A DNA stretch of 64,000 bases from contig JAOSJL010000001.1 in the NCBI GenBank assembly GCA_027494115.1, positions 767,926 through 831,925 on the forward strand. Reading direction: 5' to 3'. The stretch's first letter is position 1, and every line of letters starts with the position of its first letter. The position numbers and the translations under genes are program-made. Below the pieces are notes generated by a model. That model was not told where the DNA came from. It saw nothing but the letters and a program-made list of their open reading frames with translations, and ran no database searches. The stretch comes from Acidimicrobiia bacterium (GTDB lineage Bacteria; Actinomycetota; Acidimicrobiia; IMCC26256; JAOSJL01). This document shows positions 1 through 64,000 of this stretch, piece by piece.

Positions 1-1270
1 GGCGGATACGTCGCTCCACGACGTCGATCTCCATCGGCATCGAGTCGATCTCGATACGCAGACGTGACGCCGCCTCGTCGACGAGGTCGATCGCCTTGTC
101 GGGGAGCTGGCGACCGCTGACGTAGCGGTCGGACAGCATCGCGGCCGCCACGAGGGCCGCGTCCTGGATCCTCACTCCGTGGTGGACCTCGTAGCGCTCC
201 TTGAGGCCCCGCAGGATCCCGATCGTGTCCTCGACCGACGGTTCGCCCACGTAGACCTGCTGGAAGCGTCGCTCCAGGGCCGCGTCCTTCTCGATGTGTT
301 TGCGGTACTCGTCGAGGGTCGTGGCGCCGATCATGCGCAGTTCACCGCGGGCCAGCATCGGCTTGATCATGTTCCCGGCGTCGACTGCTCCTTCGGCGCC
401 GCCGGCACCGACGATGGTGTGCAGTTCGTCGATGAAGCTGATGATCTCGCCCTCCGCGTCGGCGATCTCCTTCAGGACCGCCTTGAAACGCTCCTCGAAC
501 TCGCCGCGGTACTTGGCGCCCGCGACCATCGAGCCGATGTCGAGCGAGACGAGTCGCTTGTTGCGCAGACCCTCGGGAACGTCGCCCTCCATGATCCGGC
601 GGGCGAGACCCTCCACGATCGCGGTCTTGCCCACACCCGGCTCACCTATCAGCACAGGGTTGTTCTTCGTACGGCGCGACAGGACCTGGATGACACGGCG
701 GATCTCGTCGTCGCGACCGATGACCGGGTCGATCTTGTTCTGGCGAGCCATCTCGGTGAGGTCGGTGCTGTACTTCTCCAGAGCCTGATAGGCCTCTTCG
801 GGATTCTCCGACGTGACGCGGTGGCTACCGCGGACGTCCTTCAAGGCGGTGAGCACGGCCTCGTGCGTGATCCCGAGACCGCGCAACAGGTCGCCGACGC
901 CCCCGACCACCTCGGTCATCGCCAGGAGCAGGTGCTCGGTGGAGAGGTAATCGTCGTCGAGACCGGCGCGTTCCTCGTCGGCCGACTCGAGCACCTCGTA
1001 CGTGGCGCGTTCGAGCGCCGGGTCCTGGGTCGTCGACCCGTACACCGACGGCAACGCCGCCAGGGCTTCGCCGGCAGCGTCGACGGCAGCCTTCGGCGCC
1101 ACACCGATGCGCTCCAGGACGGGCAGCACGACACCCTCGGCCTGGCCGAGAAGGGCCACGAGCAGGTGGATGGGAGTGACCTGCGAGTTGTTGCGCTCGC
1201 GCGCGAGCGACTGCGCGGCGCCGATCGCCTCCTGGGTCTTGCGCGTGAACCTGTTCGGGTCCAGGGTCAT
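1..1270 (-). CDS. clpB: ClpB disaggregase, N-terminal part (gene continues past window start)
   Basis: Runs off the window edge, so it is absent from the ORF track. My reverse-strand translation from ATG 1270 (GGAAGGAG upstream) reads [37 protein letters not shown]..., then Walker [19 protein letters not shown] and [15 protein letters not shown] overlap with the hspR stop. Confidence 0.9.
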
Positions 1271-1686
1271 CTGGATCTCCTTCCTGAGCCTCGCCGGATC
1301 GGAAGCCTGTTGCGGCTGACGGGCACGAGGTCGCGTCGGTAGCTCCGGTGGACCTCCTCCACCTGCTCAACTGCAAGACGGCGCGTCTCGTCTACCTCGC
1401 GCTCGAGCGCCTCGATCCGCGCGCGGGTCCGCGCGAGTTGGTCTTCCAGGGCCAGCACCCGCTGCACGCCGGCGAGGTTCAAGCCCTCGTTCGTGAGTTG
1501 CTGGATCCGCTCCAGGAGTGCGACGTCGGACTCCGAATACCGGCGACTGCGCCCGCTGGTCCGCTCCGGCTCGATGAGACCCTTGCGCTCGTACATCCGA
1601 AGCGTCTGCGGGTGCAGGCCCGCCAACTCGGCCGCGACCGAGATCACGTACAGCGCCTGATCGTCTGACTTGCGCTTTCCACTCAT
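1267..1686 (-). CDS. hspR: HspR heat-shock repressor (MerR family)
   Basis: 139 aa. MerR-type [53 protein letters not shown]. Sits directly after dnaJ, as in actinobacterial dnaK operons. Confidence 0.9.
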
Positions 1687-1699
1687 ACGCCCATCCCAC

Positions 1700-2857
1700 T
1701 CATACGCCCAGATGCTCCCGCGGGTTGTCGGTGATCGTCTCGGCCAGCGCCTCGACGGCCTGCTTCTGCGCCTTGGGCATCTTGCGGGGCACGGCGACCT
1801 CGAACCTGGCGAGCAGGTCTCCGGCCTTGCCCTTGGCCGGCTTCACGCCCCGGCCGCGGATGCGTTGCACCGTGCCACTCGCTGTGCCGGCCTTGATCTT
1901 CACTGTCACGGGGTCGTCCATCGTGGGGACCTTCACGGTCGCACCGAGGGCCGCCTCCGGGTAGGTGACCGGCACGGTGACGGTCAGGTCCTTGGCTCCC
2001 TTCCGGGCGAAGAACGGGTGTTTCGTGACGTGGACGCCGACGTACAGATCTCCTGCCGGACCTCCGTTGGATCCGGCCGCGCCACGGCCCTTCACGCGGA
2101 TGCGCTTCCCGTCGGTGACGCCCGCCGGGATCCGCACCTTCACCGTGCGCGGACGTCGCTCGACACCGTGCCCGTGACACCGCGAACAGGGATCGCGCAC
2201 GATCCGGCCGGCGCCGCCGCACGACGGGCACACCTCGGAGAACGAGAAGGGGCCCTGGTCGACAGCGATGGCGCCCGAGCCGCCGCACTGCGAGCACACC
2301 TCCGGTGTGGTGCCGGGCGCGGCACCGCTGCCGTGGCAGACCGAGCACGCCGCGTCGGCGGTGAAGGTCACCGAGGTCTCGGCGCCGCGCACGGCGTCGT
2401 CGAAGCTCAACGTCAGCTCGGTTTCCAGGTCCTGACCGCGCCGAGGCCCCGCGGAGGCGCCGCGTCCGCCCCCGCGTCCTCCCGCACCGCCGAACATCTG
2501 CCCGAAGATGTCGCCGAGATCGGCACCCTGGGCGCCGCCGAAGCCCGGACCGCCGAATCCTCCGAATCCACCGGCGCCGGGTCCGAATCCACCGGCGCCG
2601 TCGGGGCCCACGCCCGAGGCCACCATCTGGCGGACCTCGTCGTACTCCTTGCGCTTCTCGGCGTCGCCGAGCACGTCGTACGCCGCGGACACGTCCTTGA
2701 AGCGCTCTTCGGCGGTGGCATCGCCCTTGTTGGCGTCGGGATGGTTGGCCTTGGCGAGTTTCCGGTAGGCCTTGGAGATCTCCTCGGAGGACGCGCCGGA
2801 ATCGACACCGAGGTCGGCGTAGTAGTCCTTCTCGAACCACTCACGCTTCGGTGTCAC
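1700..2857 (-). CDS. dnaJ: Chaperone DnaJ
   Basis: 385 aa. J domain (DYYADLGV...HPD), G/F-rich linker, and four CxxCxG zinc-finger repeats (CSVCHGSG, CSQCGGSG, CPSCGGAG, CSRCHGHG). Confidence 0.95.
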   Translation of the reverse strand: MTPKREWFEKDYYADLGVDSGASSEEISKAYRKLAKANHPDANKGDATAEERFKDVSAAYDVLGDAEKRKEYDEVRQMVASGVGPDGAGGFGPGAGGFGGFGGPGFGGAQGADLGDIFGQMFGGAGGRGGGRGASAGPRRGQDLETELTLSFDDAVRGAETSVTFTADAACSVCHGSGAAPGTTPEVCSQCGGSGAIAVDQGPFSFSEVCPSCGGAGRIVRDPCSRCHGHGVERRPRTVKVRIPAGVTDGKRIRVKGRGAAGSNGGPAGDLYVGVHVTKHPFFARKGAKDLTVTVPVTYPEAALGATVKVPTMDDPVTVKIKAGTASGTVQRIRGRGVKPAKGKAGDLLARFEVAVPRKMPKAQKQAVEALAETITDNPREHLGV

Positions 2858-2882
2858 CGCGCGCCCTTCATCGCGGCCACCT

Positions 2883-3459
2883 TCATCGCGCCACCTTCAC
2901 CATTGCCGGTCGCAGCACCCGCCCCTTCAGGCGGTAGCCGGTCCGCACCGTCTCGGCCACCACCGTCTCGCCGCCGCCGTCTCCCTCCGCATCTCTCTCG
3001 ACGGTCATGACAGCCTCGTGCTCGTTCGGGTCGAAGGTCGAGCCGTCGGCCGCGATCCGCTCGAGCCCCGCCTTCTCGAGGGCCCCGAGGAACTCCGCGT
3101 AGACGAGCTCCACTCCCTTGCGGACATTGGCGGTCTCCGGCGCATCCTCCATGCCGACGAGAGCGAGCTCGAAGTTGTCGAGCACCGGCAGCAGCGTCTC
3201 CAGCAGACCCTCGGTGGCCCGCTGGGCACGTTCGGCCTGCTCCCGTTGCGTGCGCTTCCGGAAGTTCTCGAAGTCGGCCTGGACGCGACGTAGCTGCTCG
3301 ACGAGCTCGTCGCGCTCGCGCGTCACATCGTCGGCGTATTCGGCTTCCGCGTCACCCGTCGCCTCGATGGGTTCGTCCACTGCTTCGCCCACTGGCCCTT
3401 CGAGGTCGGCGACTTCCGCAGGAGTGCCCGCGTCGGGCAGACCCCGTCGGGACCGGCCA

Positions 3460-3460
<1 letters not shown>
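2883..3460 (-). CDS. grpE: Nucleotide exchange factor GrpE (probable 1-nt homopolymer discrepancy near the 5' end)
   Basis: GrpE core ELVEQLRRVQADFENFRKRTQRE...VLPVLDNFELAL...FDPNEHEAV. ATG at 3460 shares its A with the dnaK stop (TGATG) but is 1 nt out of frame with the core. Adding one base to the C4 run at 3442-3445 joins MAGPDG to GLPDAGTPAEVADLEG. The raw ORF 2883..3569 would overlap dnaK by about 110 nt. Start is uncertain. Confidence 0.8.
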
Positions 3461-5316
<1,856 letters not shown>

Positions 5317-5396
5317 GTGGTGATGCTTCTCCTGCTCCGGTGGGGCGATGCCCGCGGTTCTGCCCGCTGAGGCTTGGTAGTCGTCTACTCCACAAC

Positions 5397-5417
5397 CTTG
5401 AGTGTGCCCTTGTCAAC
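5397..5417. promoter_or_regulatory. HAIR-like HspR operator overlapping a TTGACA -35 box upstream of dnaK
   Basis: Plus strand reads CTTGAGT-gtgccct-TGTCAAC. One perfect half of the HAIR consensus CTTGAGT-N7-ACTCAAG, with the other half matching 4/7. On the dnaK strand the weak half reads GTTGACA, which contains TTGACA. No convincing -10 was found. Confidence 0.45.
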
Positions 5418-5525
5418 TCGTGGCCTGCGTATTTCATTCCCGACATCCCCGAGAATCTGCGGATTCGCCTACACTCCCCGCGGTTCGGCGGTGCTTGGGA
5501 GCCAGCGGGGGGACGGGTCCGGCCA

Positions 5526-6910
5526 GTGGGCAGACGCATCCGGATCATCGTCGGGCTCGCCATGCTCGCCGCTGTGCTGCTCGGCGCCTTTCCCGGCCTC
5601 ACGGGGGGCTTCACCGGAGATCCCGCCGGGGCCCAGGAATCCGGCGACGAGACTCCGGGGAGTGAGACTCCGGGGAGCGAGACTCCGGCTGGCGACGCCC
5701 CCGCCGACGAGGCTCCCGCTGAACGCATCTTCGGCACGATCAAGGACGCCGACGGAGAGCCGATCGAGGGTGTCGCGATCATCGTCGAGATCAACGGCGA
5801 CACCGTCGACGAGGTCGAGACCGCCGCCGACGGCACGTTCGAGGTAGCCCTGCCCGGCGGCGGTACCTACCAGGTGACGCTCGACGAGGACTCGCTTCCC
5901 GACGGCGTGGCGCTGCGCGATCCCGAGCGCGCCACTCTGGATGAAGTCCTCATCCGGCCCGGCCAGGCACGAGCGGTCCTCTTCGCCATCGGCGAGTCGG
6001 GCGGCGCGGCGTCTCCCACCGTTCTCGAGCGCTTTCTCAACAGGTTCGTCGCGGGCCTGCGATTCGGACTCATCATCGCGGTGGCGGGGGTCGGGCTGAC
6101 GCTCGTGTTCGGCACCACGGGCCTCGTGAACTTCGCCCAGGGCGAGCTCGTGACCCTCGGCGCGCTCGTCGCGTGGTACCTGAACGCCGGTGCGGGCGGA
6201 CCGGGGTGGCCCCTGATACTGGCCGGGGTCCTCGCCGTGATCGCAGGTGGCCTCTTCAGCGGCCTCACCGACCTCGCACTGTGGCGACCCCTCCGAAAGA
6301 AGCACACAGGGCCGGTGGCCGCCATGGTCGTGTCGATCGGGCTGGCGCTGTTCCTGCGCCACATCTACCTCGTGGTCTTCGAGGGCCAGCCGCGGCCCTT
6401 CGCCGACTACACGGTCCAGCGGGCCTGGGATCTCGGGATCCTCGAGATCGCCCCCAGGACCTGGCGATCATGATCATCGGAGCTGTCGCTCTCATCGGGG
6501 TCTCGGTCCTCCTCCAGCGCACACGGATCGGCACGGCCATCCGGGCGGTGTCCGACAACCGCGACCTCTCGGAGGCCTCCGGTATCGACGTCGAGCGCGT
6601 GATCCTCGTCGTGTGGATCGTCTGCGGAGCCCTGGCGGCTCTGGGCGGCGTGCTGCTCGGGCTCACCGAGTCGGTCCAGTGGGACATGGGACTGCGCATC
6701 CTGCTCGTCATGTTCGCCGCGGTGATCCTGGGCGGACTCGGATCGGCCTACGGTGCCATGCTCGGCGGCATCCTCGTCGGCGTCGTGTCGGAAGTGTCCA
6801 CCTACTGGTTCCCGACCGACTACAAGGTCGTCTTCGCACTGGGCGCTCTGATCCTGGTCCTGCTCGTGCGCCCCCAGGGAATCATGGGAGTCCGGGAGCG
6901 GATCGGATGA
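5526..6910 (+). CDS. livH: Branched-chain amino acid ABC transporter permease (LivH family) with N-terminal extension; reading frame broken at 6451-6455
   Basis: Putative GTG 5526 gives a signal/TM-like start VGRRIRIIVGLAMLAAVLLGA. This is followed by an ETPGSETPGSETP linker, a beta-rich domain, then the permease core (GLIIAVAGVGLTLVFGTTGLVNFAQGELV...). The frame ends at TGA 6471-6473. The permease continues in another frame (QDLAIMIIGAVALIGVSVLLQRTRIGTAIRAVSDNRDLSEASGI...LVRPQGIMG) to 6910. One extra C in the C5 run restores a single ORF. Confidence 0.8.
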
Positions 6911-6929
6911 ACCGGACGGGGCGACGCTG

Positions 6930-7919
6930 ATGGACTGGGGTGGGATCTTCGCCGACGCCGTGCGCACCGCCATCGGAGTCCAGGCGGCCGCGTACGCCCT
7001 CACCTCCGTCGGGCTGAACCTGCACTACGGCTACACCGGCCTGCTCAACTACGGCCAGGTCGGCTTCATGCTCGTGGGCGCCTACGGCACGGCCATCACC
7101 GCCGATGCCGGACTTCCGCTGTTCCTGGCGATCCTCGTGGGTGTGGCGGCGGCGGTCGTGCTCGGCCTGATCATGGGTCTGCCGACACTCCGCCTGCGCG
7201 CCGAGTACCTCGCCATCGTCACCATCTCGATGGCCGAGATCCTCCGTCTGGTGGCGCGCTCGCGTCCGATGGAGGGATTCACCGGAGGCTCCTTCGGTAT
7301 CAAGGGGTTCGCCAACGCCTTCTACGACCTCAACCCGATACCCAGCGGCGACTACGGCTTCTGGGAGATCACGTTCTCCAGCCGCGCGCTCTGGGTCATG
7401 ACCGTCGGGTGGGGTCTCGTGGCGCTGGCCTCGCTGTTCATCTGGCTCCTGATCCGCAGCCCGTGGGGCAGGGTCCTCAACGCCATCCGCTCCGACGAGG
7501 ACACCGCCCGGGCGGTGGGCAAGAACGTGTTCTCCTACAAGCTCCAGAGCCTCGTGATCGGTGGCGTGATCGGAGCGCTCGCCGGCACCCTGATCGCCAT
7601 CGACGCCCAGTTCACCGCGCCGGAATTCTGGGACTCGGTGGTCACGTTCTTCGCCTACACCATCATCATCCTGGGCGGGCCCGGGAGAATCTTCGGCCCG
7701 ATTCTGGGAAGCGTGATCTTCTGGTTCCTTCTCGGATTCACCGACCAGTTCCTCCGTGAGGCGATCCACGCCGGGTGGCCGGTCGTCAGCCTCCTGGAAC
7801 CCACCGACATCGGCGCCGTACGGTTCGCGCTGGTCGGTCTCGGCCTCATGGTGCTCATGATCTACCGACCGCAGGGGATTCTGGGCAGTCGCGCGGAAAC
7901 CCTCGTGGGAGACCGCTGA
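6930..7919 (+). CDS. livM: Branched-chain amino acid ABC transporter permease (LivM family)
   Basis: 329 aa, multi-TM. LNLHYGYTGLLNYGQVGFMLVGAYG is typical of LivM-type permeases. Operon context supports the call. Confidence 0.88.
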   Translation: MDWGGIFADAVRTAIGVQAAAYALTSVGLNLHYGYTGLLNYGQVGFMLVGAYGTAITADAGLPLFLAILVGVAAAVVLGLIMGLPTLRLRAEYLAIVTISMAEILRLVARSRPMEGFTGGSFGIKGFANAFYDLNPIPSGDYGFWEITFSSRALWVMTVGWGLVALASLFIWLLIRSPWGRVLNAIRSDEDTARAVGKNVFSYKLQSLVIGGVIGALAGTLIAIDAQFTAPEFWDSVVTFFAYTIIILGGPGRIFGPILGSVIFWFLLGFTDQFLREAIHAGWPVVSLLEPTDIGAVRFALVGLGLMVLMIYRPQGILGSRAETLVGDR

Positions 7920-8776
7920 TGAACCAGCCCACCACACCCGCTCGTAGCGTTCTGGGCGACGTCGAACCGCGTCCGGGTGTGGCGAAGCCCGATCCGATCC
8001 TTGTCGCCGACGGCGTTCAACGGCGGTTCGGTGGCCTCAGCGCCGTCGACGTGGAGCACCTCGAGGTGCAGCGGGGAACGATCACCGCGCTCATCGGTCC
8101 CAACGGTGCGGGGAAGACGACGTTGTTCAATCTCCTCACCGGATTCGACCGGGCCGACGCCGGTGAGTGGGCCTTCGACGGCACCCGCATCGAGAAGAAG
8201 TTCGCCTATCAGGTGGCGCGAACCGGCATGGTGCGGACGTTCCAACTCACCAAGGCCCTGCCCCTCATGTCGGTGCTCGACAACATCACGATCGCTGCGG
8301 GTGACCAGCGAGGAGAGCACTTTCTCGCCGCGCTCATAGCTCCCCTCTGGAGACCACAGGAGCGTCGGATCGCGGCCCGTGCCCACGAACTGCTCGACGC
8401 CATCGGAATGAGCGACAAGGCCGATGACCTGGCGGGCACGCTGTCAGGAGGCCAGCGCAAGCTCCTGGAACTGGCGCGCTCGATCATGGCCGAACCGTCA
8501 CTGGTCATGCTCGACGAGCCGACCGCGGGCGTGAACCCCGCGCTCACCCAGACCCTGCTGACCCACATCACCGACATCCGTGAGACCGGTCGCACGGTGC
8601 TGTTCGTCGAGCACGACATGGACGTGGTCATGCAGATCAGCGACTGGGTGGTGTGCATGGCCGAGGGTCGGATCATCGCCGAAGGACCCCCGCGCGTCAT
8701 CGGCGCCGACCCTGCCGTCATCGACGCCTATCTCGGGCGTCATCACGGGGAAAAGCATCTCGGGGAGAAGCAATGA
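7919..8776 (+). CDS. livG: ABC transporter ATP-binding protein (LivG-like)
   Basis: ATG 7919 overlaps the livM stop (TGATG). Walker A GPNGAGKTT, signature LSGGQRKLLELAR, Walker B LVMLDEP. Confidence 0.9.
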   Translation: MNQPTTPARSVLGDVEPRPGVAKPDPILVADGVQRRFGGLSAVDVEHLEVQRGTITALIGPNGAGKTTLFNLLTGFDRADAGEWAFDGTRIEKKFAYQVARTGMVRTFQLTKALPLMSVLDNITIAAGDQRGEHFLAALIAPLWRPQERRIAARAHELLDAIGMSDKADDLAGTLSGGQRKLLELARSIMAEPSLVMLDEPTAGVNPALTQTLLTHITDIRETGRTVLFVEHDMDVVMQISDWVVCMAEGRIIAEGPPRVIGADPAVIDAYLGRHHGEKHLGEKQ

Positions 8777-9524
8777 CCGCCGGTACGAGCGACGCCTACA
8801 CCGCTCCCGTCATCGCCGCACGCAACATCGTCGCCGGCTATGTACCGGGTGTCGACATCCTGGTCGACTGCTCACTCGAAGCCGCCGACGGTGAATTGGT
8901 CGGCATCATCGGCCCGAACGGCGCCGGCAAGTCGACGCTCCTCAAGGCTCTCTTCGGACTCGTGGGTGTACGGGCGGGATCGGTCCATCTGCGCGACGAC
9001 GACATCACACACGCGGCCGCTCACCAGCTCGTCGAACTGGGCATCGGTTACGTGCCCCAGAGCCTGAACGTGTTCAGCACCCTCACCGTCGAGGACAACC
9101 TGCGGATGGGCGCATTCCTCACGCCGCGTCGGTTCGAACGGCGGATGGACGAGCTCACCGCGCACTTCCCGATCATCGCCGAACGCCGCCACCAACGAGC
9201 AGGCTCACTGTCAGGGGAGAGCGTCAGAGGCTCGCCATGGCGCGTGCGCTGATGACGGAGCCGTCGGTCCTGCTTCTCGACGAGCCGTCGGCGGGGTTGT
9301 CGCCCGCGATGCAGGACGACGTGTTCGACCGCATCGCCTCGATCAACGCCGCGGGCACCACCGTCGTGATGGTGGAGCAGAACGCCCGGCGATGCCTGCT
9401 CATCGCCGATCGGGGCTACGTGCTCGACCAGGGTTCGAACGCGTACACGGGGACCGGCGAGGCGCTGCTGAAGGATCCCAAGGTCATCGAGCTCTACCTC
9501 GGCACCCTCGCCACCGCCGACTGA
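8773..9524 (+). CDS. livF: ABC transporter ATP-binding protein (LivF-like); frame broken at G4 run 9214-9217
   Basis: ATGA overlap with the livG stop. Walker A GPNGAGKST. After RAGSLSG the ABC signature and Walker B (GERQRLAMARALMTEPSVLLLDEPSAGL) continue in the frame of ORF 9237..9524. One extra G restores SLSGGERQRLAMARAL. Confidence 0.85.
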
Positions 9525-9538
9525 CCCACCCGCGCGAC

Positions 9539-9660
9539 CTGAGGCGTGCCGGGACGGGAGCGGTGCACGCACACCAGAGCCGTGCACGCCTCACCCCCGG
9601 AGGGACAGAACTGAGGCGTGCCGGGACGGGAGCGGTGCACGCCTCACCCCCGGAGGGACA
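9539..9660. repeat. Two tandem copies of a hairpin-forming intergenic repeat
   Basis: CTGAGGCGTGCCGGGACGGGAGCGGTGCACGC occurs at 9539-9570 and 9611-9642. GCCTCACCCCCGGAGGGACA occurs at 9588-9607 and 9641-9660. Each copy can pair GAGGCGTGC with GCACGCCTC. Copy 1 carries a 19-nt internal duplication. Confidence 0.6.
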
Positions 9661-9673
9661 GGAGAGACGCGAA

Positions 9674-9699
9674 ACGGGGCCCGGTCTCCCGGGCCCCGT
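9674..9699. terminator. Bidirectional stem-loop terminator between convergent livF and the binding-protein gene
   Basis: Perfect 11-bp stem ACGGGGCCCGG / CCGGGCCCCGT with a TCTC loop, followed by a T-rich tract (cgtcttttcc). Confidence 0.7.
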
Positions 9700-9737
9700 C
9701 CGCTACTCGTCTTTTCCGTCTCGGTGATCGGAACGGA

Positions 9738-11042
9738 TCAGCTTCCCGTCTCGTCGATCACGATCTGGTCTTCACCTTCGACGTTGGTGTCGGCGCCCGT
9801 CTCGTCGTAGGCCCAGACGTCGTAGACGCCCCGCTGTGGCTCGCCGACCTCAGAGAAGTCGAGCGGGCCCGAAGCGCCTTCGTAGTTGATCGTCTCACCG
9901 TCCTCGAGGAGCTGCTTGCACTCCGCGAACGCCTTGCACTCGTTGTCACCCGTCAGGATGTCAGCGATCGCGTCCTTGATGGCCGACGGGTCGTCAGACC
10001 CTGCCGACTGGGCCGCGAGCGCCGTGATGATCGTGCAGTCGTAGAAGTACGAGGAGAAGATCGTGTCCTCGCCCGTCTCCGCATAGACCGCCTCGAACGG
10101 GTGGTCGGCGCCACCGGGTGACGCGGCCGGAGCGGTTCCCCGCACGCCCACGAGCACCGCCGGGTTGGCCGGGTCGACCGCCTCGAAGAAGCTGCTGCCC
10201 TTCGAGCCGTCGGCCATGTAGGTCGGGATGTCGGCCGGGCCGGCTCCCGCCTGGATCAGCGCCTGCTCGACCAGACCACCGTCGTCGTTGAAGCCGATGA
10301 GCACCACGGCTTCGGCACCTGCGTCCACGACTTCCTGCGCCTCGGCGTCGAAGTTCGTGCCCTCGGGGTCATACGCGACCTCGGCACTCACGGTACCGCC
10401 TCCGTCCTCGAACGCCGTCTTGATGGCGTCGGTGAAGCCGACGCCGTAGGAGTCGTTACGGGCGATGATGGCGACGTTGGTGATGCCATCTGCCGCCAGC
10501 AGCTGGGCCATGGCCGGACCCTGGAGCTTGTCGGGCGGAGCGGTCCGGAAGTAGAAGCCGTTGTCATCGATGTCGGTGAGCTCCGGCGACGTGTTCGAAC
10601 CCGAACACATGACAACGCCCTCACTCGTGACCTTGTCGACAACGGCCAGGCTCACGCCCGAAGCCGCTGCACCCAGAATCACGTCCACGTCGTCGGCCAG
10701 GAGCTGGTCGACGGCCGCAGAGGCGATGTCGGGGTCGGTTCCCGAGTCGGCCGCGATCACGCTCACGGGTTCGCCGTTCACACCGCCCGCGTCGTTGATC
10801 TCCTGCTCGGCGATGTCGATCGGCGTGCTGAGCGCGCCGATGATCGCGGAGAGGTCGCCCGTCTCAGGCAACAGTTGGCCGTAGGTGAGCATGCCGTCGC
10901 CACCGGACGAACCAGCTTCGGTGGTCGTCGATTCGTCCCCGGTCGACGTACTGCTCGAGTCGTCATCGCTGTCGCAGGCGGCGGCGAACAGACCGACCAC
11001 CGCGACGACAGCGAAGAGTCGTACCCAATTGTTCTTTCTCAT
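9738..11042 (-). CDS. ABC transporter substrate-binding lipoprotein (Leu/Ile/Val-binding type)
   Basis: 434 aa. Lipoprotein signal MRKNNWVRLFAVVAVVGLFAAAC followed by a D/S/T-rich linker. Overall type-I periplasmic-binding-protein character, adjacent to the liv permease/ATPase genes. Confidence 0.8.
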   Translation of the reverse strand: MRKNNWVRLFAVVAVVGLFAAACDSDDDSSSTSTGDESTTTEAGSSGGDGMLTYGQLLPETGDLSAIIGALSTPIDIAEQEINDAGGVNGEPVSVIAADSGTDPDIASAAVDQLLADDVDVILGAAASGVSLAVVDKVTSEGVVMCSGSNTSPELTDIDDNGFYFRTAPPDKLQGPAMAQLLAADGITNVAIIARNDSYGVGFTDAIKTAFEDGGGTVSAEVAYDPEGTNFDAEAQEVVDAGAEAVVLIGFNDDGGLVEQALIQAGAGPADIPTYMADGSKGSSFFEAVDPANPAVLVGVRGTAPAASPGGADHPFEAVYAETGEDTIFSSYFYDCTIITALAAQSAGSDDPSAIKDAIADILTGDNECKAFAECKQLLEDGETINYEGASGPLDFSEVGEPQRGVYDVWAYDETGADTNVEGEDQIVIDETGS

Positions 11043-11266
11043 GAATGCTGCCCCCCAAGGCTGCAGTGAATGTTTCCCATGCTCACCGCGCTCACCTTGG
11101 ACCGCGACTCGCTCGTGCGGGTGCGAACACTAGCCACCGCGCCGCGCCGGCGCGGGTCGGGGCGTTCGCATTCCGGCGAATGCAGCGAGGATTTGTTCGG
11201 TTTGCCCGACCTTGCCCGCTCCCCGCCCGTTCCCCGAGGCCGTGCGGCGGGGAAAACGAGGCGGAC

Positions 11267-11872
11267 GTGCACCGTGCGCTCTGTCAGGATCAGCCGGTGA
11301 CTGCTCCGATCGCGATCCGGGCACTCGATGTGCACGTGGCGACCGACGTCGACCGCGGACGCCGTGTCCTCGCCGAGTACGTACAGGTCACCGCCGACGA
11401 GATCCTCGAGGCCCGCGACCCCGCGGCCGGTTCGACCCGCGAGGACGCGTTGGCGTTCATCCACGGGGTCATGCCCGACAGCCGTGACCTCGTCGGCGTC
11501 TACGGCAACGACCGCGCTGTGTTCCTCGTGGCGGAAACACCCGCTTCGGCCGGCAGCTCCAGCGACGCGGACTTCGTCGGTTGCGTCGGTATCACCCCCG
11601 TGGATCCCCCGGAGGCGACGGAGGCACTGCGGGGCGCGTGCGAGATGAACCGGCTCTACGTGGCAGCACGGGTCCGTCGTGCGGGTCTGGGCCGTCGCCT
11701 CGTCGACGCCTCACTCGACGCGGCGCGATCACTCGGCTTCTCGCGGATGGTCCTCGACGTCGTGCCCTACCGCACCGGAGCGATCGCGCTCTATCGTTCC
11801 GCCGGCTTCCGTGACGGGCCGCACGTGATCGACCATCCGATCTGTACGGTCCCGCTCGAGCGCGATCTGTGA
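11267..11872 (+). CDS. GNAT family N-acetyltransferase
   Basis: C-terminal part of ORF 11045..11872. Acetyl-CoA pocket motif RVRRAGLGRRLVDASLDAAR and ...ALYRSAGF. Start uncertain (GTG 11267 or GTG 11297). Confidence 0.7.
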   Translation: MHRALCQDQPVTAPIAIRALDVHVATDVDRGRRVLAEYVQVTADEILEARDPAAGSTREDALAFIHGVMPDSRDLVGVYGNDRAVFLVAETPASAGSSSDADFVGCVGITPVDPPEATEALRGACEMNRLYVAARVRRAGLGRRLVDASLDAARSLGFSRMVLDVVPYRTGAIALYRSAGFRDGPHVIDHPICTVPLERDL

Positions 11873-11932
11873 GCGCCCCGGGCCCGCGCCGTCCCGCCCG
11901 GCTCGTCAGCACGGCGGAGGGAACCCACCACG

Positions 11933-12829
11933 GTGCCTTCGGCCCGACGGAGTGGGGGCTTGCTCGCCGCCACCGCTGCCATGTTCGGCTCATCCTTCCT
12001 CTTCATGTCCGAAGGGCTGGAGAGCCTGAACCCCGGCCTGATCACCTTCTTGCGCCTGCTGCTCGGCACAGCGACGCTGGCGCTCCTGCCGTCGGCGCGG
12101 ACCGTCAGGCTCGAACGTGAGGACTGGGGTCGCGTTGCCGCGCTCGGCGTCGTCTGGATGGCAGTCCCGTTCGTCCTGTTCCCCGTGGCGCAGCAGTGGG
12201 TGGATTCGGCCGTGGCGGGAATGATCACCGGAGCGACACCCCTGTTCAGCGCTGTGGTCGCCAGCGTGCTGCTCCGGCGGCTGCCCGGGCGGATTCAGCG
12301 ATGGGGCCTGCTGATCGGGTTCCTCGGCGTGTTCGCGGTCACCTGGCCAACGCTCCGCGGTGCCGACAGCGGCACCGTCGGGGTGTTGCTCGTGGTCGCA
12401 GCGGTGGGCTGCTACGGGTTCGCCACCAACATGGCGGTTCCCCTCCAGCAGCGTTACGGCTCGATCCCGGTTCTGCTGCGCGCTCAGTTGGTGGCACTCG
12501 TGGCGGTCACTCCGCTGGGACTGGCAAGCATCCCCGGGTCCCACGCCGGGGGCCTGTCCCTGGCCGCGATGGTGCCGCTCGGCGTTCTGGGCACGGGCCT
12601 GGCGCTCGTCACGATCACAACGCTCGTGGGCCGCGCGGGCGCGTCCCGGGGCTCCGTCGCGATCTACTTCGTCCCGCCTGTGGCCCTGTTCCTCGGCGTC
12701 GTCGCTCTCGGCGAGCAGGTCGAAGCCCTCTCCTTCTTCGGAATGGCGCTCGTGGTGGCGGGAGCGTGGCTCACCTCGCGCGCCGATATGGGCATCGTCG
12801 CGATTCCCGAAGGGGTGTCAGAGATCTGA
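11933..12829 (+). CDS. EamA/DMT family transporter
   Basis: 298 aa, about 10 hydrophobic segments in two similar halves, typical of EamA-domain permeases. Confidence 0.75.
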   Translation: MPSARRSGGLLAATAAMFGSSFLFMSEGLESLNPGLITFLRLLLGTATLALLPSARTVRLEREDWGRVAALGVVWMAVPFVLFPVAQQWVDSAVAGMITGATPLFSAVVASVLLRRLPGRIQRWGLLIGFLGVFAVTWPTLRGADSGTVGVLLVVAAVGCYGFATNMAVPLQQRYGSIPVLLRAQLVALVAVTPLGLASIPGSHAGGLSLAAMVPLGVLGTGLALVTITTLVGRAGASRGSVAIYFVPPVALFLGVVALGEQVEALSFFGMALVVAGAWLTSRADMGIVAIPEGVSEI

Positions 12830-12862
12830 CGCGATCCGCGCCGGAGCTCGGAGCGACGCGCC

Positions 12863-13570
12863 TCAACGTGGGTCGGTCACCTCGATGCGCACGCGCTTGT
12901 TTCCCTTGCCCTTCGACTCGGTCTTCACGACCCGAAACGCCCCGATCTCGCCGGTGGAGGCCACGTGTGTCCCACCGTCCGCCTGACGGTCGAGTCCGAC
13001 GATGTCGATGACCCGGATCTCGGGGACCGTTTCGGGAACGAGATTCACCTTCGTGCGGATGAGCTGCTCGTCGAGGACTGCCGCGTCGCGGGGAAGGAAC
13101 TCGACCTCGATCGGCCGGTCGCGCGCGATCTCCTCGTTGACGCGCTCCTCGATCGTCGACCGGAATCCTTCGGGGAGGGGATCGAACTCGAAGTCCATGC
13201 GCGCCCGGAGCGGCTCCATGTTGCCCCCCGTGACCGACTTCTCCCACGCGTGCCAGATGACACCGCACAGGACGTGCAACGCCGAGTGCGTCCGCATGAG
13301 CGCGTGACGTCGTGACCAGTCGAGCTCACCTGTCACCGGTGTGCCGGAAGCGGGCGGGGTTCCGCCCAAGGTGTGCCAGACGAGATCGCCGTCCTTGCGC
13401 ACGCCTGTCACGGGAACTCCGCTGAGCGTTCCCGTGTCGTGGGGTTGGCCACCTCCGGTGGGGTAGAAGGCGGTCCGGTCGAGCGCGACAGCGTCATCAC
13501 CGACGTCGACGACCGTCGCGTCGAAGGACCGGAGGTACGCGTCCCGCAGGAAGAGGAGATCGGTCGCCAC
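12863..13570 (-). CDS. alaX: Alanyl-tRNA editing protein (AlaX-M-like)
   Basis: TAFYPTGGGQPHDTG, HSALHVL (HxxxH) and ADGGTHV motifs of the Ala/Thr-tRNA synthetase second additional (editing) domain. GTG 13570 (VATDLLFLRDAYLRSF) is preferred over the ORF-track start at 13606. Start uncertain. Confidence 0.8.
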   Translation of the reverse strand: MATDLLFLRDAYLRSFDATVVDVGDDAVALDRTAFYPTGGGQPHDTGTLSGVPVTGVRKDGDLVWHTLGGTPPASGTPVTGELDWSRRHALMRTHSALHVLCGVIWHAWEKSVTGGNMEPLRARMDFEFDPLPEGFRSTIEERVNEEIARDRPIEVEFLPRDAAVLDEQLIRTKVNLVPETVPEIRVIDIVGLDRQADGGTHVASTGEIGAFRVVKTESKGKGNKRVRIEVTDPR

Positions 13571-13601
13571 GGGTCCATTCTGGCGCCCCGTTCCGTCGCG
13601 A

Positions 13602-13633
13602 GACACCCCGGAGCGTCATTGCCCCGGGGTGTC
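13602..13633. terminator. Stem-loop between the PII remnant and alaX
   Basis: GACACCCCGG (13602-13611) pairs perfectly with CCGGGGTGTC (13624-13633), with a 12-nt loop. Lies about 70 nt downstream of the PII stop on the minus strand. Confidence 0.4.
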
Positions 13634-13701
13634 GCTGGTACCTGAAACGTGGGACCCGTTGCCGGGCTCCACGGTTACACGTCCTATGGGTACAACGTGG
13701 G

Positions 13702-13977
<276 letters not shown>

Positions 13978-14072
13978 TCACCAGCGACGCCGCCGTTACG
14001 GACCGGCGTCAGTCCTCTTTCGGCTTTCTGACACCGAGCACGCTCCCGATACCGGCGCTACGCTCCCGGCCC

Positions 14073-14504
14073 ATGGCGATACGACGCGGTGATCCATTCC
14101 TGAAGCAACTCAAGAAGGTGCCGCTGTTCGCGGCGCTGTCCCAGAAGGACCTGAAGCTCGTGTCCAAACGAGGCAGCGATCTCGAGGTGCCGGCCGGGAA
14201 GGTCCTCGTGGAGCAGGGGGCAGCGGGCGCCGAGTTCTTCGTCATCGTGTCGGGCACAGCCAAGGTGACCCGACGCGGCAAGAAGGTGGCCACGATCGGA
14301 GCAGGTGACTACTTCGGCGACCTGGCCCTTCTCGACAAGGCACCCCGTAACGCCACCGTCGTCGCCGAGACGCCGATGGAGGTCGTGGTCCTTCCCCAGC
14401 GCGAATTCGCCGGGCTGATCGAGGATGTCCCCGGATTCGCCCGCAAACTGCTCGCGGGCATGGCCCGCCGTCTGCGCGAGGCGGACGCCAAGAGCGTCCA
14501 GTAA
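14073..14504 (+). CDS. Stand-alone cyclic-nucleotide-binding domain protein
   Basis: 143 aa. cNMP-binding beta-barrel motifs: VLVEQGAAGAEFFVIVSG, YFGDLALLD, PRNATVVA. Confidence 0.85.
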   Translation: MAIRRGDPFLKQLKKVPLFAALSQKDLKLVSKRGSDLEVPAGKVLVEQGAAGAEFFVIVSGTAKVTRRGKKVATIGAGDYFGDLALLDKAPRNATVVAETPMEVVVLPQREFAGLIEDVPGFARKLLAGMARRLREADAKSVQ

Positions 14505-14585
14505 CCGGACGACCGTCGAGCCTGGTGCCGAGCCTGATCGGGGCCCCGCGGTAGATTTCGCCCGCTGCCCATCCGGAGAGATCGC

Positions 14586-16802
14586 GTGCGACGTCCCAAG
14601 GCGAGCGAACTGGTTCTCGGTGTCGGTCTGCTCGCGGCGATCGGTACCGTGGCGTCGGGTATCGCTCCCCGCCTCACCGGGTGGGAAGAGGACTCGCCCA
14701 TCCACCGGGCCGTCTTCGGCAACATCCCCGATCCGATCTACTGGGCCTTCTACGCCACAGTCGGCGTCATGCTCTTCTACGTCGCGTGGCTCGTGTCACT
14801 TCGTGTCCGCAACTACGAACGCGGCCGCCCCGACAACCGTCGCACCACGAAGAAGAACGCCAAGCGACGCATGGAGGACTTCCGATCCGCGGTGTGGATG
14901 CAGACGCTGTTGCGGGACCCGGCCGCCGGCGTCATGCACTCGTTCATCTACTTCGGGTTCCTGATTCTCTTCGTCGCCACCGTGGTGCTCGAAGTCGACC
15001 ACCAACTCCCCGAATCGTTGAAGTTCCTCCACGGCACCGTGTACCAGGGCTACTCGGCCACCGCCGACTTCTTCGGCGTGATCTTCGTGATCGGGATCCT
15101 GTGGGCCCTGGCCCGCCGCTACATCCAGCGGCCCTACCGCATCCGCATCAAGACCAAGCCCGAGCATCTCGTGATCCTGCTCGTGTTCCTCGTGATCGGT
15201 GTGACGGGATTCGTTGTCGAGGGACTTCGCATCGCCGCCCAGGGCCGGCCGGCTTTCGAGCAGTGGTCATTCGTGGGCTATGGCTTCGCCGGTGTCTTCG
15301 ACGGCTGGTCGGAGGGGACACTGAGCGACCTACACCGCTGGGCCTGGGTCATCCACTTCCTGGCGTTCCTGGCGTTCCTGATCATCCTGCCGACCACGAT
15401 GCTGCGCCACATGATCACGTCGCCGATCAACGCCTACCTGCGGGACCGGGAGCGCCCGAAGGGCGCCATGAAGCCGATGCCCAACCTCATGGAAACCGAC
15501 CTCGAGACGTTCGGTGCCGTGACGGTCGAGGACTTCACCTGGAAGCAGCTCTTCGACACCGACGCCTGCACGATGTGCGGCCGTTGCACGTCGGTGTGCC
15601 CGGCCCATCTCACCGGCAAGCCGCTCGATCCCCGCGAGATCGTTCTCAAGGTCGGCGAGGTGATGGACGCCACGGGAAACCCGAAAGTGTCGCCGCCCAT
15701 CGGCACGGTTCCCGAGATCACGGTCACGGCGAACTCGGTGTTCGAACGGGTCAGCTCCGAGGAGGTCTGGTCGTGCACCTCGTGCAAGGCGTGCGACGAC
15801 ATCTGCCCGGTCAACATCGAGATCCTCGACAAGATCCTCGACATGCGCCGCTACCTGTCACTGATGGAGAGCGACTTCCCCACCGAGCTCGGCACCGCCT
15901 ACCGGGCGCTCGAGAACCAGCAGAACGTGTGGGGGATGAACCAGTCCGAGCGCGGCGACTGGGCCGAGAACCTCGACGACGAGGTCGTGATCGTCGATCC
16001 GTCGTCGGGCAACCTCGACCACGAGTACCTCTACTGGGTGGGCTGTACCGGCTCGTTCGACGACCGCAACAAGAAGGTCACCGAGGCCATCGCCACACTG
16101 CTCCAGCGCGCCGGGGTCGACTTCGCGATCCTCGGCCCCAGCGAGCTCTGCACGGGAGACCCGGCCCGGCGCTCGGGCAACGAGTACCTGTTCCAGATGC
16201 TCGCCATGCAGAACGTCGAAACCCTGAACGGTCTCGGCGTGAAGAAGATCGTCACCCAGTGCCCGCACTGCTTCAACACGATGCGCAACGAGTATCCCGA
16301 CTGGGGCGGGAACTACGAGGTCGTCCACCACTCACAACTCCTGAGCGAGCTCGTGGAGACGGGCGCACTCGACATGAGCGGCACGAACCTCGCCGAACGT
16401 GTCGCCTACCACGACTCCTGCTACCTGGGTCGCCACAACGACGTCTACATGGCGCCCCGCGAGGTGGTCGCTTCCATCGGCGGTGTCGACGTGGTGGAGA
16501 TGCCGCGCAACGGCACACGCGGCCTGTGCTGCGGCGCGGGCGGTGCGCGGATGTGGATGGAGGAGCACACCGGCAAGAAGATCAACATCGAACGCACCGA
16601 GGAGGCCCTCGCCACGGGCGCCGACCGCATCGCCACGGCGTGCCCCTTCTGTTTCGTGATGATGGACGACGGTGTGCGCGAGAAGGGCAAGGACGAAGAG
16701 GTCGTCGTGCAGGACATCTCGATGGTGATGCTCGACGCGCTGAACGCCCCGGTCACCGAGCGGGCCCCCGCCGGCACGGGCGAGGCCGAGTCCGGTCTCT
16801 GA
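14586..16802 (+). CDS. Membrane-anchored Fe-S oxidoreductase (N-terminal polytopic domain fused to an HdrD/GlpC-like module with 2x[4Fe-4S] and CCG domains)
   Basis: 738 aa. About 5-6 N-terminal TM helices. Ferredoxin motifs CTMCGRCTSVCP and CTSCKACDDICP. Cys-rich CCG halves (WVGCTGSF..., LCCGAGGARMW). As I recall, it resembles the mycobacterial Rv0338c-type reductase. Confidence 0.8.
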   Translation: MRRPKASELVLGVGLLAAIGTVASGIAPRLTGWEEDSPIHRAVFGNIPDPIYWAFYATVGVMLFYVAWLVSLRVRNYERGRPDNRRTTKKNAKRRMEDFRSAVWMQTLLRDPAAGVMHSFIYFGFLILFVATVVLEVDHQLPESLKFLHGTVYQGYSATADFFGVIFVIGILWALARRYIQRPYRIRIKTKPEHLVILLVFLVIGVTGFVVEGLRIAAQGRPAFEQWSFVGYGFAGVFDGWSEGTLSDLHRWAWVIHFLAFLAFLIILPTTMLRHMITSPINAYLRDRERPKGAMKPMPNLMETDLETFGAVTVEDFTWKQLFDTDACTMCGRCTSVCPAHLTGKPLDPREIVLKVGEVMDATGNPKVSPPIGTVPEITVTANSVFERVSSEEVWSCTSCKACDDICPVNIEILDKILDMRRYLSLMESDFPTELGTAYRALENQQNVWGMNQSERGDWAENLDDEVVIVDPSSGNLDHEYLYWVGCTGSFDDRNKKVTEAIATLLQRAGVDFAILGPSELCTGDPARRSGNEYLFQMLAMQNVETLNGLGVKKIVTQCPHCFNTMRNEYPDWGGNYEVVHHSQLLSELVETGALDMSGTNLAERVAYHDSCYLGRHNDVYMAPREVVASIGGVDVVEMPRNGTRGLCCGAGGARMWMEEHTGKKINIERTEEALATGADRIATACPFCFVMMDDGVREKGKDEEVVVQDISMVMLDALNAPVTERAPAGTGEAESGL

Positions 16803-16818
16803 GCTACTCGTTGTCGGC

Positions 16819-18852
16819 TCAGCCCTCGTCGAAGTTCAGGTAGTAGCGGCTCGGCGTCGGGCCGCGCTGGCCCTGGTACTTGGAGCCCTTCGACGTGGAC
16901 CCGTAGGGGTCGTCGGCTTCGGTGGTCATCCTGATGAAGCTGATCTGGCCGATCTTCATGCCCGGGTAGATGGCAATCGGAAGGTTGGCGACGTTGGAGA
17001 GCTCCAACGTGAGATGGCCGTCCCAACCCGCATCGACGAAGCCCGCTGTGTTCGAGACGAACACCCCGCCCCGGCCGGCGAGGAAATTCTCGATGTGGCG
17101 TCCGTTCGGTCTCACCTCGAGGTCGTAGATCGGCTCCGAGAACCCTGTGTCGTGAACCGCGACGACCGTGTCCCAGGACAGGTCGCCATCGGTCAGGCGC
17201 TTCAGCTCGTCGGCTGCGCCCTCCTCAACGAGTGGCTCATACACTTCATGCAGTCGACGGAGTGTCGAGAGACGGACGGCGTCGCGACCGGAGCGCCGCT
17301 CGATGTTGTTCAGATCGCTCGCGTGCTTGTAGCCCAGCCGCCGGGCAGCGTCGGTCTGGGACAGACCAGCGCGGCCGCGGAGTTCCGCGAGGAGGACATC
17401 GGGAAGAGGGACAGACGTCAGCAGCTTGTGCTCGCGTTCGGGCAGGTACACCTGGGTGAGGGGCAGCGTTGACGTCTGCTTGACGCAGGATCCTGCTCGG
17501 CGTCTCAGTCGTGCTGCGAGCAGAAGGACATCGCCGACAAGCCCCTCGGACGTCGTCCACACAGACATGCGGGCCTCGTCGCGCGACCCGTCGCCGTCGA
17601 CGAGGCCCTCCAGGAAGGCCTCGAGGAGGTTCGCAGGCCACCCGAATACAAGTGGGGGAATGCGCTTCTCGGGCGCATGGCCACCAGCCCCGATCCATGT
17701 GAGGAACTCGGATGCAACCGACGAACAACATGTGATCGCACCGGCAGAACGCGAGATGGGCAGGCCGAGCTCCTCCAAAGAGGTCTCGACACGGTCGAGA
17801 ATGGCCTGGTCGGTGTTGGACACGGTGAACTGGTGGCGCCTCCGTGATCCCTCCGCCACGTAGATCCCGAGCAACCACGCGAACTCCTCCGTCGGCCTCA
17901 CGACCGTCGACAACGAGTTGCGGCCACCCCTGACGACGAGTCGGTCCTCGGGGGTGAGGGACGTCTCGAGACCGGGAACCTGTCGCACGAGACTCAAGGG
18001 AAGGCGGGAGGACCGCCGGTAGTGGTCGGTGTGCTTGTAGCCCGAGGCTCGCAGCATCGAGTTCACGGCCCCGGCGGCGCCCGCGAAAGCCGACGCCACC
18101 GTCGGCCCCTCGACACTCAATTCACCGATCATGCCTTCGGGCACGAGGTCGACAACCCGGATCGGCGACCGCGCGTCCGAGTCCGGGCCGGGGACATTCC
18201 GCGGCACGGCGACACGAGCGCCAGCCACGAGCTCACCGGTTCTGATCTTGGCGAGTTGTCCCGCCCGATCGAGTGTGAAGAGGTTGTGCCCGGCCGTCAC
18301 CCGCACTCTGCGCCCCGACGAGAGCTCGACCTCGTAAATGCGATCTTCGGGACCTTCGTAGAAACCGGTGATTTCGTGGTACCCGACATCGAACGTCTCG
18401 GGGTCGAATGCGACGACACGCGCGGAGATCTCCTTGCCGACGAGCTCGCCGATCGACATGAGGCCGACACCTCGCTCGGTCTCCACGAGGATCTCTTCGC
18501 TCGCGGGAAGCGACGAGTGGATGAGAAGACCGAGGCGGCCGAGGCTGCTCTTTCCCTCGAGTCTGGCGACGAGATCGTTCGGCAGTGCGACGCGCTCGCG
18601 GGTGGAGCCCAGAACGAATTCGCCGGGGTGGAGGATGAACGAGCCGTCCTCCGGGACCTCCACGAGTTCGGTGAGATCCTCCTGAGGCTCCTTCGGATCG
18701 ATGTAGGGCGTCGTGTCGTTGCGGAAGACGCGAAAGAAGCTGTCGACGTGGAGGTCGACCGACGAGGGCTGCACCATGTCGAGGTCGAGCGGCTCGATGA
18801 CGATGCGCCCCGCCTCGAGCTCTTCGCGCAGGGTCTTGTCGGAGAGAATCAC
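16819..18852 (-). CDS. dcd: dCTP deaminase interrupted by an intein
   Basis: GTG 18852 ([12 protein letters not shown]...) is the likely start; the raw ORF begins at 18927. N-extein is 113 aa, ending [15 protein letters not shown]-extein is 76 aa, [35 protein letters not shown]...[14 protein letters not shown]. Together they are colinear with ~190-aa Dcd. Confidence 0.9.
17050..18513 (-). mobile_element. Intein with LAGLIDADG homing-endonuclease domain (488 codons) inside dcd
   Basis: Starts with Ser ([15 protein letters not shown]). Block B is [18 protein letters not shown] motifs are [10 protein letters not shown] and [11 protein letters not shown]. An HTH-like segment reads [24 protein letters not shown]. 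Ends ...[26 protein letters not shown], followed by Thr+1. Confidence 0.85.
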
Positions 18853-18929
18853 GACGGGAACCCTACCGGCGGGTGCGACGTCCCGGCAGCCCGGAACGGT
18901 TCGGCTCTTGGTACTCTGCGCCCTCACAC

Positions 18930-19003
18930 GCGGGTGTAGTTCAGGGGTAGAACATCAGCTTCCCAAGCTGAGAACGCGAGTTCGATTCTCGTCACCCGCT
19001 CCA
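18930..19003 (+). tRNA. tRNA-Gly (anticodon CCC), CCA encoded
   Basis: Hand-folded cloverleaf. Acceptor GCGGGTG/CACCCGC, D arm GTTC-AGGGGTA-GAAC, anticodon stem TCAGC/GCTGA with loop TTCCCAA, T arm GCGAG-TTCGATT-CTCGT, discriminator T plus CCA. Confidence 0.9.
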
Positions 19004-19030
19004 ATGTGAAGGTCCGGGTCGATCGGCAGA

Positions 19031-19639
19031 TCAGGTGCCCTGGAGCCTTCGCCGCTGAGCGGCCGAGGTCGACGGCGTAGCCTGCTGAATGCGGTAGCGG
19101 AGGTAGACCACACCGCTGCTGAAGACGTGCTCGTCACTGAGGTCAAGATCGATCCGCGTGTCGGCCGGTAGTGCGCTCTTGTGCCCACCGAGGACGACCG
19201 GCCAGACGAACAGGACCAGTTCGTCGACGAGCTCTGCAGCGAGGGCCTGGGCGGCGAGGTTCGGGCCACCAACCAGTAGATCCCTGCTGGCGGCGGCCTT
19301 CATGTCGAGCACCGCGCTGGGGTCGAAGTGGCGGTCGATCCGAGTCTTCGCGGTACGCGGCGCTGTCAGGGTCGAGGAATAGACGACCTTGCCCGCCGCC
19401 TGCCATGCGCTCGCGTAATCGGCCATGAGTTCCGACTGCGCTGCCAGGGTGGGATCGGTCTCCCACACGGCCAGCGTCTCGTACATGCGCCGCCCGTAGA
19501 GGTACGTGCCGACGGATCCCATGAGGTTGGTGATGAAGGCGAAGACATCGTCATCCGGTGGAGCCCAGTCGAAGGCCCCCTGTTCGTTCTCGGTCCAGCC
19601 GTCGACGGACATGTTCGAGGCGTAGATCAGCTTCGCCAT
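19031..19639 (-). CDS. Dihydrofolate-reductase-like (RibD C-terminal domain) family protein
   Basis: ATG 19639 preceded by AGGAGCG. MAKLIYASNMSVDGW...YLYGRRMYE...LLVGGPNLAAQALAAELVDELVLFVWPVVLGG is typical of the RibD_C/YwjB family. The upstream part of the raw ORF is not coding-like. Confidence 0.78.
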   Translation of the reverse strand: MAKLIYASNMSVDGWTENEQGAFDWAPPDDDVFAFITNLMGSVGTYLYGRRMYETLAVWETDPTLAAQSELMADYASAWQAAGKVVYSSTLTAPRTAKTRIDRHFDPSAVLDMKAAASRDLLVGGPNLAAQALAAELVDELVLFVWPVVLGGHKSALPADTRIDLDLSDEHVFSSGVVYLRYRIQQATPSTSAAQRRRLQGT

Positions 19640-19715
19640 GAACGCTCCTGGGGCATCATCCACAGTCTGGATGTCCTCGGCGAAGGATCGAGAGACCGGC
19701 CCACTGCTTCGTGCG

Positions 19716-20207
19716 CTATCCGTCGGCGCCGGGACGGCTCTTTCCGGGGGCCACGGTACGGGCGAGGATGCCGAGCGTCGCGAGCAGCCCGGTCTCCTTG
19801 ATGACGGGGAAGATCCCGGCGTCCCGATAGTCGGGATGGATCTCCGACCAGTCGTAGTAGGACGTGACGAGTGTTCCACCGTCGATGGCCTCGAGGCGGT
19901 ACCCGTAGACATGGCCGAGCGGAGGCTGGATGTTGCCGTCGATCGTCCAGGCGATCTCGGTGTCCTGGTCGTACTTCGTGATGATGACCGTCACGTCGTA
20001 CTCGCCCAGGTCGAAGTCGCGCAGCGAGTCGCGATCCATGTGCATGACGAAGCGGTCGTCGACCGCGGTCGCCGGCTCGCCCTCTGCCGACATCAACATG
20101 CCCGACCCGTCGATCGCCACGTGACCCTGGGGATCTCGCAGCACGTCGAAGATCTCCTCCGGCTCGGCGGCGATCGCCCTCTGCACCTCGATGCGTTCGG
20201 ATGTCAT
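19716..20207 (-). CDS. SRPBCC (START/polyketide-cyclase-like) family protein
   Basis: 163 aa. N-terminal IEVQRAIAAEPEEIFDVLRDP pattern and size are typical of SRPBCC ligand-binding proteins. Family call is from general resemblance only. Confidence 0.6.
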   Translation of the reverse strand: MTSERIEVQRAIAAEPEEIFDVLRDPQGHVAIDGSGMLMSAEGEPATAVDDRFVMHMDRDSLRDFDLGEYDVTVIITKYDQDTEIAWTIDGNIQPPLGHVYGYRLEAIDGGTLVTSYYDWSEIHPDYRDAGIFPVIKETGLLATLGILARTVAPGKSRPGADG

Positions 20208-20214
20208 GAACGAA

Positions 20215-20233
20215 TGGTATCACTTTGGTATCA
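20215..20233. promoter_or_regulatory. Direct repeat TGGTATCA x2 (11-bp phase) with a TATCAT -10-like box just upstream of the antitoxin ATG
   Basis: TGGTATCA at 20215-20222 and 20226-20233, inside the 33-bp divergent spacer. TATCAT ends 6 nt before ATG 20241, which is compatible with a leaderless transcript and an RHH operator. Confidence 0.45.
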
Positions 20234-20240
20234 TGCACAC

Positions 20241-20444
20241 ATGGCCATGACACTCCGACTCTCCGAGGACGAGCACCGGGCGTTGCAGGAGCTGGCGGCC
20301 GCCGAAGGCATCTCCATGCAGGAGGCGGCCCGTCGTGCCGTTCGCGACTTCGTCATCCGCAACGAGCACCGCGATCGGGTGTCGAGCGCCGCTCGGCGCG
20401 TCATCGAGACCCACGCCGACGCCCTCGATCGACTCGGTCGATGA
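20241..20444 (+). CDS. Ribbon-helix-helix antitoxin (Phd/CopG-like partner of Doc)
   Basis: 67 aa. MAMTLRLSEDEHRALQELAAAEGISMQEAARRAVRDFV is an RHH fold pattern. ATGA overlap with the downstream Doc gene. Confidence 0.8.
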   Translation: MAMTLRLSEDEHRALQELAAAEGISMQEAARRAVRDFVIRNEHRDRVSSAARRVIETHADALDRLGR

Positions 20445-20821
20445 ACCTCGAGGTCGAGTATCTCGACCTCGAGGACGTCGTCGGGCTTGCCTCCCGGCTT
20501 CTCGGCGATCAGCCGCCCGTTCGAGACATCGGACTCCTGGGGTCGGCCGTGGCGCGACCGCAGACCACTGTCTTCGGTGACGACGCCTATCAGGATCTGT
20601 GGACCAAGGCGGCAGCGCTGCTCGATTCCATCGTCAACAACCACCCCCTTGTCGACGGCAACAAGCGCTTGGGGTGGCTCGCGACCGCCGTTTTCCTCGA
20701 GATCAACGGGATCACCATCAGCGTCGCCCGAAACGACGACGTGTACGACCTCGTCGTCCACGTCGCGACCCGTCACTCCGACGTCGAGGCGATCGCGTCG
20801 ATGCTGGCCGCGCTCATCTGA
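20441..20821 (+). CDS. doc: Doc (death-on-curing) family toxin, Fic fold
   Basis: 126 aa. Doc signature HPLVDGNKR (HxFx[DN][AG]NKR type). Translationally coupled to the upstream RHH gene. Confidence 0.85.
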   Translation: MNLEVEYLDLEDVVGLASRLLGDQPPVRDIGLLGSAVARPQTTVFGDDAYQDLWTKAAALLDSIVNNHPLVDGNKRLGWLATAVFLEINGITISVARNDDVYDLVVHVATRHSDVEAIASMLAALI

Positions 20822-20913
20822 CGGCTCTGCCCGAGAAGGATCGCCTCCTGATGGCTTGCAGTGTTGCCGCAGTCACCACGGGGTGAGGGTCTCACGCACC
20901 AACCCGCTCCGAG

Positions 20914-21903
20914 TCAGTCCTCGACCTCGACGGCCGCCTCCTCGGCGAGACGGCGACCGGCGGGAGAGAGCACCGCTCCGAGAACGCCGGCGAGTGTGAG
21001 CAGTCCTGCGAGGATCTGAGCGGCGTTGATCGACTGACCCAGCACGACCCAGGCGGTCACGCCGGCGATCAGCGGGGTCGCGAGGCGCATGACGGGCGGG
21101 ATGTTCGCCGGAACCCAGGCCAGTGGCCACGTCATGACGAAGTGACCGATCAGTCCGGGCACGAACGCGATGCCGGCGGCGAGAAGCAGCGACTTCCCGT
21201 CGATCGAGCCCACGGTCTCGCCGGTGGCGAACACGAAGCCCGATACCGTGATCGCCGCCACCGTCATCACTCCGAACAGGAACGGCACCACGTCGATCTG
21301 TTCGCGACCCTGTTTCGAGAACATGAAGAACAGAGCGAAGAACAAGACGTTGGTCGCCGCCAGCAACATCCCTCCCAAGTCACCGTCGGGACCCGACGAT
21401 CCGGACACGACCACGAGGGCCGACCCCGCGATCGCCACACCCGACCAGAGCCGAAAGGGCACGCCCGTGCGCTCGTCGAACATCGAGACGGCGAGCACAC
21501 CGACGATGACCGGCGACAGGCTCGCCATGAGAGTGACGTCGACCACCGACGTCGCCTTGATGGCCGTCATGAACATGAGCTGGTGGATCCCGAAGGCGAC
21601 GCCCGCCTTCAGCGCCCAGGTGAGGCCGGCGCGGTCGGGGCGCCGGCCCGTGCGACGGATGTAGACGGCGGTCAGGACCCCGAAGGCCAACACACCGAAC
21701 CACAGTCGGTAGAAGGACAGCACCGGTCCGGGAACGTTCGAGGCCGAGACCATGACCGGCCCCATGCTGTAACAGAACACCCCGATGGCGACGAGGACGA
21801 GCGGCTGCCGCCGGGCGGCGGCCTGCACCCGGTGGGAGAGACCCGTAGCCACAGCGGAGTCGGCGGGGTCCATAGTGGCCATGGCCTCCAGTATGGAGTC
21901 CAC
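20914..21903 (-). CDS. EamA/DMT family transporter
   Basis: 329 aa, 10 hydrophobic segments in two EamA-like halves. Confidence 0.75.
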   Translation of the reverse strand: MDSILEAMATMDPADSAVATGLSHRVQAAARRQPLVLVAIGVFCYSMGPVMVSASNVPGPVLSFYRLWFGVLAFGVLTAVYIRRTGRRPDRAGLTWALKAGVAFGIHQLMFMTAIKATSVVDVTLMASLSPVIVGVLAVSMFDERTGVPFRLWSGVAIAGSALVVVSGSSGPDGDLGGMLLAATNVLFFALFFMFSKQGREQIDVVPFLFGVMTVAAITVSGFVFATGETVGSIDGKSLLLAAGIAFVPGLIGHFVMTWPLAWVPANIPPVMRLATPLIAGVTAWVVLGQSINAAQILAGLLTLAGVLGAVLSPAGRRLAEEAAVEVED

Positions 21904-21972
21904 GGTCCGTGGTCACCCGGGGATTCCTCCGGTGACCCTCAAGGTGCAGACACGACAGCCGATCAGGGGGTT

Positions 21973-22536
21973 GTGGCACATCTCAGCGCCCTACCGACCC
22001 TCACCGGCACACCCGGGCTGGGGCGCAACGCGCTCTGCACCGCCCGGATGCGCCTCGTCCCCTCCTCGGCCCGTCACCTCCGAGCCGACCTCGAGGGCCC
22101 GGAGACGTTGAGCCGGGAACTCGGCGCCAGCGTGTCCGACGACTGGCCGCCCGACATCGCCGCCGCGGACCGTCCAGCACTGTGCGCGATGCTCGAAGCC
22201 GACCCCGCTCTCGTCGGATGGCTCCCCTGGTACTGGGTAGCCCAGGACACGCCGACGGCGTCGCTCGTCGGCTTCGGCGGTTTTGGTGGTCGTCCCGAAG
22301 CCGGCCGTGTGGATCTCGCGTACGCGGTGGTTCCCGGTTCTCAACGCCGCGGCTACGCCACCGAGGCCGTCGGCGCTCTCGTGGCCTGGGCATTCGGGAG
22401 CGGGCGCGTGCGCCGGGTGGACGCGGAGACCCTGCCTCACCTGACGGCGTCGGTGGCCGTACTCGAGAGCAACGGTTTCTCACAGACGTCCGGAAGCACC
22501 GGCACGGGCGTCATGCACTTCTCACGCGTGGCTTAG
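21973..22536 (+). CDS. GNAT family N-acetyltransferase (RimJ/RimL-like)
   Basis: C-terminal part of ORF 21142..22536. ...VDLAYAVVPGSQRRGYATEAVGALVAWAF...VDAETLPHLTASVAVLESNGF. The rest of that ORF is antisense to the EamA gene. Start uncertain (GTG 21973 or ATG 22048). Confidence 0.7.
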   Translation: MAHLSALPTLTGTPGLGRNALCTARMRLVPSSARHLRADLEGPETLSRELGASVSDDWPPDIAAADRPALCAMLEADPALVGWLPWYWVAQDTPTASLVGFGGFGGRPEAGRVDLAYAVVPGSQRRGYATEAVGALVAWAFGSGRVRRVDAETLPHLTASVAVLESNGFSQTSGSTGTGVMHFSRVA

Positions 22537-22538
22537 TG

Positions 22539-22796
22539 CTACGCGACGAGTGAGCCGATCGCTGCCAGCATCACGACGAGACCCACGACCATGTAGACCA
22601 CGCTACGGAGCACCGGAGCCTGGGTCAGGTCCTCGTCGCTCTGGTGGGCCGAACGCTTTCCCTCGTTCCGAGCCCGTCCTGTCGCGGCGGCTCGGGCGTC
22701 GGCGCGACGACGCACGAGCGCCAGCCCGTTGCCGAGAAACAGGGCGGCGCCGAGGGCAGCGAGCAGCTGGAGCAGGAGGTCGTCGTAGAAGTCCAC
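22539..22796 (-). CDS. Small two-TM membrane protein, unknown function
   Basis: 85 aa. Hydrophobic N- and C-terminal helices flank a basic loop (RRRADARAAATGRARNEGKR). No recognisable family. Confidence 0.45.
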   Translation of the reverse strand: MDFYDDLLLQLLAALGAALFLGNGLALVRRRADARAAATGRARNEGKRSAHQSDEDLTQAPVLRSVVYMVVGLVVMLAAIGSLVA

Positions 22797-22845
22797 ACCG
22801 AAACGCTACGCCAGGATGCCCGACCCCTCCGAGTTGGGTTGTCGG

Positions 22846-23559
22846 TTACTCCAGCGGATATCCCTCCAGCAGTGTCGCGATCTGTTCGGGGGTGGCGGGA
22901 TCAACTGCCGTGGCGGTCCACGATTCGATGACGTCGGGACGGATCGACACGCGCGCCAGGACCGCGCCGTCGTCGTCGAAGCACGTTTCGGTCCGGGCGG
23001 CGATGGGGTCGACGTCGTCGGCCGCGTTGTCGGACGCGTCGTCTACTGGCACAACTTCGAAACACCGCGTGGGACGCCCGAGGATCTCGGGACCGACGGC
23101 GGTGCCGACGGTGAGGTCACCCGAGTCAGGAACCGTTCGCTCGGTGAGGCTGTCGACATCGGCAGCACTGCGCTCTGCGTAGGTGGCGACGGTTTCGGGC
23201 GGGCGGCACTCCTTGGTGCCCTCGAAGTTCGTGCAGGAGAACATCTCGGTTCCCCGCCAGTACGTGAGGCCTCTCGGCGCGGCGACGATCTGCTCGTCGG
23301 CCAGAGTGACCTCGGTCTGCGTCTCGGTGAGCACCACCTCGTCGTCCTGGAATCGCTCGTAGGCGAAGGTCGTCGCCGTACCCGGCTCGAGACTCCCCGC
23401 GTGGAGCGCCAGGAATTCCTCGCGCGCCCCGGGCTCCACGGTGACCTGCTCTCCCGACAGAGGCGACTCGAGATCTTGCGTGGTGTCGGTGTCGCCCGAC
23501 GACGTACACGCACTGAACAGAGCGACGACAACGACAACAGCGGCCGCCGACCCCTGCAC
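22846..23559 (-). CDS. Secreted lipoprotein, unknown function
   Basis: 237 aa. Signal plus lipobox AVVVVVALFSAC. Four further Cys residues. No motif I recognise. Confidence 0.55.
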   Translation of the reverse strand: MQGSAAAVVVVVALFSACTSSGDTDTTQDLESPLSGEQVTVEPGAREEFLALHAGSLEPGTATTFAYERFQDDEVVLTETQTEVTLADEQIVAAPRGLTYWRGTEMFSCTNFEGTKECRPPETVATYAERSAADVDSLTERTVPDSGDLTVGTAVGPEILGRPTRCFEVVPVDDASDNAADDVDPIAARTETCFDDDGAVLARVSIRPDVIESWTATAVDPATPEQIATLLEGYPLE

Positions 23560-23567
23560 GGACGGGC

Positions 23568-24401
23568 TCAGCGTGCCGCTGATCGGTCACGCACGGTCGT
23601 GCGCACCGCGTCCGCGATCACCGGAAAGGCCGCATCGGCCCACACCGCGTGTCCCTCCGCGTTCGGGTGGAACAGGTCCGGCGAGTAGAGGCCCGGATCG
23701 CGGAAGCGCTCCGTGCACTCCTCACGCAGCGGGGCGCGTACGACGCCATCGACCCGCTCGGCGACACGTTCGTGAACGCTGTTGGCTGCACGACACCGCT
23801 CGCCGGCAATGGCTGCCAGGGGGAATGGCAGCCGCGGACAGTCGCCGAGGTCGCCCACACCACAGAGCACGACCGCCGCGTGGTGGAGTCGCAACTCGGT
23901 GACGATCTCCTCGATCAACAACTCGACCAGGCTCATCGACGTGCCGCGTACTGCGTCGTTGGCACCGACCGACACGACCGCCACGTCACCGCGCTCGGCC
24001 GTTGCGGGCCCGACCTGGTTCTCGAACACGTCACGTGCGCGCGCTCCGCTCTTGGCGTGGTTCACGATCTCGACGCGGTAGCTCGTGGCGAGACGACGCG
24101 CGATCTGACGGATCCAGATGTCGTCGGGATCATCGAGGCCGGGCGCGGTGATACTGCTGTCGCCGAGCATCGTGATCCGTACGGGAGGAAGCTGCGGATC
24201 CCCGAACGTGCCGCTCGGGTCGAGCTCCTCGAACTCCGGAAGGTTGCGGTTGGCGACGTACCAGGCCTGGACACCGACCGCCGCCATCGCTCCGACCGCA
24301 GCAGCAGGCACTCCGAGGGCCACCGCGCGCGGCGACGCCTTGGGAAGCCGCGTGGGAAGCCGCTTCGGGAGCCGGATCGCCGGCAGACGCACGTCGTGCA
24401 T
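23568..24401 (-). CDS. SGNH/GDSL hydrolase family protein
   Basis: Block I ITMLGDSSI, block III VVSVGANDAV, block V DLFHPNAEGH. N-terminal TM/signal segment. Confidence 0.8.
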   Translation of the reverse strand: MHDVRLPAIRLPKRLPTRLPKASPRAVALGVPAAAVGAMAAVGVQAWYVANRNLPEFEELDPSGTFGDPQLPPVRITMLGDSSITAPGLDDPDDIWIRQIARRLATSYRVEIVNHAKSGARARDVFENQVGPATAERGDVAVVSVGANDAVRGTSMSLVELLIEEIVTELRLHHAAVVLCGVGDLGDCPRLPFPLAAIAGERCRAANSVHERVAERVDGVVRAPLREECTERFRDPGLYSPDLFHPNAEGHAVWADAAFPVIADAVRTTVRDRSAAR

Positions 24402-24518
24402 CCCGCCATTTTCGCAGATCCGAACAACGCGCGGACTTCATCGCCTACCGTCCGGTAGGCCCGAGACGAGGAACAGCGGCGCAGGTACCCTGCGCCGTCC
24501 GAGGCGAGGCAAGGAAGC

Positions 24519-25178
24519 ATGCGGTTGATCGTGGCGGACTGCGAAGTCGAGTACGACGGGCGGCTCGGCGCCCGTCTCGCCCGCGCGCCGCGCCTCGTGA
24601 TGTGCAAGGCCGACGGGTCCGTCGCCGTGCACTCGGACGCCAAGGCGTACAAGCCACTGAACTGGATGACACCGCCGTGCACCGTCACCGAGACCGACGA
24701 CGGCATCGTCGTACGCAACAAGCACGGTGAAGAGCTGCGGATCACGATCCACGAGGTGCTCTCCGACCACACGACGGAGTTGGGCCAGGACCCCGGCCTC
24801 GAAAAGGAAGGCGTGGAAAAGGAGCTCCAGGCGCTGATCGCCGATCGCGTGCAGCTCCTGCGGCACGACCTCGAGCTCGTCCGACGCGAGTATCCAACTG
24901 ACATCGGTCCGGTGGATCTTCTCTGCCGCGACGGCGACGGCGGGATCGTCGCTGTCGAGATCAAACGCGTCGGCGAGATCGCCGGCGTCGAACAACTCCT
25001 GCGCTACCGCGAACGCCTCGAACGTGATCCGTCCCTCGCTCCGGTGCGGGCCATGTACGTCGCACCGGAGATCAAGCCTCAGGCCAGGGTCTTCGCCGAG
25101 AGCCGCAACATCGACTGCGTGGAGGTCGACCTCGACACGCTGCGTGGCACCGACGACGGATCGCTCCGCCTCTTCTGA
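24519..25178 (+). CDS. nucS: Endonuclease NucS (EndoMS, mismatch-specific)
   Basis: 219 aa. [20 protein letters not shown]..., ...[23 protein letters not shown]..., C-terminal beta-clamp-type tail LRLF. Confidence 0.9.
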
Positions 25179-25191
25179 GCTCGCCAGGGGC

Positions 25192-25440
25192 TCAGCTCAG
25201 GACCTTGGCTTTCGCCGCGGCGAACTCCTCATCGCTGAGAACGCCCTGATCGTGCAACTTGGCCAGATCCTGGAGCTTGGCGATGTCGTCGTCGCCCCCG
25301 GCCGCAGGAGGCGGTGCCTGCTGAGACTGCTGGTCGGTGGCGGCCTCGTCGCGGCGGTCCATGCGCCGGTTCATCCGACGACTGGTGCGTCGTGAGGTCC
25401 GGCGAGCTGTGCGGCGCATGCCGCGTCTCATCGGTGGCAT
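25192..25440 (-). CDS. SHOCT-domain small protein
   Basis: 82 aa. Arg-rich N-terminus, then IAKLQDLAKLHDQGVLSDEEFAAAKAKVL (SHOCT motif). Confidence 0.65.
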   Translation of the reverse strand: MPPMRRGMRRTARRTSRRTSRRMNRRMDRRDEAATDQQSQQAPPPAAGGDDDIAKLQDLAKLHDQGVLSDEEFAAAKAKVLS

Positions 25441-25477
25441 CGGGGTGCTCCTGTCTGAGCGATCGCTTGGTACGAAC

Positions 25478-26840
25478 TTAGTCGCGGGCCATGTTGGCGA
25501 ACTGGGTGAACTGGGGGATGAAGGCGAGCCGCACCGAGTCGGTGGGCCCGTTCCTGTGCTTGCCCACGATCACCTCGGCGATACCCCGGTCGTCGGACTC
25601 GGGGTTGTAGACCTCATCGCGGTAGATGAAGCACACCACATCCGCGTCCTGTTCGAGGCTGCCCGACTCCCGCAGGTCGGCGAGCACGGGGCGCTTGTCC
25701 TGGCGGTACTCGAGCTGGCGGTTGAGCTGCGAGAGCGCCATCACCGGCGTTTCGAGCTCGCGGGCGAGGATCTTGAGGCTCCTGCTCATCTCCGAGACCT
25801 CGATCTGGCGGTTCTCGGCCGAGCCGCTGCTGCTCATCAGCTGGATGTAATCGACCACGACGAGAGCAAGATCTCCGTAGCGGGCACGAATCCGCCGGGC
25901 CTTGGCGCGCATCTCCATCACGGTGCAGTGTGGGTTGTCGTCGATGAGAAGCGGTGCTTCGGCGAGGCGGCCGACGGCATGCGAGAGACGCGTCCAGTCG
26001 GCTTCGGGGATGTTCCCCGTGGCGAGCTTCTTCGAGTCGACACGCGCTTCGCTGGCGAGCAGCCGCTTGGTGAGCTCGAGGTGACCCATTTCGAGCGAGA
26101 AGAACAGCACCGGTCGCCGCTGCGTGAGCGCGACGTTGCGCGCCGCTCCGAGAGCGAGCGCGCTCTTTCCCATGCCGGGGCGCGCCGCCACGATCACGAG
26201 TGAGGAGGGTTGGAGACCCAAGAGCACGTTGTCGAGCTCTTCGTATCCGGTGGGAACGCCGGTGATGTCACCTTCGCGGTCGTAGAGGTACTCCAGCTGG
26301 TCGAGCGTGTCTTCGAGTGACGTGTGCAGGTCGACCGGGTCGGTGACACGACCACCGGCCACGTCGTAGACGAGCGATTCCGCACGGTCCAGCGTGTCGG
26401 TCACGCTGTCGGTGGACACGTAACCCATCTCGGCGATCTCTCCGCCCACCGCGATCAGGCGCCGCATCAGTGCCAGTTCACTGACGATTCCGGCGTAGTG
26501 ACCGGCGTTCGCCGACGCCGGCGTATTGGCCTGGAGAGTGACGAGGGCGGCCTTGCCGCCGATGGCATCGAGGAGCCCGACGCGACGTAGTTCCTCGGCG
26601 ATGGTGACCGGGTCGACAGGTTCACCCTGGCCGTAGAGGGCCATGATCGCCTCGAAGACGTGACCGTGCGCCGGCTTGTAGAAGTCGGAGGTGTTCAGGC
26701 GGCGCTCGCCCGCCGCCGTGATGGCGTCGCGCGACAGCAGCATCGCACCGATCAGCGACTCCTCGACCTCGAGGTTGTGGGGGAGGGGTTCGCAGCCCGT
26801 CCTCGCGGCGACGGCGCGCGTCGTCGATTGCCTGGACCAC
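25478..26840 (-). CDS. dnaB: Replicative DNA helicase DnaB (no intein); frame broken at 26779-26783
   Basis: Walker A ARPGMGKSALAL; typical DnaB N-domain PLPHNLEVEESLIGAMLLSRDAI. The first ~20 codons (GTG 26840, VVQAIDDARRRREDGLRTPP, GGGGGAG upstream) are in another frame. Removing one base from the G5 run (C5 on the coding strand) gives ...RTPPHNLEVEE. Confidence 0.88.
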
Positions 26841-26895
26841 CCTCACTCCCCCTACGGATCTGTCGGACCGGGGACTGATCCTGACACCAACACCC

Positions 26896-26980
26896 TGTGG
26901 GCTGTAAGTGGTGAAACCCCGATATTTCCGGGGATTTCCCTGTGGAAAAGTCTGCCTGTTCTCCACAGGCCGGTGGACGA
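26896..26980. promoter_or_regulatory. Cluster of DnaA-box-like 9-mers upstream of dnaB
   Basis: TTCTCCACA (26959-26967, matches TT[G/C]TCCACA). TGTGGAAAA (26941-26949, reverse complement TTTTCCACA). Weaker TGTGGGCTG (26896-26904) and GGTGGACGA (26972-26980). CCTGTGGA/TCCACAGG form an 8-bp inverted pair 15 nt apart. Confidence 0.45.
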
Positions 26981-27071
26981 CACATACCCCGAAGTCTGCA
27001 CGCCGGGTGTGACAGCCACGATGGGAACCGCCGTTCGGGCGGCCGGAACCCCCGGAACGACGCCTCCGGAG

Positions 27072-27872
27072 CTATTCGGTGAACACCGGTGGGCGGCCTT
27101 CGCGGAACGCCGCTCGGGCTTCGTCGAGATTGCCCGTGTGGCCCGCCAGGAGCTGGGTCCGGTTCTCGAGATCGATGGCCGCCGTGAGGCTCCCGGCCTC
27201 CAGGTTCGCCCACAGGACTTCCTTGGTCATCATGATGCCGAAGGGGCTGAGGCGACACATGTCGTCTGCCATGTCGAGTGCCGCCTCGACGACCTCGCCT
27301 GCGGGAAGAACCCGTGAGACGAGGCCGATCCTCTCCGCTTCGTCGGCGTCGAGCCGACGGCCTGTCAACAGAAGCTCCGCCGAGCGCGACGCTCCGATGA
27401 GTCTCGGGAGAAGGAACGTGGCACCGAGCTCGGCGGCGGTGAGCCCGTTCACGACGCCCGCTCCACAGAACACCGCCGTCTCGTCGGCAAGTCGGATGTC
27501 GGCGCCGAGCGTCATGCACATGCCGCCCCCGAAGGCGGGGCCGTTGACGGCGGCGATCACGGGCTGAGGCAGTGCACGCATCGCCGGGACCACACCCGAC
27601 ATGAAAGAGATCGCCTTCATCCCGAGACGCGCGAGCCCGAGCCCATCGCTTCCGGGGATGTCGCCGAAATCCTCGAGCTCGAGACCGGAGCAGAAACTCC
27701 TGCCCGCTCCGGTGAGCACGACGACCCAGACATCGTTGTCGTCACCCACCTCGTTGAGCGACGCGTAGAAGTCGCCCACGAGGTCGAAGCTCATGGAGTT
27801 GAGATGGTCGGGATGGTCGAGACGCACCACCGCCACATGCGGTCGCGGGCGTTCGACGGCAACGAGGCTCAC
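27072..27872 (-). CDS. Enoyl-CoA hydratase/isomerase (crotonase) family protein
   Basis: 266 aa. VVVLTGAGRSFCSGLEL oxyanion-hole region and AAVNGPAFGGGMCM motif. Confidence 0.85.
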   Translation of the reverse strand: MSLVAVERPRPHVAVVRLDHPDHLNSMSFDLVGDFYASLNEVGDDNDVWVVVLTGAGRSFCSGLELEDFGDIPGSDGLGLARLGMKAISFMSGVVPAMRALPQPVIAAVNGPAFGGGMCMTLGADIRLADETAVFCGAGVVNGLTAAELGATFLLPRLIGASRSAELLLTGRRLDADEAERIGLVSRVLPAGEVVEAALDMADDMCRLSPFGIMMTKEVLWANLEAGSLTAAIDLENRTQLLAGHTGNLDEARAAFREGRPPVFTE

Positions 27873-27932
27873 GGCGCCACCCTGATCGTGCTCAGAGACG
27901 CGCCGAGGTGCACGGCACCGACCCCGTCGGCG

Positions 27933-28379
27933 TCACTCCGCGACGACCTCGACGCTGATCACGGCCTCGACGTCGGGGTGCAGGCGGAGCCGCACCTCAG
28001 TGGTACCGAGATCCTTGATCGGCTCGTCGAGCTCGAGCTTGCGACGGTCGATCTCGACCCCGACGCGCTCGGTGAGCACGGTCGCGATCTCGGTGGTCGT
28101 GATCGAACCGAAGAGTTTGCCTTCCTCGCCGGCGCGGGCCGTGACGACGACGGGAGCCGACGCCAGACGCCCACTCAACTCTTCGGCCGCTTCGCGTTCG
28201 CGCACCTCGCGGGCCTCACGGCTACGCCGCATGGCCTCGGCCTGGCGAACCGTGCCCTTCGTGGCCACCATGGCGAACCCGCGAGGCATGAGGTAGTTGC
28301 GTGCATACCCGTCGGCGACGTCGACGAGATCGCCTTTGCGACCCAGGTGCTCGACATCATCTCGCAGGAGGACCTTCAC
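27933..28379 (-). CDS. rplI: 50S ribosomal protein L9
   Basis: 148 aa. [40 protein letters not shown] overlap with the rpsR stop. Confidence 0.92.
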
Positions 28380-28921
28380 GACTCCTGTCCTTCCGTCCCC
28401 TGGCCCTCTGCCGCGCCGGTCGCCGCTTCTGTCGGCACCACGTCCGTGAGCTCCGCTGGAGCGTCGGTGACGGGAGCGTCGGTGACGGGAGCGTCGGTGA
28501 CGGGAGCGTCGGTGGCGGGAGCGTCGGGCGAGACCTCGTCGACAGGAACGTCGGCGCCGTCGGGCGAACCCGTGGGAGGCGGAGGCGGAGCCGACGGCGT
28601 CGGGAGTGTCTCCTCGTCACGCGAATCGCGGTCACGACGACGCTTCCCGCCGCGCTGGGTGACCTGACGCACCTGGTAGGGAAGCAACGCCATCTCGCGG
28701 GCGACACGAATGGCGCGGGCCACCTGGCGCTGCTGCCGGGCGTTGTTTCCCGTGACCCGTCGTCCGCGGATCTTGGCGCGTTCGGACATGAACCGCCGTA
28801 GCAGGTTGATGTCCTTGTAGTCGACGTAGGTGATGCTCTCGGTCGTGAGGACCGACACCTTCACCTTGCGCGGCTTCAGGTCCTTCTTCGGGGGCTGCTT
28901 GTTCTTCTTCTTACGTGCCAT
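28376..28921 (-). CDS. rpsR: 30S ribosomal protein S18 with ~100-aa acidic/Pro-rich C-terminal extension
   Basis: S18 core [53 protein letters not shown]. This is followed by ...[49 protein letters not shown]... to the stop, which overlaps the rplI start. Confidence 0.85.
28458..28530. repeat. 15-nt tandem repeat (~4.5 copies) encoding the (T)DAPV pentapeptide repeats of S18
   Basis: Plus strand gagcgtcggtgacgg x3, then gagcgtcggtggcgg, then a partial copy. In frame within rpsR. Confidence 0.8.
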
Positions 28922-28963
28922 CGCTCGTTCCTCGTGGGTTCGGTGACCGGATAACCGGTTCCG

Positions 28964-29470
28964 CTAGAAGGGCTCTTCGCCGAAATCGTCGGTGGCGGCG
29001 CTTGCACCACCGCCACCCGTACCACCGCCACCCGTACCACCGCCACTGGGAGCACCGCCGCCGGAGTTCCCGCTACCGCCACCGCTGCCGAAATCGCCGC
29101 CGCTTCGGCGCTCGTTCTTGGTGACCTCGGCGGTGGCCCAGCGCAGGCTCGGGCCGACCTCTTCCGCGTTGATCTCGACGGTCGAGCGCTTCTCGCCCTG
29201 GTCGGTCTCCCAGGAACGCTGGTCCAGCCGGCCGGTCACGACGACCCGCGCGCCCTTCGGCAGCGACTCGGCGACGTTCTCGGCCATCTCACGCCAACAC
29301 ACGACGTTGAAGAAACTCACGGCCTCCTCCCACTCCTGGGTCTGGCGGTTCTGCCAACGCCGATTGACGGCCACACCGAAGTTCGCCTTGGCCGCACCGC
29401 TCGGCGTGAAGCGGAGCTCCGGGTCGCGGGTGATGTTCCCCACAACGGTGATCGAGTTTCCTGTTGCCAT
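28964..29470 (-). CDS. ssb: Single-stranded DNA-binding protein
   Basis: 168 aa. OB-fold N-terminus [39 protein letters not shown], Gly-rich linker, acidic tip DDFGEEPF. Confidence 0.95.
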
Positions 29471-29548
29471 GATCAGTCCTCTCCGACGCGCCCTCGCGCG
29501 TCTGGGTGTCAGCTACTCGGCGGGGAAAGCGAGGGAAGTCGGGACCGA

Positions 29549-29881
29549 CTACTCGCCGGCCGTTGTCTGCATCGCCGCCGGAGGCCCGTAGGCCTCCTCG
29601 GGCACACGCAGGACCTTGTGCCGGATGACGTCGTCCGCGAGGGAAAGCGCCCGGTGCAGTTCGTCCATCGCGTCGGGCTCGGCCATCGCCTGGAGGACCA
29701 CGTAGTAGCCCTCCTTGCGGTGGTCGATCTCGTAGGCGAATCGACGCTTGCCCCAATAGTCGACGTACCCGAGATCCGCTCCGCGGCTCTCGAGGGTCTG
29801 ACGACGGGACTCGACGTCGGCCCGGATCTGCTCCTCATCCAGGTTCGCGTCGAAAATGACCATGACCTCGTACGGCCTCAT
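29549..29881 (-). CDS. rpsF: 30S ribosomal protein S6
   Basis: 110 aa. MRPYEVMVIFDANLDEE...WGKRRFAYEI. AAAGGAGG SD. C-terminus ...TTAGE. Confidence 0.92.
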   Translation of the reverse strand: MRPYEVMVIFDANLDEEQIRADVESRRQTLESRGADLGYVDYWGKRRFAYEIDHRKEGYYVVLQAMAEPDAMDELHRALSLADDVIRHKVLRVPEEAYGPPAAMQTTAGE

Positions 29882-29993
29882 GTGCCGTACCTCCTTTGGA
29901 CCGCCCCACCCGCAGATGGGGGTGCGGGCTCCGGTCGTCGCGGTGTCTACACCGGCGCCGGAGCAGAATCGATTGTCAGTACCGCACCCTATA

Positions 29994-30036
29994 AGTGCGT
30001 CCGTGAGGTTCGCAATGCGAACCTCACGGACGCACT
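29994..30036. terminator. 43-nt perfect palindrome (19-bp arms, 5-nt loop) between the DUF192 gene and rpsF
   Basis: AGTGCGTCCGTGAGGTTCG-caatg-CGAACCTCACGGACGCACT. Begins 14 nt after the DUF192 stop on the minus strand and is immediately followed there by TTATAGGGT, which contains a TAnnnT -10-like TAGGGT. Confidence 0.65.
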
Positions 30037-30049
30037 ACCCCCTGCCCCG

Positions 30050-30532
30050 CTAGCCCCCGAGGGATCCCTCGGGCAGCTCGCCGGCCGGCATCTCCACCGC
30101 CACGAGGAAGTCCCCTCCGGAGGGATAGCCCGGACAGGTGGCGTCCGTGCCGGTACAGGGCTCCATCTCGAGGCGATTCACGAGGTCCCCCGCTCCGTCG
30201 TAGAAACCGATGTCGAGGGAGATCAGCGTGTCCGCCATCGTGAACGTGGCCGGACCGGGCTGGGGGTACACGAACGCCATGCCGTCGTAGTCGTCGAGGT
30301 CTTCCACACCGCGCAGGCCCTGCGACCTCTGCTCGGGGGTGGCGGCCACCAGGAGCCGCAGCGGTTCGCCTCCCACCGACACACCGGCCTCGCCGAAGTC
30401 CTCGAACGGAGCATCCGCAGTGCCCGTGACCGGGAACAATCCGCTCTCGCCCGTCGGATCACTCGTGGAGTCACCGCAACCTGTGAGCGCGACCGCGAGC
30501 GCGACGGCCCCCACGGCGATCACGATGCGCAC
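30050..30532 (-). CDS. DUF192-like secreted lipoprotein
   Basis: GTG 30532 gives VRIVIAVGAVALAVALTGC (lipobox). ...LRLLVAATPEQRSQGLRGV...GMAFVY...TFTMADTLISLDIGFYD... resembles DUF192. The upstream part of raw ORF 30050..30856 overlaps panB and is discounted. Confidence 0.65.
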   Translation of the reverse strand: MRIVIAVGAVALAVALTGCGDSTSDPTGESGLFPVTGTADAPFEDFGEAGVSVGGEPLRLLVAATPEQRSQGLRGVEDLDDYDGMAFVYPQPGPATFTMADTLISLDIGFYDGAGDLVNRLEMEPCTGTDATCPGYPSGGDFLVAVEMPAGELPEGSLGG

Positions 30533-30546
30533 GGTTCGGGAGCTGC

Positions 30547-31401
30547 TCAGGCGTCGATCGGGGCCGCGCCGTAGAGCCCGAGCGCTTCCGCCACGTCGTC
30601 GGCGAGGTGGTAGGTCTCCTCGGCGGAAGGGAACCGACCGGCACGGACATCGGCGGCGAAGGCTGCCACCGCGTCGGTGCCGTCCCGGCCGAGCTCGGCG
30701 TAGCGCCGCACGAACTTCGGCGTGATCCGGTCTTCGAGACCCAGGAGATCGTGTATCACGAGCACCTGGCCGTCGCAGTGCCGCCCGGCCCCGATACCGA
30801 TGGTCGGTACGTCGACCGCATCGGTGACGACCCGTGCCACGGCGTCGGGCACACACTCCAGCACGATCGCGAAAGCTCCGGCGTCTGCGAGCGCCACGGC
30901 GTCATCGACGATGCGCTGCGCGGCGTCGAGCTCTTTGCCCTGCACCTTGAAGCCTCCGAAGGCGTGGATGGACTGGGGCGTCAGCCCGAGATGACCCATG
31001 ACCGGGATTTCGAGATCGAGAATGGCCTCCACCGACTCGAGCCTCTTGGCACCGCCCTCGAGCTTCACCGCGCCGGCACCCGCGCGGACGAGCGCGGCGG
31101 CGTTGCGCACGGTCTCTTCACGCGACACGTGGTAGCTGAGCCAGGGCAGATCGCCGACGACGAGGGCGCCGGGCCGCGTGCGGGCGACGGCGGCCGTGTG
31201 GTGGACCATGTCGTCGATCGTGACCTGGAGGGTGTCGTCGTAACCCAGCACCACCATGGCCACGGAGTCGCCGACCAGGATCATGTCGACCCCGGCAGTA
31301 TCCGCGATGCGTGCGGTGGGCGCGTCATACGCAGTGACCATCACCAGGGGGGTGCCGTCCGCCTTGCGCGCGCTGATCGCGGGCGCTCCGATCGAAGCCA
31401 T
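30547..31401 (-). CDS. panB: 3-methyl-2-oxobutanoate hydroxymethyltransferase
   Basis: 284 aa. MVTAYDAPTARIADTAGVDMILVGDSVAMVVLGYDDTL and ...VKLEGG...GHLGLTPQS motifs. Confidence 0.92.
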   Translation of the reverse strand: MASIGAPAISARKADGTPLVMVTAYDAPTARIADTAGVDMILVGDSVAMVVLGYDDTLQVTIDDMVHHTAAVARTRPGALVVGDLPWLSYHVSREETVRNAAALVRAGAGAVKLEGGAKRLESVEAILDLEIPVMGHLGLTPQSIHAFGGFKVQGKELDAAQRIVDDAVALADAGAFAIVLECVPDAVARVVTDAVDVPTIGIGAGRHCDGQVLVIHDLLGLEDRITPKFVRRYAELGRDGTDAVAAFAADVRAGRFPSAEETYHLADDVAEALGLYGAAPIDA

Positions 31402-31511
31402 CGGATTCCTCCACCGTCCAGGGCTCGTGCGGCTCCCGGCGGCGATTCCCAGGTTACTTCGTCGGCCGGCGTGGGGCTCGGCCGGCGTGGGGGCTCAGCC
31501 GGGCGTGGGGC

Positions 31512-31874
31512 TCAGCCGGCGTGACGACGACCCATGAGGTGACGTTGCATCAGGTGGTTCCACGAACACCCGATGCAGACCTCCACGACGTAGCGGGCGA
31601 ACTCGTCGACCGAGTCACCCAGGCGTGCGAGCTCACGGTCATGGCTGATGCACGTGCCGTTGGCGCGTTTCAAGCCGTCGCCGTACACGTAGGAGACCAG
31701 GCGCAGCTGGTCGCTTCCACACACGGGGCAGTCGGAACCGGCGTGGGTCCCGATGTGGCGCGCGGCCCGGAGGAGCTCGGGATGGGCGTCGCACACCTCG
31801 TCGCGTCGGAGCTCGCCCCGGCGGAAGTCGCGGAGCACCACCCGCTTGGCCAGCGCGTAGTCCGTCGACGGCAC
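31512..31874 (-). CDS. Cys-rich small protein, DUF5318-like
   Basis: ...DYALAKRVVLRDFRRGELRRDEVCDAHPELLRAARHIG...DCPVCGSDQLRLVSYVYGD...VVEVCIGCSWNHLMQ. Four-Cys pattern as I recall for actinobacterial DUF5318. Start uncertain (GTG 31874 or 31901). Confidence 0.55.
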   Translation of the reverse strand: MPSTDYALAKRVVLRDFRRGELRRDEVCDAHPELLRAARHIGTHAGSDCPVCGSDQLRLVSYVYGDGLKRANGTCISHDRELARLGDSVDEFARYVVEVCIGCSWNHLMQRHLMGRRHAG

Positions 31875-31945
31875 GCCCGGCAGTGTACCGGCGCCGGACA
31901 CAGCGTCGCCCCGATGTGCCTCATCCCGCCGGGTACGGTGCGTCC

Positions 31946-33541
31946 ATGCGCAGTGTCGACGAACTGACCGGCGAGTATGTGGACATTCTCTGCGACACGT
32001 TCCCCGTGACCGCCACCGCGCTCGGACGACACGCACGCGATGGGGATCTCGGCGGATACGACCCGGTCGTGTTCGACGAATACGCCGGGGATGTGTCGGG
32101 GCTGCTCGCCGAGCTCGCAGCCTACGTCGATCCGACGATGGGAGGCGACGCCGACCCGGGCCACGACGTCGAGGCGAAGGCGCTGTACGGCGTCGCCCGC
32201 ACCGCGTTGCTCGAACTCGAGACCGAACAGCAGTGGAAGCGCAACCCGGCGGATGCCGTCGACACCGCACTCATGGGTTGTTTCAGCCTTCTCCTGCGCG
32301 AGTTCGCGCCGGTAGAGGATCGCCACGAATCGTTGCGGTCGCGACTGGCTGCCACGCCCGGATATCTGGCTGATGCACGCCGCACCTGGTCGGACGTGCC
32401 GACGCTCTGGGCGGAAACGGCGGCAGAGTCGGCGCGAGCCGGCGCGGAGTTCCTGCGCGACGAGCTGGGCGCGGCGCTCGGAGACTCCCCCGCGGCCTCA
32501 GCGGTGATGGACGCCGCCGGACCGGCCGCCAACGCGCTCGACGTCACCGCCGCTGCCCTCGACGACATGCCCACAGAGGACGGCGGCTGGGCGATCGGCG
32601 AGGGCCTCGTGGCTCAGCACCTGCGTTTCGAACACCACCTGGAGGACACGCCGGCCGAGATGGAGAAGCGCGGTCTCGCCCTCGTCGACGAAACGCTCGG
32701 TGCTCTCGAGGACCTCGACCCCGCCTGGCGCGCCACGCTCACGGCGACGAAGAACGACCACCCCGCCGCCGACCAACTCGTCGATGGCTACCGCTCAGAG
32801 ATGGAACGCTCGTACGCCTTCGTGGAGTCGGCCCGCCTGGCGCCACTCACCGATGCTCCCCTCGAAGTACGGCCGACACCGTCATTCTGGGTGCCGGTTC
32901 TCCCCTACGCGGCGTACGACCCACCGGGACCCTTCGAGACGGACCAACGCGGCATCTTCTGGGTCACGGTTCCCGAGGGCGACGACGCCGCCGAACGGCT
33001 TGCAGGTCACCCGCGGCCGGGGATGACGATCACGGCGGTCCACGAGGGCTACCCGGGTCACCATCTCCAACTGACCCACGCGAACCGCCACACGTCGCTG
33101 ACCCGCACCATCGCCGATTCGAGCCTCACGATCGAAGGTTGGGCCTTCTACTGCGAACAGATGCTTGCCGAGGTCGGCTACTACGGCGACGACCTCCCGC
33201 TGCGCCTCTACCAGCTCAAGGATCAGCTATGGCGTGCGGCCCGCGTCGTGCTCGACATGCGACTCCACACGGGGGAGATCGGTTTCGACGAGGCGGTGGA
33301 CTACCTCGTCGACATCGCCGATCTGGAGAGACCCAACGCCGAGGCGGAGGTCCGCCGCTACACCTCCACACCCACCTATCAGATCTGCTACGCCATCGGA
33401 AAAGCCGAAATCCTGGCGCTGCGCGAGGAACTCCGTCGTCGGGATCCCGGCGGTTTCGACCTCGGCGAGTTCCACCGGAGTCTGCTCGACTTCGGCTCCG
33501 TGGCAGTACCGTTGTCGGCCCACGAGATGCTGTCCGCCTGA
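31946..33541 (+). CDS. DUF885 family protein (putative metallopeptidase-like)
   Basis: ATG 31946. ...ITAVHEGYPGHHLQLTH... (HExxPGHH motif) and ...EVRRYTSTPTYQICYAIGK... are typical of DUF885. Confidence 0.78.
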   Translation: MRSVDELTGEYVDILCDTFPVTATALGRHARDGDLGGYDPVVFDEYAGDVSGLLAELAAYVDPTMGGDADPGHDVEAKALYGVARTALLELETEQQWKRNPADAVDTALMGCFSLLLREFAPVEDRHESLRSRLAATPGYLADARRTWSDVPTLWAETAAESARAGAEFLRDELGAALGDSPAASAVMDAAGPAANALDVTAAALDDMPTEDGGWAIGEGLVAQHLRFEHHLEDTPAEMEKRGLALVDETLGALEDLDPAWRATLTATKNDHPAADQLVDGYRSEMERSYAFVESARLAPLTDAPLEVRPTPSFWVPVLPYAAYDPPGPFETDQRGIFWVTVPEGDDAAERLAGHPRPGMTITAVHEGYPGHHLQLTHANRHTSLTRTIADSSLTIEGWAFYCEQMLAEVGYYGDDLPLRLYQLKDQLWRAARVVLDMRLHTGEIGFDEAVDYLVDIADLERPNAEAEVRRYTSTPTYQICYAIGKAEILALREELRRRDPGGFDLGEFHRSLLDFGSVAVPLSAHEMLSA

Positions 33542-33626
33542 TCGCCGGCACCGGACGCCGGCGACCTTCCTCGCCCTTCCTCGCCCTTCGCGCGCGAGCA
33601 CCCGCTGTATCCGGCACAATGGGCCC

Positions 33627-34349
33627 ATGTCCGACAACACGCAGAGCTGGGACCGGATCGCCGCCGCGTACAGGGCCGACGAGAAGTGGCCGTCCGACGT
33701 CGTGCACTACGGGCATTCGGTACCCGACGAGTCGGAGCTCCGGTTGCTGGGCGACGTCGACGGGAAGCGGGTGCTCGATCTCGGTTGTGGTTCGGGTGAA
33801 TCGGCCGTAGCCCTCGCACGGGCAGGGGCGTTCGTCACAGGTGTCGACGCGTCCTCCACGCTCCTCAATCACGCCCACACGCTCGCCGACCAGCAGGAGG
33901 TCCGGGTCGAATGGCATCACAGCGACGCCTCCGATCTGGCCTTCCTGCGTGCCGACTCGATCGACATGGCCCTCAGCGTCGGACTGCTGAATGAGATCGA
34001 CGATCTCGACCGGCTGCTCCGCCAGGTTCACCGCGTCCTACGACCAAGCGGCGCGTTGGTGTGTGCCTACACCCATCCGGTCGCGGTGTCTCTGGGTCTC
34101 GAAGGAGACGGCGGCAGCCCCGCCGGCGCGACTCCCGTGCTCCGGCGTCCCTACGGCGGAGGCACCCCGATCGTGGTCGAGCGCTTCGGCGCCCGCTTCG
34201 TGCTCCATCCGCGCAGCCTGGGCGACATGTTCTCGGCGTTCACCCGTGCGGGCTTCCATGTCGAGATGCTGCTCGAGGAGCCGAGCGGCAACACCGCTGA
34301 GTCTGTTCCCTCCACCGTCATCTGGCGCGCCCGGAAGGTGGGTGTCTGA
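33627..34349 (+). CDS. Class I SAM-dependent methyltransferase
   Basis: ATG 33627. Motif I VLDLGCGSGESAV, post-I VTGVDAS. The rest of raw ORF 33165..34349 is upstream non-coding read-through. Confidence 0.85.
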   Translation: MSDNTQSWDRIAAAYRADEKWPSDVVHYGHSVPDESELRLLGDVDGKRVLDLGCGSGESAVALARAGAFVTGVDASSTLLNHAHTLADQQEVRVEWHHSDASDLAFLRADSIDMALSVGLLNEIDDLDRLLRQVHRVLRPSGALVCAYTHPVAVSLGLEGDGGSPAGATPVLRRPYGGGTPIVVERFGARFVLHPRSLGDMFSAFTRAGFHVEMLLEEPSGNTAESVPSTVIWRARKVGV

Positions 34350-34382
34350 CACAGGTCGGAGGATCGCGACGGTCGGCGCTGA

Positions 34383-35786
34383 TCAGTCGTTCGCCGTGAT
34401 GCCCTTCTCACGGGCCCAGACATCGAGGCGGGCATAGGCCTCGGCTTCATCCATCGGGCCCTCGTCGAGGCGGATCTCGAGGAGATGGTCGAGAGCACGT
34501 CCGATGTCGCGGCCGGGTGGCAGGCCGAGGTGCTCCATGACCTGGCGGCCGTCGAGCGGCGGCTTGATCGCGTCGATCTCCTCCTGGGCGCGTAGTTCCG
34601 CGATCCGCTCCTCCAACTCGTCCATGCGCCGCGAGATCTTGAGGGCCTTGGCCTGGTTGCGCGTCGTGCAGTCACAGCGCACGAGGTGGTTCAGATCGTC
34701 GAGCAGCGGCCCGGCGTCGCGCACGTAGCGCCGCACCGCACGGTCGCTCCAGCCCATGCGGTAGGTGTGGAAGCGCAGATGGAGGTAGACGAGATCGACG
34801 ACCTCCTGGGTGAGCTCGTTGGGAAACTTGAGCGCGCGCATGCGCTCGGTCGCCATGCGCGCTCCCACCACCTCGTGATGGTGGAACGTCACTCCCTGAG
34901 GACCGAAGTCGCGTGTGCGGGGTTTACCGACGTCGTGGAGCAACGCCGCGAGTCGTACGCGCAACTCGGGCCTCGTGTTTGCGACCACGGCGATCGTGTG
35001 TGCCAGTACGTCCTTGTGGCGGTGGATCGGGTCCTGTTCGAGGCGCATGGTGTTGAGCTCCGGGAGGAACTCGTCGGACAGGCCGGTGCTCACGAGGAAC
35101 CAGAGCCCCGGGCTCGGATCGTCCACGACCAACAGCTTCGACAGCTCGTCGCGAATCCGCTCCGCGCTCACGATGCCGAGGCGGTCGCTCATCTCCTCGA
35201 CAGCGGCCACGAGATCATCATCGGGCTCGAGGCCGTAGCCGGCGATGAAGCGTGCCGCCCTCATCATGCGCAGGGGGTCGTCGGCAAACGAGATGTCGGG
35301 CGCCATCGGCGTGCGCAGACGCTTCGAGACCAGATCGACAGCCCCCTCGAACGGGTCGACCAACAGCGGGTCCGGGAGCCGCACCGCCATGGCGTTGACC
35401 GTGAAGTCGCGTCGGGACAGATCGGTCTCGATGTCGTCGGCGTAGGCGACCTCGGGCTTGCGGCTCTCGGGCCGGTACACCTCGGCGCGGAACGTGGTCA
35501 CCTCGAGGCGCACCCCTTCGCGCTCGCACCCCACGGTGCCGAAGCGCTGCCCCTGGAGCCACATCGACTCGGCCCAGTCTCCGAGCAGTTCGGCGACGGC
35601 GTCGGGGCGAGCGTCGGTGGCGAGGTCGACGTCGTCACTCGGGCGGTCGAGCAGCGCGTCGCGCACCGACCCTCCCACCACGAAGCACTGGTGGCCCGCC
35701 GCGCCGAGTAGCCGCGCCGCCTGCTGGGTGACGGAACTCTCCTCGAGGAGCGGTCGCAGACGTGGCGGGACGGCGGGCTCGGTCAT
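34383..35786 (-). CDS. CCA tRNA nucleotidyltransferase / poly(A) polymerase family protein with HD domain
   Basis: ATG 35786 (MTEPAVPPRLRPLLEE). FVVGGSVRDALLDRPSDDVDLAT nucleotidyltransferase motif, RRDFTVNAMA, and HD region LLHDVGKP. Confidence 0.85.
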   Translation of the reverse strand: MTEPAVPPRLRPLLEESSVTQQAARLLGAAGHQCFVVGGSVRDALLDRPSDDVDLATDARPDAVAELLGDWAESMWLQGQRFGTVGCEREGVRLEVTTFRAEVYRPESRKPEVAYADDIETDLSRRDFTVNAMAVRLPDPLLVDPFEGAVDLVSKRLRTPMAPDISFADDPLRMMRAARFIAGYGLEPDDDLVAAVEEMSDRLGIVSAERIRDELSKLLVVDDPSPGLWFLVSTGLSDEFLPELNTMRLEQDPIHRHKDVLAHTIAVVANTRPELRVRLAALLHDVGKPRTRDFGPQGVTFHHHEVVGARMATERMRALKFPNELTQEVVDLVYLHLRFHTYRMGWSDRAVRRYVRDAGPLLDDLNHLVRCDCTTRNQAKALKISRRMDELEERIAELRAQEEIDAIKPPLDGRQVMEHLGLPPGRDIGRALDHLLEIRLDEGPMDEAEAYARLDVWAREKGITAND

Positions 35787-35876
35787 CAGAGGATCATTGT
35801 CGCGGCCATGGGCTCCGGCCCGCGGATTCTGGGGTGCTTGCCGGGTACGCGGTGGTATCGTCGATCCGGAGGCTGC

Positions 35877-36371
35877 ATGGATCTCGAATCCCCCGAAACA
35901 TGGCGCTGGATCTGGCTGGTGGCCGCCTTCGTGTTCGCCGTCGGCGAGATCACGCTGATCGGTACCTTCTTCCTCCTCCCCTTCGGGATCGGTGCTCTCG
36001 CCGCGTGCGTCACGGCGTTCGCCGGCCACACCGTGCTCACGAGCTGGATCGTGTTCGTCGTCGTGTCCGTACTCTCCTTCGCCGTGTTGTTCCCCCTCGG
36101 CCGTCGTCTGGAGAAGGCCACCACCGACGCCAACGCCGGTGTGGGCGCTGATCGCTGGAGGGGGCGCCTCGCCGTCGTCCTCGAAGACATCCCGGGCGGG
36201 CCGAGCAACTCGGGGATGGCCCGCGTCGACCGTGAGGAGTGGCGTGCCGCCTCCGCCGACGACCGTCCGATCCCCGCAGGCACGACCGTACGCGTGCTCC
36301 AGGTCGACGGCACGCGCGTCATCGTCGAACCCGCCCCCGACGTTCCCGTGAACCCCGTTCCGCCCGAATAG
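35877..36371 (+). CDS. NfeD family membrane protein
   Basis: ATG 35877 after GGAGG. Two or three TM helices, then a C-terminal OB-like domain (GRLAVVLEDIP...GMARVDREEWRAASADDRPIPAGTTVRVLQVDGTRVIV). Immediately upstream of an SPFH gene. Confidence 0.8.
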   Translation: MDLESPETWRWIWLVAAFVFAVGEITLIGTFFLLPFGIGALAACVTAFAGHTVLTSWIVFVVVSVLSFAVLFPLGRRLEKATTDANAGVGADRWRGRLAVVLEDIPGGPSNSGMARVDREEWRAASADDRPIPAGTTVRVLQVDGTRVIVEPAPDVPVNPVPPE

Positions 36372-36394
36372 CGGGCTGACCCCGGAAGGACCCC

Positions 36395-37447
36395 ATGGCC
36401 GCCGTCATCGTTCTGGCAGTCGTCGCCCTGTTGCTGCTCATCGTGGCGGCGTCGGGTGTCAAGATCATCCGCCCGTACCAGAAGGGCCTGAAGGAGCGTC
36501 TCGGGCGCTACCACTCGACGATGGAGCCGGGCCTGCGGCTCATCATCCCGTTCGTCGACAAGCTCGTCACGATCGACATGCGCGAGCAGGTCGTCGACGT
36601 TCCTCCCCAGGAGGTCATCACCGAAGACAACGTCGTGGTGACGGTCGATGCGGTCATCTACTACGAGGCCACCGACCCCCGCCGCCTCGTCTACAACGTG
36701 GCCAACTTCCGGCTGGCGGTCACCAAGCTCGCCCAGACCAACCTCCGAAACGTCGTGGGCGACATGCAACTCGACGAAGCCCTCACGAGTCGCGACACGA
36801 TCAACACGCGTCTGCGCGAGATCCTCGACGACGCCACCGACAAGTGGGGCGTGCGCGTCGTGCGCGTCGAGATCCAGCGGATCGAGCCGCCACCCGACGT
36901 CGTCGCGGCGATGCACGACCAGATGAAGGCCGAGCGCCAGCGCCGTGCGGTGGTCACCGAGGCGCAGGGAACCCGAGAGGCGGCCATCACGAGAGCAGAG
37001 GGTGAGAAGCAGTCGAACATCCTCGAAGCCGAAGGACTCAAGCAGCGCCAGATCCTCGAAGCCGAAGGTGAGGCGGAGGCGATCGAACGGGTGGCCGACG
37101 CCGAGCGCTACCGCCGCCAGACCGTGGCCGAAGGTGAGGCCAATGCCGTGCGCAACGTCTACGGCGCCATCCACGAGGGCGACCCGACGCCCGACCTCGT
37201 GGCGATCAAGTACCTCGAAGCCCTCCAGGCCGTGGCCGACGGCCGCGCCACGAAGATCTTCCTGCCCACCGAGATGCAGGGACTCTTCGGCACCGTCGGA
37301 GGCCTCGCCGAGTTGCTGACCGGCCGCGGCGACTCCGGCGCAGACGGCATCGACGACGAACCGCGCGCACCCGCCGGCCCGAGCGCGGCCGTGCCGCCAC
37401 CTCCCCCTGGCGTCCCCGGAGGCCCGCGGTCGGAGGTAGTCACTTGA
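36395..37447 (+). CDS. SPFH/Band 7 (stomatin-like) protein
   Basis: 350 aa. N-terminal TM, then IIRPYQKGLKERLGRYHSTMEPGLRLIIPFVDK...ITEDNVVVTVDAVIYY... and a coiled-coil EAEGEAEAI region. Confidence 0.9.
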   Translation: MAAVIVLAVVALLLLIVAASGVKIIRPYQKGLKERLGRYHSTMEPGLRLIIPFVDKLVTIDMREQVVDVPPQEVITEDNVVVTVDAVIYYEATDPRRLVYNVANFRLAVTKLAQTNLRNVVGDMQLDEALTSRDTINTRLREILDDATDKWGVRVVRVEIQRIEPPPDVVAAMHDQMKAERQRRAVVTEAQGTREAAITRAEGEKQSNILEAEGLKQRQILEAEGEAEAIERVADAERYRRQTVAEGEANAVRNVYGAIHEGDPTPDLVAIKYLEALQAVADGRATKIFLPTEMQGLFGTVGGLAELLTGRGDSGADGIDDEPRAPAGPSAAVPPPPPGVPGGPRSEVVT

Positions 37448-37581
37448 TGCGTCCGTGGAGCGCGCTACTCGGCTGATCTCGTCGGGAAGCAGCCCGATCC
37501 AGCGCTTATCCTTCCCCTTCACCCTATGACAGCCACCCGTCGCACTGAACTGCATCGTCGCGTCATGCCGGTCGCCAGCGC

Positions 37582-38028
37582 GTGAGCTCGTCGAAACCGA
37601 TCATCGGCTGGCGCGAGTGGGTCCGGCTCGTCGACCTCGGCGGTGCACTCGTAAAGACGAAGGTCGACACGGGTGCGCGCACGTCCGCCCTTCACGCGTT
37701 CGCCCTGGAGGAGTTCGAGCGCGACGGCATTCCTCTCGCGCGCTTCGAGGTCCACCCGGTACAGCGCCGGTCGACGCCGAGCATCGCTGCCGAGATCCCG
37801 ATCACGGAGTGGCGCGAGATCCGCAACTCGGGTGGCAAGGTGGAGCGCAGACCAGTCGTGACGACGACGATTCAACTGGGTGAGAGCAGGTTTCCGATCG
37901 ACATCACCCTGACCCGACGCGACGAGATGGGGTTTCGCATGTTGTTGGGACGGCACGCCGTCCGCCGCCGCTTTCTCGTCGATCCCGGGCGATCGTTCCG
38001 GATGGGCAAGCCGGAGGGAGCGTCGTGA
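37582..38028 (+). CDS. Retropepsin-like aspartic protease (RimK-associated 'ATP-dependent zinc protease' family)
   Basis: 148 aa. [32 protein letters not shown] carries the D-T-G-A aspartyl-protease signature. 4-nt overlap with rimK. Confidence 0.72.
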
Positions 38029-38927
38029 AGATCCTCATTCTCTCCCGGAACCACAGGCTCTACTCGACACGCCGACTGGTGGAGGCGGGCGAGGAACACG
38101 GCCACGAGCTGCGGGTCGTCGACTACCTGCGCCTGTACATGAACATCACGTCACACAAGCCGGCGGTCATCTTCCGTGGTGAGCACCTCGAGCTCTACGA
38201 CGCCGTCATCCCGCGCATCGGCGCGCCGCACACTTTCTACGGCGCCGCTGTCGTCAGACAGTTCGAGATGACGGGGACACGCCCGGTCAACGAGTCGCAG
38301 GCCATCACCCGCAGCCGCGACAAACTCCGTTCACTCCAGCTCCTCGCCAGGGCCGGCGTGGGGCTCCCTGTCACGGGTTTCGCCAACTTCACCCACGACA
38401 TCGACGGCCTCATCGACGCTGTGGGAGGGACACCGGTGGTCATCAAGCTGCTGGAGGGAACCCAGGGCATGGGTGTCGTGCTGGCCGAGACGCGAAAGTC
38501 CGCCAAGGCCGTCATCGAGGCGTTCCGGCAGCTCGACGCCAACATCCTCATCCAGGAGTATGTCGAGGAGGCCGGCGGAAGCGACATCCGGGCCTTCGTG
38601 GTCGGACGGCGCGTGGTCGCCGCGATGCAACGGACCGCGCCCGAAGGCGAGTTCCGCTCGAACATCCACCGCGGAGGAAGCGTCGAGAAGGTGAAGCTCA
38701 CACCCGAGGAACGAAGCACAGCCGTACGTTCGGCGCGCACGATGGGCCTCAACGTCGCCGGCGTGGACCTGATGCGTTCGAACCACGGCCCCGTCGTACT
38801 CGAGGTGAACTCCTCGCCGGGTCTCGAGGGCGTGGAAAGCGTCACGGGAGTCGACGTGGCGGGGAAGATCATCGAGTTCATCGAACGCCAGGCGAAGCCG
38901 CCGTCCAAGAAGGGGCCGCCTGAATGA
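38025..38927 (+). CDS. rimK: RimK-type ATP-grasp alpha-L-glutamate ligase
   Basis: 300 aa. [22 protein letters not shown]..., [62 protein letters not shown]. Confidence 0.9.
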
Positions 38928-39904
38928 CCGGCTCCGAGGACGGCGCGGTATCCGCCCTGAGCTTCGGCGGGACCGAGGCACCCCTGGGACGACGCACCGA
39001 CGTCGAGCTTCCCGTCGCCCGGCTTCCCACAGGAACGTGGATGTCGCTTCCCCTCGCGGTGATCGCCGGATCCACACCGGGTCCCACCGTGTGGATCAGT
39101 GCGGCCATTCACGGCGACGAGATCAACGGCGTCGAGATCTGTCGACGTGTTCTCGAGGCTGTCGATCCGTCCTCAATGACGGGGACCCTCATCGCCGTTC
39201 CCGTGGTGAACGTCTTCGGATTCGTCGAAGGCAACCGCTACCTCCCGGACCGACGCGACCTCAACCGCTCGTTTCCCGGCTCGCGTCGTGGATCGCTCGC
39301 GTCGCAACTCGCGCATCTCCTGCTCACCGAGGTCGTCGACCGGTGCGAGCTGGGCATCGACCTCCACACCGGGTCGAACCACCGCTCGAACCTCCCTCAG
39401 ATCCGAGCGAACCTCGACGACGACCGGACACGTGAGCTCGCTGCACGATTCGGTGCACCGTTCGTTCTCCATGCCCAGACCCGCGATGGGTCGTTACGAG
39501 CGGCCGCCACGAAGCGCGGCGTTCGTGTTCTGCTCTACGAAGCTGGGGAGGCGGAGCGTTTCGACGACGACGCGATCGTCGTGGGAGCCCGCGGCGTGCT
39601 TTCGGTACTCGACGAGGTCGGACTGACGCAGGGCCTCGGCTCATCGGCTGGAAGAGTCATCGAAGCACGGCGCAGTCGGTGGCTCCGCTCACCACGCGGA
39701 GGGATTCTGCGATTGGGAGTCGACCTCGGACAAACCGTCGAACGCCACCAGACGATCGGCATCGTCAGCGACGCACTCGGAGTCGGGGAGTCGGTGATGC
39801 GCTCCCCCGTGCCGGGTCTGGTGATCAGTGCGATCCGCCACCCGCTCGTCGGCCGCGGCGACGCCGTCGTCCATGTCGCCGAGGATCCGCAAGCTCTTCG
39901 CTGA
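38924..39904 (+). CDS. Succinylglutamate desuccinylase/aspartoacylase (AstE/AspA, M14-like) family protein
   Basis: 326 aa. [14 protein letters not shown] (HxxE zinc motif), [14 protein letters not shown]. 4-nt overlap with rimK. Confidence 0.8.
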
Positions 39905-40203
39905 ACACTCCCGCCTCGGCATCCGAGTCAGAGGCCGGGACAGTGCCCGACCTCAAGTGGAACTGCGGGTCGCCCGCACGTCTTCTACTGGGACGTCCCG
40001 GGCAAGAACCTGCGCCACGGCTGGTTCGGCTGAGGAGGTCGTTCCTCCGGGAGCGGCTCGGTCTGTCGATCTTTTGGTCTTTTCTGGAACCTTTCGTGTG
40101 AGGTAGCCGTCCTATCCCCAAAGAACCTGAATCCGGACGGATCGCGCCGCCCCGCGTCTTCGCTCCGGACGAGCTCCACGCCCTGTGGAGAAAGGGAGGG
40201 ACG

Positions 40204-41511
40204 ATGAGACGGATTCGTTCGTTGGCGGCCGGGATCGCACTCGTGGCACTGGTCGCCACCGGCTGCGGCTGGCAGATCGAGGTTGTCGACGGTGCCGGAG
40301 GTGGAGGCGGTCGGACGACCGCCGACGTCGGCTCCGACGTGGCGATGGTGGGCTCACACGCCTTCTACTACGACGCCACCAACGGAAACCTGCGTCACGC
40401 GTACTACACGGTGGCCGGCTGGCAACACGAGGTTCTCGACGGTGCCGGTGGCTCGAACGGTCGGATCGACGCCGACGTCGGTTCGGGTGTCAGCGGGATG
40501 TTCGATGACACCACATTGCGCGTCTTCTACTACGACGCCACCAACGGAAACCTGCGTCAGGGCTACTTCGCGGGCGGCGTCTGGCATTTCGAGACGATCG
40601 ATGGTCAAGGTGGCGCAGGTGGCCGCGTCGACGCTGACGTCGGCATGGAGAACACCGCGACAACGCAGCTGCGCATGATCGATCCGCTTGACCCGTGGTC
40701 TGTGGAGAGGGTTCTCAACGTCTACTACCCCGACTCGGAGAACGGCGATCTCCGACTGGCGACGTATTCGGAAGGAGCCTGGGACTTCGAGACTCTGGAC
40801 GGTGCCGGTGGCTCGAACGGTCGGATCGACGCCGACGTCGGAGAGAGCGTCTCCGTGTTGGACGAGCTGTTCACGTTCCACTGGGAAGTGTTCTACTACG
40901 ACGCCACGAACGGAGACCTGCGCTACGGGCGCTACGACATCGGCACGGGGACCTGGGAGTTCCGTACCCTGGATGGCTCCGGTGGTGGGAGTGGTCGGGT
41001 CGACGGCGACGTCGGATCCGACGTGTCCGCAACGAGTCACTCGTCCGGTCCGGCGGTCTTCTACTACGACGCCACGAACGGCAACCTCCGCTCCGCGACC
41101 TGGAACGGATCGGACTTCGTGCTGACGACGCTCGACGGCGCCGGCGGCGGCGCGGGGCGCATCTCGTCTGATGTCGGATCCGCTCCCGATGTCGTGTTCA
41201 GCGGGTTCAGCGACGAACCGCTACGCGTCTTCTACTACGACGCCGGGAACCGCGACCTACGCGTCGGCGTCCACAACGGTGGTCCCTCCCTGAAATCCGG
41301 ATGGACGTTCGAGGCGGTCGACGGTCGGCTCGGGAACATCGGCGCCACGACGAACGACGTGGGCTCCAACAGCGCGGGTGCGCTCATCCAGCGACCCGGT
41401 GACTACATCGACTGGGGTCCGCAGGACCCCCACGTCCTCTACTACGACCGCACCAAAGGTGAACTGCGGCACGCGTGGAAGGGCTGCAAGATCGGTGGTT
41501 GCGCCGGCTAG
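40204..41511 (+). CDS. Seven-repeat beta-propeller-like lipoprotein (FYYDATNGNLR repeats), function unknown
   Basis: 435 aa. Signal plus lipobox LVALVATGC. Seven units of about 50-65 aa of the form [E/T]x[L/I/V]DGxGGxxGRxxxDVG...(V)FYYDxxNGxLRxxxxxxxxW. Ends ...KGCKIGGCAG. Confidence 0.75.
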   Translation: MRRIRSLAAGIALVALVATGCGWQIEVVDGAGGGGGRTTADVGSDVAMVGSHAFYYDATNGNLRHAYYTVAGWQHEVLDGAGGSNGRIDADVGSGVSGMFDDTTLRVFYYDATNGNLRQGYFAGGVWHFETIDGQGGAGGRVDADVGMENTATTQLRMIDPLDPWSVERVLNVYYPDSENGDLRLATYSEGAWDFETLDGAGGSNGRIDADVGESVSVLDELFTFHWEVFYYDATNGDLRYGRYDIGTGTWEFRTLDGSGGGSGRVDGDVGSDVSATSHSSGPAVFYYDATNGNLRSATWNGSDFVLTTLDGAGGGAGRISSDVGSAPDVVFSGFSDEPLRVFYYDAGNRDLRVGVHNGGPSLKSGWTFEAVDGRLGNIGATTNDVGSNSAGALIQRPGDYIDWGPQDPHVLYYDRTKGELRHAWKGCKIGGCAG

Positions 41512-41532
41512 GCCGCCTGCGATCCGGCGCAC

Positions 41533-41576
41533 GCGCCGTCGGCCGGGGGATGGGTTCCCTCTCCGGTCGGCGGCGC
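41533..41576. terminator. Possible stem-loop between convergent propeller gene and pilT
   Basis: GCGCCGTCGGCCGG (41533-41546) pairs with CCGGTCGGCGGCGC (41563-41576). 14 bp including two G-U pairs, 16-nt loop, no U tract. Confidence 0.3.
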
Positions 41577-41607
41577 GTCGTCGCTTCCCCGACCGCAACC
41601 GGCGCTC

Positions 41608-42714
41608 TCAGGCGCTGGTGCGCTCCCGGTCCATCGACGAGGAGATGAGGCCGGCCTGCTCGATGGCGAGGCGCAGGTCGTGGGGGTGCGACGCCATGCC
41701 GAGCGCGTCGCGCAGCGACACGAGCTCGTTCTTGAAGAGCTGGAGGATGCTCTGGTCGAAGGTCTGCATCCCGTAGTACTCGCCGTCGGCGATGACCGTC
41801 TCGATCTCGTGGGTCTGACCGGCGTTCACGATCTTGTCGAACACGCGTCCCGTGTTCACGCACACCTCCACGGCGGGCACCCGCCCCTCGGCGTCACGGC
41901 GTTCGATGAGACGCTGGCTCACGATGCCCCGCAGGGAGCCGGCGAGGGTGTGGCGGACCTGCTGCTGCTGGTGCGGCGGGAAGAACTCGATGACGCGATC
42001 GACGGACTCCTTGGCGCCGATCGTGTGCAGCGTCGAGAACACGAGGTGGCCCGTCTCTGCGGCCGACAGCGCTGCGTGAACCGTCTCGGGGTCTCGCATC
42101 TCCCCGATCAGGATCACGTCGGGGTCCTGGCGCAACACGCGCTTCAGGGCGGTGTGGAAGTCCTCGGTGTCCGTGCCGATCTCGCGCTGGTTGACGATCG
42201 AGCGCTTGTCGGGGTGGAGCACCTCGATCGGATCCTCGATCGTCACGATGTGTCGTCGCTGCGTCTCGTTGATGTGATCGACCATCGCCCCGAGGGTGGT
42301 GGTCTTTCCGGACCCCGTCGGCCCGGTGACGAGCACGAGACCGCGCGGTTCGCCGGCGAGTCGTTCGAGAACCGGCGGCATTCCCAGATCAGCAAGGCTC
42401 GGAATCCCGGTGAGAACGCGTCGCATCACGACGCCCACAGAACCGCGCTGGCGAAACACGTTCACACGGAACCGACCCATGCCTGCGACAGCGTGCGCGA
42501 AGTCGGCTTCGTTGGTGGCGTGGAACTCCTCGGCGCGCGTCGGAGGCATGATGGCGAACGCCACACGCTCGGTGTCGGCGGCTGTCATCGTGTCGAACTC
42601 CGTCGGGACGAGGTGTCCGTCAATTCGCACGTAGGGCGGCGATCCCACCTTCAGGTGGACGTCGGACGCGTCCTCCTCGATGGAGAACCGCAACAGCTGT
42701 TCGAGATCGAGCAC
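41608..42714 (-). CDS. pilT: PilT-type twitching-motility/retraction ATPase
   Basis: GTG 42714 after GGGGGAG (VLDLEQLLRFSIEEDASDVHLKVGSPP). Walker A GPTGSGKTTT, Walker B/Asp box ILIGEMRD, His box TGHLVFSTLHT. Confidence 0.85.
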   Translation of the reverse strand: MLDLEQLLRFSIEEDASDVHLKVGSPPYVRIDGHLVPTEFDTMTAADTERVAFAIMPPTRAEEFHATNEADFAHAVAGMGRFRVNVFRQRGSVGVVMRRVLTGIPSLADLGMPPVLERLAGEPRGLVLVTGPTGSGKTTTLGAMVDHINETQRRHIVTIEDPIEVLHPDKRSIVNQREIGTDTEDFHTALKRVLRQDPDVILIGEMRDPETVHAALSAAETGHLVFSTLHTIGAKESVDRVIEFFPPHQQQQVRHTLAGSLRGIVSQRLIERRDAEGRVPAVEVCVNTGRVFDKIVNAGQTHEIETVIADGEYYGMQTFDQSILQLFKNELVSLRDALGMASHPHDLRLAIEQAGLISSSMDRERTSA

Positions 42715-42796
42715 GTCTCCCCCGGGGGTCTGGGCTTCCGATGGAGTTATCGACGCCCGGCGACCCGACCTGAACCGAACGACGCGGATCTCACCA

Positions 42797-43855
42797 TTAG
42801 TGGTCGAACTTCTCAGATTCCTCACGGATCGTGGCGTGGATCCGCCGGGTGGCCTCGACCACATCTCGTCCCGGCCCACCGGTCGTGGGCGGTTCGGTTT
42901 CGGCGGGGCCACCGACATGTCCCGTTCCGATCACACGTTGCTCCGAGAGCAACGCCGCCACCGTCACGGCAGTCGACTCGACCAGCGCCTGCTCGTCGTA
43001 TCCCCCTTCGAGGAACGCCACGATCCGACCGGGTGTCCACCGAGCGACCCGCTCTGCAAGAGCGGCGAAGTCTCCCGAAGAGAGGGCGAGGCCTGTGAGT
43101 GGGTCGCGCCGATGGGCGTCGAAACCCGCGGAGACGACTGTCCAGTCGGGGGCGAACCGCTCCACCAGGGGCTCGACCACATCGTCGAAGGCGGCGAGGT
43201 ACACGTCGCCGGTGGTACCGGCGGGAACCGGAATGTTGCAGGTCGTGCCGGGCGCGTCGGGCCCGCCGGTCTCGTCGAGCCGACCCGTGTGAGGGAACAG
43301 TGGGAACTCGTGAGCGGAGACGTAGAGCACTCCGGGGTCGTTCCAGAAGAGATCCTGCGTTCCGTTTCCGTGGTGGGCGTCCCAGTCGATGATCACGACG
43401 CGCTCACCCGCTGCGCGCAGCGCCGCTGCCGTGACGGCAGCGCTGTTGACGAGACAGAAGCCGCGAGCAGTCGACGCCGAAGCGTGGTGCCCGGGTGGGC
43501 GTACGGCCAGGAACGCCGCGTCACCCCGACCTTCGCTCAACACCTCGACGGCCTCCAGCCCGGCTCCCGCCGCGTGGGTGGCGGCGGTCCAGGAATCCAC
43601 GGAGGCGACCGTGTCGGGATCGACCATTCCGCCACCCGCTTCGCAGAATCGCTCGACGGCCGCCAGGTACGTGGGATCGTGGACCCGTGCCATCTCCGCC
43701 GAAGTCGCCGCGCGGGGCTCCAGCTCGACGACGGCGTCGCGGAGCCCTGCGGCCTCGATCCCCCGGGCCACTGCCGCGAGTCTCCCGGCCCGCTCGGGAT
43801 GGCCACGACCCGTGTCGTGCGCGACGAACGACGGATCGGAGGAGACAAGCAACAC
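42797..43855 (-). CDS. Histone deacetylase family protein (AcuC/acetylpolyamine amidohydrolase-like)
   Basis: GTG 43855 (VLLVSSDPSFVAHDTG). RPPGHHA, IIDWDAHHGNGTQ, VSAGFDAH, FLEGGY motifs. Confidence 0.85.
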   Translation of the reverse strand: MLLVSSDPSFVAHDTGRGHPERAGRLAAVARGIEAAGLRDAVVELEPRAATSAEMARVHDPTYLAAVERFCEAGGGMVDPDTVASVDSWTAATHAAGAGLEAVEVLSEGRGDAAFLAVRPPGHHASASTARGFCLVNSAAVTAAALRAAGERVVIIDWDAHHGNGTQDLFWNDPGVLYVSAHEFPLFPHTGRLDETGGPDAPGTTCNIPVPAGTTGDVYLAAFDDVVEPLVERFAPDWTVVSAGFDAHRRDPLTGLALSSGDFAALAERVARWTPGRIVAFLEGGYDEQALVESTAVTVAALLSEQRVIGTGHVGGPAETEPPTTGGPGRDVVEATRRIHATIREESEKFDH

Positions 43856-43953
43856 GCTCGGAGAGTACCGCCGACGCGCAGGTACGATCGCTTCTGCGCC
43901 ACCCACGTCCCGGGGAACGCCGCGGTCCGCTCGAGACCGCGCCGAGAGCCCGC

Positions 43954-44660
43954 ATGGCGGTCCTTGCCGTGACGACACAGACACTTCGCTGGCGAGGAGG
44001 CTGGGTACGGCTCGGGGCCTGGCGTGGTGACGAGGCCCTCGCCGCCATCACCCTCGGTGCCGAGTCGCCCCCAGTATCGAGTTCGTCGAAGAGTGCGTGG
44101 AACGACTTCGCGACCTCGGCTACTCCTCTGTCATCACGAACGCTCTCACCGCGGCCGATTCCCTGCCGTTCGTGGACGCGGGGTTCCGCGTCCGCGAGCG
44201 GCTTCACCTGTTGGCCCACGACATGTCGGATCTCCCCGAGCGGACAGCGTCGACCCGTCGGGCCCGGCGGCGCGACCGGTCCACCGTCCTCGAGGTCGAC
44301 ACCGCTGCCTTCGACCCGTTCTGGCGCCTGGATGCCAGCGGACTCGACGACGCCCTTGCGGCGACGCCCGTCTCCCGGTTCCGCACATTGTGGGACAACG
44401 GGAACCTCACCGCCTACGCGATCGCCGGTCGGGCCGGTCGCCAGGGGTACATCCAACGCATCGCCGTCGATCCCGCCCGACGGCGTCGCGGTCTCGGGTC
44501 TGCTGCTGTTGCCGACGCACTGGCCTGGTTGGCTCGCCGCGGGGCGAAACGCACCGTCGTCAACACCCAGGAGAGCAACGTCGGCGCCGTGAGGCTCTAC
44601 GAGCGGTGCGGTTTCACCCTGCTACCGGTCGGACTGAGCGTTCTGGCCCGGGATCTGTGA
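43954..44660 (+). CDS. GNAT family acetyltransferase; frame broken at C5 run 44068-44072
   Basis: ATG 43954 gives MAVLAVTTQTLRWRGGWVRLGAWRGDEALAAITLGAESPP. The frame of ORF 44097..44660 continues SIEFVEECVERLRDLGYSSVITNAL...IQRIAVDPARRRRGLGSAAV...VRLYERCGF. One extra C joins them. Confidence 0.7.
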
Positions 44661-46716
44661 TGTCGCGATCCCCCCGGTCGTCCCGAGCTCTCGCCGTTCT
44701 CGGAGTTCTCGTGATGTCGGTGGTGACCACCCCGCTCACCGCCGACGCCGGCGAGCCCGCCGAGGCGTCGTCCGCGGGCACGGTCACCCTCGTGGACCAG
44801 GCCCCTGGGTGCCGCTCGGCGGCTCCACCGAGCTCGTTGTCGATCCCACGGAGACCGACGCCGATGCCGAAATCGCCGTCACGGTTCACGAGCGCCTGAA
44901 CTCCAGCATTCGCTTCGGCGAGACATTGTTCGGCGACTCGCTCGACTCCACCCTGGGTCAGGTCACGTTTCCGGTGGCCGACCTGGAGGAGACGGCAGAC
45001 GGCGTGCGGATTCCCGTCGTCCTCGATCCGGGTGTTCCGAGCTCACTCGGGTTCCCCACCATCTCCCGACGCGGGGTGTATCCGGTCGCGGTCGAGGTGC
45101 GCGACCCCTCGACCGGGGAGCCGGGCGACGGCTTCATCACCTACCTCGTGGTTGTCGACGAGGAGAACGACCCCATCGGTCAGCGTCTGCGGGTCGCCTG
45201 GATCTGGCAGATGGTGGCCGAACCCGCATTCAACGCCGACGGCACACCTGATGAACAGGTCGTGGCCGAGTTCCGCTCCGACGGCCGTCTGGGCCGGATC
45301 GCCGCGTCCATCCCCGACCCCGCGGACGTGGCCGTGACCCTGGCTCCAGGGCCGGAGACCTTCGAGGCGTGGCGTGAGCTCGCGTCGCCACCCGACCCCG
45401 GGGATCCCGACGCGACCGCGGACGCTCTCGCCGCCCGAATCGCTCCCGGTATCGACGCTGTGCAGCGCCGGGTGGACGCAGGACAAGGGCTCCTCAGCGG
45501 ACCCTTCGTGCCGGTCGACGGCCCGGCGCTGGTCGCAGCCGGGATGCACACCGAAATCCGCGAAGAGCTCATCTCGGGTGCGTTCAGCCTCGGAACGACC
45601 TTCGAGACCGGCATCGATCCGACCACGGCCTTCGCCGCTCCGCTCGACGACGAGACCGCGGCGATGCTGGCCGGCACCTCGATCGAGCAGTTGGTCGTCC
45701 GACCCGACACACTGACGTCGTTCGAGTCCGACCTCACGCCGGCGGAGCCCTTCCTTCTCGACTACGGCGACGGAACGATTCCCGCGACCGCCTCCAACGC
45801 ACCGATCCGCGAGCTCCTCGACGGTGGCGGCCCGCCTGCACTTCGGGCCCAACGGTTCGTCGCCGCCTTGTCGGTCGTGGCTCTCGAAGAGCCGAACAAC
45901 CCTCGCGGAATCGTCCTCGCGTCACCGCAACGCTGGAATCCCGATTCGGCGGCTGTCGACCGGGCCGTCGACGGCCTCGCGGACCACCCGCTGCTCGCCC
46001 CCGTCGGGATCGCTGATTACTTCGACGAGGTTCCTCTGCAACTCGGCGACAACAACGAGCCCGTCGTCCACACGCTCAAGAGCCTCGTGCCCGGATCCCC
46101 GCCCGTGACCCCGGCCGATTACCGGTCGGCGGCTTCGGACCTCGTGGGGCTCCGTTCGCTCACCTCGGCCGAGGATCCCCGAATCATCGACGGAACCCGC
46201 TCGTTGCTCGTCTCACTCACGTCCATGTGGGAGGGCGTGGGAGGCCGTGCCCGCGCACGGGAGCAGCTCGCGACCATCGACCTCGCTACCGAGGACGTCC
46301 TGTCGACGGTGAGCGCCGCCGACGACAGCACCGTCACCATCACGGCACGTCGGGCGCGGATCCCCGTCGCGTTCCAGAACGATTCGGACGAGCCCGTGCG
46401 TGTTCTCGTCAGCCTGGAAAGCGAGAAACTGTCATTCCCCGACGGGTCGGATTTCATCATCGAGCTCCCTCCCCGAAACAGCACAGAACGATTCCTCGTC
46501 GAGGCGCGCACGACGGGCACCTTCCCCATGATCCTCACGGTCTCCTCGCCTGACGGACGGTTGCAGTTCCAACGGAGCCGCCTCACCGTGCGATCGACGG
46601 CGGTGAGCGGTGCGGGCATCATCGTCACCGTCGTCGCGGCCGGATTCCTCGCCCTCTGGTGGACGATCCACATCGTGCGGGGGCGACGGGCCAAGCGGCG
46701 GGCCGTGAAATCGTGA
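44660..46716 (+). CDS. DUF6049-like secreted protein (Rv3909-position homologue); frame broken at C4 run 44802-44805
   Basis: ATG 44660 (TGATG overlap) gives a signal peptide MSRSPRSSRALAVLGVLVMSVVTTPLTADA...TLVDQAP. It continues in the frame of ORF 44809..46716 (WVPLGGSTELVVD...) and ends with a C-terminal TM GIIVTVVAAGFLALWW. Sits directly upstream of murJ. Confidence 0.65.
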
Positions 46717-48383
46717 CAGACGGTCAGCCTCCGATTCCGAGCGACCCGAGCGAATCCGACCTCGATCTCGGTGAAGGCGAGGCCTTCGCCATCGAGTCGG
46801 GTGGGCGGCGCCTCGTCCGCTCCAGCGCTGTCGTCGGTGCGGGAACGGCACTCTCGCGAGCGACCGGGATGTTGCGCGTCGGTGCGATCGCGTTCGCTCT
46901 CGGGGCGACGGCGACCGCCGACACGTTCAACATCGCCAACATGGCCCCGGCCATCGTCTACGAGCTGATCCTCGGCGGGGTTCTCTCGGCGACTCTGGTT
47001 CCGGTCTTCGTCGAGCACCTCCGCGATCCCGATGACGACGCCGCTTCGGCGGTGACGACGGTCGCGATGGTCGGCCTCGGGATTCTCGCCGTGGTGGGTG
47101 TTCTCGCTGCCCCGCTCATCATGCGCGTCCTTGCCCTCCTCGCCAGCGACGACGTCAAGGACGACCAGCTCGCCCTGGGCACGGACCTTCTTCGGCTTCT
47201 CATCCCCCAGGTTCTCTTCTTCGGCTTCGTCGCTCTCGCCTCCGCCGTGCTCAACGCCCGTCGCCGATTCGCTGCGCCGGCGTTTGTCCCCATCCTCAAC
47301 AACGTCGTCGTCATTTCCGCCTTCCTCGCGGTAGCGGCCGTGGCGGGAGGCGACGTGAGCCTCGACGCCGTGCTGAGCGACACCGGGCTGATACTGCTGA
47401 TGGGGCTCGGGACGACCGCCGGTATCGCGGCGATGGCTGTTGCGCTCTATCCGGCTCTACGGCACGCAGGCGTGCGGCTCCGACCCCTCTTCACTCTCCG
47501 ACATCCGGCTGTCCGCAAGGTCGCCCGCCTGTCGGGCTGGACGTTCGGCTATGTGCTCGCAAATCAGGCCGCGTTTCTCGTGGTTCTGATCCTGGCGTTC
47601 TCCCGTCGGGGTGAAGTATCGGCCTACCAGTACGCCTTCATCTTCTTCCAGCTCCCCCACGGCTTGTTCGCCGTGTCGATCATGACGGCGATCACGCCGG
47701 ACTTCGCTCGGTCGGCGACACGACGCGACTGGGCCGACCTGCGCAACCGTTTCTCGTACGGCATGCGTCTGATGGGTCTGCTGGTGCTCCCGACCTCGGT
47801 CGGATTCTTCGTCATCACGCGAACAGTCGATACGACGACGCTCACCTTCGGTGAGCTCTCCGCGTCATCGGCTGCGCTGACAGCTCAGACCCTGTCCGCG
47901 TTCGCTCTCGGGATGTTCGCGTTCTCGGCCTATCTGTATTCGCTGCGGGTCTTCTACGCCATGCAGGACACCCGGACGCCGTTCCTGTTGAACTGCGCCG
48001 AGAACGGTCTGAACATCGTCCTGGCGCTGGCGCTCTTCCCGTCGCTCGGCGTGCGCGGCCTGGCTCTGGCGTGGTCGATCTCCTATTGCTTCGCGACCAT
48101 GCTCACTCTCGTCGTTCTCCGGCGGCGCCTCGGCAGGCTCGATGGTGGCCGGATCCTGCACAGCCTCGGGCGCATGCTCGTCGCCTGTGCGGTGCTCGGC
48201 GTCGTGGCGTGGGCCGTCATCGACGGGCTCGGCACCGCCACGCGGGGTCGGGCTCTCGTGGTCGTCGGCCTGGCGGTGATCCTCGGCGCGGCGTCCTATT
48301 TCGCCGTCCTCGCCGCCATGCGCGTCGAGGAGATCCGAGGGATTCGGAGCCTGCTCAAGGGAAAATCCCCGCCGGTCGCGTAA
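46713..48383 (+). CDS. murJ: Lipid II flippase MurJ (MviN)
   Basis: GTG 46713 (GTGA overlap). ...LSRATGMLRVGAIAFALGATATADTFNIANMAPAIVYELILGGVLSATLVPVFV... About 14 TM segments. No fused C-terminal domain. Confidence 0.9.
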   Translation: MTDGQPPIPSDPSESDLDLGEGEAFAIESGGRRLVRSSAVVGAGTALSRATGMLRVGAIAFALGATATADTFNIANMAPAIVYELILGGVLSATLVPVFVEHLRDPDDDAASAVTTVAMVGLGILAVVGVLAAPLIMRVLALLASDDVKDDQLALGTDLLRLLIPQVLFFGFVALASAVLNARRRFAAPAFVPILNNVVVISAFLAVAAVAGGDVSLDAVLSDTGLILLMGLGTTAGIAAMAVALYPALRHAGVRLRPLFTLRHPAVRKVARLSGWTFGYVLANQAAFLVVLILAFSRRGEVSAYQYAFIFFQLPHGLFAVSIMTAITPDFARSATRRDWADLRNRFSYGMRLMGLLVLPTSVGFFVITRTVDTTTLTFGELSASSAALTAQTLSAFALGMFAFSAYLYSLRVFYAMQDTRTPFLLNCAENGLNIVLALALFPSLGVRGLALAWSISYCFATMLTLVVLRRRLGRLDGGRILHSLGRMLVACAVLGVVAWAVIDGLGTATRGRALVVVGLAVILGAASYFAVLAAMRVEEIRGIRSLLKGKSPPVA

Positions 48384-48475
48384 CTCGCGAGCCTCCGGGC
48401 AGGTCCAACGCTGGCAGGGGGCACCGTGGGCCAATACCTTCGCGGCAACTCCCGCCGACCGCCGAGGAGGTAAGG

Positions 48476-49315
48476 GTGAACATTCGAGTCGTCACCGACA
48501 GTGCATGTGACCTACCCGACGACCTCGTCGACAAGCACCGTATCGAGATCGTTCCCCTGACGATCCGATTCGGCGATCTCGAATTCGTCGACCGTTTCGA
48601 GCTCGACAGCGAGGCCTTCTGGACCCGCGTCGCCGACTCCGACACGCTCCCCGAGACGTCCGCTCCGTCGGCCGGAGCCTTCGAGAAGACCTTCACCAAG
48701 TTGTTCGACGAGGGCGCCGACGCGATCCTGTGCGTGAACCTGGCGTCGCGCCTCTCCGCCACCATGCAGTCCGCTGAGGTCGCTGCAAAGTCGGTCGCCG
48801 ATCGCGGCAACGTCCGCGTCGTCGATTCACTCAGCGTGTCGCTGATCCAGGGAAACCTCGCCGTCACGGCCGCCGAGCGAGCGGAAGCAGGGGACGACCT
48901 CGATGCCGTCGTCACCGAAGTAGAACGGCAGCGCGACCACGGGCGGCTGTACGCGACGCTCGACACCCTCGAGAACCTCCGCAAGGGCGGCCGCATCGGC
49001 GGTGCGCAGGCCCTGTTGGGCTCGATGCTGTCGATCAAGCCGATCGTGACGTTCACCGACGGCGAGGTGACCCCACTCGCCAAGGTGCGGACCCGCGGCA
49101 AGTCGCTACGTTGGCTCGTTGACAAGGTGGCCGAAGAAAAGGTCGAGCACGTAGGTGTCGTGCATGCCGACGCGTCCGACCTCGACGACTTTCTCGAGAT
49201 GCTCCGTCCGGTGGTTCCCGGCGAGGACATCATCGTCGGCACGATCGGGCCCGTCGTGGGGACCCACTCCGGTCCTGGCGCCATCGCCGTCACCTTCACA
49301 ACCGTGGACGACTAG
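48476..49315 (+). CDS. DegV family fatty-acid-binding protein
   Basis: GTG 48476 after GAGGAGG. IRVVTDSACDLP..., PETSAPSAGAF, LSATMQSA, and GPVVGTHSGPGAIAV are typical of DegV. Confidence 0.9.
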   Translation: MNIRVVTDSACDLPDDLVDKHRIEIVPLTIRFGDLEFVDRFELDSEAFWTRVADSDTLPETSAPSAGAFEKTFTKLFDEGADAILCVNLASRLSATMQSAEVAAKSVADRGNVRVVDSLSVSLIQGNLAVTAAERAEAGDDLDAVVTEVERQRDHGRLYATLDTLENLRKGGRIGGAQALLGSMLSIKPIVTFTDGEVTPLAKVRTRGKSLRWLVDKVAEEKVEHVGVVHADASDLDDFLEMLRPVVPGEDIIVGTIGPVVGTHSGPGAIAVTFTTVDD

Positions 49316-49354
49316 AGCCGCTTCGGGGTCTCCGGCCTACTACCGTCCGGAGTC

Positions 49355-50425
49355 GTGACTGCAGGTGTGTCCGTGGGAAGCGTCCTGGCTGACCGCTACG
49401 AGCTCACGCGTGAGCTCGCCGGCGGTGGCATGGGAACGGTGTTCATCGCCGACGACACGCTCCTGTCGCGCCCCGTGGCCGTGAAGATCCTGCACCCCGA
49501 GTTGGCGCGGGACCCGGGCATCCGCGAACGATTCCACCACGAGGCGCTCGCGGCCGCGCGCCTGTCCCATCCGGGCATCGTGGCCACCTACGACACCGGC
49601 GACTCCGATGGGGTCGCCTACATCGTGATGGAGTTGGCCGACGGGGGACCCTGCGCGAGATCCTCGACGAGCGACCGATGCCACCCCCCTGACGTAGCCG
49701 CCGACATCGCCGCCCAGGTGGCCGACGCCCTCGAGAACGCCCACCGCCACGGCGTGATCCACCGCGACGTGAAGCCCGGCAACATTCTCGTTCGCTCCGA
49801 CGGTCGCGTGCAGGTCGTCGACTTCGGGATCGCCAAGGCCACAGGAGCGGCGGATCTCACACGCACCGGTATGGTCATCGGAACCGCCCGGTACCTCGCT
49901 CCCGAACAGGCGAAAGGCAACGCCATCGACCCGCGGGCGGACGTGTACTCGCTCGGTCTCGTGCTCTACGAGATGCTCACCGGCCAGGTTCCGTTCACCC
50001 GCGACACCGACATGGCCACCGCCGCGGCGCGCCTCACGAACTACGCGCGGCCTGTGCGCGAACTACGGCCGGAGGTGTCGCCGGCCCTCGAGGCCGTTGT
50101 GATGCGTGCCCTCGCTCGAGAGCCTGCCGACCGCTACCAGAACGCCGGGGCGTTCGCCTCCGCCATTCGCGACGCCGCCTCGGGCCGCGTCGAAGAGCCG
50201 GCGAAGCCACGAACGGCGCCCCGTCCGACCCCGCAGCCCCCACCGGCCCCTGCGTATCAGCCCCCTGTCCGATCCTCTCCGCGCAAGCGACACACGAACC
50301 CGATGGCCTGGCTCCTCGTCGTCATCGCTCTGGCGGGAGCCGCCGTTGCCATCGCGTGGGCAGTCCAGGAGGCCTCCTCGAACGACCCCGCGACCACGAC
50401 CACGATTCCCCTCAATGGCCCCTGA
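49355..50425 (+). CDS. Ser/Thr protein kinase with C-terminal TM anchor; internal compensated double frame shift suspected (49643-49689)
   Basis: G-loop GGGMGTVF, VAVKIL, HRDVKPGNIL, VDFGIAKA, YLAPE. TM WLLVVIALAGAAVAIAW. The segment GPCARSSTSDRCHPP reads as a canonical kinase segment (GTLREILDERPMPPP) in an alternative frame. Confidence 0.85.
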   Translation: MTAGVSVGSVLADRYELTRELAGGGMGTVFIADDTLLSRPVAVKILHPELARDPGIRERFHHEALAAARLSHPGIVATYDTGDSDGVAYIVMELADGGPCARSSTSDRCHPPDVAADIAAQVADALENAHRHGVIHRDVKPGNILVRSDGRVQVVDFGIAKATGAADLTRTGMVIGTARYLAPEQAKGNAIDPRADVYSLGLVLYEMLTGQVPFTRDTDMATAAARLTNYARPVRELRPEVSPALEAVVMRALAREPADRYQNAGAFASAIRDAASGRVEEPAKPRTAPRPTPQPPPAPAYQPPVRSSPRKRHTNPMAWLLVVIALAGAAVAIAWAVQEASSNDPATTTTIPLNGP

Positions 50426-51002
50426 GCCGGTCCCTGAACCGGACTCCGACACCGAACTGGCGCTGGCAGCCGCCGCCGGTGATCGTGTTGCACTCGAAAC
50501 ACTGCTGGAGCGCCACGCCGACCGGATCCACCGCCTGTGTCTGCGCGTCGTGCGGGACCCCACCGACGCCCTCGATGCCACGCAGGAGGCGATGATCGCC
50601 GTCACACGCGGCATCAGCCGCTTCAACGGGCGCAGCGCTTTCACGACCTGGCTCTACCGGGTCGCCACCAACGCCGCCATCGAGGAGACAAGGAGGCGCG
50701 GACGACGACCGCTGCCGACCGACAGCGCTCCTGAGGTCGCCTCGTCGGCGCCTGGGCCGGACTCGACCACCGCAGACCGCCTCGACGTGCGGTCGGCTCT
50801 GGCGTCGATCCCCGACGAACTGCGGGGAGCGCTCGTTCTGCGTGACGTCGAGGAGCTCGAGTACGCCGAGATCGCCGAGGTCCTGGACGTCCCGATCGGG
50901 ACGGTTCGTTCCCGGATTTCGCGCGGGAGACGGGCTCTGGCCCGGATTCTGGGGAACTCCCGGGGCCCGGCGGACGCCCTACGAGAGACGAACCATGACT
51001 GA
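50415..51002 (+). CDS. ECF (sigma-70 family) RNA polymerase sigma factor, SigM-position
   Basis: ATG 50415 overlaps the kinase 3' end. Region 2 DATQEAMIAVTRGISRFNGRSAFTTWLYRVATNAAIE. Region 4 HTH EYAEIAEVLDVPIGTVRSRISRGRRAL. Confidence 0.9.
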   Translation: MAPEPVPEPDSDTELALAAAAGDRVALETLLERHADRIHRLCLRVVRDPTDALDATQEAMIAVTRGISRFNGRSAFTTWLYRVATNAAIEETRRRGRRPLPTDSAPEVASSAPGPDSTTADRLDVRSALASIPDELRGALVLRDVEELEYAEIAEVLDVPIGTVRSRISRGRRALARILGNSRGPADALRETNHD

Positions 51003-51924
51003 TCCCGCCACGATCCGCAGCCTCCTGGGAGGCGATATCGACGCCCCCGGCGTCGACGCCCTCGTCGACGAGGCCGTCTCGGCCGAACTCGACGGGAGTC
51101 TCGACGCGCTCGCGGCGGACCTGGGTGTCGATCCCGACGCCCTCGCGGGCGCTGTTCGCGACGTCGATGACTACCGCGAGCGACGCAGCGCCCTGTCGTC
51201 GGCCCGCGATGCCCTGCGGTCTCCGGCTTTGGCGACCGCTCCACTCGACGAGGTGACTCGGCGCCGGCTCGTCCGCTCCGCCCTCGACGTCGCACGGGAC
51301 GACACCCGTGCGTCGATCGACGCCGACGCGAATCGTCGTCGTCGGTTCGTCCCCCGGCTCGGCACGGCCGCGGTGGCCGCTGCCGTGCTCGCCGTGGTGG
51401 CCGTCGGGGCCGTGTTCCTCACCCAGCGCGCCGACGACCACACCGCCTCGGATCAGCTCGCCGACGCGCCCGCCGGCGGCTCTGCGGACGCAGGTTCGGC
51501 GACCGCCACCGACGAGGAGGGTGTCGAAGATCTGGGAGACGTCACGGACGACACCACCGTCGGCGACCTCGTGGGTGAACGCCTCGGCACGACCCTGACG
51601 GGCCCGAATCCCGACGAAGTATCGGCGCAACAGGAGGGCGCCCCGGCACTCGCTCAGGAGCCCTCCGTCTCCGGGGACAACACGTCGGGCGCGCAGTCGA
51701 CGGAACCCGACGCCGCGCCCAGCCTCGACGCCCGGGGGTGTGCCGATCGTCTCCGCGGCGACTTCGCCGGGTTGGGTGATCCGGTCCTCGTGGCCACCGT
51801 GCACGTCGACGGCGCCCAGCGGGTGCTCGTCGTCTACGAGGTGGCCGAGCGGACGATCATCCTGAGCGGCGATCTCCCCACCTGCACCACCCTGCCGGTG
51901 GAGTCGTTCGCTACCGCCGAGTAG
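50995..51924 (+). CDS. Putative single-pass anti-sigma factor
   Basis: ATG 50995 overlaps the sigma stop. One TM (LGTAAVAAAVLAVVAVGAVFL) separates a cytoplasmic N-domain from an acidic extracytoplasmic domain. No zinc-binding HxxxCxxC motif. Call is by position only. Confidence 0.5.
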   Translation: MTDPATIRSLLGGDIDAPGVDALVDEAVSAELDGSLDALAADLGVDPDALAGAVRDVDDYRERRSALSSARDALRSPALATAPLDEVTRRRLVRSALDVARDDTRASIDADANRRRRFVPRLGTAAVAAAVLAVVAVGAVFLTQRADDHTASDQLADAPAGGSADAGSATATDEEGVEDLGDVTDDTTVGDLVGERLGTTLTGPNPDEVSAQQEGAPALAQEPSVSGDNTSGAQSTEPDAAPSLDARGCADRLRGDFAGLGDPVLVATVHVDGAQRVLVVYEVAERTIILSGDLPTCTTLPVESFATAE

Positions 51925-51982
51925 CCTCGCTCCGGTCGCCGGTCCCGAGGACGGGCCGCCTACGGACGAACGAGGACACCGA

Positions 51983-52285
51983 ATGAGTGACTGGACGGCT
52001 GATGCCGCCGACACGGTCGAGCACGTGGTGGCGACCGTACGCGACCGAACGGTCGTTCCCGCCCGTGCAGCGGCCAAGGCCGTCGTGTACGGGCTGCTCG
52101 TCGGATTCTTCGCCGCCACCGCCCTGATCCTCCTCGCCATCGGCGCGTTCCGTTTTCTCGACATCTGGGTCCCCGCCGGCGTGTGGGCCTCCTATCTCAT
52201 CGTGGGCGGAATCCTCGTGATCGGAGGTGTGTTGGCATGGACGAAGCGCCACGCCGTCCCCGCCAGCGACGCCCGGAAGTCCTAG
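51983..52285 (+). CDS. Small two-TM membrane protein (actinobacterial holin-X-like)
   Basis: 100 aa. Two hydrophobic helices ([23 protein letters not shown]; [18 protein letters not shown]). Family assignment is tentative. Confidence 0.45.
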
Positions 52286-52290
52286 GTCCC

Positions 52291-53241
52291 ATGCCGAGCA
52301 CCAAGCCGACCCACCGCAAGGTCATCATCATCGGATCCGGTCCCGCCGGTCTGACCGCAGCGATTTACGCGGCGCGCGCCAACCTCGAGCCACTCATGTT
52401 CGAGGGAATAGAGGCCGGCGGGCAGCTCATGCTCACGACCGAAGTCGAGAACTACCCCGGTTTCCCCGACGGGATGATGGGTCCCGACCTGATGAAGAAC
52501 TTCCGGGAACAGGCGCTGCGTTTCGGAACCGAGATCGTCGGGGCCGATGTGGAAGCGGTCGATCTCTCGCAGCGGCCGTTCCGCATGACGGTCGACGGCG
52601 AGGACTACACCGCCGACGCCGTGATCATCAGCACCGGTGCCACGGCGCGCATGCTCGGACTCGAATCCGAACGTGAACTCCTCGGACACGGCGTCTCCAC
52701 CTGCGCGACCTGCGACGGCTTCTTCTTCCGCGACAAGCCGATCGCCGTCGTGGGCGGAGGCGACACCGCCATCGAAGAAGCGCTGTTCCTCACGAAGTTC
52801 GCGACGCGGGTGACGGTGATACACCGCCGCGACGAACTGCGCGCATCCAAGATCTTGGCCGAGCGTGCGTTCGCCAACGACAAGATCGACTTCCGCTGGA
52901 ACGCCACGGTCACCGACGTCCAGGGCGACGGCAAGGTGGAACGTGTCGAACTGACAGACACGGTCACCGGTGAAACCTCCACGCTCGACGTCGACGGGCT
53001 CTTCGTGGCGATCGGCCACGATCCGACGACCGGCCTGTTCGCTGGCCAACTCGACCTCGACGAGAACGGCTACATCCTCACCGAGCCCGACAGCACCGTC
53101 ACGTCGGTCGAAGGAGTCTTCGCTGCAGGTGACGTGCAGGACCACGTGTTCCGCCAGGCCGTCACCGCCGCCGGAAGCGGCTGCATGGCCGCCATCGAGG
53201 CGGAGCGCTGGCTCGAGGCCGAGGCTCACTCCGCCGGCTGA
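52291..53241 (+). CDS. trxB: Thioredoxin reductase
   Basis: ATG 52291. FAD motif [18 protein letters not shown], redox-active CATCDG, NADPH motif [12 protein letters not shown]. Confidence 0.95.
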
Positions 53242-53325
53242 ACATCCCCGCCGGAACATCCTGCCGACGGTTGCGCGAACCTTCCTGAGACCCTCTTCGA
53301 CCGAGTTTCTCCGAAAGGACCTTCC

Positions 53326-53664
53326 GTGGCCGACGGCATCGTGACCCTGACCGACTCCAGTTTCGACGAGATCATCGGATCCAGCGACACGCCGGTGCTC
53401 GTCGACTTCTGGGCGGATTGGTGCGGACCGTGCAAGCAGGTCGCGCCCGTCCTCGAGGAGATCGCCACCGAGCAGGTCGGCAAGCTCCGTATCGCCAAGT
53501 TGAACATCGACGAGAATCCCGACACAGCGCGGCGCTTCAACGTCATGAGCATTCCGACACTGCTGCTCTTCGAAGCGGGCAACGCGAGTGCACCCGCCAC
53601 CCAGATCGTCGGCGCCAAGCCCAAGGGTGCTCTCCTCGCAGACCTGTCGGGTCACATCACTTGA
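53326..53664 (+). CDS. trxA: Thioredoxin
   Basis: 112 aa. VLVDFWADWCGPCKQVAP active site. Confidence 0.95.
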   Translation: MADGIVTLTDSSFDEIIGSSDTPVLVDFWADWCGPCKQVAPVLEEIATEQVGKLRIAKLNIDENPDTARRFNVMSIPTLLLFEAGNASAPATQIVGAKPKGALLADLSGHIT

Positions 53665-54643
53665 CCGATCCGATCACGCCGGGCGACACGGGCGAGGCCG
53701 TTCGCGACCTGCAGGTTCGTCTCAGCGGAGCCGGACACGACGTCGGTGGCGATCGCGGCGAGTTCGGTGAGGCCACTGAGAGCGCCGTGCGCGCGTTCCA
53801 GGCCGAGCGAGGGCTCCGGATCGACGGGATCTGCGGGCGCCAAACCTGGTCGGCGCTCGTCGAGAGCGGATACGCGCTCGGTGATCGCCTCCTGTATCTG
53901 CGACGACCGATGCTACGCGGCGACGACGTGGGCGATCTGCAACACCAACTCAACGCCCTGGGTTTCGACGCTGGACGCGAGGACGCCATCTTCGGACCCG
54001 ACACGGCCGGAGCTCTGATCGATTTCCAACGAAACGCCGCCATCATGCCCGACGCCATCTGCGGTCCGGCGAGCCTGGCGGAACTCCGGCGTGTGGGATC
54101 TCTCGCCCGAGGCTCGATCGCCGCTCTGAAGGAACGTGAGGCGCTGCGAGCGACACGCCAGATTCCCGGGACCCGCGTGTACCTGGCTTCGGAGCCGGGC
54201 CTGGAGGCGCTGGCTGAGTCCGTGGGGCGCGAGCTCAGCCTGCTGGGAGCCGACGTCGTCGTGAACCGGTCCGCCACGGACGAATCCGCCGTCGCCGACG
54301 CTGCCAACCGTTTCGAGGCCGGAGTGTGTCTGTCCCTTCGACTCGGCGACACCCCGGGGTGTTGCTGTTCGTTCTTCGAGTCGGGTCGTTTCCGTTCAGA
54401 GGCGGGGTTCCACCTCGCCGGCCGTCTTCTGGAAGAACTTACCAAAACCGGTCTGGCCGTGGGCGGGGCCCGCGGCCGGACCTACACTCTGTTGCGCGAG
54501 ACGCGCATGCCCGCGGTGGTGTGCGAACCGGTCGAAGCCGGTGACGTTGCCGCCATGCGGCGGCTCGTGAGTGGGTCCGGCGCGGTGGCCCGTGCGGTGG
54601 CGCTGGGTGTCCAGCGCGGCGTCGAAGAACCCCCGACGACTGA
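53661..54643 (+). CDS. cwlM: CwlM-like N-acetylmuramoyl-L-alanine amidase homologue (2x PG-binding + amidase_3-like); 3' end masked by a homopolymer discrepancy at 54630-54634
   Basis: TTG 53661 (TTGA overlap with the trxA stop). PG_binding-like repeats GDTGEAVRDLQVRLSGAG...AVRAFQAERGLRIDGICG and GDDVGDLQHQLNALGF...ALIDFQRNAAIMPDAICG. Amidase-like TYTLLRETRMPAVVCEP. One extra C in the C5 run gives ...QRGVEEPPDD-stop at 54641-54643. The raw ORF instead reads 380 nt into parB. Confidence 0.78.
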
Positions 54644-54669
54644 ACCCGGGGTACGAGCGAAACCGTGGC

Positions 54670-55569
54670 TCAGCCGGACTGCTCGGCGTCCGCTCCTCGC
54701 CCGGCGCCGTCGGTCATCTGGCGATAGATCCTCTCGAGATCCTCGAGGTCGGAGAACTCGATGGTCACCTTGCCGCGCTTGGCGGTCATCGCGACCTTCA
54801 CGCGGGTGTCGAGGTGGTCGCCGAGCAGTTCCTCCAGCTCGAGGAGGCCCGGAGGTCTCAGTCTCTTGGTTGCCGGTGACGGCTCCCCCGTCGACCCGGC
54901 GGCCTCTCCCCCGGGCCCGCACCGACTCCTCCAGATCACGCACCGACAGGTCTTCCTTGACCGCTCGGCGGGCGAGCTGTTCCTGGAACGCCCGGTCAGG
55001 TGTACCCAGCAGCGCCCGAGCGTGACCGGCGCCGATGCGCCGCTCCTGCACCAGTTTCTGGATCGACGGAGGTAGTTGGAGAAGCCTCAACGTGTTGGTG
55101 ACCGTGGCCCTCTTGCGGCCGACACGCTTGGCCAGTTCCTCGTGGGTGAGCCCGAAGTCCTCGATGAGCTGCTGATAGGCCGCTGCCTCCTCCATCGGGT
55201 TGAGGTCCGTGCGTTGGACGTTCTCCACCAGTGCCTGCTCGAGGGCGGAGGCGTCGTCGGACTCGCGCACCACCGCAGGGATCGTCTGGAGACCCACACG
55301 CTTGGCGGCACGGCAGCGCCGCTCACCGGCGATGAGCTCGAAGCCCTCGTCGGGCCCCGGGCGCACCAGCACCGGCTGGAGCACCCCCACCTCGCGGATC
55401 GACTCCGCCAGCTCCGCCATCTGCTCCTCGTCGAAGTAGCGCCGTGGCTGGAACTTGTTGGTCTGGATCGCCGCGATCGGGACCTCCTGGAGCCCCCGCT
55501 CGCCGGCCCACCTTCAGCCGGGATGAGAGCCCCGAGACCCTTACCCAGCCCGCCCTGTCGTGCCATCAC
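54670..55569 (-). CDS. parB: Chromosome partitioning protein ParB; two frame breaks (54908-54912 and 55493-55497)
   Basis: Three raw ORF pieces make up the gene. The first is MMARQGGLGKGLGALIPAEGG... The second is ...LQEVPIAAIQTNKFQPRRYFDEEQMAELAESIREVGVLQPVLVRP...GLTHEELAKRVGRKRATVTNTLRLLQLP... The third is ...LLELEELLGDHLDTRVKVAMTAKRGKVTIEFSDLEDLERIYRQM. Each junction lies at a C5 run (G5 on the coding strand), and one extra base restores continuity. Confidence 0.88.
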
Positions 55570-56514
55570 TCACTTCCTTCGCCAGGTCCCGGTAGGTTGT
55601 GGCCCCCGGGACGTCGGATCGAACACGATGATCGGCTGTCCGAACGAGGGGGCCTCTCCGAGTCGCACGGTCCTCGGAATCACCGTCTTGTAGACCTTCG
55701 GTCCGAAGTGCGTCCGCACCTCGTCCTCCACCTGCGCCGCCAGGCGCGTCCGGCCGTCGTACATGGTCAACACGATGCCGCGCACGTCGAGAGCGGGGTT
55801 GAGACTTCCCCGCACCAGGGACACGTTGCGGAGCAGCTGGCCCAGGCCCTCGAGCGCGTAGTATTCGCACTGGATCGGCACGATCACGTCGTCGGCGGCT
55901 GCCAGGCCGTTGATGGTCAGGAGTCCGAGCGACGGCGGACAGTCGATGAGGGTGAAGTCGTACTCGTCCTTGATCTGCTCCAGGGCCCGGCGGAGCTTGA
56001 GTTCTCGGGAGAAGGCCGGCACCAGCTCGATCTCGGCCCCCGAGAGGTCGATCGTGGCGGGCACGAGGAACAGGTTCTTCAGGCTCGTGGATTCGATGCA
56101 GTCCTCCACAGGGGTGTCCGCCATGATCACGTCGTACACCGAGTGTTCGAGGTCCCTCGCGTTGATCCCGAGGCCGGTCGTGGCGTTGCCCTGAGGATCC
56201 AGGTCCACCACGAGGACCCGATAGTCGAGCTCAGCCAACGCTGCGCCCAGATTGACGGTCGTGGTGGTCTTGCCCACGCCGCCCTTCTGATTGGCGATGG
56301 CCAGGATCGTCGGCAGCTCCATGGGCCCCAGAACCGTGTCGGCGACCGGACCCCCCAGGGCTGCTCCTCCCGGGATCAGGGTCACCTCCTCATCCTCGGC
56401 GTCCTCGTCGCCGGCCGTGACGTCGCCGCCCGTGACGTCAACCCCGTCGTCACTGCTGTCGTCCTCCGGTTCGGGCTCTTCCACCTCGACCTCGACGTCC
56501 GACTGTTCGATCAC
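55570..56514 (-). CDS. parA: Chromosome partitioning ATPase ParA (Soj) with acidic N-terminal extension
   Basis: 314 aa. Deviant Walker A NQKGGVGKTTTTVNLGAALA and VLVVDLDPQGNAT. The first ~65 aa are highly acidic. Confidence 0.92.
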   Translation of the reverse strand: MIEQSDVEVEVEEPEPEDDSSDDGVDVTGGDVTAGDEDAEDEEVTLIPGGAALGGPVADTVLGPMELPTILAIANQKGGVGKTTTTVNLGAALAELDYRVLVVDLDPQGNATTGLGINARDLEHSVYDVIMADTPVEDCIESTSLKNLFLVPATIDLSGAEIELVPAFSRELKLRRALEQIKDEYDFTLIDCPPSLGLLTINGLAAADDVIVPIQCEYYALEGLGQLLRNVSLVRGSLNPALDVRGIVLTMYDGRTRLAAQVEDEVRTHFGPKVYKTVIPRTVRLGEAPSFGQPIIVFDPTSRGPQPTGTWRRK

Positions 56515-56693
56515 GATGTCGTCACCCGGTTCGGCAGCAGGCGGGCTCGGGGCTCCGGGGCGACCTCTTCGGAAGGCGCCTCGTCACCGTGTCGTCGGAG
56601 CGCTGCAAAGATCTTCCGACCTCGACGCTTGACCTCCTGCCCGTCCTTCGCCATGCGCACCTCCCATCAACACGCCTCGGTGGAGGAGGCGGT

Positions 56694-56709
56694 TGTTCCA
56701 CGTGGAACC
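56694..56709. other. parS centromere-like site 1
   Basis: TGTTCCACGTGGAACC. The core GTTCCACGTGGAAC is a perfect 14-bp palindrome matching the parS consensus tGTTnCACGTGAAAca. Confidence 0.8.
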
Positions 56710-56716
56710 GTCGAGT

Positions 56717-56750
56717 CGAACTTCACCATCGAACTTCACCATCGAACTTC
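56717..56750. repeat. 13-nt tandem repeat CGAACTTCACCAT (2.6 copies) between the two parS sites
   Basis: cgaacttcaccat cgaacttcaccat cgaacttc, read directly from the sequence. Confidence 0.7.
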
Positions 56751-56758
56751 CCCGGAAA

Positions 56759-56774
56759 CGTTTCACGTGGAACG
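56759..56774. other. parS centromere-like site 2
   Basis: CGTTTCACGTGGAACG; core GTTTCACGTGGAAC (56760-56773). Confidence 0.8.
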
Positions 56775-56789
56775 CCCGGTCGGCGCATG

Positions 56790-57440
56790 CTAACCCCAGA
56801 GAGGCCGTCGAGCGGGGATCCCGACCCTCCTCGGAAATCTGGAGGAAATCGGCCCCGCCCGGCGGATCGTCTGGAATCCGGCACCTCCGGTTCTCAGCGC
56901 GTCGCCCGCGCACAGACCGAGTTCGGCCAACCCTTCTCCGGGCCACCGGAGGCCGTCCCGCACGGTGGCCCCACCGTGTGCGGGGGGCTCGCTCACCACA
57001 AGGATTCCGCCGGGAGCCAGAAACGCCGCCGAACACTCCGCCGTCACCGCCGGGATTCCAAAGGAGCGTGCCGTCACGACCTCGAAGCTCTCCCGAAACG
57101 ATGCTTCGTGGCCGACCTCTTCCGCCCGACCCTCGATCACCTCGACCCGGCCGCCCCAGCCCAGACGCCCGACCGCCAGGCGCAGGCTGTCGCAACGCCG
57201 AGAGGAGGCGTCGAGCAGGGTGATACGGGTCTGCTCCCACAAGGCTGCCAGAACGAGACCGGGGATTCCGCCGCCCGAACCGAGATCGAGTGTCCGGGTC
57301 GGTGGTGCGCCGACACACTCGGCAAAGCCCAGCGAGTGATCGAGTTGGTCCTCGACGGGGCCAGGCCCGAGAACGCCGCGATCGCGGGCTCTCTCCAATT
57401 CGGTGACGAGGAGGCGCCGTGTCCTCTCGTCGATCGGCAT
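56790..57440 (-). CDS. rsmG: 16S rRNA (guanine527-N7)-methyltransferase RsmG (GidB)
   Basis: 216 aa. SAM motif LDLGSGGGIPGLVLA, ...VTARSFG.... Conserved position between jag and parA. Confidence 0.9.
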   Translation of the reverse strand: MPIDERTRRLLVTELERARDRGVLGPGPVEDQLDHSLGFAECVGAPPTRTLDLGSGGGIPGLVLAALWEQTRITLLDASSRRCDSLRLAVGRLGWGGRVEVIEGRAEEVGHEASFRESFEVVTARSFGIPAVTAECSAAFLAPGGILVVSEPPAHGGATVRDGLRWPGEGLAELGLCAGDALRTGGAGFQTIRRAGPISSRFPRRVGIPARRPLWG

Positions 57441-57456
57441 CGCGCAGCGGCGGTGG

Positions 57457-58578
57457 TCAGGCAGGGTGGATGACCACCCGGCGGCGGGGTTCCTCGCCCT
57501 CCGAGGAGGTGGTCACGTCGTCGTCCTCGGCAGCGACTCCGTGCACGACCTTGCGGTCGGCGGCGCTCATGGGTTCGAGCTCCTGTGCCCGACCCGTTTC
57601 ACGCACCTTGTCGATCAGGCTTCGTGCGAACTCCTCGAGAGCCTTGCGGCGTGCCGCCCGGTAGCCTCCGACGTCGACGCGGACCCGGGCCGCCTGGCCG
57701 CCGGTCCGCCGCTGGAGCACGGTTCGGGTCAGCTCCTCGATCGCCGTGATGGTGGCGCCTCCCCGGCCCACCAGCAGGCCGAGCTCCGAACCCTCCACGG
57801 TGATCTGGAGTACCCAGTCCTCGTCGTCGGCGTCGACACCGATGTCGGCGTCCACGTCGAAAGCCTCGACCAGACCCGCCACGAAATCCTCGGCGATATC
57901 AGCCTGCTCGTCGATGGGTACCGATTCCTCGTCGCGATCAGGGCCTTCGTTCACCGGTGCTCCTCCTCGTTCGCCCCCGCGCGCCTTGCGCCCGGAAGCC
58001 TCGTCACGTCGATCTCTGTCACCGTTCCCGCTGTCGGGACGGTCGCTCCCGGCCCGACGCCGGCTCCCCGGCGCCGTTGCGCCACCCCTGCGACCCGACC
58101 GGTTTTGACCGGGTCGGGTCCGGTCGCGATCCTGGGCGCTCGACTTCGTACCCGACCGGCCGTCGCCACCGCGCCTGTTCCCGTCGCGGGGTCCGTCCTT
58201 GTCGGCGTTCTCGGACTTCCCTCCGCCCTGCTTGCGGTCTTCCTGCTTGTTTCCGGACTGTTGCTGAGCACCCTTGCCTCGCCCGGTCTGCTTGTTGCCC
58301 CGCCGACCGTTGCCCTTGTTCCCGTCACCCCGGCGGCCCTTTCCTCCCGAAGAGCGCCCACCCCGAGAACGATCGCGGCTCGTCTGCGGCTTCTCTCTGG
58401 ACACCGGCTTGATGCGCGCGCGGATACGCGCCTCACTGCGTCCGAGAAGCCCTCCGAGGCGCGCCTTGGAGACCTCGATCACTTCCCACTCGGCCTCGTC
58501 GCGGTGGACACCCAGTTCATCCAGCGCCCGATCCAATGCCTCGTGTTCACTCGAGGCGGTGATCTCGATCCATTCCAT
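57457..58578 (-). CDS. jag: Jag/KhpB RNA-binding protein (Jag_N, KH, R3H) with long RG-rich linker
   Basis: MEWIEITASSEHEALDRALDELG (Jag_N), ~170-aa R/G/D-rich low-complexity region, KH-like LGLLVGRGGATITAIEELT, R3H-like MSAADRKVVHGVAA. Confidence 0.85.
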   Translation of the reverse strand: MEWIEITASSEHEALDRALDELGVHRDEAEWEVIEVSKARLGGLLGRSEARIRARIKPVSREKPQTSRDRSRGGRSSGGKGRRGDGNKGNGRRGNKQTGRGKGAQQQSGNKQEDRKQGGGKSENADKDGPRDGNRRGGDGRSGTKSSAQDRDRTRPGQNRSGRRGGATAPGSRRRAGSDRPDSGNGDRDRRDEASGRKARGGERGGAPVNEGPDRDEESVPIDEQADIAEDFVAGLVEAFDVDADIGVDADDEDWVLQITVEGSELGLLVGRGGATITAIEELTRTVLQRRTGGQAARVRVDVGGYRAARRKALEEFARSLIDKVRETGRAQELEPMSAADRKVVHGVAAEDDDVTTSSEGEEPRRRVVIHPA

Positions 58579-58581
58579 GAA

Positions 58582-59644
58582 CTACTTCCGTTTCTTCTTG
58601 GGGGACGTGGAGCGCCGGGCTCGTCGGGCGCAGCCTGCTTGCCCGTCACCGGGCCACGCCGGCCGCTTCGAGTGGGGCTCTTCCCGGACGAGGACCGCTG
58701 CGAGCCCGACGAGGGCCCCGCCTTTTTCGATCCCGGCGACGGGGCTTCGGAGGTCTCCTTCGCCGGCGTGGCCTCCGTCGGCGTGGTCTTCGTGGCCGCG
58801 GCGGCCTTTCCTGCGTCCGAGGACGCCGCTCCGCTTCGGGAGTTCTTGGGGGCGTCGCCCGCCCTGCCGACTTCCGCTCGCGAGAGCCCCCCGGAGCGGC
58901 TACGGGTTCCTGGCCCTCACGGCGGAAGATTATCTCCTGCTGTCCGATCTGCCAGACGTTGCTCACGAGGAAGTACAGCACCACGCCGGCAGGCAGGGAA
59001 AGCGAGATGAACATGAAGATGACGGGCATGAGCTTGCCGATCATCTGGGTCTGGGCGTTGGCCTGAGTCTGGTAGCGCATCGACTGGCGTGACTGGAGGT
59101 ACCCGCTGAGTCCCACCAGGGCGACCAGCAGCAGATACGGCAACGCCGCGACGAAGGACCCGTGGGGATCCTGGGCGCTGAGCGACAGATCGACGTTGAG
59201 GAACTTGAGACCGATGGGGTTGCAGCTGTCGGGGGAGACCCCACCACAGAACGAGTCGTAGAGCGAGGAGCCCTGAGGGATGAACTCGAACGGGTTACGC
59301 AGAATCCGGAACAGCGCGATGAAGATCGGCATCTGCGCGAGGAGAGGCAGACACCCCGCGAGCGGATTGATCTTGTTCTCTTTGTAGAACGCCATCGTCT
59401 CTTCGTTGAGACGCTGGCGGTCGTTCTTGTACTTCGCCTGGAGCTTCTTGATCTCCGGCTGGATCCGTTGCATGGCCAGCATCGAGCGTGCCTGCTTGGC
59501 GGTGAGCGGGAAGAGCAGGAGCCGGAGAAGAACCGTGAGCCCGATGATGGCGAAGCCGTAGCTCGGGACGATGGCGTAGAAGAAGGCGAGGATCGCCCCG
59601 AGGGCATTGAGGATGGCGTTCCATCCGGCGGAGAGAATCTCCAT
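58582..59644 (-). CDS. yidC: Membrane protein insertase YidC; C-terminal tail probably mis-framed (58887-58892, 58600-58604)
   Basis: Core ...FPLTAKQARSMLAMQRIQPEIKKLQAKYKNDRQRLNEETMAFYKENKINPLAGCLPLLAQMPIFIALF.... The raw ORF ends at 58646 with an implausible poly-Arg/Pro tail. An alternative frame gives a Ser/Lys/Thr-rich tail with higher third-position GC. After a second +1 it ends PRPPKKKRK-TAG at 58582-58584, 3 nt before the jag ATG. Confidence 0.85.
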
Positions 59645-59992
59645 CTAGGCCGCCTTTCGCGCCGTGTCGTGCGCGCCGTCGTGGGGGCCGTGCCCGCGTG
59701 CATCGGTTCCCCGCGTGTCTCCACCCGCATCACGTCGGTGCGCACCCGGGACAGGGTCGTAGCCCGAGTCGCCCCACGGATGACACCGCGAGATCCGTCG
59801 GATGGCCATCCAACCGCCGCGCAACGCCCCGTGAGTACGAAGCGCTTCTTCCGCGTACGCCGAACAGGTCGGGAGGTACCGACAGTGCGGCCGGGTGCCG
59901 GCACTCACCGTCCGGTAGACCTTGACCAGCCCGAGCAGCAGCCACGCCAGGGGAGTGCGGCGCCGGCTCGGTGCCGTGTTCTGGGCCGTCAC
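59645..59992 (-). CDS. yidD: Membrane protein insertion efficiency factor YidD
   Basis: GTG 59992 (GTGA overlap with the rnpA stop). ...[65 protein letters not shown]. Confidence 0.8.
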
Positions 59993-60343
59993 GAGGTGTC
60001 CCCGCCGACCGCACCGTGGACGTCCTCGTGGACATCCTCGAGAGCGGCTTCTATGGACCGGTCGAGCTCGGAGAAACTCAGCTCTTCGGCGCCCGCCGAC
60101 GCCCCCGACCAGGTACGCAAGGTCGGGCTCCAGTCGACCGCTCCGTGCGCCCATGGAGGCGCGCAGACGACGCCGTATACGATTGCGCGTCGGGGCTGAT
60201 CCCACGCCGCGGACGATTGTGTAAGCCACGCATGGACCACGCTCAGTGGTGGGTGTCGCGCTCACCGTGAGCGGTCCCCGTCGGTAGCGTCGTGCACGCG
60301 CCAGCGCCTCGAAGGTCGCACGGTGACGAACGGGCTCGATCAG
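59989..60343 (-). CDS. rnpA: RNase P protein component; non-canonical start and one frame break (60102-60106)
   Basis: [27 protein letters not shown]...[23 protein letters not shown]...EPDLAYLV, then in another frame ...[24 protein letters not shown]...-TGA. No ATG/GTG/TTG covers the conserved N-terminus. The only candidate is CTG 60343, overlapping the rpmH stop (CTGA). Confidence 0.72.
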
Positions 60344-60474
60344 GCCGAGAGTCGGCTGCGTCCGCGGCGGCGGCGAGCCTTGAGGACGGCGCGTCCGCCA
60401 CGTGTGCGGGACCGGGTACGGAACCCGTGGCGGCGCTTACGCCTCCGGTTGTTGGGTTGGTATGTGCGCTTCAC
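60340..60474 (-). CDS. rpmH: 50S ribosomal protein L34
   Basis: Below the ORF-track size cutoff. My translation from GTG 60474 is [44 protein letters not shown] (44 aa). Confidence 0.9.
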
Positions 60475-60674
60475 GGAAACCCTCTTCGATGGAGACAGGC
60501 GTGCACGGCACGCTCGGAGGTGGTGGATGCGTCGCTGCTGGTGCGGTGAGCCTGGTGCGGTGAGCGACGACGCCGGGGCGTTGAGTCCGGGAGTCTACGG
60601 GGCGCCCCCCACGCCCCGCAACGCAGCCGGTCGCCGGCGGCGATCCAGCGGCTACGGGCGCTCCACCTCCGCTC

Positions 60675-60808
60675 TTGTCCACGGGCACCGCCGGTGTTAG
60701 GTTCCGCTCGCGATCCCCGACAGATCAACCCCGAGATCCACGCGGAGGCGATCCCCTTTTTCGCCTCCGTCGTTCTTTCTCCACACCTGTGGACGGCCCT
60801 GTGGATAT
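60675..60808. promoter_or_regulatory. DnaA boxes in the rpmH-dnaA spacer, overlapping the dnaA start region
   Basis: TTGTCCACG (60675-60683), TTCTCCACA (60777-60785), TGTGGACGG (60788-60796), TGTGGATAT (60800-60808). Confidence 0.6.
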
Positions 60809-62216
60809 CCAACAGAACGGCGACGCGACGGCTGAAACGCTCTGGCGGGAAGCCGCGTCCGCGTTGGAGGCGAAAGTGCCAGCCGCCGCGTGGAACACCT
60901 GGTTCCAGGGCCTCGACGCCGTGGGATTCGAGGACGGCACCCTGGTCCTCGGTGTCCCCAGCTCTGTCGTACGGGATCGCGTCAACTCCGGTTACATGGA
61001 GGAGCTGCGCGAGGCCGTACGTTCCTGCGGTCACGAGCTCGACGTCCAACTGGTCGTGCGCACCGCTCCCGGCGAGACCACCGAGCCGGCGGTGCCCGAT
61101 GCCGTCGCCTCCGAGCCGACCGACGTGGCTTCCGGAGCGCGAGCGGAACCCGACGGCGAGCAGGCCCCGAGCTGGCCGGCCGGTTCCCTGAACCCCCGCT
61201 ACCGCTTCGACCAATTCGTCATCGGCACGTCCAACCGGTTCGCCCACGCGGCCGCGCTGTCGGTGGCGGAAGCTCCGGCCCGTTCCTACAACCCCCTGTT
61301 CATCTACGGGGGTGCCGGCCTCGGCAAGACCCATCTCCTGCACGCGATCGGCCACCACGTCCACGACGTGTTCCCCGACAAGCGCGTCCGCTACGTCTCC
61401 ACGGAGACCTTCATGAACGAGTTCGTCGACGCCATCCGTACGAACACGACGCCCGGATTCAAGCGCCGCTACCGCGACATCGACGTGCTTCTGATCGACG
61501 ACATCCAGTTCCTCGAGCGCTCGCAACAACTCCAGGAGGAGTTCTTCCACACGTTCAACTCCCTGCACGGCGGTGAGAGCCAGATCGTGATCTGTTCCGA
61601 CCGTTCCCCGAAGTCGATCGCCACCCTCGAAGACCGCCTCCGATCGCGCTTCGAATGGGGCCTCACCACCGACATCCAGCCACCCGAATTCGAGACCCGC
61701 CTGGCGATCCTCCGAACCAAGGCCGAGTCCGAACACTTCGGCGACATCCCCGCCCCGGTGCTCGAGTTCATCGCCAACCACGTCACCAACAACGTCCGGG
61801 AACTCGAGGGTGCCCTCATCCGGGTCACGGCCTACTCGAGTCTCAATCAGGCTCCTCTCACCGAAGCCGTGGCCCGTGAGGTCCTCTCCGACCTCGTCCC
61901 GACGTCTCAGCCCCGTGTCATCACCCCTCAACTCATCCTCGAAGAAACAGCCGAGATGTTCGGGTGGCCTGTCGAGGAACTGATCGGAAAGAGCCGTCGA
62001 CGTCCGTTGGTGACAGCTCGCCAGATCGGGATGTACGTCTTCCGGGAGCTGACCGACTACAGCTATCCCAAGATCGCCGAGGAGTTCGGCGGGCGGGACC
62101 ACACGACAGTCATGCACGCCGTTGAGAAGATCCGCGGTCAGATGGCAGAACGGCGAACCATCTTCAATCAGGTCAACGAGCTCATCCGTCGGATCCGGCT
62201 CGGTACCGGTGGGTAA
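60801..62216 (+). CDS. dnaA: Chromosomal replication initiator DnaA
   Basis: Walker A YGGAGLGKTHLLHAIGH, Walker B LLIDDIQF, DNA-binding C-terminus ...RRPLVTARQIGMYVFRELTDYSYPKIAEEFGGRDHTTVMHAVEKI. Start uncertain (GTG 60801 or 60789); the raw ORF starts at 60675. Confidence 0.95.
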   Translation: MDIQQNGDATAETLWREAASALEAKVPAAAWNTWFQGLDAVGFEDGTLVLGVPSSVVRDRVNSGYMEELREAVRSCGHELDVQLVVRTAPGETTEPAVPDAVASEPTDVASGARAEPDGEQAPSWPAGSLNPRYRFDQFVIGTSNRFAHAAALSVAEAPARSYNPLFIYGGAGLGKTHLLHAIGHHVHDVFPDKRVRYVSTETFMNEFVDAIRTNTTPGFKRRYRDIDVLLIDDIQFLERSQQLQEEFFHTFNSLHGGESQIVICSDRSPKSIATLEDRLRSRFEWGLTTDIQPPEFETRLAILRTKAESEHFGDIPAPVLEFIANHVTNNVRELEGALIRVTAYSSLNQAPLTEAVAREVLSDLVPTSQPRVITPQLILEETAEMFGWPVEELIGKSRRRPLVTARQIGMYVFRELTDYSYPKIAEEFGGRDHTTVMHAVEKIRGQMAERRTIFNQVNELIRRIRLGTGG

Positions 62217-62441
62217 CCGACCGGTGGATAACTCTGTGGAACGGTGGGGAAAGCGAACCCGCGCGGTGGGAATCTCTTGTAGTTCCGCCATCCGCCGACC
62301 ACTCGCTGTGGACGCCTGTGGACGACGTGTGAGGACGCGAACCGGGTGTGACCTGCGGGAACACCGCGTCGTCCCCAATCCACAGGTGCTACTACTACAA
62401 CTAGATATTTCATAACTTCTCAGTAATGCAGGAGGGGGAAC
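62217..62441. other. oriC core: DnaA-box array plus AT-rich unwinding element in the dnaA-dnaN spacer
   Basis: Boxes are GGTGGATAA (62223-31), TGTGGAACG (62235-43), TGTGGACGC (62307-15), TGTGGACGA (62317-25) and CAATCCACA (62376-84). They are followed by the only markedly AT-rich stretch in the window (~62388-62430, ctactactacaactagatatttcataacttctcagtaatg). Confidence 0.78.
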
Positions 62442-63551
62442 GTGAAGTTCCGCTGTGAACGTGACGCACTGGCCGATGCCATCACCACCGCTCAACGCGC
62501 CGTGGCGTCACGAACGGGGGTGCTACCCGTTCTGTCGGGACTTCGTGTCGTCGCGTCGACCGACTCGGTCGAACTCGTCGGATCCGATCTCGAGCTGACC
62601 GTACGTGTGCATGCTCCCGCCGATGTGGGGGAGTCGGGCACAGCGGTGATTCCCGCCAAGTTGTTGGCCGAGGTCGTTCGCTCTCTCGATCCCGGTTCTG
62701 TGTCGGTCGACATCGTCGACGAAGAGGCACGTATAGCAGCCGGCCCGTCGAGGTTCGCACTACGTGTGCTTCCCACCGAGGATTTCCCGAGACTTCCCGA
62801 TGTGTCGGGCGACGCGGTCACGACCGACGCGGGAGAGCTTGCCACGGCGTTGCACCAGGTGATCTCAGCGGCATCGCGTGACGACGCTCGCCCGATCCTC
62901 ACAGGGGTGCTGCTCGCCGCGACGACCGACGGTCTTCGGCTCGTGGCCACCGACTCGTACAGGCTGGCCGTGAGAGACCTCTCGGGTGTCACGATGCTGA
63001 GTGAGGGCCAGCAGGTACTGGTACCGGCCAAGGGACTCACAGAAGTGCAGCGTCTGCTCGGTGACGGGAACCTCGAGGTGGTGTTCTCCGAGAGAGAGGC
63101 CGTCTTTCGGGTGGAGGGCGCCGAGGTCACGACGCGCCTCATCGAAGGTGATTTCCCGAACTACGAACAGCTCATTCCGAGTGACTATCCGAACCGCCTC
63201 ACCGTCGGGCGTGAGGTCTTGGCCGAAGCGTGCAAGCGGGTCCGTCTCGTCGGACAGGGTCGCGACAACTCGCCGGTCCGCATGCGGATGACACCCGAAG
63301 GCACCGAATTGTCGGCGGTGGCCCAGGAAGTCGGTGAGGCCCGTGAGACGATCGACGCCAAGTTCGAGGGCACCGACGCCGAGCTCACGGTCGCATTCAA
63401 TCCGGAGTTCCTGCTCGATGGGATCCAGGCGTGCGGCGACGCTGCCGAGGTGGTCATCGAGTGTCTCGATCCCCTGAAGCCGGCGACGCTCCGTCCGAGC
63501 GACGGAGACGACGATTTTCTGTACCTGCTCATGCCGGTGCGCATCTCCTGA
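62442..63551 (+). CDS. dnaN: DNA polymerase III beta sliding clamp
   Basis: 369 aa. GTG after GGAGGGGG. MKFRCERDALADAITTAQRAV...LPVLSGLRV..., ...LMPVRI C-terminus. Confidence 0.95.
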   Translation: MKFRCERDALADAITTAQRAVASRTGVLPVLSGLRVVASTDSVELVGSDLELTVRVHAPADVGESGTAVIPAKLLAEVVRSLDPGSVSVDIVDEEARIAAGPSRFALRVLPTEDFPRLPDVSGDAVTTDAGELATALHQVISAASRDDARPILTGVLLAATTDGLRLVATDSYRLAVRDLSGVTMLSEGQQVLVPAKGLTEVQRLLGDGNLEVVFSEREAVFRVEGAEVTTRLIEGDFPNYEQLIPSDYPNRLTVGREVLAEACKRVRLVGQGRDNSPVRMRMTPEGTELSAVAQEVGEARETIDAKFEGTDAELTVAFNPEFLLDGIQACGDAAEVVIECLDPLKPATLRPSDGDDDFLYLLMPVRIS

Positions 63552-63579
63552 GACGATCCTCCGGCACCGGGAGCAGCGT

Positions 63580-64000
63580 GTGCGCGTGACGTCGGTGTAC
63601 CTGCGCGATTTCCGCTGCTACGACGAGGTCGACATCGAATTCCCGGCCGGATGCACGGTCGTGACCGGCGACAACGGCCAGGGTAAGACGAGCCTTCTCG
63701 AAGGGATCACCTGGGCTGCCACCGGCAGGTCATTGCGGGGTGTCCCCGACAGTGCACTCGTCGCTCACGATGCACACCGGGCGATCGTACGGGTCGCGGT
63801 CACGACAGGGAGTCGTCACCGCCGGATCGAGGCGGAGATCCCGGCCTCGGGGAGAAGCCGTGTTCTTGTCGACGGGTCCCGCGCCACGCGCCTCTCGGAC
63901 CGTGCCGGGGTGCTTCTCACGACAGTGTTCTCACCCGACGATCTGATGATCGTGAAGGGGGCACCGGCTTTGCGACGCGACCTTCTCGACGGGCTGTTGA
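63580..64000 (+). CDS. recF: DNA replication/repair protein RecF, N-terminal part (continues past window end)
   Basis: Open to the window edge, so not in the ORF track. My translation from GTG 63580 is VRVTSVYLRDFRCYDEVDIEFPAGCTVVTGDNGQGKTSLLEGITWAATGRS... (Walker A GDNGQGKT). Confidence 0.9.
   Translation, partial: MRVTSVYLRDFRCYDEVDIEFPAGCTVVTGDNGQGKTSLLEGITWAATGRSLRGVPDSALVAHDAHRAIVRVAVTTGSRHRRIEAEIPASGRSRVLVDGSRATRLSDRAGVLLTTVFSPDDLMIVKGAPALRRDLLDGLL

Follow-up and report, generated by a model that had tools for sequence, protein, structure and literature searches.

The window, that is, the whole 64,000-nt stretch of DNA analysed, from an uncultured Acidimicrobiia bacterium, carries on its reverse strand a gene for dCTP deaminase (dcd) split in frame by an intein. 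A tRNA-Gly(CCC) gene, detected by ARAGORN on the opposite strand, lies outside the element and bounds the dcd upstream region. The longest open frame of dcd comprises 702 codons (16819..18927). Judged from homologues, which open with M/V-ILSD, and from the tRNA gene, which abuts the longer frame and argues against its start codon, the true start is GTG 18852, giving an ORF of 677 aa and 2034 nt. Counted from this codon, the two Dcd parts of 113 and 76 aa proposed in the first-pass annotation hold, but not the 702-codon length. The 2034-nt frame is one uninterrupted ORF with neither a stop codon nor a frameshift. A promoter and terminator scan of positions 16500-19300 returned nothing above shuffled background.

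No full-length Dcd is called at this locus in the NCBI annotation, only a 546-aa "HTH domain-containing protein" (P0001). This protein starts from Met19 within the intein and, on the reading of the frame given above, the truncated call is a start-codon artefact. Because the deposited gene starts inside the intein and is named as an HTH protein, the genome appears to lack dcd. The annotation should be corrected, and the same mis-start is likely in other MAGs.

Table 1. Features of the dcd locus and of the dnaB gene in the window
Feature	Position	Strand	Extent	Details
dcd N-extein	18514..18852	-	113 codons	GTG start; MILSDK...GLLIHS; Pfam DCD 1-112 matches residues 2-113
Intein	17050..18513	-	488 codons	Ser1 to Asn488
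N-terminal Hint subdomain	18184..18513	-	intein residues ~1-110	block A Ser1-Leu-Pro; block B Thr73-Ala-Gly-His76
LAGLIDADG core	17419..17898	-	intein residues ~206-365	motif 1 Glu221; motif 2 Asp308
Xre/Cro-type HTH module	17218..17418	-	intein residues ~366-432	between endonuclease core and C-terminal Hint strands
C-terminal Hint subdomain	17050..17217	-	intein residues ~433-488	block F IYDLEV...ENFLAG; block G GGVFVSN
dcd C-extein	16819..17049	-	76 codons + stop	begins with Thr+1; gapless across the junction against Mtb and E. coli Dcd
tRNA-Gly(CCC)	18930..19003	+		ARAGORN
dnaB	~25478-26743	-	421-aa ORF	intein-free

Removal of the insert restores the host protein. Once spliced, the 189-aa protein aligns with Pfam DCD over 1-153 of 153 positions (E 4e-52) and with TIGR02274 over 1-179 of 180 (E 7e-66), each in a single stretch, while without splicing the match to the Dcd models falls into two segments parted at residue 113. 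The earlier proposal that the extein halves form one Dcd is thus borne out end to end. The product also aligns without a gap to M. tuberculosis Dcd over residues 1-186, with 63% identity. In alignments to 2qxx and 1xs1, the N-extein holds S102, R106 and H112, equivalent to E. coli Dcd Ser111, Arg115 and His121, and the C-extein holds A115 and E129, equivalent to Ala124 and the catalytic Glu138. The TIGR02274 score (221.4 bits against an equivalog cut-off of 92.8), together with S102, R106 and E129 aligned to the E. coli residues S111, R115 and E138, identifies the product as a dCTP deaminase. By homology to the M. tuberculosis enzyme, it is probably a bifunctional dCTP deaminase:dUTPase. The junction S113|T114, corresponding to V122|T123 of E. 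coli, adjoins residues of the catalytic loop, for which mechanistic variants have been deposited in the PDB (H121A and E138A of E. coli, A115V of Mtb).

The first codon of the intein (Ser) occupies 18513-18511 and the last one (Asn) 17052-17050, followed by Thr at 17049-17047. These codon coordinates agree exactly with the 488-codon LAGLIDADG intein of the first-pass annotation, and all peptides quoted there are present. The insert scores above the Pfam gathering thresholds of Intein_splicing (52.1 bits, required 35.8), LAGLIDADG_3 (40.3 bits, required 22.5) and HTH_31 (32.8 bits, required 27; E 9e-8), as had been expected for the first two. Two NCBIfam models fall just under their cut-offs, namely intein_Nterm (TIGR01445; residues 2-80, 24.0 bits against 24.5) and intein_Cterm (15.5 bits against 15.6). 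In an AlphaFold2 model, pLDDT exceeds 90 for most of the intein; Foldseek matches the model to 2cw7 with E 9e-30.

Comparison of 44 homologues revealed strict conservation of the splicing apparatus. Invariant are S1, L2, P3, T73, G75, H76 and N77 in the N-terminal Hint subdomain, D464, E466, N476, F477 and N488 in the C-terminal one, and T+1, A, G and F at the start of the C-extein. The splicing set of Ser1, Thr73, His76, Asp464, Asn488 and Thr+1 is therefore complete, both here and in all homologues. Profiles, alignments and fold all agree on Ser1, the TxxH block, two LAGLIDADG motifs and a terminal Asn with Thr+1 splitting HS|TAGF, as first proposed. The motif acids of the endonuclease, E221 (...YVAEG) and D308 (...VDGDG), are each kept in 43 of the 44 homologues, and its core matches LAGLIDADG_3 (E 4e-10) and Hom_end (E 1e-6). 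The HTH_31 match covers intein residues 374-426. In the structural model, this module forms four helices (precursor residues 485-495, 499-506, 511-518 and 528-541; pLDDT above 90); Q386 and E405 are invariant, and G394, Y395, D400, L401 and N403 occur in at least 41 of 44 homologues.

One feature usual for class 1 inteins, the penultimate His, is absent. The residue in question, S487, was at first considered unusual but is a family trait: 42 of the 44 homologues have Ser here and the other two have Ala. Penultimate His is common in inteins but not obligatory, and inteins that splice without it are well known, for instance the Npu DnaE intein, which ends with ...ASN. Since functional inteins of this kind exist, penultimate His is not a defining requirement. 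In some inteins, Ser at this position slows Asn cyclisation.

The LAGLIDADG core and the HTH are under purifying selection, with dN/dS values of ~0.35 and ~0.33, respectively. The N-terminal and C-terminal Hint subdomains have values of ~0.29 and ~0.24; the linker has 0.64, and the extein of occupied alleles ~0.22. The last value implies that the host gene is still under strong purifying selection, and dcd appears to be the functional copy in genomes of this intein family. The dnaB gene in the window is intein-free, as stated in the first-pass annotation: its Walker A and DYIQL motifs are 110 aa apart in a 421-aa ORF, which leaves no intein between them.

Next, we examined the distribution of the intein. 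The expectation that this allele had not been catalogued proved wrong. The same intein occupies the same site in more than 120 public metagenomic proteins, several of which bear the JGI name 'deoxycytidine triphosphate deaminase/intein/homing endonuclease', and in 43 GTDB species-level genomes of Acidimicrobiia, Thermoleophilia and Nitriliruptoria plus two Chloroflexi; Dcd inteins have also been published. The intein is an ordinary, textbook-quality member of a large family that is already in public data and partly annotated. Our literature search found no paper on the actinobacterial S113|T114 family; an earlier report on Chloroflexi Dcd (MacGregor et al. 2013) possibly concerns the same family.

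Occupied and empty alleles were both found at exactly this site. The nearest relatives of the Dcd, 92-95% identical, are intein-less, and the closest occupied dcd is at most 86% identical. One empty-site relative (L045) is syntenic, with a neighbouring 738-aa CCG/Fe-S protein 88% identical and dcd 86.5% identical at the nucleotide level; its site reads ...GGTCTCTTGATTCACAGC|ACCGCGGGCTTCGTCGATGCG.... An uninterrupted site is present in at least 120 metagenome contigs. Such sporadic spread, with occupied and empty alleles of one site in related genomes, is what characterizes LAGLIDADG homing elements. The site also displays a series of decay stages, comprising HTH-less, LAGLIDADG-dead and LAGLIDADG-less forms and mini-inteins of 152-182 aa. 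In one copy (L035), the HTH is kept and the whole LAGLIDADG core deleted.

We are highly confident that the 488-aa insert between Ser113 and Thr114 of this actinobacterial-type Dcd is a bifunctional intein of the canonical class 1, predicted both to splice and to act as a homing endonuclease. Restoration of the host protein upon its removal, the Hint fold and the presence of Ser1, Thr-x-x-His, Asn488 and Thr+1 all point to this class. The split of the catalytic loop, which leaves S102, R106 and H112 on the N-extein and A115 and E129 on the C-extein, would render the 677-aa precursor inactive. Self-excision would start with an N-O acyl shift at Ser1; Thr+1 would then carry out the transesterification, Asn488 would cyclise and an O-N shift would follow, releasing the 189-aa Dcd and a free intein of ~54 kDa. 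The latter may then serve as a site-specific LAGLIDADG endonuclease cutting intein-less dcd around ...ATC CAC TCN|ACN GCN GGN TTC GTN GAY..., with the HTH extending its DNA contact, and recombinational repair of the cut allele would copy the intein into it. The pattern seen across the genomes and metagenomes fits such a homing cycle, in which invasion and fixation are followed by decay of the endonuclease and the formation of mini-inteins.

The endonuclease might instead have lost its homing activity, leaving an intein that splices and is inherited vertically as a fixed passenger. Its LAGLIDADG and HTH modules would then be kept either because folding or splicing needs them or because the intein was recruited as a DNA-binding protein in the manner of WhiA. 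We consider this improbable, although several observations speak for it. Intein divergence partly tracks extein divergence (r = 0.54, 44 homologues), from which it follows that much of the inheritance is vertical. No other sampled copy exceeds 61% identity in the intein part, and hence neither a donor nor a recent transfer is documented. In composition, the intein and the exteins do not differ strongly: GC is 0.657 in the intein and 0.639 in the extein and is flat across the region, and GC3 (0.80 against 0.88) is only slightly lower in the intein, giving no compositional sign of recent arrival. The HTH outlasts the LAGLIDADG core in L035, and WhiA provides an actinobacterial precedent for a domesticated LAGLIDADG protein with a C-terminal HTH (PMC10243135, PMC11701221).

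Against vertical inheritance of an inactive endonuclease stand the two catalytic acids, which 43 of the 44 copies retain, and the purifying selection acting on the endonuclease core. The mini-inteins at this site show that an open Dcd frame can be maintained with neither the endonuclease nor the HTH, and Pfam WhiA models have no match in the intein. Moreover, identity to this intein is 50-51% for the two Chloroflexi copies and 48-49% for some actinobacterial ones, whereas the corresponding exteins are only 50-51% identical in Chloroflexi versus 77% in those actinobacterial copies. This decoupling of extein and intein divergence, together with sharing across phyla and empty syntenic sites, argues for ongoing mobility.

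It is somewhat less probable still that the Xre-type HTH gives the excised intein or the precursor a DNA-binding role of relevance to the host. Such a role might be to autoregulate dcd or genes of nucleotide metabolism, or to make splicing depend on DNA binding; L035 and the HTH dN/dS value are compatible with a role of this kind. If it were true, the persistence of the intein family would be due in part to a benefit for the host and not to homing alone. That the insertion merely inactivated dcd, with no functional splicing and dUMP made by another route, is very unlikely: the missing penultimate His, the lack of an annotated full-length Dcd and two related loci frameshifted within the intein (L034, L037) could be cited in its favour, but the 2034-nt frame is intact, the splicing residues are all invariant, the exteins of occupied alleles are under purifying selection and the short NCBI call traces to its start codon.

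Several further ideas were considered and abandoned. Co-conversion of the flanking sequence was suggested by the Ser(-1) codon, which is TCN in 40 of 41 occupied alleles and was AGC in the first two empty ones. Among 100 empty metagenome alleles with the same peptide context, 80% have TCN and 20% AGC, so the difference is not meaningful and co-conversion was rejected. Phage origin was dismissed after a tblastn search of 50,697 phage records with the intein gave no match; the Dcd genes of phages lack an intein at the S113|T114 site and reach no more than 61% identity. A route through the known cyanophage Dcd intein fails as well, as both its site and its intein type differ. Foreign composition was discarded since GC and GC3 give no clear signal. 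A relation to WhiA was likewise dropped: no WhiA Pfam model matched the intein, and the likeness is therefore architectural only.

The scientific value of the case is modest, and it is not a conceptual advance. It does offer a case in which the stages of the homing cycle are well represented, from occupied and empty alleles to HTH-less, endonuclease-dead, endonuclease-less and mini forms, in a small, easily assayed enzyme. For protein engineering, a Ser1/Thr+1 family with a His-less block G and natural mini versions down to 152 aa may be of interest.

Among solved structures, the closest in sequence is PI-PkoII / PI-TkoII, intein 2 of the T. kodakarensis DNA polymerase (2cw7/2cw8; E 9.5e-18). 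Its entry 2cw7 is also the best fold match to the AlphaFold2 model (TM 0.66 on target); TliVMA (7qss, TM 0.74), PI-PfuI (1dq3) and PI-SceI (1vde) match it as well. In PI-PkoII and the large archaeal-type inteins, just as here, the Hint domain is split by a two-motif LAGLIDADG endonuclease with an extra DNA-binding module, and PI-PkoII shares the 'ENFL.G' element of block F with the Dcd intein. The solved inteins differ in their hosts (DNA polymerase or V-ATPase), in having penultimate His rather than Ser and in sequence, identity being ~22%; moreover, they are of archaeal type, whereas the Dcd intein comes from a bacterium. By profile score, its extra module is an Xre-type HTH, placed after the endonuclease core.

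The HTH itself, regarded as unusual in the first-pass annotation, is real but shared with related inteins. HTH-bearing inteins of RadA and RNase HII are collinear with this one over nearly all 488 aa at 26-35% identity. In five of six proteins scanned, an Xre/Cro-type HTH occupies the corresponding position, after the endonuclease and before the C-terminal Hint strands, and related inteins of other hosts carry one there too; one of three RadA inteins (P0277) gave no HTH match at E 0.001. The similarity is distant, and both host protein and insertion site differ. The same order of LAGLIDADG core and HTH recurs in WhiA, a domesticated transcription factor of Actinobacteria (PMC10243135, PMC11701221), which, unlike the Dcd intein, lacks the Hint domain and the catalytic residues.

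The same enzyme is also host to the intein of cyanophage vB_AphaS-CL131 gp069, which has been shown to excise itself in E. coli; the authors also refer to earlier accounts of Dcd inteins in Proteobacteria and Chloroflexi (PMC6293099). The CL131 intein interrupts the same catalytic loop between the equivalents of R106 and L107, seven residues upstream of S113|T114. With 351 aa, an HNH endonuclease and Cys1/Cys+1, it contrasts with the 488 aa, LAGLIDADG endonuclease and Ser1/Thr+1 found here, and no sequence relation between the two was detected in the tblastn search of phage records. The 13-residue Dcd loop (GK|SSLGR|LGLLIHS|TAGF) has at least three independent intein insertion points, a case of intein clustering in catalytic sites. 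The closest counterparts are the same-site public Dcd inteins, which share the identical insertion point (HS|S...SN|TAGF) and architecture at 483-498 aa. They are 48-61% identical over the intein and 61-68% over the whole precursor, with nothing qualitatively different, and the copy described here is a divergent member among them.

When the insert is removed from the translated reading frame, its flanking parts (exteins) join into a complete dCTP deaminase (Dcd). The spliced product of 189 aa covers positions 1-153 of 153 of Pfam DCD (E 4e-52) and 1-179 of 180 of the NCBIfam equivalog TIGR02274 (221 bits, cut-off 92.8), and the unspliced protein matches both models in two pieces with a break at residue 113. 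These end-to-end matches bear out the first-pass annotation, in which Dcd was the host and its exteins rejoined contiguously. The insert boundaries and length proposed there are exact to the base, as revealed by translation of the ORF and location of the quoted peptides. The spliced product also aligns without gaps to residues 1-186 of Mycobacterium tuberculosis Dcd (PDB 2qxx, deposited as bifunctional dCTP deaminase:dUTPase; 63% identity).

The dcd gene, its intein and other features of the window.
Feature	Position	Strand	Remark
CCG / 4Fe-4S protein, membrane-associated, heterodisulfide-reductase-like	14586-16802	+	738 aa; convergent with dcd
dcd ORF	16819..18927	-	702 codons
dcd from GTG start	16819-18852	-	annotated as P0001, whose 546 aa begin at intein Met19
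intein	17050-18513	-	488 residues
first intein codon (Ser)	18513-18511	-	
last intein codon (Asn)	17052-17050	-	
Thr+1 codon	17049-17047	-	directly after intein Asn
tRNA-Gly(CCC)	18930-19003	+	directly upstream of dcd, opposite strand
dnaB	~25478-26743	-	421-aa ORF

Translation of dcd almost certainly starts at GTG 18852 (MILSDK...), since homologues begin with M/V-ILSD at this point and the tRNA gene abuts the longer frame. The precursor then has 677 aa, consisting of N-extein (113), intein (488) and C-extein (76). In the deposited NCBI annotation of the 3.0-Mb contig of this Acidimicrobiia MAG, the locus is represented by P0001, a "helix-turn-helix domain-containing protein" starting within the intein. 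The 113-aa N-extein is thus left unannotated and the MAG seems to be devoid of dcd; correction of this annotation is one thing the locus offers.

Alignment with E. coli Dcd equates the junction S113|T114 (spliced-Dcd numbering) with V122|T123, and S102, R106, H112, A115 and E129 with S111, R115, H121, A124 and E138, respectively. Together with the variants deposited in the PDB (H121A and E138A of E. coli Dcd, A115V of the M. tuberculosis enzyme), this places the insertion point inside the catalytic loop. As the loop is divided between the exteins, the unspliced precursor is presumably inactive. Splicing would follow the canonical route, from Ser1 acyl shift through Thr+1 transesterification to Asn488 cyclisation, and would release the 189-aa Dcd and a free intein of ~54 kDa, a predicted LAGLIDADG endonuclease acting on dcd alleles without intein. 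Accessory DNA-binding modules extend DNA contact in other homing endonucleases, and the helix-turn-helix (HTH) probably does the same here.

The reading of the insert as a LAGLIDADG intein holds: it exceeds the gathering scores of Pfam Intein_splicing (52.1 bits against 35.8) and LAGLIDADG_3 (40.3 against 22.5), as well as that of HTH_31 (32.8 against 27). The solved structure closest to it in sequence is PI-PkoII (2cw7, E 9.5e-18), a polymerase intein of Thermococcus kodakarensis, with which it shares block F ENFL.G, having Glu where many inteins carry His. An AlphaFold2 model built with 44 homologues has a mean pLDDT of 85, mostly above 90 over the intein. Foldseek pairs this model with 2cw7 (E 9e-30), TliVMA intein 7qss (TM 0.74 on target), PI-PfuI and PI-SceI, and its extein parts with M. 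tuberculosis and E. coli Dcd.

Among 44 full-length homologues, Ser1, Leu2, Pro3, Thr73, Gly75, His76, Asp464, Asn476, Phe477, Asn488 and Thr+1 are invariant, and the LAGLIDADG catalytic acids Glu221 and Asp308 are each kept in 43. The penultimate Ser, singled out earlier as unusual, is a family trait (Ser in 42 homologues, Ala in two). In the model, the Xre-like HTH consists of four helices (precursor residues 485-541). Two of its residues, Q386 and E405, do not vary among the homologues, and G394, Y395, D400, L401 and N403 hardly do. In full-length copies, Nei-Gojobori dN/dS is lowest in the exteins (~0.22) and Hint halves (0.24-0.29), higher in the HTH (~0.33) and LAGLIDADG core (~0.35), and highest in the linker (~0.64); with dS near saturation, these values are rough upper bounds. 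Judged from these sequence comparisons, both endonuclease and HTH are maintained by selection.

The allele itself, previously suspected to be uncatalogued, is widespread in public data. Among 5.8 billion proteins searched, more than 120 are Dcd proteins with 671-707 aa and 61-68% full-length identity, many of them named 'deoxycytidine triphosphate deaminase/intein/homing endonuclease' by JGI. With one genome taken per GTDB species, 43 loci carry an intein at exactly ...IHS|SLP...SN|TAGF..., all of them in MAGs of Acidimicrobiia, Thermoleophilia, Nitriliruptoria and two Chloroflexi. The Dcd intein described here is a divergent member of this family, which is large and has already been sampled and, in part, annotated. 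The nearest Dcd proteins to the spliced extein (92-95% identity, 187-190 aa) are intein-less, and the exteins of the nearest occupied alleles are at most 86% identical. One empty allele (locus L045) lies in the same gene arrangement as in the window, its dcd (86.5% nucleotide identity) being convergent with a 738-aa CCG/4Fe-4S protein 88% identical to the window neighbour. A pattern scan of metagenome contigs gave at least 120 matches to the uninterrupted site.

Comparison of intein and extein identities points to a mobile history. The same-site inteins of the two Chloroflexi (L025, Chloroflexi bacterium isolate 3; L032, a Thermomicrobiales MAG) are 50-51% identical to the window copy, and some actinobacterial inteins (48-49%) are no closer, whereas extein identity is 50-51% for the former and 77% for the latter. 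Intein and host divergence are therefore decoupled across phyla, which suggests cross-phylum transfer. Reduced forms at the same site constitute a tidy natural decay series: inteins devoid of HTH (439 aa in L022, 416 aa in L028), one with ruined LAGLIDADG motifs (L031, 402 aa), one that has lost the LAGLIDADG core and kept the HTH (L035, 262 aa), and mini-inteins of 152-182 aa (L036, L038, L040, L041; ~155 aa in L039). Copies in L034 and L037 are frameshifted.

Elsewhere in the window, six-frame translation revealed no LAGLIDADG-type motif. The Walker A (ARPGMGKS) and DYIQL motifs of dnaB lie 110 aa apart in its ORF, confirming that this gene is intein-free, as first stated.

The closest non-Dcd relatives are 26-35% identical and collinear over nearly all 488 residues. 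They reside in RadA (P0260, P0277, P0297), RNase HII (P0293, P0299) and another host (P0262, without Pfam match to the host protein). Hint and LAGLIDADG domains are common to all six scanned, and in five of them the Xre/Cro-type HTH is found in the same place (P0277 gave no HTH match at E 0.001). The HTH, also listed as unusual, is hence not special to Dcd and marks a broader intein clade. An Oscillatoriales cyanobacterium MAG (L044) contains a stretch with 32% identity to intein residues 1-342. WhiA has the same order of LAGLIDADG followed by HTH (PMC10243135, PMC11701221); no WhiA model matches the Dcd intein, and we rejected such kinship.

Inteins in Dcd were reported earlier from one proteobacterium and one Chloroflexi bacterium (cited in PMC6293099), and self-excision in E. 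coli was demonstrated for the HNH intein of cyanophage CL131 gp069 (PMC6293099). Alignment of its translated, spliced form places the latter at the position corresponding to R106|L107, upstream of S113|T114 by seven residues, and it differs in having Cys1/Cys+1. Besides the intein at S113|T114, the protein P0087 and L039 have an unrelated LAGLIDADG intein at a third site, K101|S102 (P0087 residues 102-447); it starts ALALD... and ends ...THN|SS. The Dcd catalytic loop thus contains three insertion points within 13 residues.

What the first reader, a model, noticed from the sequence alone, without database searches (positions are those of the whole stretch)
40204..41511. Seven-bladed propeller-like lipoprotein built from FYYDATNGNLR repeats, with near-identical internal DNA repeats
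After a lipobox (LVATGC) the protein consists of seven units with this pattern: acidic/Thr-x-hydrophobic-DG-x-GG-xx-GR-xxxDVG, a variable loop, (V)FYYDAxNGxLR, about 8 residues, then W/F.

The spacing and the aromatic and Gly pattern resemble blades of beta-propeller lectins. As I recall them, the fucose-binding and PLL-like families have repeats of the type 'h-h-Y-x-x-x-x-G-x-h-x-x-x-x-W-x-x-x-x-W'. I cannot assign it to a named family.

At the DNA level, blades share perfectly identical stretches. A 44-nt segment occurs at 40438-40481 and again at 40799-40842. A 35-nt segment occurs at 40363-40397 and again at 40526-40560. This implies recent intragenic duplication or gene conversion, and potential for blade-number variation.

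The protein ends with a Cys-x4-Cys motif (KGCKIGGCAG).
Basis: partly seen in the sequence, partly recalled or inferred. Interest (0 to 1): 0.55.

Follow-up and report, generated by a model that had tools for sequence, protein, structure and literature searches.

The report
Lipid-anchored seven-bladed lectin-like propeller
This gene encodes a membrane-anchored, seven-bladed ring-shaped protein from a large unnamed family that resembles sugar-binding lectins and is often attached to cell-wall-cutting enzymes, so it most likely binds the bacterial cell wall; this has not been tested.

Summary
ORF 40204-41511 (+) encodes a 435-aa protein with a lipoprotein signal (Cys21) and seven repeats. AlphaFold2 models it as 28 strands, i.e. 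7 blades of 4 (pLDDT 91.9, pTM 0.90).

No Pfam or NCBIfam model matches. The protein belongs to a large uncurated family (3,268 cluster representatives at E<=1e-3). Its blade is distantly related to RSL/AAL-type and PLL (DUF346)-type lectin blades, but it fails the membership tests for both; the RSL Arg/Glu fucose dyad is absent.

Relatives carry the propeller C-terminal to CHAP, M23, Amidase_2, LmbE and a probably lysozyme-like domain. All members examined that carry a recognisable N-terminal signal are exported. Conservation repeats in every blade. The best reading is a multivalent cell-wall glycan-binding module, here stand-alone and lipid-anchored (inferred, not shown).

Blade-number variation is not supported. 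What varies is gene copy number at a conserved AstE/PilT-like slot: 1 copy here, 2 in another Acidimicrobiia genome and about 13 in a close relative. A relic of a lost paralogue lies at 39968-40033.

The parts
39968..40033 (+). Relic 3' end of a lost array-type paralogue. It reads GRPHVFYWDVPGKNLRHGWFG* and lies in the AstE-propeller 'intergenic' gap.
   Evidence: Frame-0 translation of 39905-40203 and blastn matches to the 3' ends of paralogues in L001, L002, L003 and L006. Sequence and comparison with paralogue C-termini such as P0017 ...GQPHVFYWDAPGGDLRHGWFG.
40194..40199 (+). Shine-Dalgarno-like GGGAGG, 4 nt upstream of the ATG
   Evidence: Read directly from the sequence
40204..40263 (+). 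Signal peptide (aa 1-20: MRRIRSLAAGIALVALVATG), with a positively charged n-region and a hydrophobic h-region
   Evidence: Sequence. AF2 models it as a detached low-confidence helix 2-17. Same design in paralogues.
40255..40266 (+). Lipobox A-T-G-C with Cys21 as the predicted lipidated first residue of the mature protein
   Evidence: Sequence. The '...ATGC-x-W-x-FETLDG' arrangement is conserved in P0005, P0007, P0009, P0017, P0032, P0044, P0066, P0086 and the L001 orthologue.
40270..40419 (+). Repeat 1 (aa 23-72)
   Evidence: Motif positions; AF2 strands E22-29, 42-49, 52-57, 62-69
40420..40581 (+). Repeat 2 (aa 73-126). Holds copy 1 of the 44-nt exact repeat (40438-40481) and copy 2 of the 36-nt exact repeat (40524-40559).
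40582..40779 (+). Repeat 3 (aa 127-192). Long divergent loop; YYP in place of YYD.
   Evidence: This loop is the most divergent part against the orthologue.
40780..40953 (+). Repeat 4 (aa 193-250). Holds copy 2 of the 44-nt exact repeat (40798-40841).
40954..41115 (+). Repeat 5 (aa 251-304)
41116..41301 (+). Repeat 6 (aa 305-366). Starts with F, not W.
41302..41484 (+). Repeat 7 (aa 367-427). The most divergent repeat; it lacks the GR motif.
41485..41511 (+). C-terminal tail CKIGGCAG (Cys428...Cys433) plus the stop codon. Modelled with low confidence.
   Evidence: Sequence. Conserved as CQIGGCSG in the orthologue only. pLDDT of the last block is 43.
40362..40397 (+). Copy 1 of the 36-nt exact repeat (encodes FYYDATNGNLR of repeat 1)

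Best explanation
The gene encodes an exported protein that is probably lipid-anchored at Cys21. The whole mature part is a closed seven-bladed beta-propeller. It belongs to a large, uncurated family whose blade is a distant relative of the blades of RSL/AAL-type and PLL (DUF346)-type lectins.

Most likely it is a multivalent glycan-binding module aimed at the cell envelope, i.e. peptidoglycan or a wall-associated polysaccharide. Each blade contributes an equivalent site. That site is built from the conserved long loop (G-G-x-x-G-R-x-x-x-D-V-G), the Y-Y-D...L-R hairpin on the same face, and the conserved aromatic residues.

In relatives the same module sits C-terminal to wall hydrolases and would hold them on the wall. 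In this protein it stands alone, tethered to the outer face of the membrane, where it would bind wall glycan next to the membrane.

Shown: the ORF, the repeats, the lipobox pattern and its conservation, the confident propeller model, the family size, the domain fusions, the export signals and the symmetric conservation.

Inferred: lipidation, glycan binding, the identity of the ligand and the location of the site.
For: Fold: AF2 pLDDT 91.9, pTM 0.90, 28 strands.

Lectin relationship:
- The family profile hits only RSL in the PDB (E=2e-7).
- Foldseek's top hits are RSL (E=2e-9, 17-19% identity).
- DUF346 (the PLL repeat, PMC10481521) weakly hits 7/60 and 4/65 relatives.
- Single-blade hhalign scores are 18.2 against PLL (null 8.9+/-2.1; 1 of 200 shuffles reach it) and 19.1 against RSL (null 8.7+/-2.2; 0 of 200).

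Wall link:
- In the top 120 homologues the precomputed Pfam domains include CHAP (15), M23 (4), Amidase_2 (2) and PIG-L/LmbE (4).
- In 65 further multidomain representatives: CHAP 9, PIG-L 4, Amidase_2 2, M23 1, cutinase 2, subtilase 3.
- About a dozen 'no-Pfam' fusions share an N-terminal module whose best fold matches are almost all lysozyme-like peptidoglycan glycosidases.
- In the fusions the propeller is always C-terminal to the enzyme.

Export: among the complete ~400-aa stand-alone members, about 30 have either a lipobox or a cleavable signal peptide, and the mature protein starts at blade 1. Two begin directly at blade 1 with no signal (P0024, P0051), and several longer members show none in their first 45 residues.

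Binder, not enzyme: every column of the family alignment conserved at >=90% is a repeated motif position.

Binding face: among paralogues of one genome the scaffold is invariant, and variation is concentrated in the long loop and the YxD...LR hairpin. These alternate with two tight turns and so lie on the same face.
Against: - No binding data exist for any member.
- The query itself has no enzyme partner and no conserved functional neighbour.
- The RSL/BambL fucose-binding Arg and Glu (PMC5478714) are not conserved, so the chemistry of the site cannot be transferred from that family.
- The query is a divergent member. The His of L-R-H is kept in only 2 of 7 blades, and the following aromatic residue is often lost, so some or all of its sites may be degenerate.
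- Some fusion partners (subtilase, cutinase, PKD/Ig domains) do not act on the wall.
- No phage endolysin carries the module.
- I had no model coordinates, so the position of the conserved loop relative to the inter-blade pockets is deduced from strand order alone.
Confidence: 0.5

Rival explanations
1. It is a true lectin of the RSL/PLL type, directed at foreign glycans (fucose, O-methylated sugars and the like) on other organisms. It would serve adhesion or inter-organism recognition, not binding of the producer's own wall.
For: The closest solved structures by sequence and by fold are fucose lectins. Seven blades and the L-[WR]-H-x-W ... W-x-[WF]-[QE]-[ST]-L-[GD]-G motif parallel PLL. Hypervariable same-face loops and tandem paralogue arrays fit diversification towards varied external ligands.
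Against: The Arg/Glu fucose dyad of the RSL/AAL family aligns to Phe/His (alignment; PMC5478714). No Pfam lectin model reaches significance on the query. The dominant fusion partners are peptidoglycan hydrolases and a GlcNAc-deacetylase-type domain. A lipid anchor places the protein under or within the wall of a monoderm cell, which is a poor place to reach other cells.
Confidence: 0.2
2. It is a protein-protein interaction scaffold of the cell envelope, like other lipoprotein propellers (for example BamB-type). It would organise or regulate envelope enzymes and would not bind carbohydrate.
For: Propellers are common protein-binding platforms, and variable loops on one face are typical of such platforms. 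The gene lies a few kb from DUF6049 and MurJ envelope genes. Foldseek also returns many non-lectin propellers.
Against: No partner gene is conserved next to homologues in unrelated genomes. Sevenfold-symmetric conservation of polar and aromatic residues is more typical of multivalent lectins. Attachment to several unrelated secreted hydrolase classes is the behaviour of a substrate-targeting module.
Confidence: 0.15
3. It is an enzyme with a propeller fold, for example a sialidase- or glycosidase-like or lactonase-like protein.
For: Six-bladed sialidases are among the best Foldseek matches (E about 1e-8). BNR_4 hits occur in 2 of 65 relatives.
Against: Sequence identity to the sialidases is 10-13% and TM-scores are 0.40-0.53. 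There is no Asp-box (S-x-D-x-G-x-T-W). No blade-specific conserved residues exist that could form a single active site. No Pfam enzyme family matches.
Confidence: 0.05

Closest known systems
PLL-family seven-bladed propeller lectins of Photorhabdus (PLL, PLL2-5, PHL; Pfam DUF346/PF03984; PDB 5c9l, 6rfz, 6t96, 5mxe)
   Same: A single chain of seven four-stranded blades of about 48-54 residues. The motif logic is parallel: PLL 'G-R-L-E-V-F-A-R-G-T-D-N-A-L-W-H-I-W ... W-S-x-W-Q-S-L-G-G' against this family's 'P-H-V-F-Y-Y-D-x-T-x-G-x-L-R-H-A-W ... W-x-F-E-T-L-D-G'. The DUF346 model weakly hits 11 of 125 relatives. In PLL lectins the sugar sites lie between adjacent blades (PMC6943638).
   Different: The query does not match DUF346 at all. 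hhalign gives only E 0.0014-0.019. PLL/PHL chains are not among the top 50 Foldseek hits. This family has a conserved insertion of about 10-12 residues (G-G-x-x-G-R-x-x-x-D) after the L-D-G strand. Most members examined carry an export signal (lipobox or signal peptide), and the family is frequently fused to wall hydrolases.
RSL / BambL / AAL six-bladed fucose lectins (PDB 4csd, 7e7n-7e7w; Pfam Fungal_lectin PF07938)
   Same: Best PDB match both by sequence profile (E=2e-7) and by Foldseek (E=2e-9). The blade register is shared, including the (W/Y)-[DN]-G-x-x-W spacing. The single-blade profile score exceeds all 200 shuffles.
   Different: RSL has six blades (built as a trimer of two-blade chains, or engineered as a single chain) of about 45 residues, against seven blades of 50-69 residues here. 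The fucose-binding Arg and Glu (Arg15/Glu26 in BambL, PMC5478714; Arg17/Glu28 in RSL) align to Phe and His in the family and to variable residues in the query. There is no Pfam PF07938 hit on the query.
Cell-wall-binding modules of peptidoglycan hydrolases (LysM, SH3b, choline-binding repeats, PG_binding_1) - a functional analogy, from general knowledge
   Same: A repetitive, non-catalytic extracytoplasmic module found C-terminal to CHAP, M23, Amidase_2 and lysozyme-like domains. It also occurs as stand-alone exported proteins.
   Different: The fold is unrelated (a closed seven-bladed propeller). Wall binding has not been demonstrated for any member.
Propeller platform domain of the Staphylococcus phage phi11 receptor-binding protein Gp45, which recognises GlcNAc on wall teichoic acid (PMC4876445 surfaced; details from general knowledge)
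   Same: A precedent for a beta-propeller that recognises a Gram-positive wall glycopolymer.
   Different: It has five blades, is a phage baseplate protein, and no sequence relationship was detected. No phage record matches this family.

Membership tests
RSL/BambL/AAL fucose-binding propeller lectins | Six blades of about 45 residues (trimer of two-blade chains, or one six-blade chain) | tested here: not met
   Seven blades of 50-69 residues in one chain: 28 strands in the AF2 model and seven motif sets.
RSL/BambL/AAL fucose-binding propeller lectins | Fucose pocket made of an Arg guanidinium, a Glu carboxylate, a Trp indole NH and a stacking Trp (PMC5478714) | tested here: not met
   In the profile-to-RSL alignment, Arg17 aligns to the Phe of V-F-Y-Y. 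Glu28 aligns to the His of L-R-H, which is H/Q/L/Y/S/V/H across the query's seven blades. Only the two aromatic positions are partly kept (W/Y ... W).
RSL/BambL/AAL fucose-binding propeller lectins | Significant match to the family's sequence model | tested here: inconclusive
   No PF07938 hit on the query at E<=10. One paralogue in L001 has a 'faint' PF07938 hit. The family profile hits single-chain RSL at E=2e-7 summed over repeats. hhalign gives E=6e-4 to 1.3e-3 at low probability.
PLL-family lectins (DUF346, PF03984) | Seven-bladed single-chain propeller | tested here: met
   AF2 model.
PLL-family lectins (DUF346, PF03984) | Match to Pfam DUF346 above the gathering threshold | tested here: not met
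   No DUF346 hit on the query even at E<=10. Only weak hits were found in relatives: best E=5.7e-7, in 7/60 and 4/65.
PLL-family lectins (DUF346, PF03984) | Trp-lined polar and hydrophobic sugar sites between adjacent blades (PMC6943638) | tested here: inconclusive
   The family consensus keeps L-R-H-A-W-W ... W, parallel to PLL's L-W-H-I-W ... W-x-x-W. The query keeps the first Trp of each blade in 6 of 7 blades but mostly loses the H-A-W positions. No coordinates were available to inspect pockets.
PLL-family lectins (DUF346, PF03984) | Binding of L-fucose or O-methylated sugars | not testable with these tools
   Needs a glycan array, ITC or SPR on recombinant protein.
Bacterial lipoproteins (Lgt/LspA substrates) | N-terminal signal peptide ending in a lipobox [LVI][ASTVI][GAS]-C. 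The PROSITE PS51257-type pattern is quoted from memory. | tested here: met
   MRRIR (positive) + SLAAGIALVAL (hydrophobic) + V-A-T-G-C21. The weak NCBIfam LptM signal-peptide hit reflects the same feature.
Bacterial lipoproteins (Lgt/LspA substrates) | The lipobox Cys is conserved in relatives at the start of the mature domain | tested here: met
   'ATGC-x-W-x-FETLDG' is present in the orthologue and in P0005, P0007, P0009, P0017, P0032, P0044, P0066 and P0086. Another subgroup uses a cleavable A-x-A signal peptide in its place.
Bacterial lipoproteins (Lgt/LspA substrates) | Actual diacylglyceryl modification and signal peptidase II cleavage | not testable with these tools
   Needs lipid labelling, globomycin sensitivity or mass spectrometry.
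Cell-wall-targeting modules of peptidoglycan hydrolases (functional class) | Recurrent fusion to peptidoglycan-hydrolase catalytic domains in exported proteins | tested here: met
   Met for the family, not for the query itself. CHAP, M23, Amidase_2, PIG-L and a lysozyme-like module lie N-terminal to the propeller.
Cell-wall-targeting modules of peptidoglycan hydrolases (functional class) | Direct binding to peptidoglycan or a wall polymer | not testable with these tools
   Needs sacculus pull-down or fluorescent-fusion labelling.
Sialidase / BNR (Asp-box) propellers | Asp-box S-x-D-x-G-x-T-W repeats and an asymmetric catalytic site | tested here: not met
   No Asp-box in the sequence. No BNR or sialidase Pfam hit on the query. 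Conservation is the same in every blade. The Foldseek similarity is fold-level only (10-13% identity).

The most novel reading that the evidence does not exclude
The family is a previously unrecognised class of wall-glycan recognition modules. The hypervariable tandem arrays of lipid-anchored stand-alone copies (1 to about 13 genes at one chromosomal slot in closely related Acidimicrobiia) would then be a diversifying surface repertoire. One possibility is that they act as decoys or competitors that occupy wall sites otherwise targeted by propeller-bearing lytic enzymes of rivals or epibionts, since CHAP-propeller fusions occur in Saccharibacteria. Another is that they sense different wall or foreign glycans.
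Probability: 0.1. Interest if true: 0.75.

Novelty: new variant of a known kind. Interest (0 to 1): 0.45.

Why it matters
If the inference is right, this family is a widespread cell-wall-binding domain that no curated database names. It has over 3,000 clusters at 50% identity across Actinomycetota, Saccharibacteria and other phyla.

Naming it would improve the annotation of many 'hypothetical' autolysins and lytic enzymes. It would also give protein engineers a new targeting module for lysins against Actinobacteria.

It would extend the RSL/PLL lectin-propeller lineage to a third branch with a different site architecture.

The copy-number-variable lipoprotein array offers a tractable case of rapid gene-family turnover at a fixed chromosomal slot in an uncultured lineage.

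Tried and rejected
- Blade-number variation: the closest homologue, P0002, is only 278 aa, but the DNA shows a 1-nt insertion that splits a complete seven-blade orthologue into 134-aa and 278-aa gene calls. Rejected.
- The genome-contig scan failed with the broad alignment. With a narrower one it returned only 4 loci, so there is no taxonomic survey.
- Phage link: no tblastn hit in 50,697 phage records. PHROGs gave no hit for the query and only weak hits (E 1.6e-5 to 6e-3) to families of unknown function for P0009. BFVD returned generic propellers only.
- Defence systems: no PADLOC hit.
- Regulatory RNA: no Rfam match in 39700-41800. No sigma-70-like promoter or intrinsic terminator was found by the simple scans.
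- Operon partner: the neighbours (Zn-protease/RimK/AstE upstream; PilT-like ATPase, deacetylase, GNAT, DUF6049 and MurJ downstream) are conserved but functionally unconnected. Homologues in other genomes have different neighbours.
- The 2026 Esr preprint on surface propellers of oral Actinobacteria concerns WD40-class domains and is unrelated.
- My dN/dS value for the PilT-like gene was mis-registered and is discarded.
- Enzyme reading (sialidase-like): rejected on symmetric conservation and the absence of motifs.
Full report
1. THE OBSERVATION

The ORF at 40204-41511 (+) is real and encodes 435 aa. The exact protein is on record as a hypothetical protein of an Acidimicrobiia MAG on a 3.0-Mb contig. 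The window is 67% G+C. A GGGAGG Shine-Dalgarno-like motif lies 4 nt before the ATG.

The N-terminus MRRIRSLAAGIALVALVATG-C21 has a charged n-region, a hydrophobic core and a lipobox. After it come seven repeats, each with D-G-x-G-G...G-R...D-V-G and (V)F-Y-Y-D-x-x-x-G-x-L-R. The protein ends in C-K-I-G-G-C-A-G.

The 44-nt repeat is 40438-40481 = 40798-40841, and the other repeat is 36 nt, 40362-40397 = 40524-40559. Under the codon usage of ten neighbouring genes, the chance that identical peptides use identical codons throughout is 1.5e-6 for the 44-nt tract and about 1e-3 for the other. The first is not chance; the second is marginal.

The blades as a whole are only 24-63% identical in protein. 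Over all blade pairs, identical amino acids use identical codons 300 times against 241 expected, and the excess sits in pairs 1-2, 2-4, 1-4 and 1-7. This pattern fits short-tract intragenic gene conversion, or retention of a partial duplication. It is not a recently amplified propeller.

2. WHAT IT IS

Pfam, NCBIfam, PHROGs and PADLOC give no match. AlphaFold2 with a 60-sequence alignment gives a confident single domain: pLDDT 91.9, pTM 0.90. It has exactly 28 strands in seven groups of four. The signal peptide is modelled as a detached low-confidence helix and the last four residues are disordered.

Homologues are numerous. The word-indexed search found 677 or more. The exhaustive search found 3,268 cluster representatives at E<=1e-3 and 1,109 at E<=1e-10.

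From 235 blades, the family blade consensus is W-x-F-E-T-L-D-G-x-G-G-x-x-G-R-x-x-x-D-V-G-(x4)-A-V-L-Y-x-G-x-P-H-V-F-Y-Y-D-x-T-x-G-x-L-R-H-A-W-W-x-G. The W, D and G that open the blade were used to cut the blades, so their 99-100% conservation is partly by construction.

The query is a divergent member. It keeps D-G and D-V-G in 7 of 7 blades, L-R in 7 of 7, and G-R and Y-Y-D in 6 of 7. It keeps the His of L-R-H in only 2 of 7, and it has long extra loops in blades 3, 4, 6 and 7.

3. RELATIONSHIP TO KNOWN LECTINS

The only PDB sequences that match are single-chain versions of the Ralstonia fucose lectin RSL. The match is E about 0.1 with the query alone and E=2e-7 with the family profile. RSL is also the best Foldseek hit (E=2e-9, 17-19% identity), followed by six-bladed sialidases at 10-13% identity.

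Pfam DUF346 is the repeat of the seven-bladed Photorhabdus PLL lectins (PMC10481521; PMC6943638). It weakly matches 7 of 60 and 4 of 65 relatives but not the query.

I reconstructed the PLL2 and PLL3 sequences from printed PDB alignments. Whole-protein hhalign comparisons are in blade register but weak: E=0.019 against PLL2 and 0.0013 against RSL. Single-blade profile comparisons score 18.2 against PLL blades and 19.1 against RSL blades. Column-shuffled nulls are 8.9+/-2.1 (1 of 200 reach the observed score) and 8.7+/-2.2 (0 of 200).

The blade is therefore a distant relative of both lectin blade types, about equally. The family is a member of neither:
- It has seven blades, not six, against RSL.
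- The query gives no DUF346 hit.
- The residues that bind fucose in the RSL/BambL/AAL family (Arg, Glu; PMC5478714) align to Phe and His/variable residues.
- This family has a conserved extra loop of about 10-12 residues, G-G-x-x-G-R-x-x-x-D, that PLL and RSL lack.

4. EVIDENCE BEARING ON FUNCTION

(a) Location. Among the complete ~400-aa stand-alone relatives, about 30 have either a lipobox ('...A-T-G-C-x-W-x-F-E-T-L-D-G') or a cleavable signal peptide ('...A-G-A-A-x-W-x-F-E-T-L-D-G'), so the mature protein begins at blade 1. Two (P0024, P0051) begin directly at blade 1 with no signal, and several longer members show none in their first 45 residues.

(b) Fusions. In longer relatives the propeller is C-terminal to secreted enzymes.
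- Among the top 120 hits, precomputed Pfam domains include CHAP (15), M23 (4), Amidase_2 (2) and PIG-L/LmbE (4), plus Ig-like domains.
- Among 65 further representatives: CHAP 9, PIG-L 4, subtilase 3, Amidase_2 2, cutinase 2, M23 1.
- A Streptomyces member matches NCBIfam peptidoglycan-hydrolase models in its N-terminal part.
- About a dozen fusions with no Pfam hit share an N-terminal module of about 225 aa (G-R-I-I-D-D ... L-Q-K-E-x-G-L ... Y-T-P-Y-Q-P-N ... N-W-F-G). It has no match in Pfam, NCBIfam or the PDB sequences.
- The AF2 model of that module is of moderate confidence (pLDDT 75, pTM 0.77). Its Foldseek matches are individually insignificant (E>=0.08). They are nonetheless almost all lysozyme-like peptidoglycan glycosidases: AtlE, LytB, the C. 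perfringens autolysin, g-type lysozyme, MltE/MltF and Tse3.

(c) Symmetry. Every column conserved at >=90% in the family alignment is a repeated motif position. Nothing is conserved in one blade only. This argues for a multivalent binder and against an enzyme.

(d) Variable face. Among six paralogues of one genome (50-64% identical), the strands and the two tight turns (N-G-R-P and N-G-x-x-W) are nearly invariant. Variation is concentrated in the long loop after L-D-G and in the Y-x-D...L-R hairpin. In a four-strand meander consecutive loops alternate faces (strand order), so these two variable loops lie on the same face of the ring. This is deduced from topology; I had no coordinates.

(e) Negative results. 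There is no conserved operon partner, no phage homologue, no riboswitch, and no promoter or terminator match by the simple scans.

5. MOST LIKELY MECHANISM

The protein is exported and lipidated at Cys21 (inferred from the pattern and its conservation). It is held on the outer face of the membrane. There, a seven-bladed ring presents up to seven similar sites that bind a repeating glycan of the envelope, either peptidoglycan or a wall polysaccharide. The sites would be built from the conserved Arg/Asp loop, the neighbouring hairpin and aromatic residues.

In relatives the same module would keep lytic enzymes on the wall. I put this reading at about 0.5. The rivals are:
- a lectin for foreign glycans (0.2);
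- a protein-binding envelope scaffold (0.15);
- an enzyme (0.05).

6. THE LOCUS IS MORE DYNAMIC THAN THE GENE

The apparent short orthologue P0002 (278 aa) is an artefact. The orthologous gene in a related MAG (L001 7532-8837, 87.5% nucleotide identity) has a 1-nt insertion that splits it into two gene calls. It still has seven blades and the C-x4-C tail. In that orthologue the blade 2 and blade 4 tracts are 41/44 identical, so the similarity predates the split of the two lineages.

What varies is gene copy number. The slot between AstE and the PilT-like ATPase is conserved in three Acidimicrobiia genomes. It holds:
- one propeller gene in this window;
- two plus a fragment in L006;
- about twelve tandem paralogues plus the orthologue in the close relative.

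The close relative's downstream genes are 95-99.5% identical in protein to those of the window.

The window's AstE-propeller gap still contains the last 21 codons and the stop codon of an array-type paralogue at 39968-40033: GRPHVFYWDVPGKNLRHGWFG*. An array was therefore lost or collapsed here.

The surviving gene has diverged faster than its downstream neighbours at both kinds of site. Its dN is 0.091 and dS 0.29, against dN 0.005-0.023 and dS 0.08-0.10 for the neighbours. Nucleotide identity to the relative steps from about 80% upstream, through 87% in the gene, to about 94% downstream. This suggests a recombination boundary or conversion from paralogues.

7. NOVELTY AND VERDICT

The fold and the general idea of a lectin-like propeller are known. 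This family, however, is uncurated and I found no description of it in five literature searches. It fails the membership tests of its two nearest lectin families, has its own conserved loop, and has a distinctive association with wall hydrolases and with lipoprotein arrays.

I rate it a new variant of a known kind, of moderate interest (0.45). The structure-level claims are solid. The ligand and the role are inference.

Noticed in passing
window 39968-40033 (+): The 'intergenic' gap between AstE and the propeller gene encodes GRPHVFYWDVPGKNLRHGWFG*. This is the last 21 codons plus stop of an array-type propeller paralogue, i.e. a relic of a deleted or collapsed tandem array.
   Followed up: yes
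L003 1550-8950, L002 2-7080, L001 58-6306 (contig CAVPGR010000004.1): A close relative carries about 12 tandem ~400-aa propeller lipoprotein paralogues (50-64% identical to each other) between AstE and the orthologue of the window gene. The window has one copy. The downstream flanking proteins are 95-99.5% identical between the two genomes.
   Followed up: yes
L006 3828-7218: A third Acidimicrobiia genome (GCA_041394025.1) has two full propeller genes plus a 138-aa fragment in the same AstE/PilT-like slot. It also has an ABC transporter pair inserted before the PilT-like gene.
   Followed up: partly
P0003 residues 31-256, and the same region of P0015, P0018, P0025, P0046, P0048, P0107, P0129, P0152, P0167, P0178: An uncurated N-terminal module of about 225 aa (GRIIDD...LQKE-x-GL...YTPYQPN...NWFG), fused to the propeller, has no Pfam, NCBIfam or PDB sequence match. 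Its AF2 model (pLDDT 75) gives weak Foldseek hits that are almost all lysozyme-like peptidoglycan glycosidases. It is a candidate new muramidase/glucosaminidase family.
   Followed up: partly
window 38412-47000 against L003/L001: Nucleotide identity to the relative changes stepwise across the locus: about 80% over RimK/AstE, 87% over the propeller gene and about 94% downstream. dS of the propeller gene is three times that of its downstream neighbours. This suggests a recombination breakpoint or conversion from paralogues; a chimeric MAG cannot be excluded.
   Followed up: partly
L001 7532-8837 and L001 2547-3748: The orthologue, and one array paralogue, are each split into two gene calls by an indel (134+278 aa and 281+134 aa). 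On a 1.75-Mb MAG contig this may be assembly error and not pseudogenisation.
   Followed up: partly
L001 6420-7339: An XRE-type HTH gene (120 aa) and a 185-aa gene with no Pfam hit sit between the array and the orthologue in the relative. They are absent from the window.
   Followed up: no
P0114, P0135, P0139, P0184, P0193 (N-terminal ~265 aa): Another group of fusions starts 'M-P/S-T-x-(F/I/V)-(H/F)-G-P-F-x-V' with no obvious signal peptide and no Pfam domain before the propeller. The N-terminal domain is unidentified.
   Followed up: no
window 37582-39904 (+) and 41608-42918 (-): Upstream is a RimK ATP-grasp / RimB-like Zn-protease / AstE-AspA-like deacylase gene trio with overlapping stop and start codons. 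Downstream, convergent, is a lone PilT-like T2SSE ATPase with no other pilus genes nearby.
   Followed up: no
window 41485-41508 (+): The C-terminal C-K-I-G-G-C-A-G tail (a possible small disulfide loop) is conserved only in the orthologue (C-Q-I-G-G-C-S-G). Array paralogues end in ...L-R-H-x-(W/Y)-F-G.
   Followed up: partly
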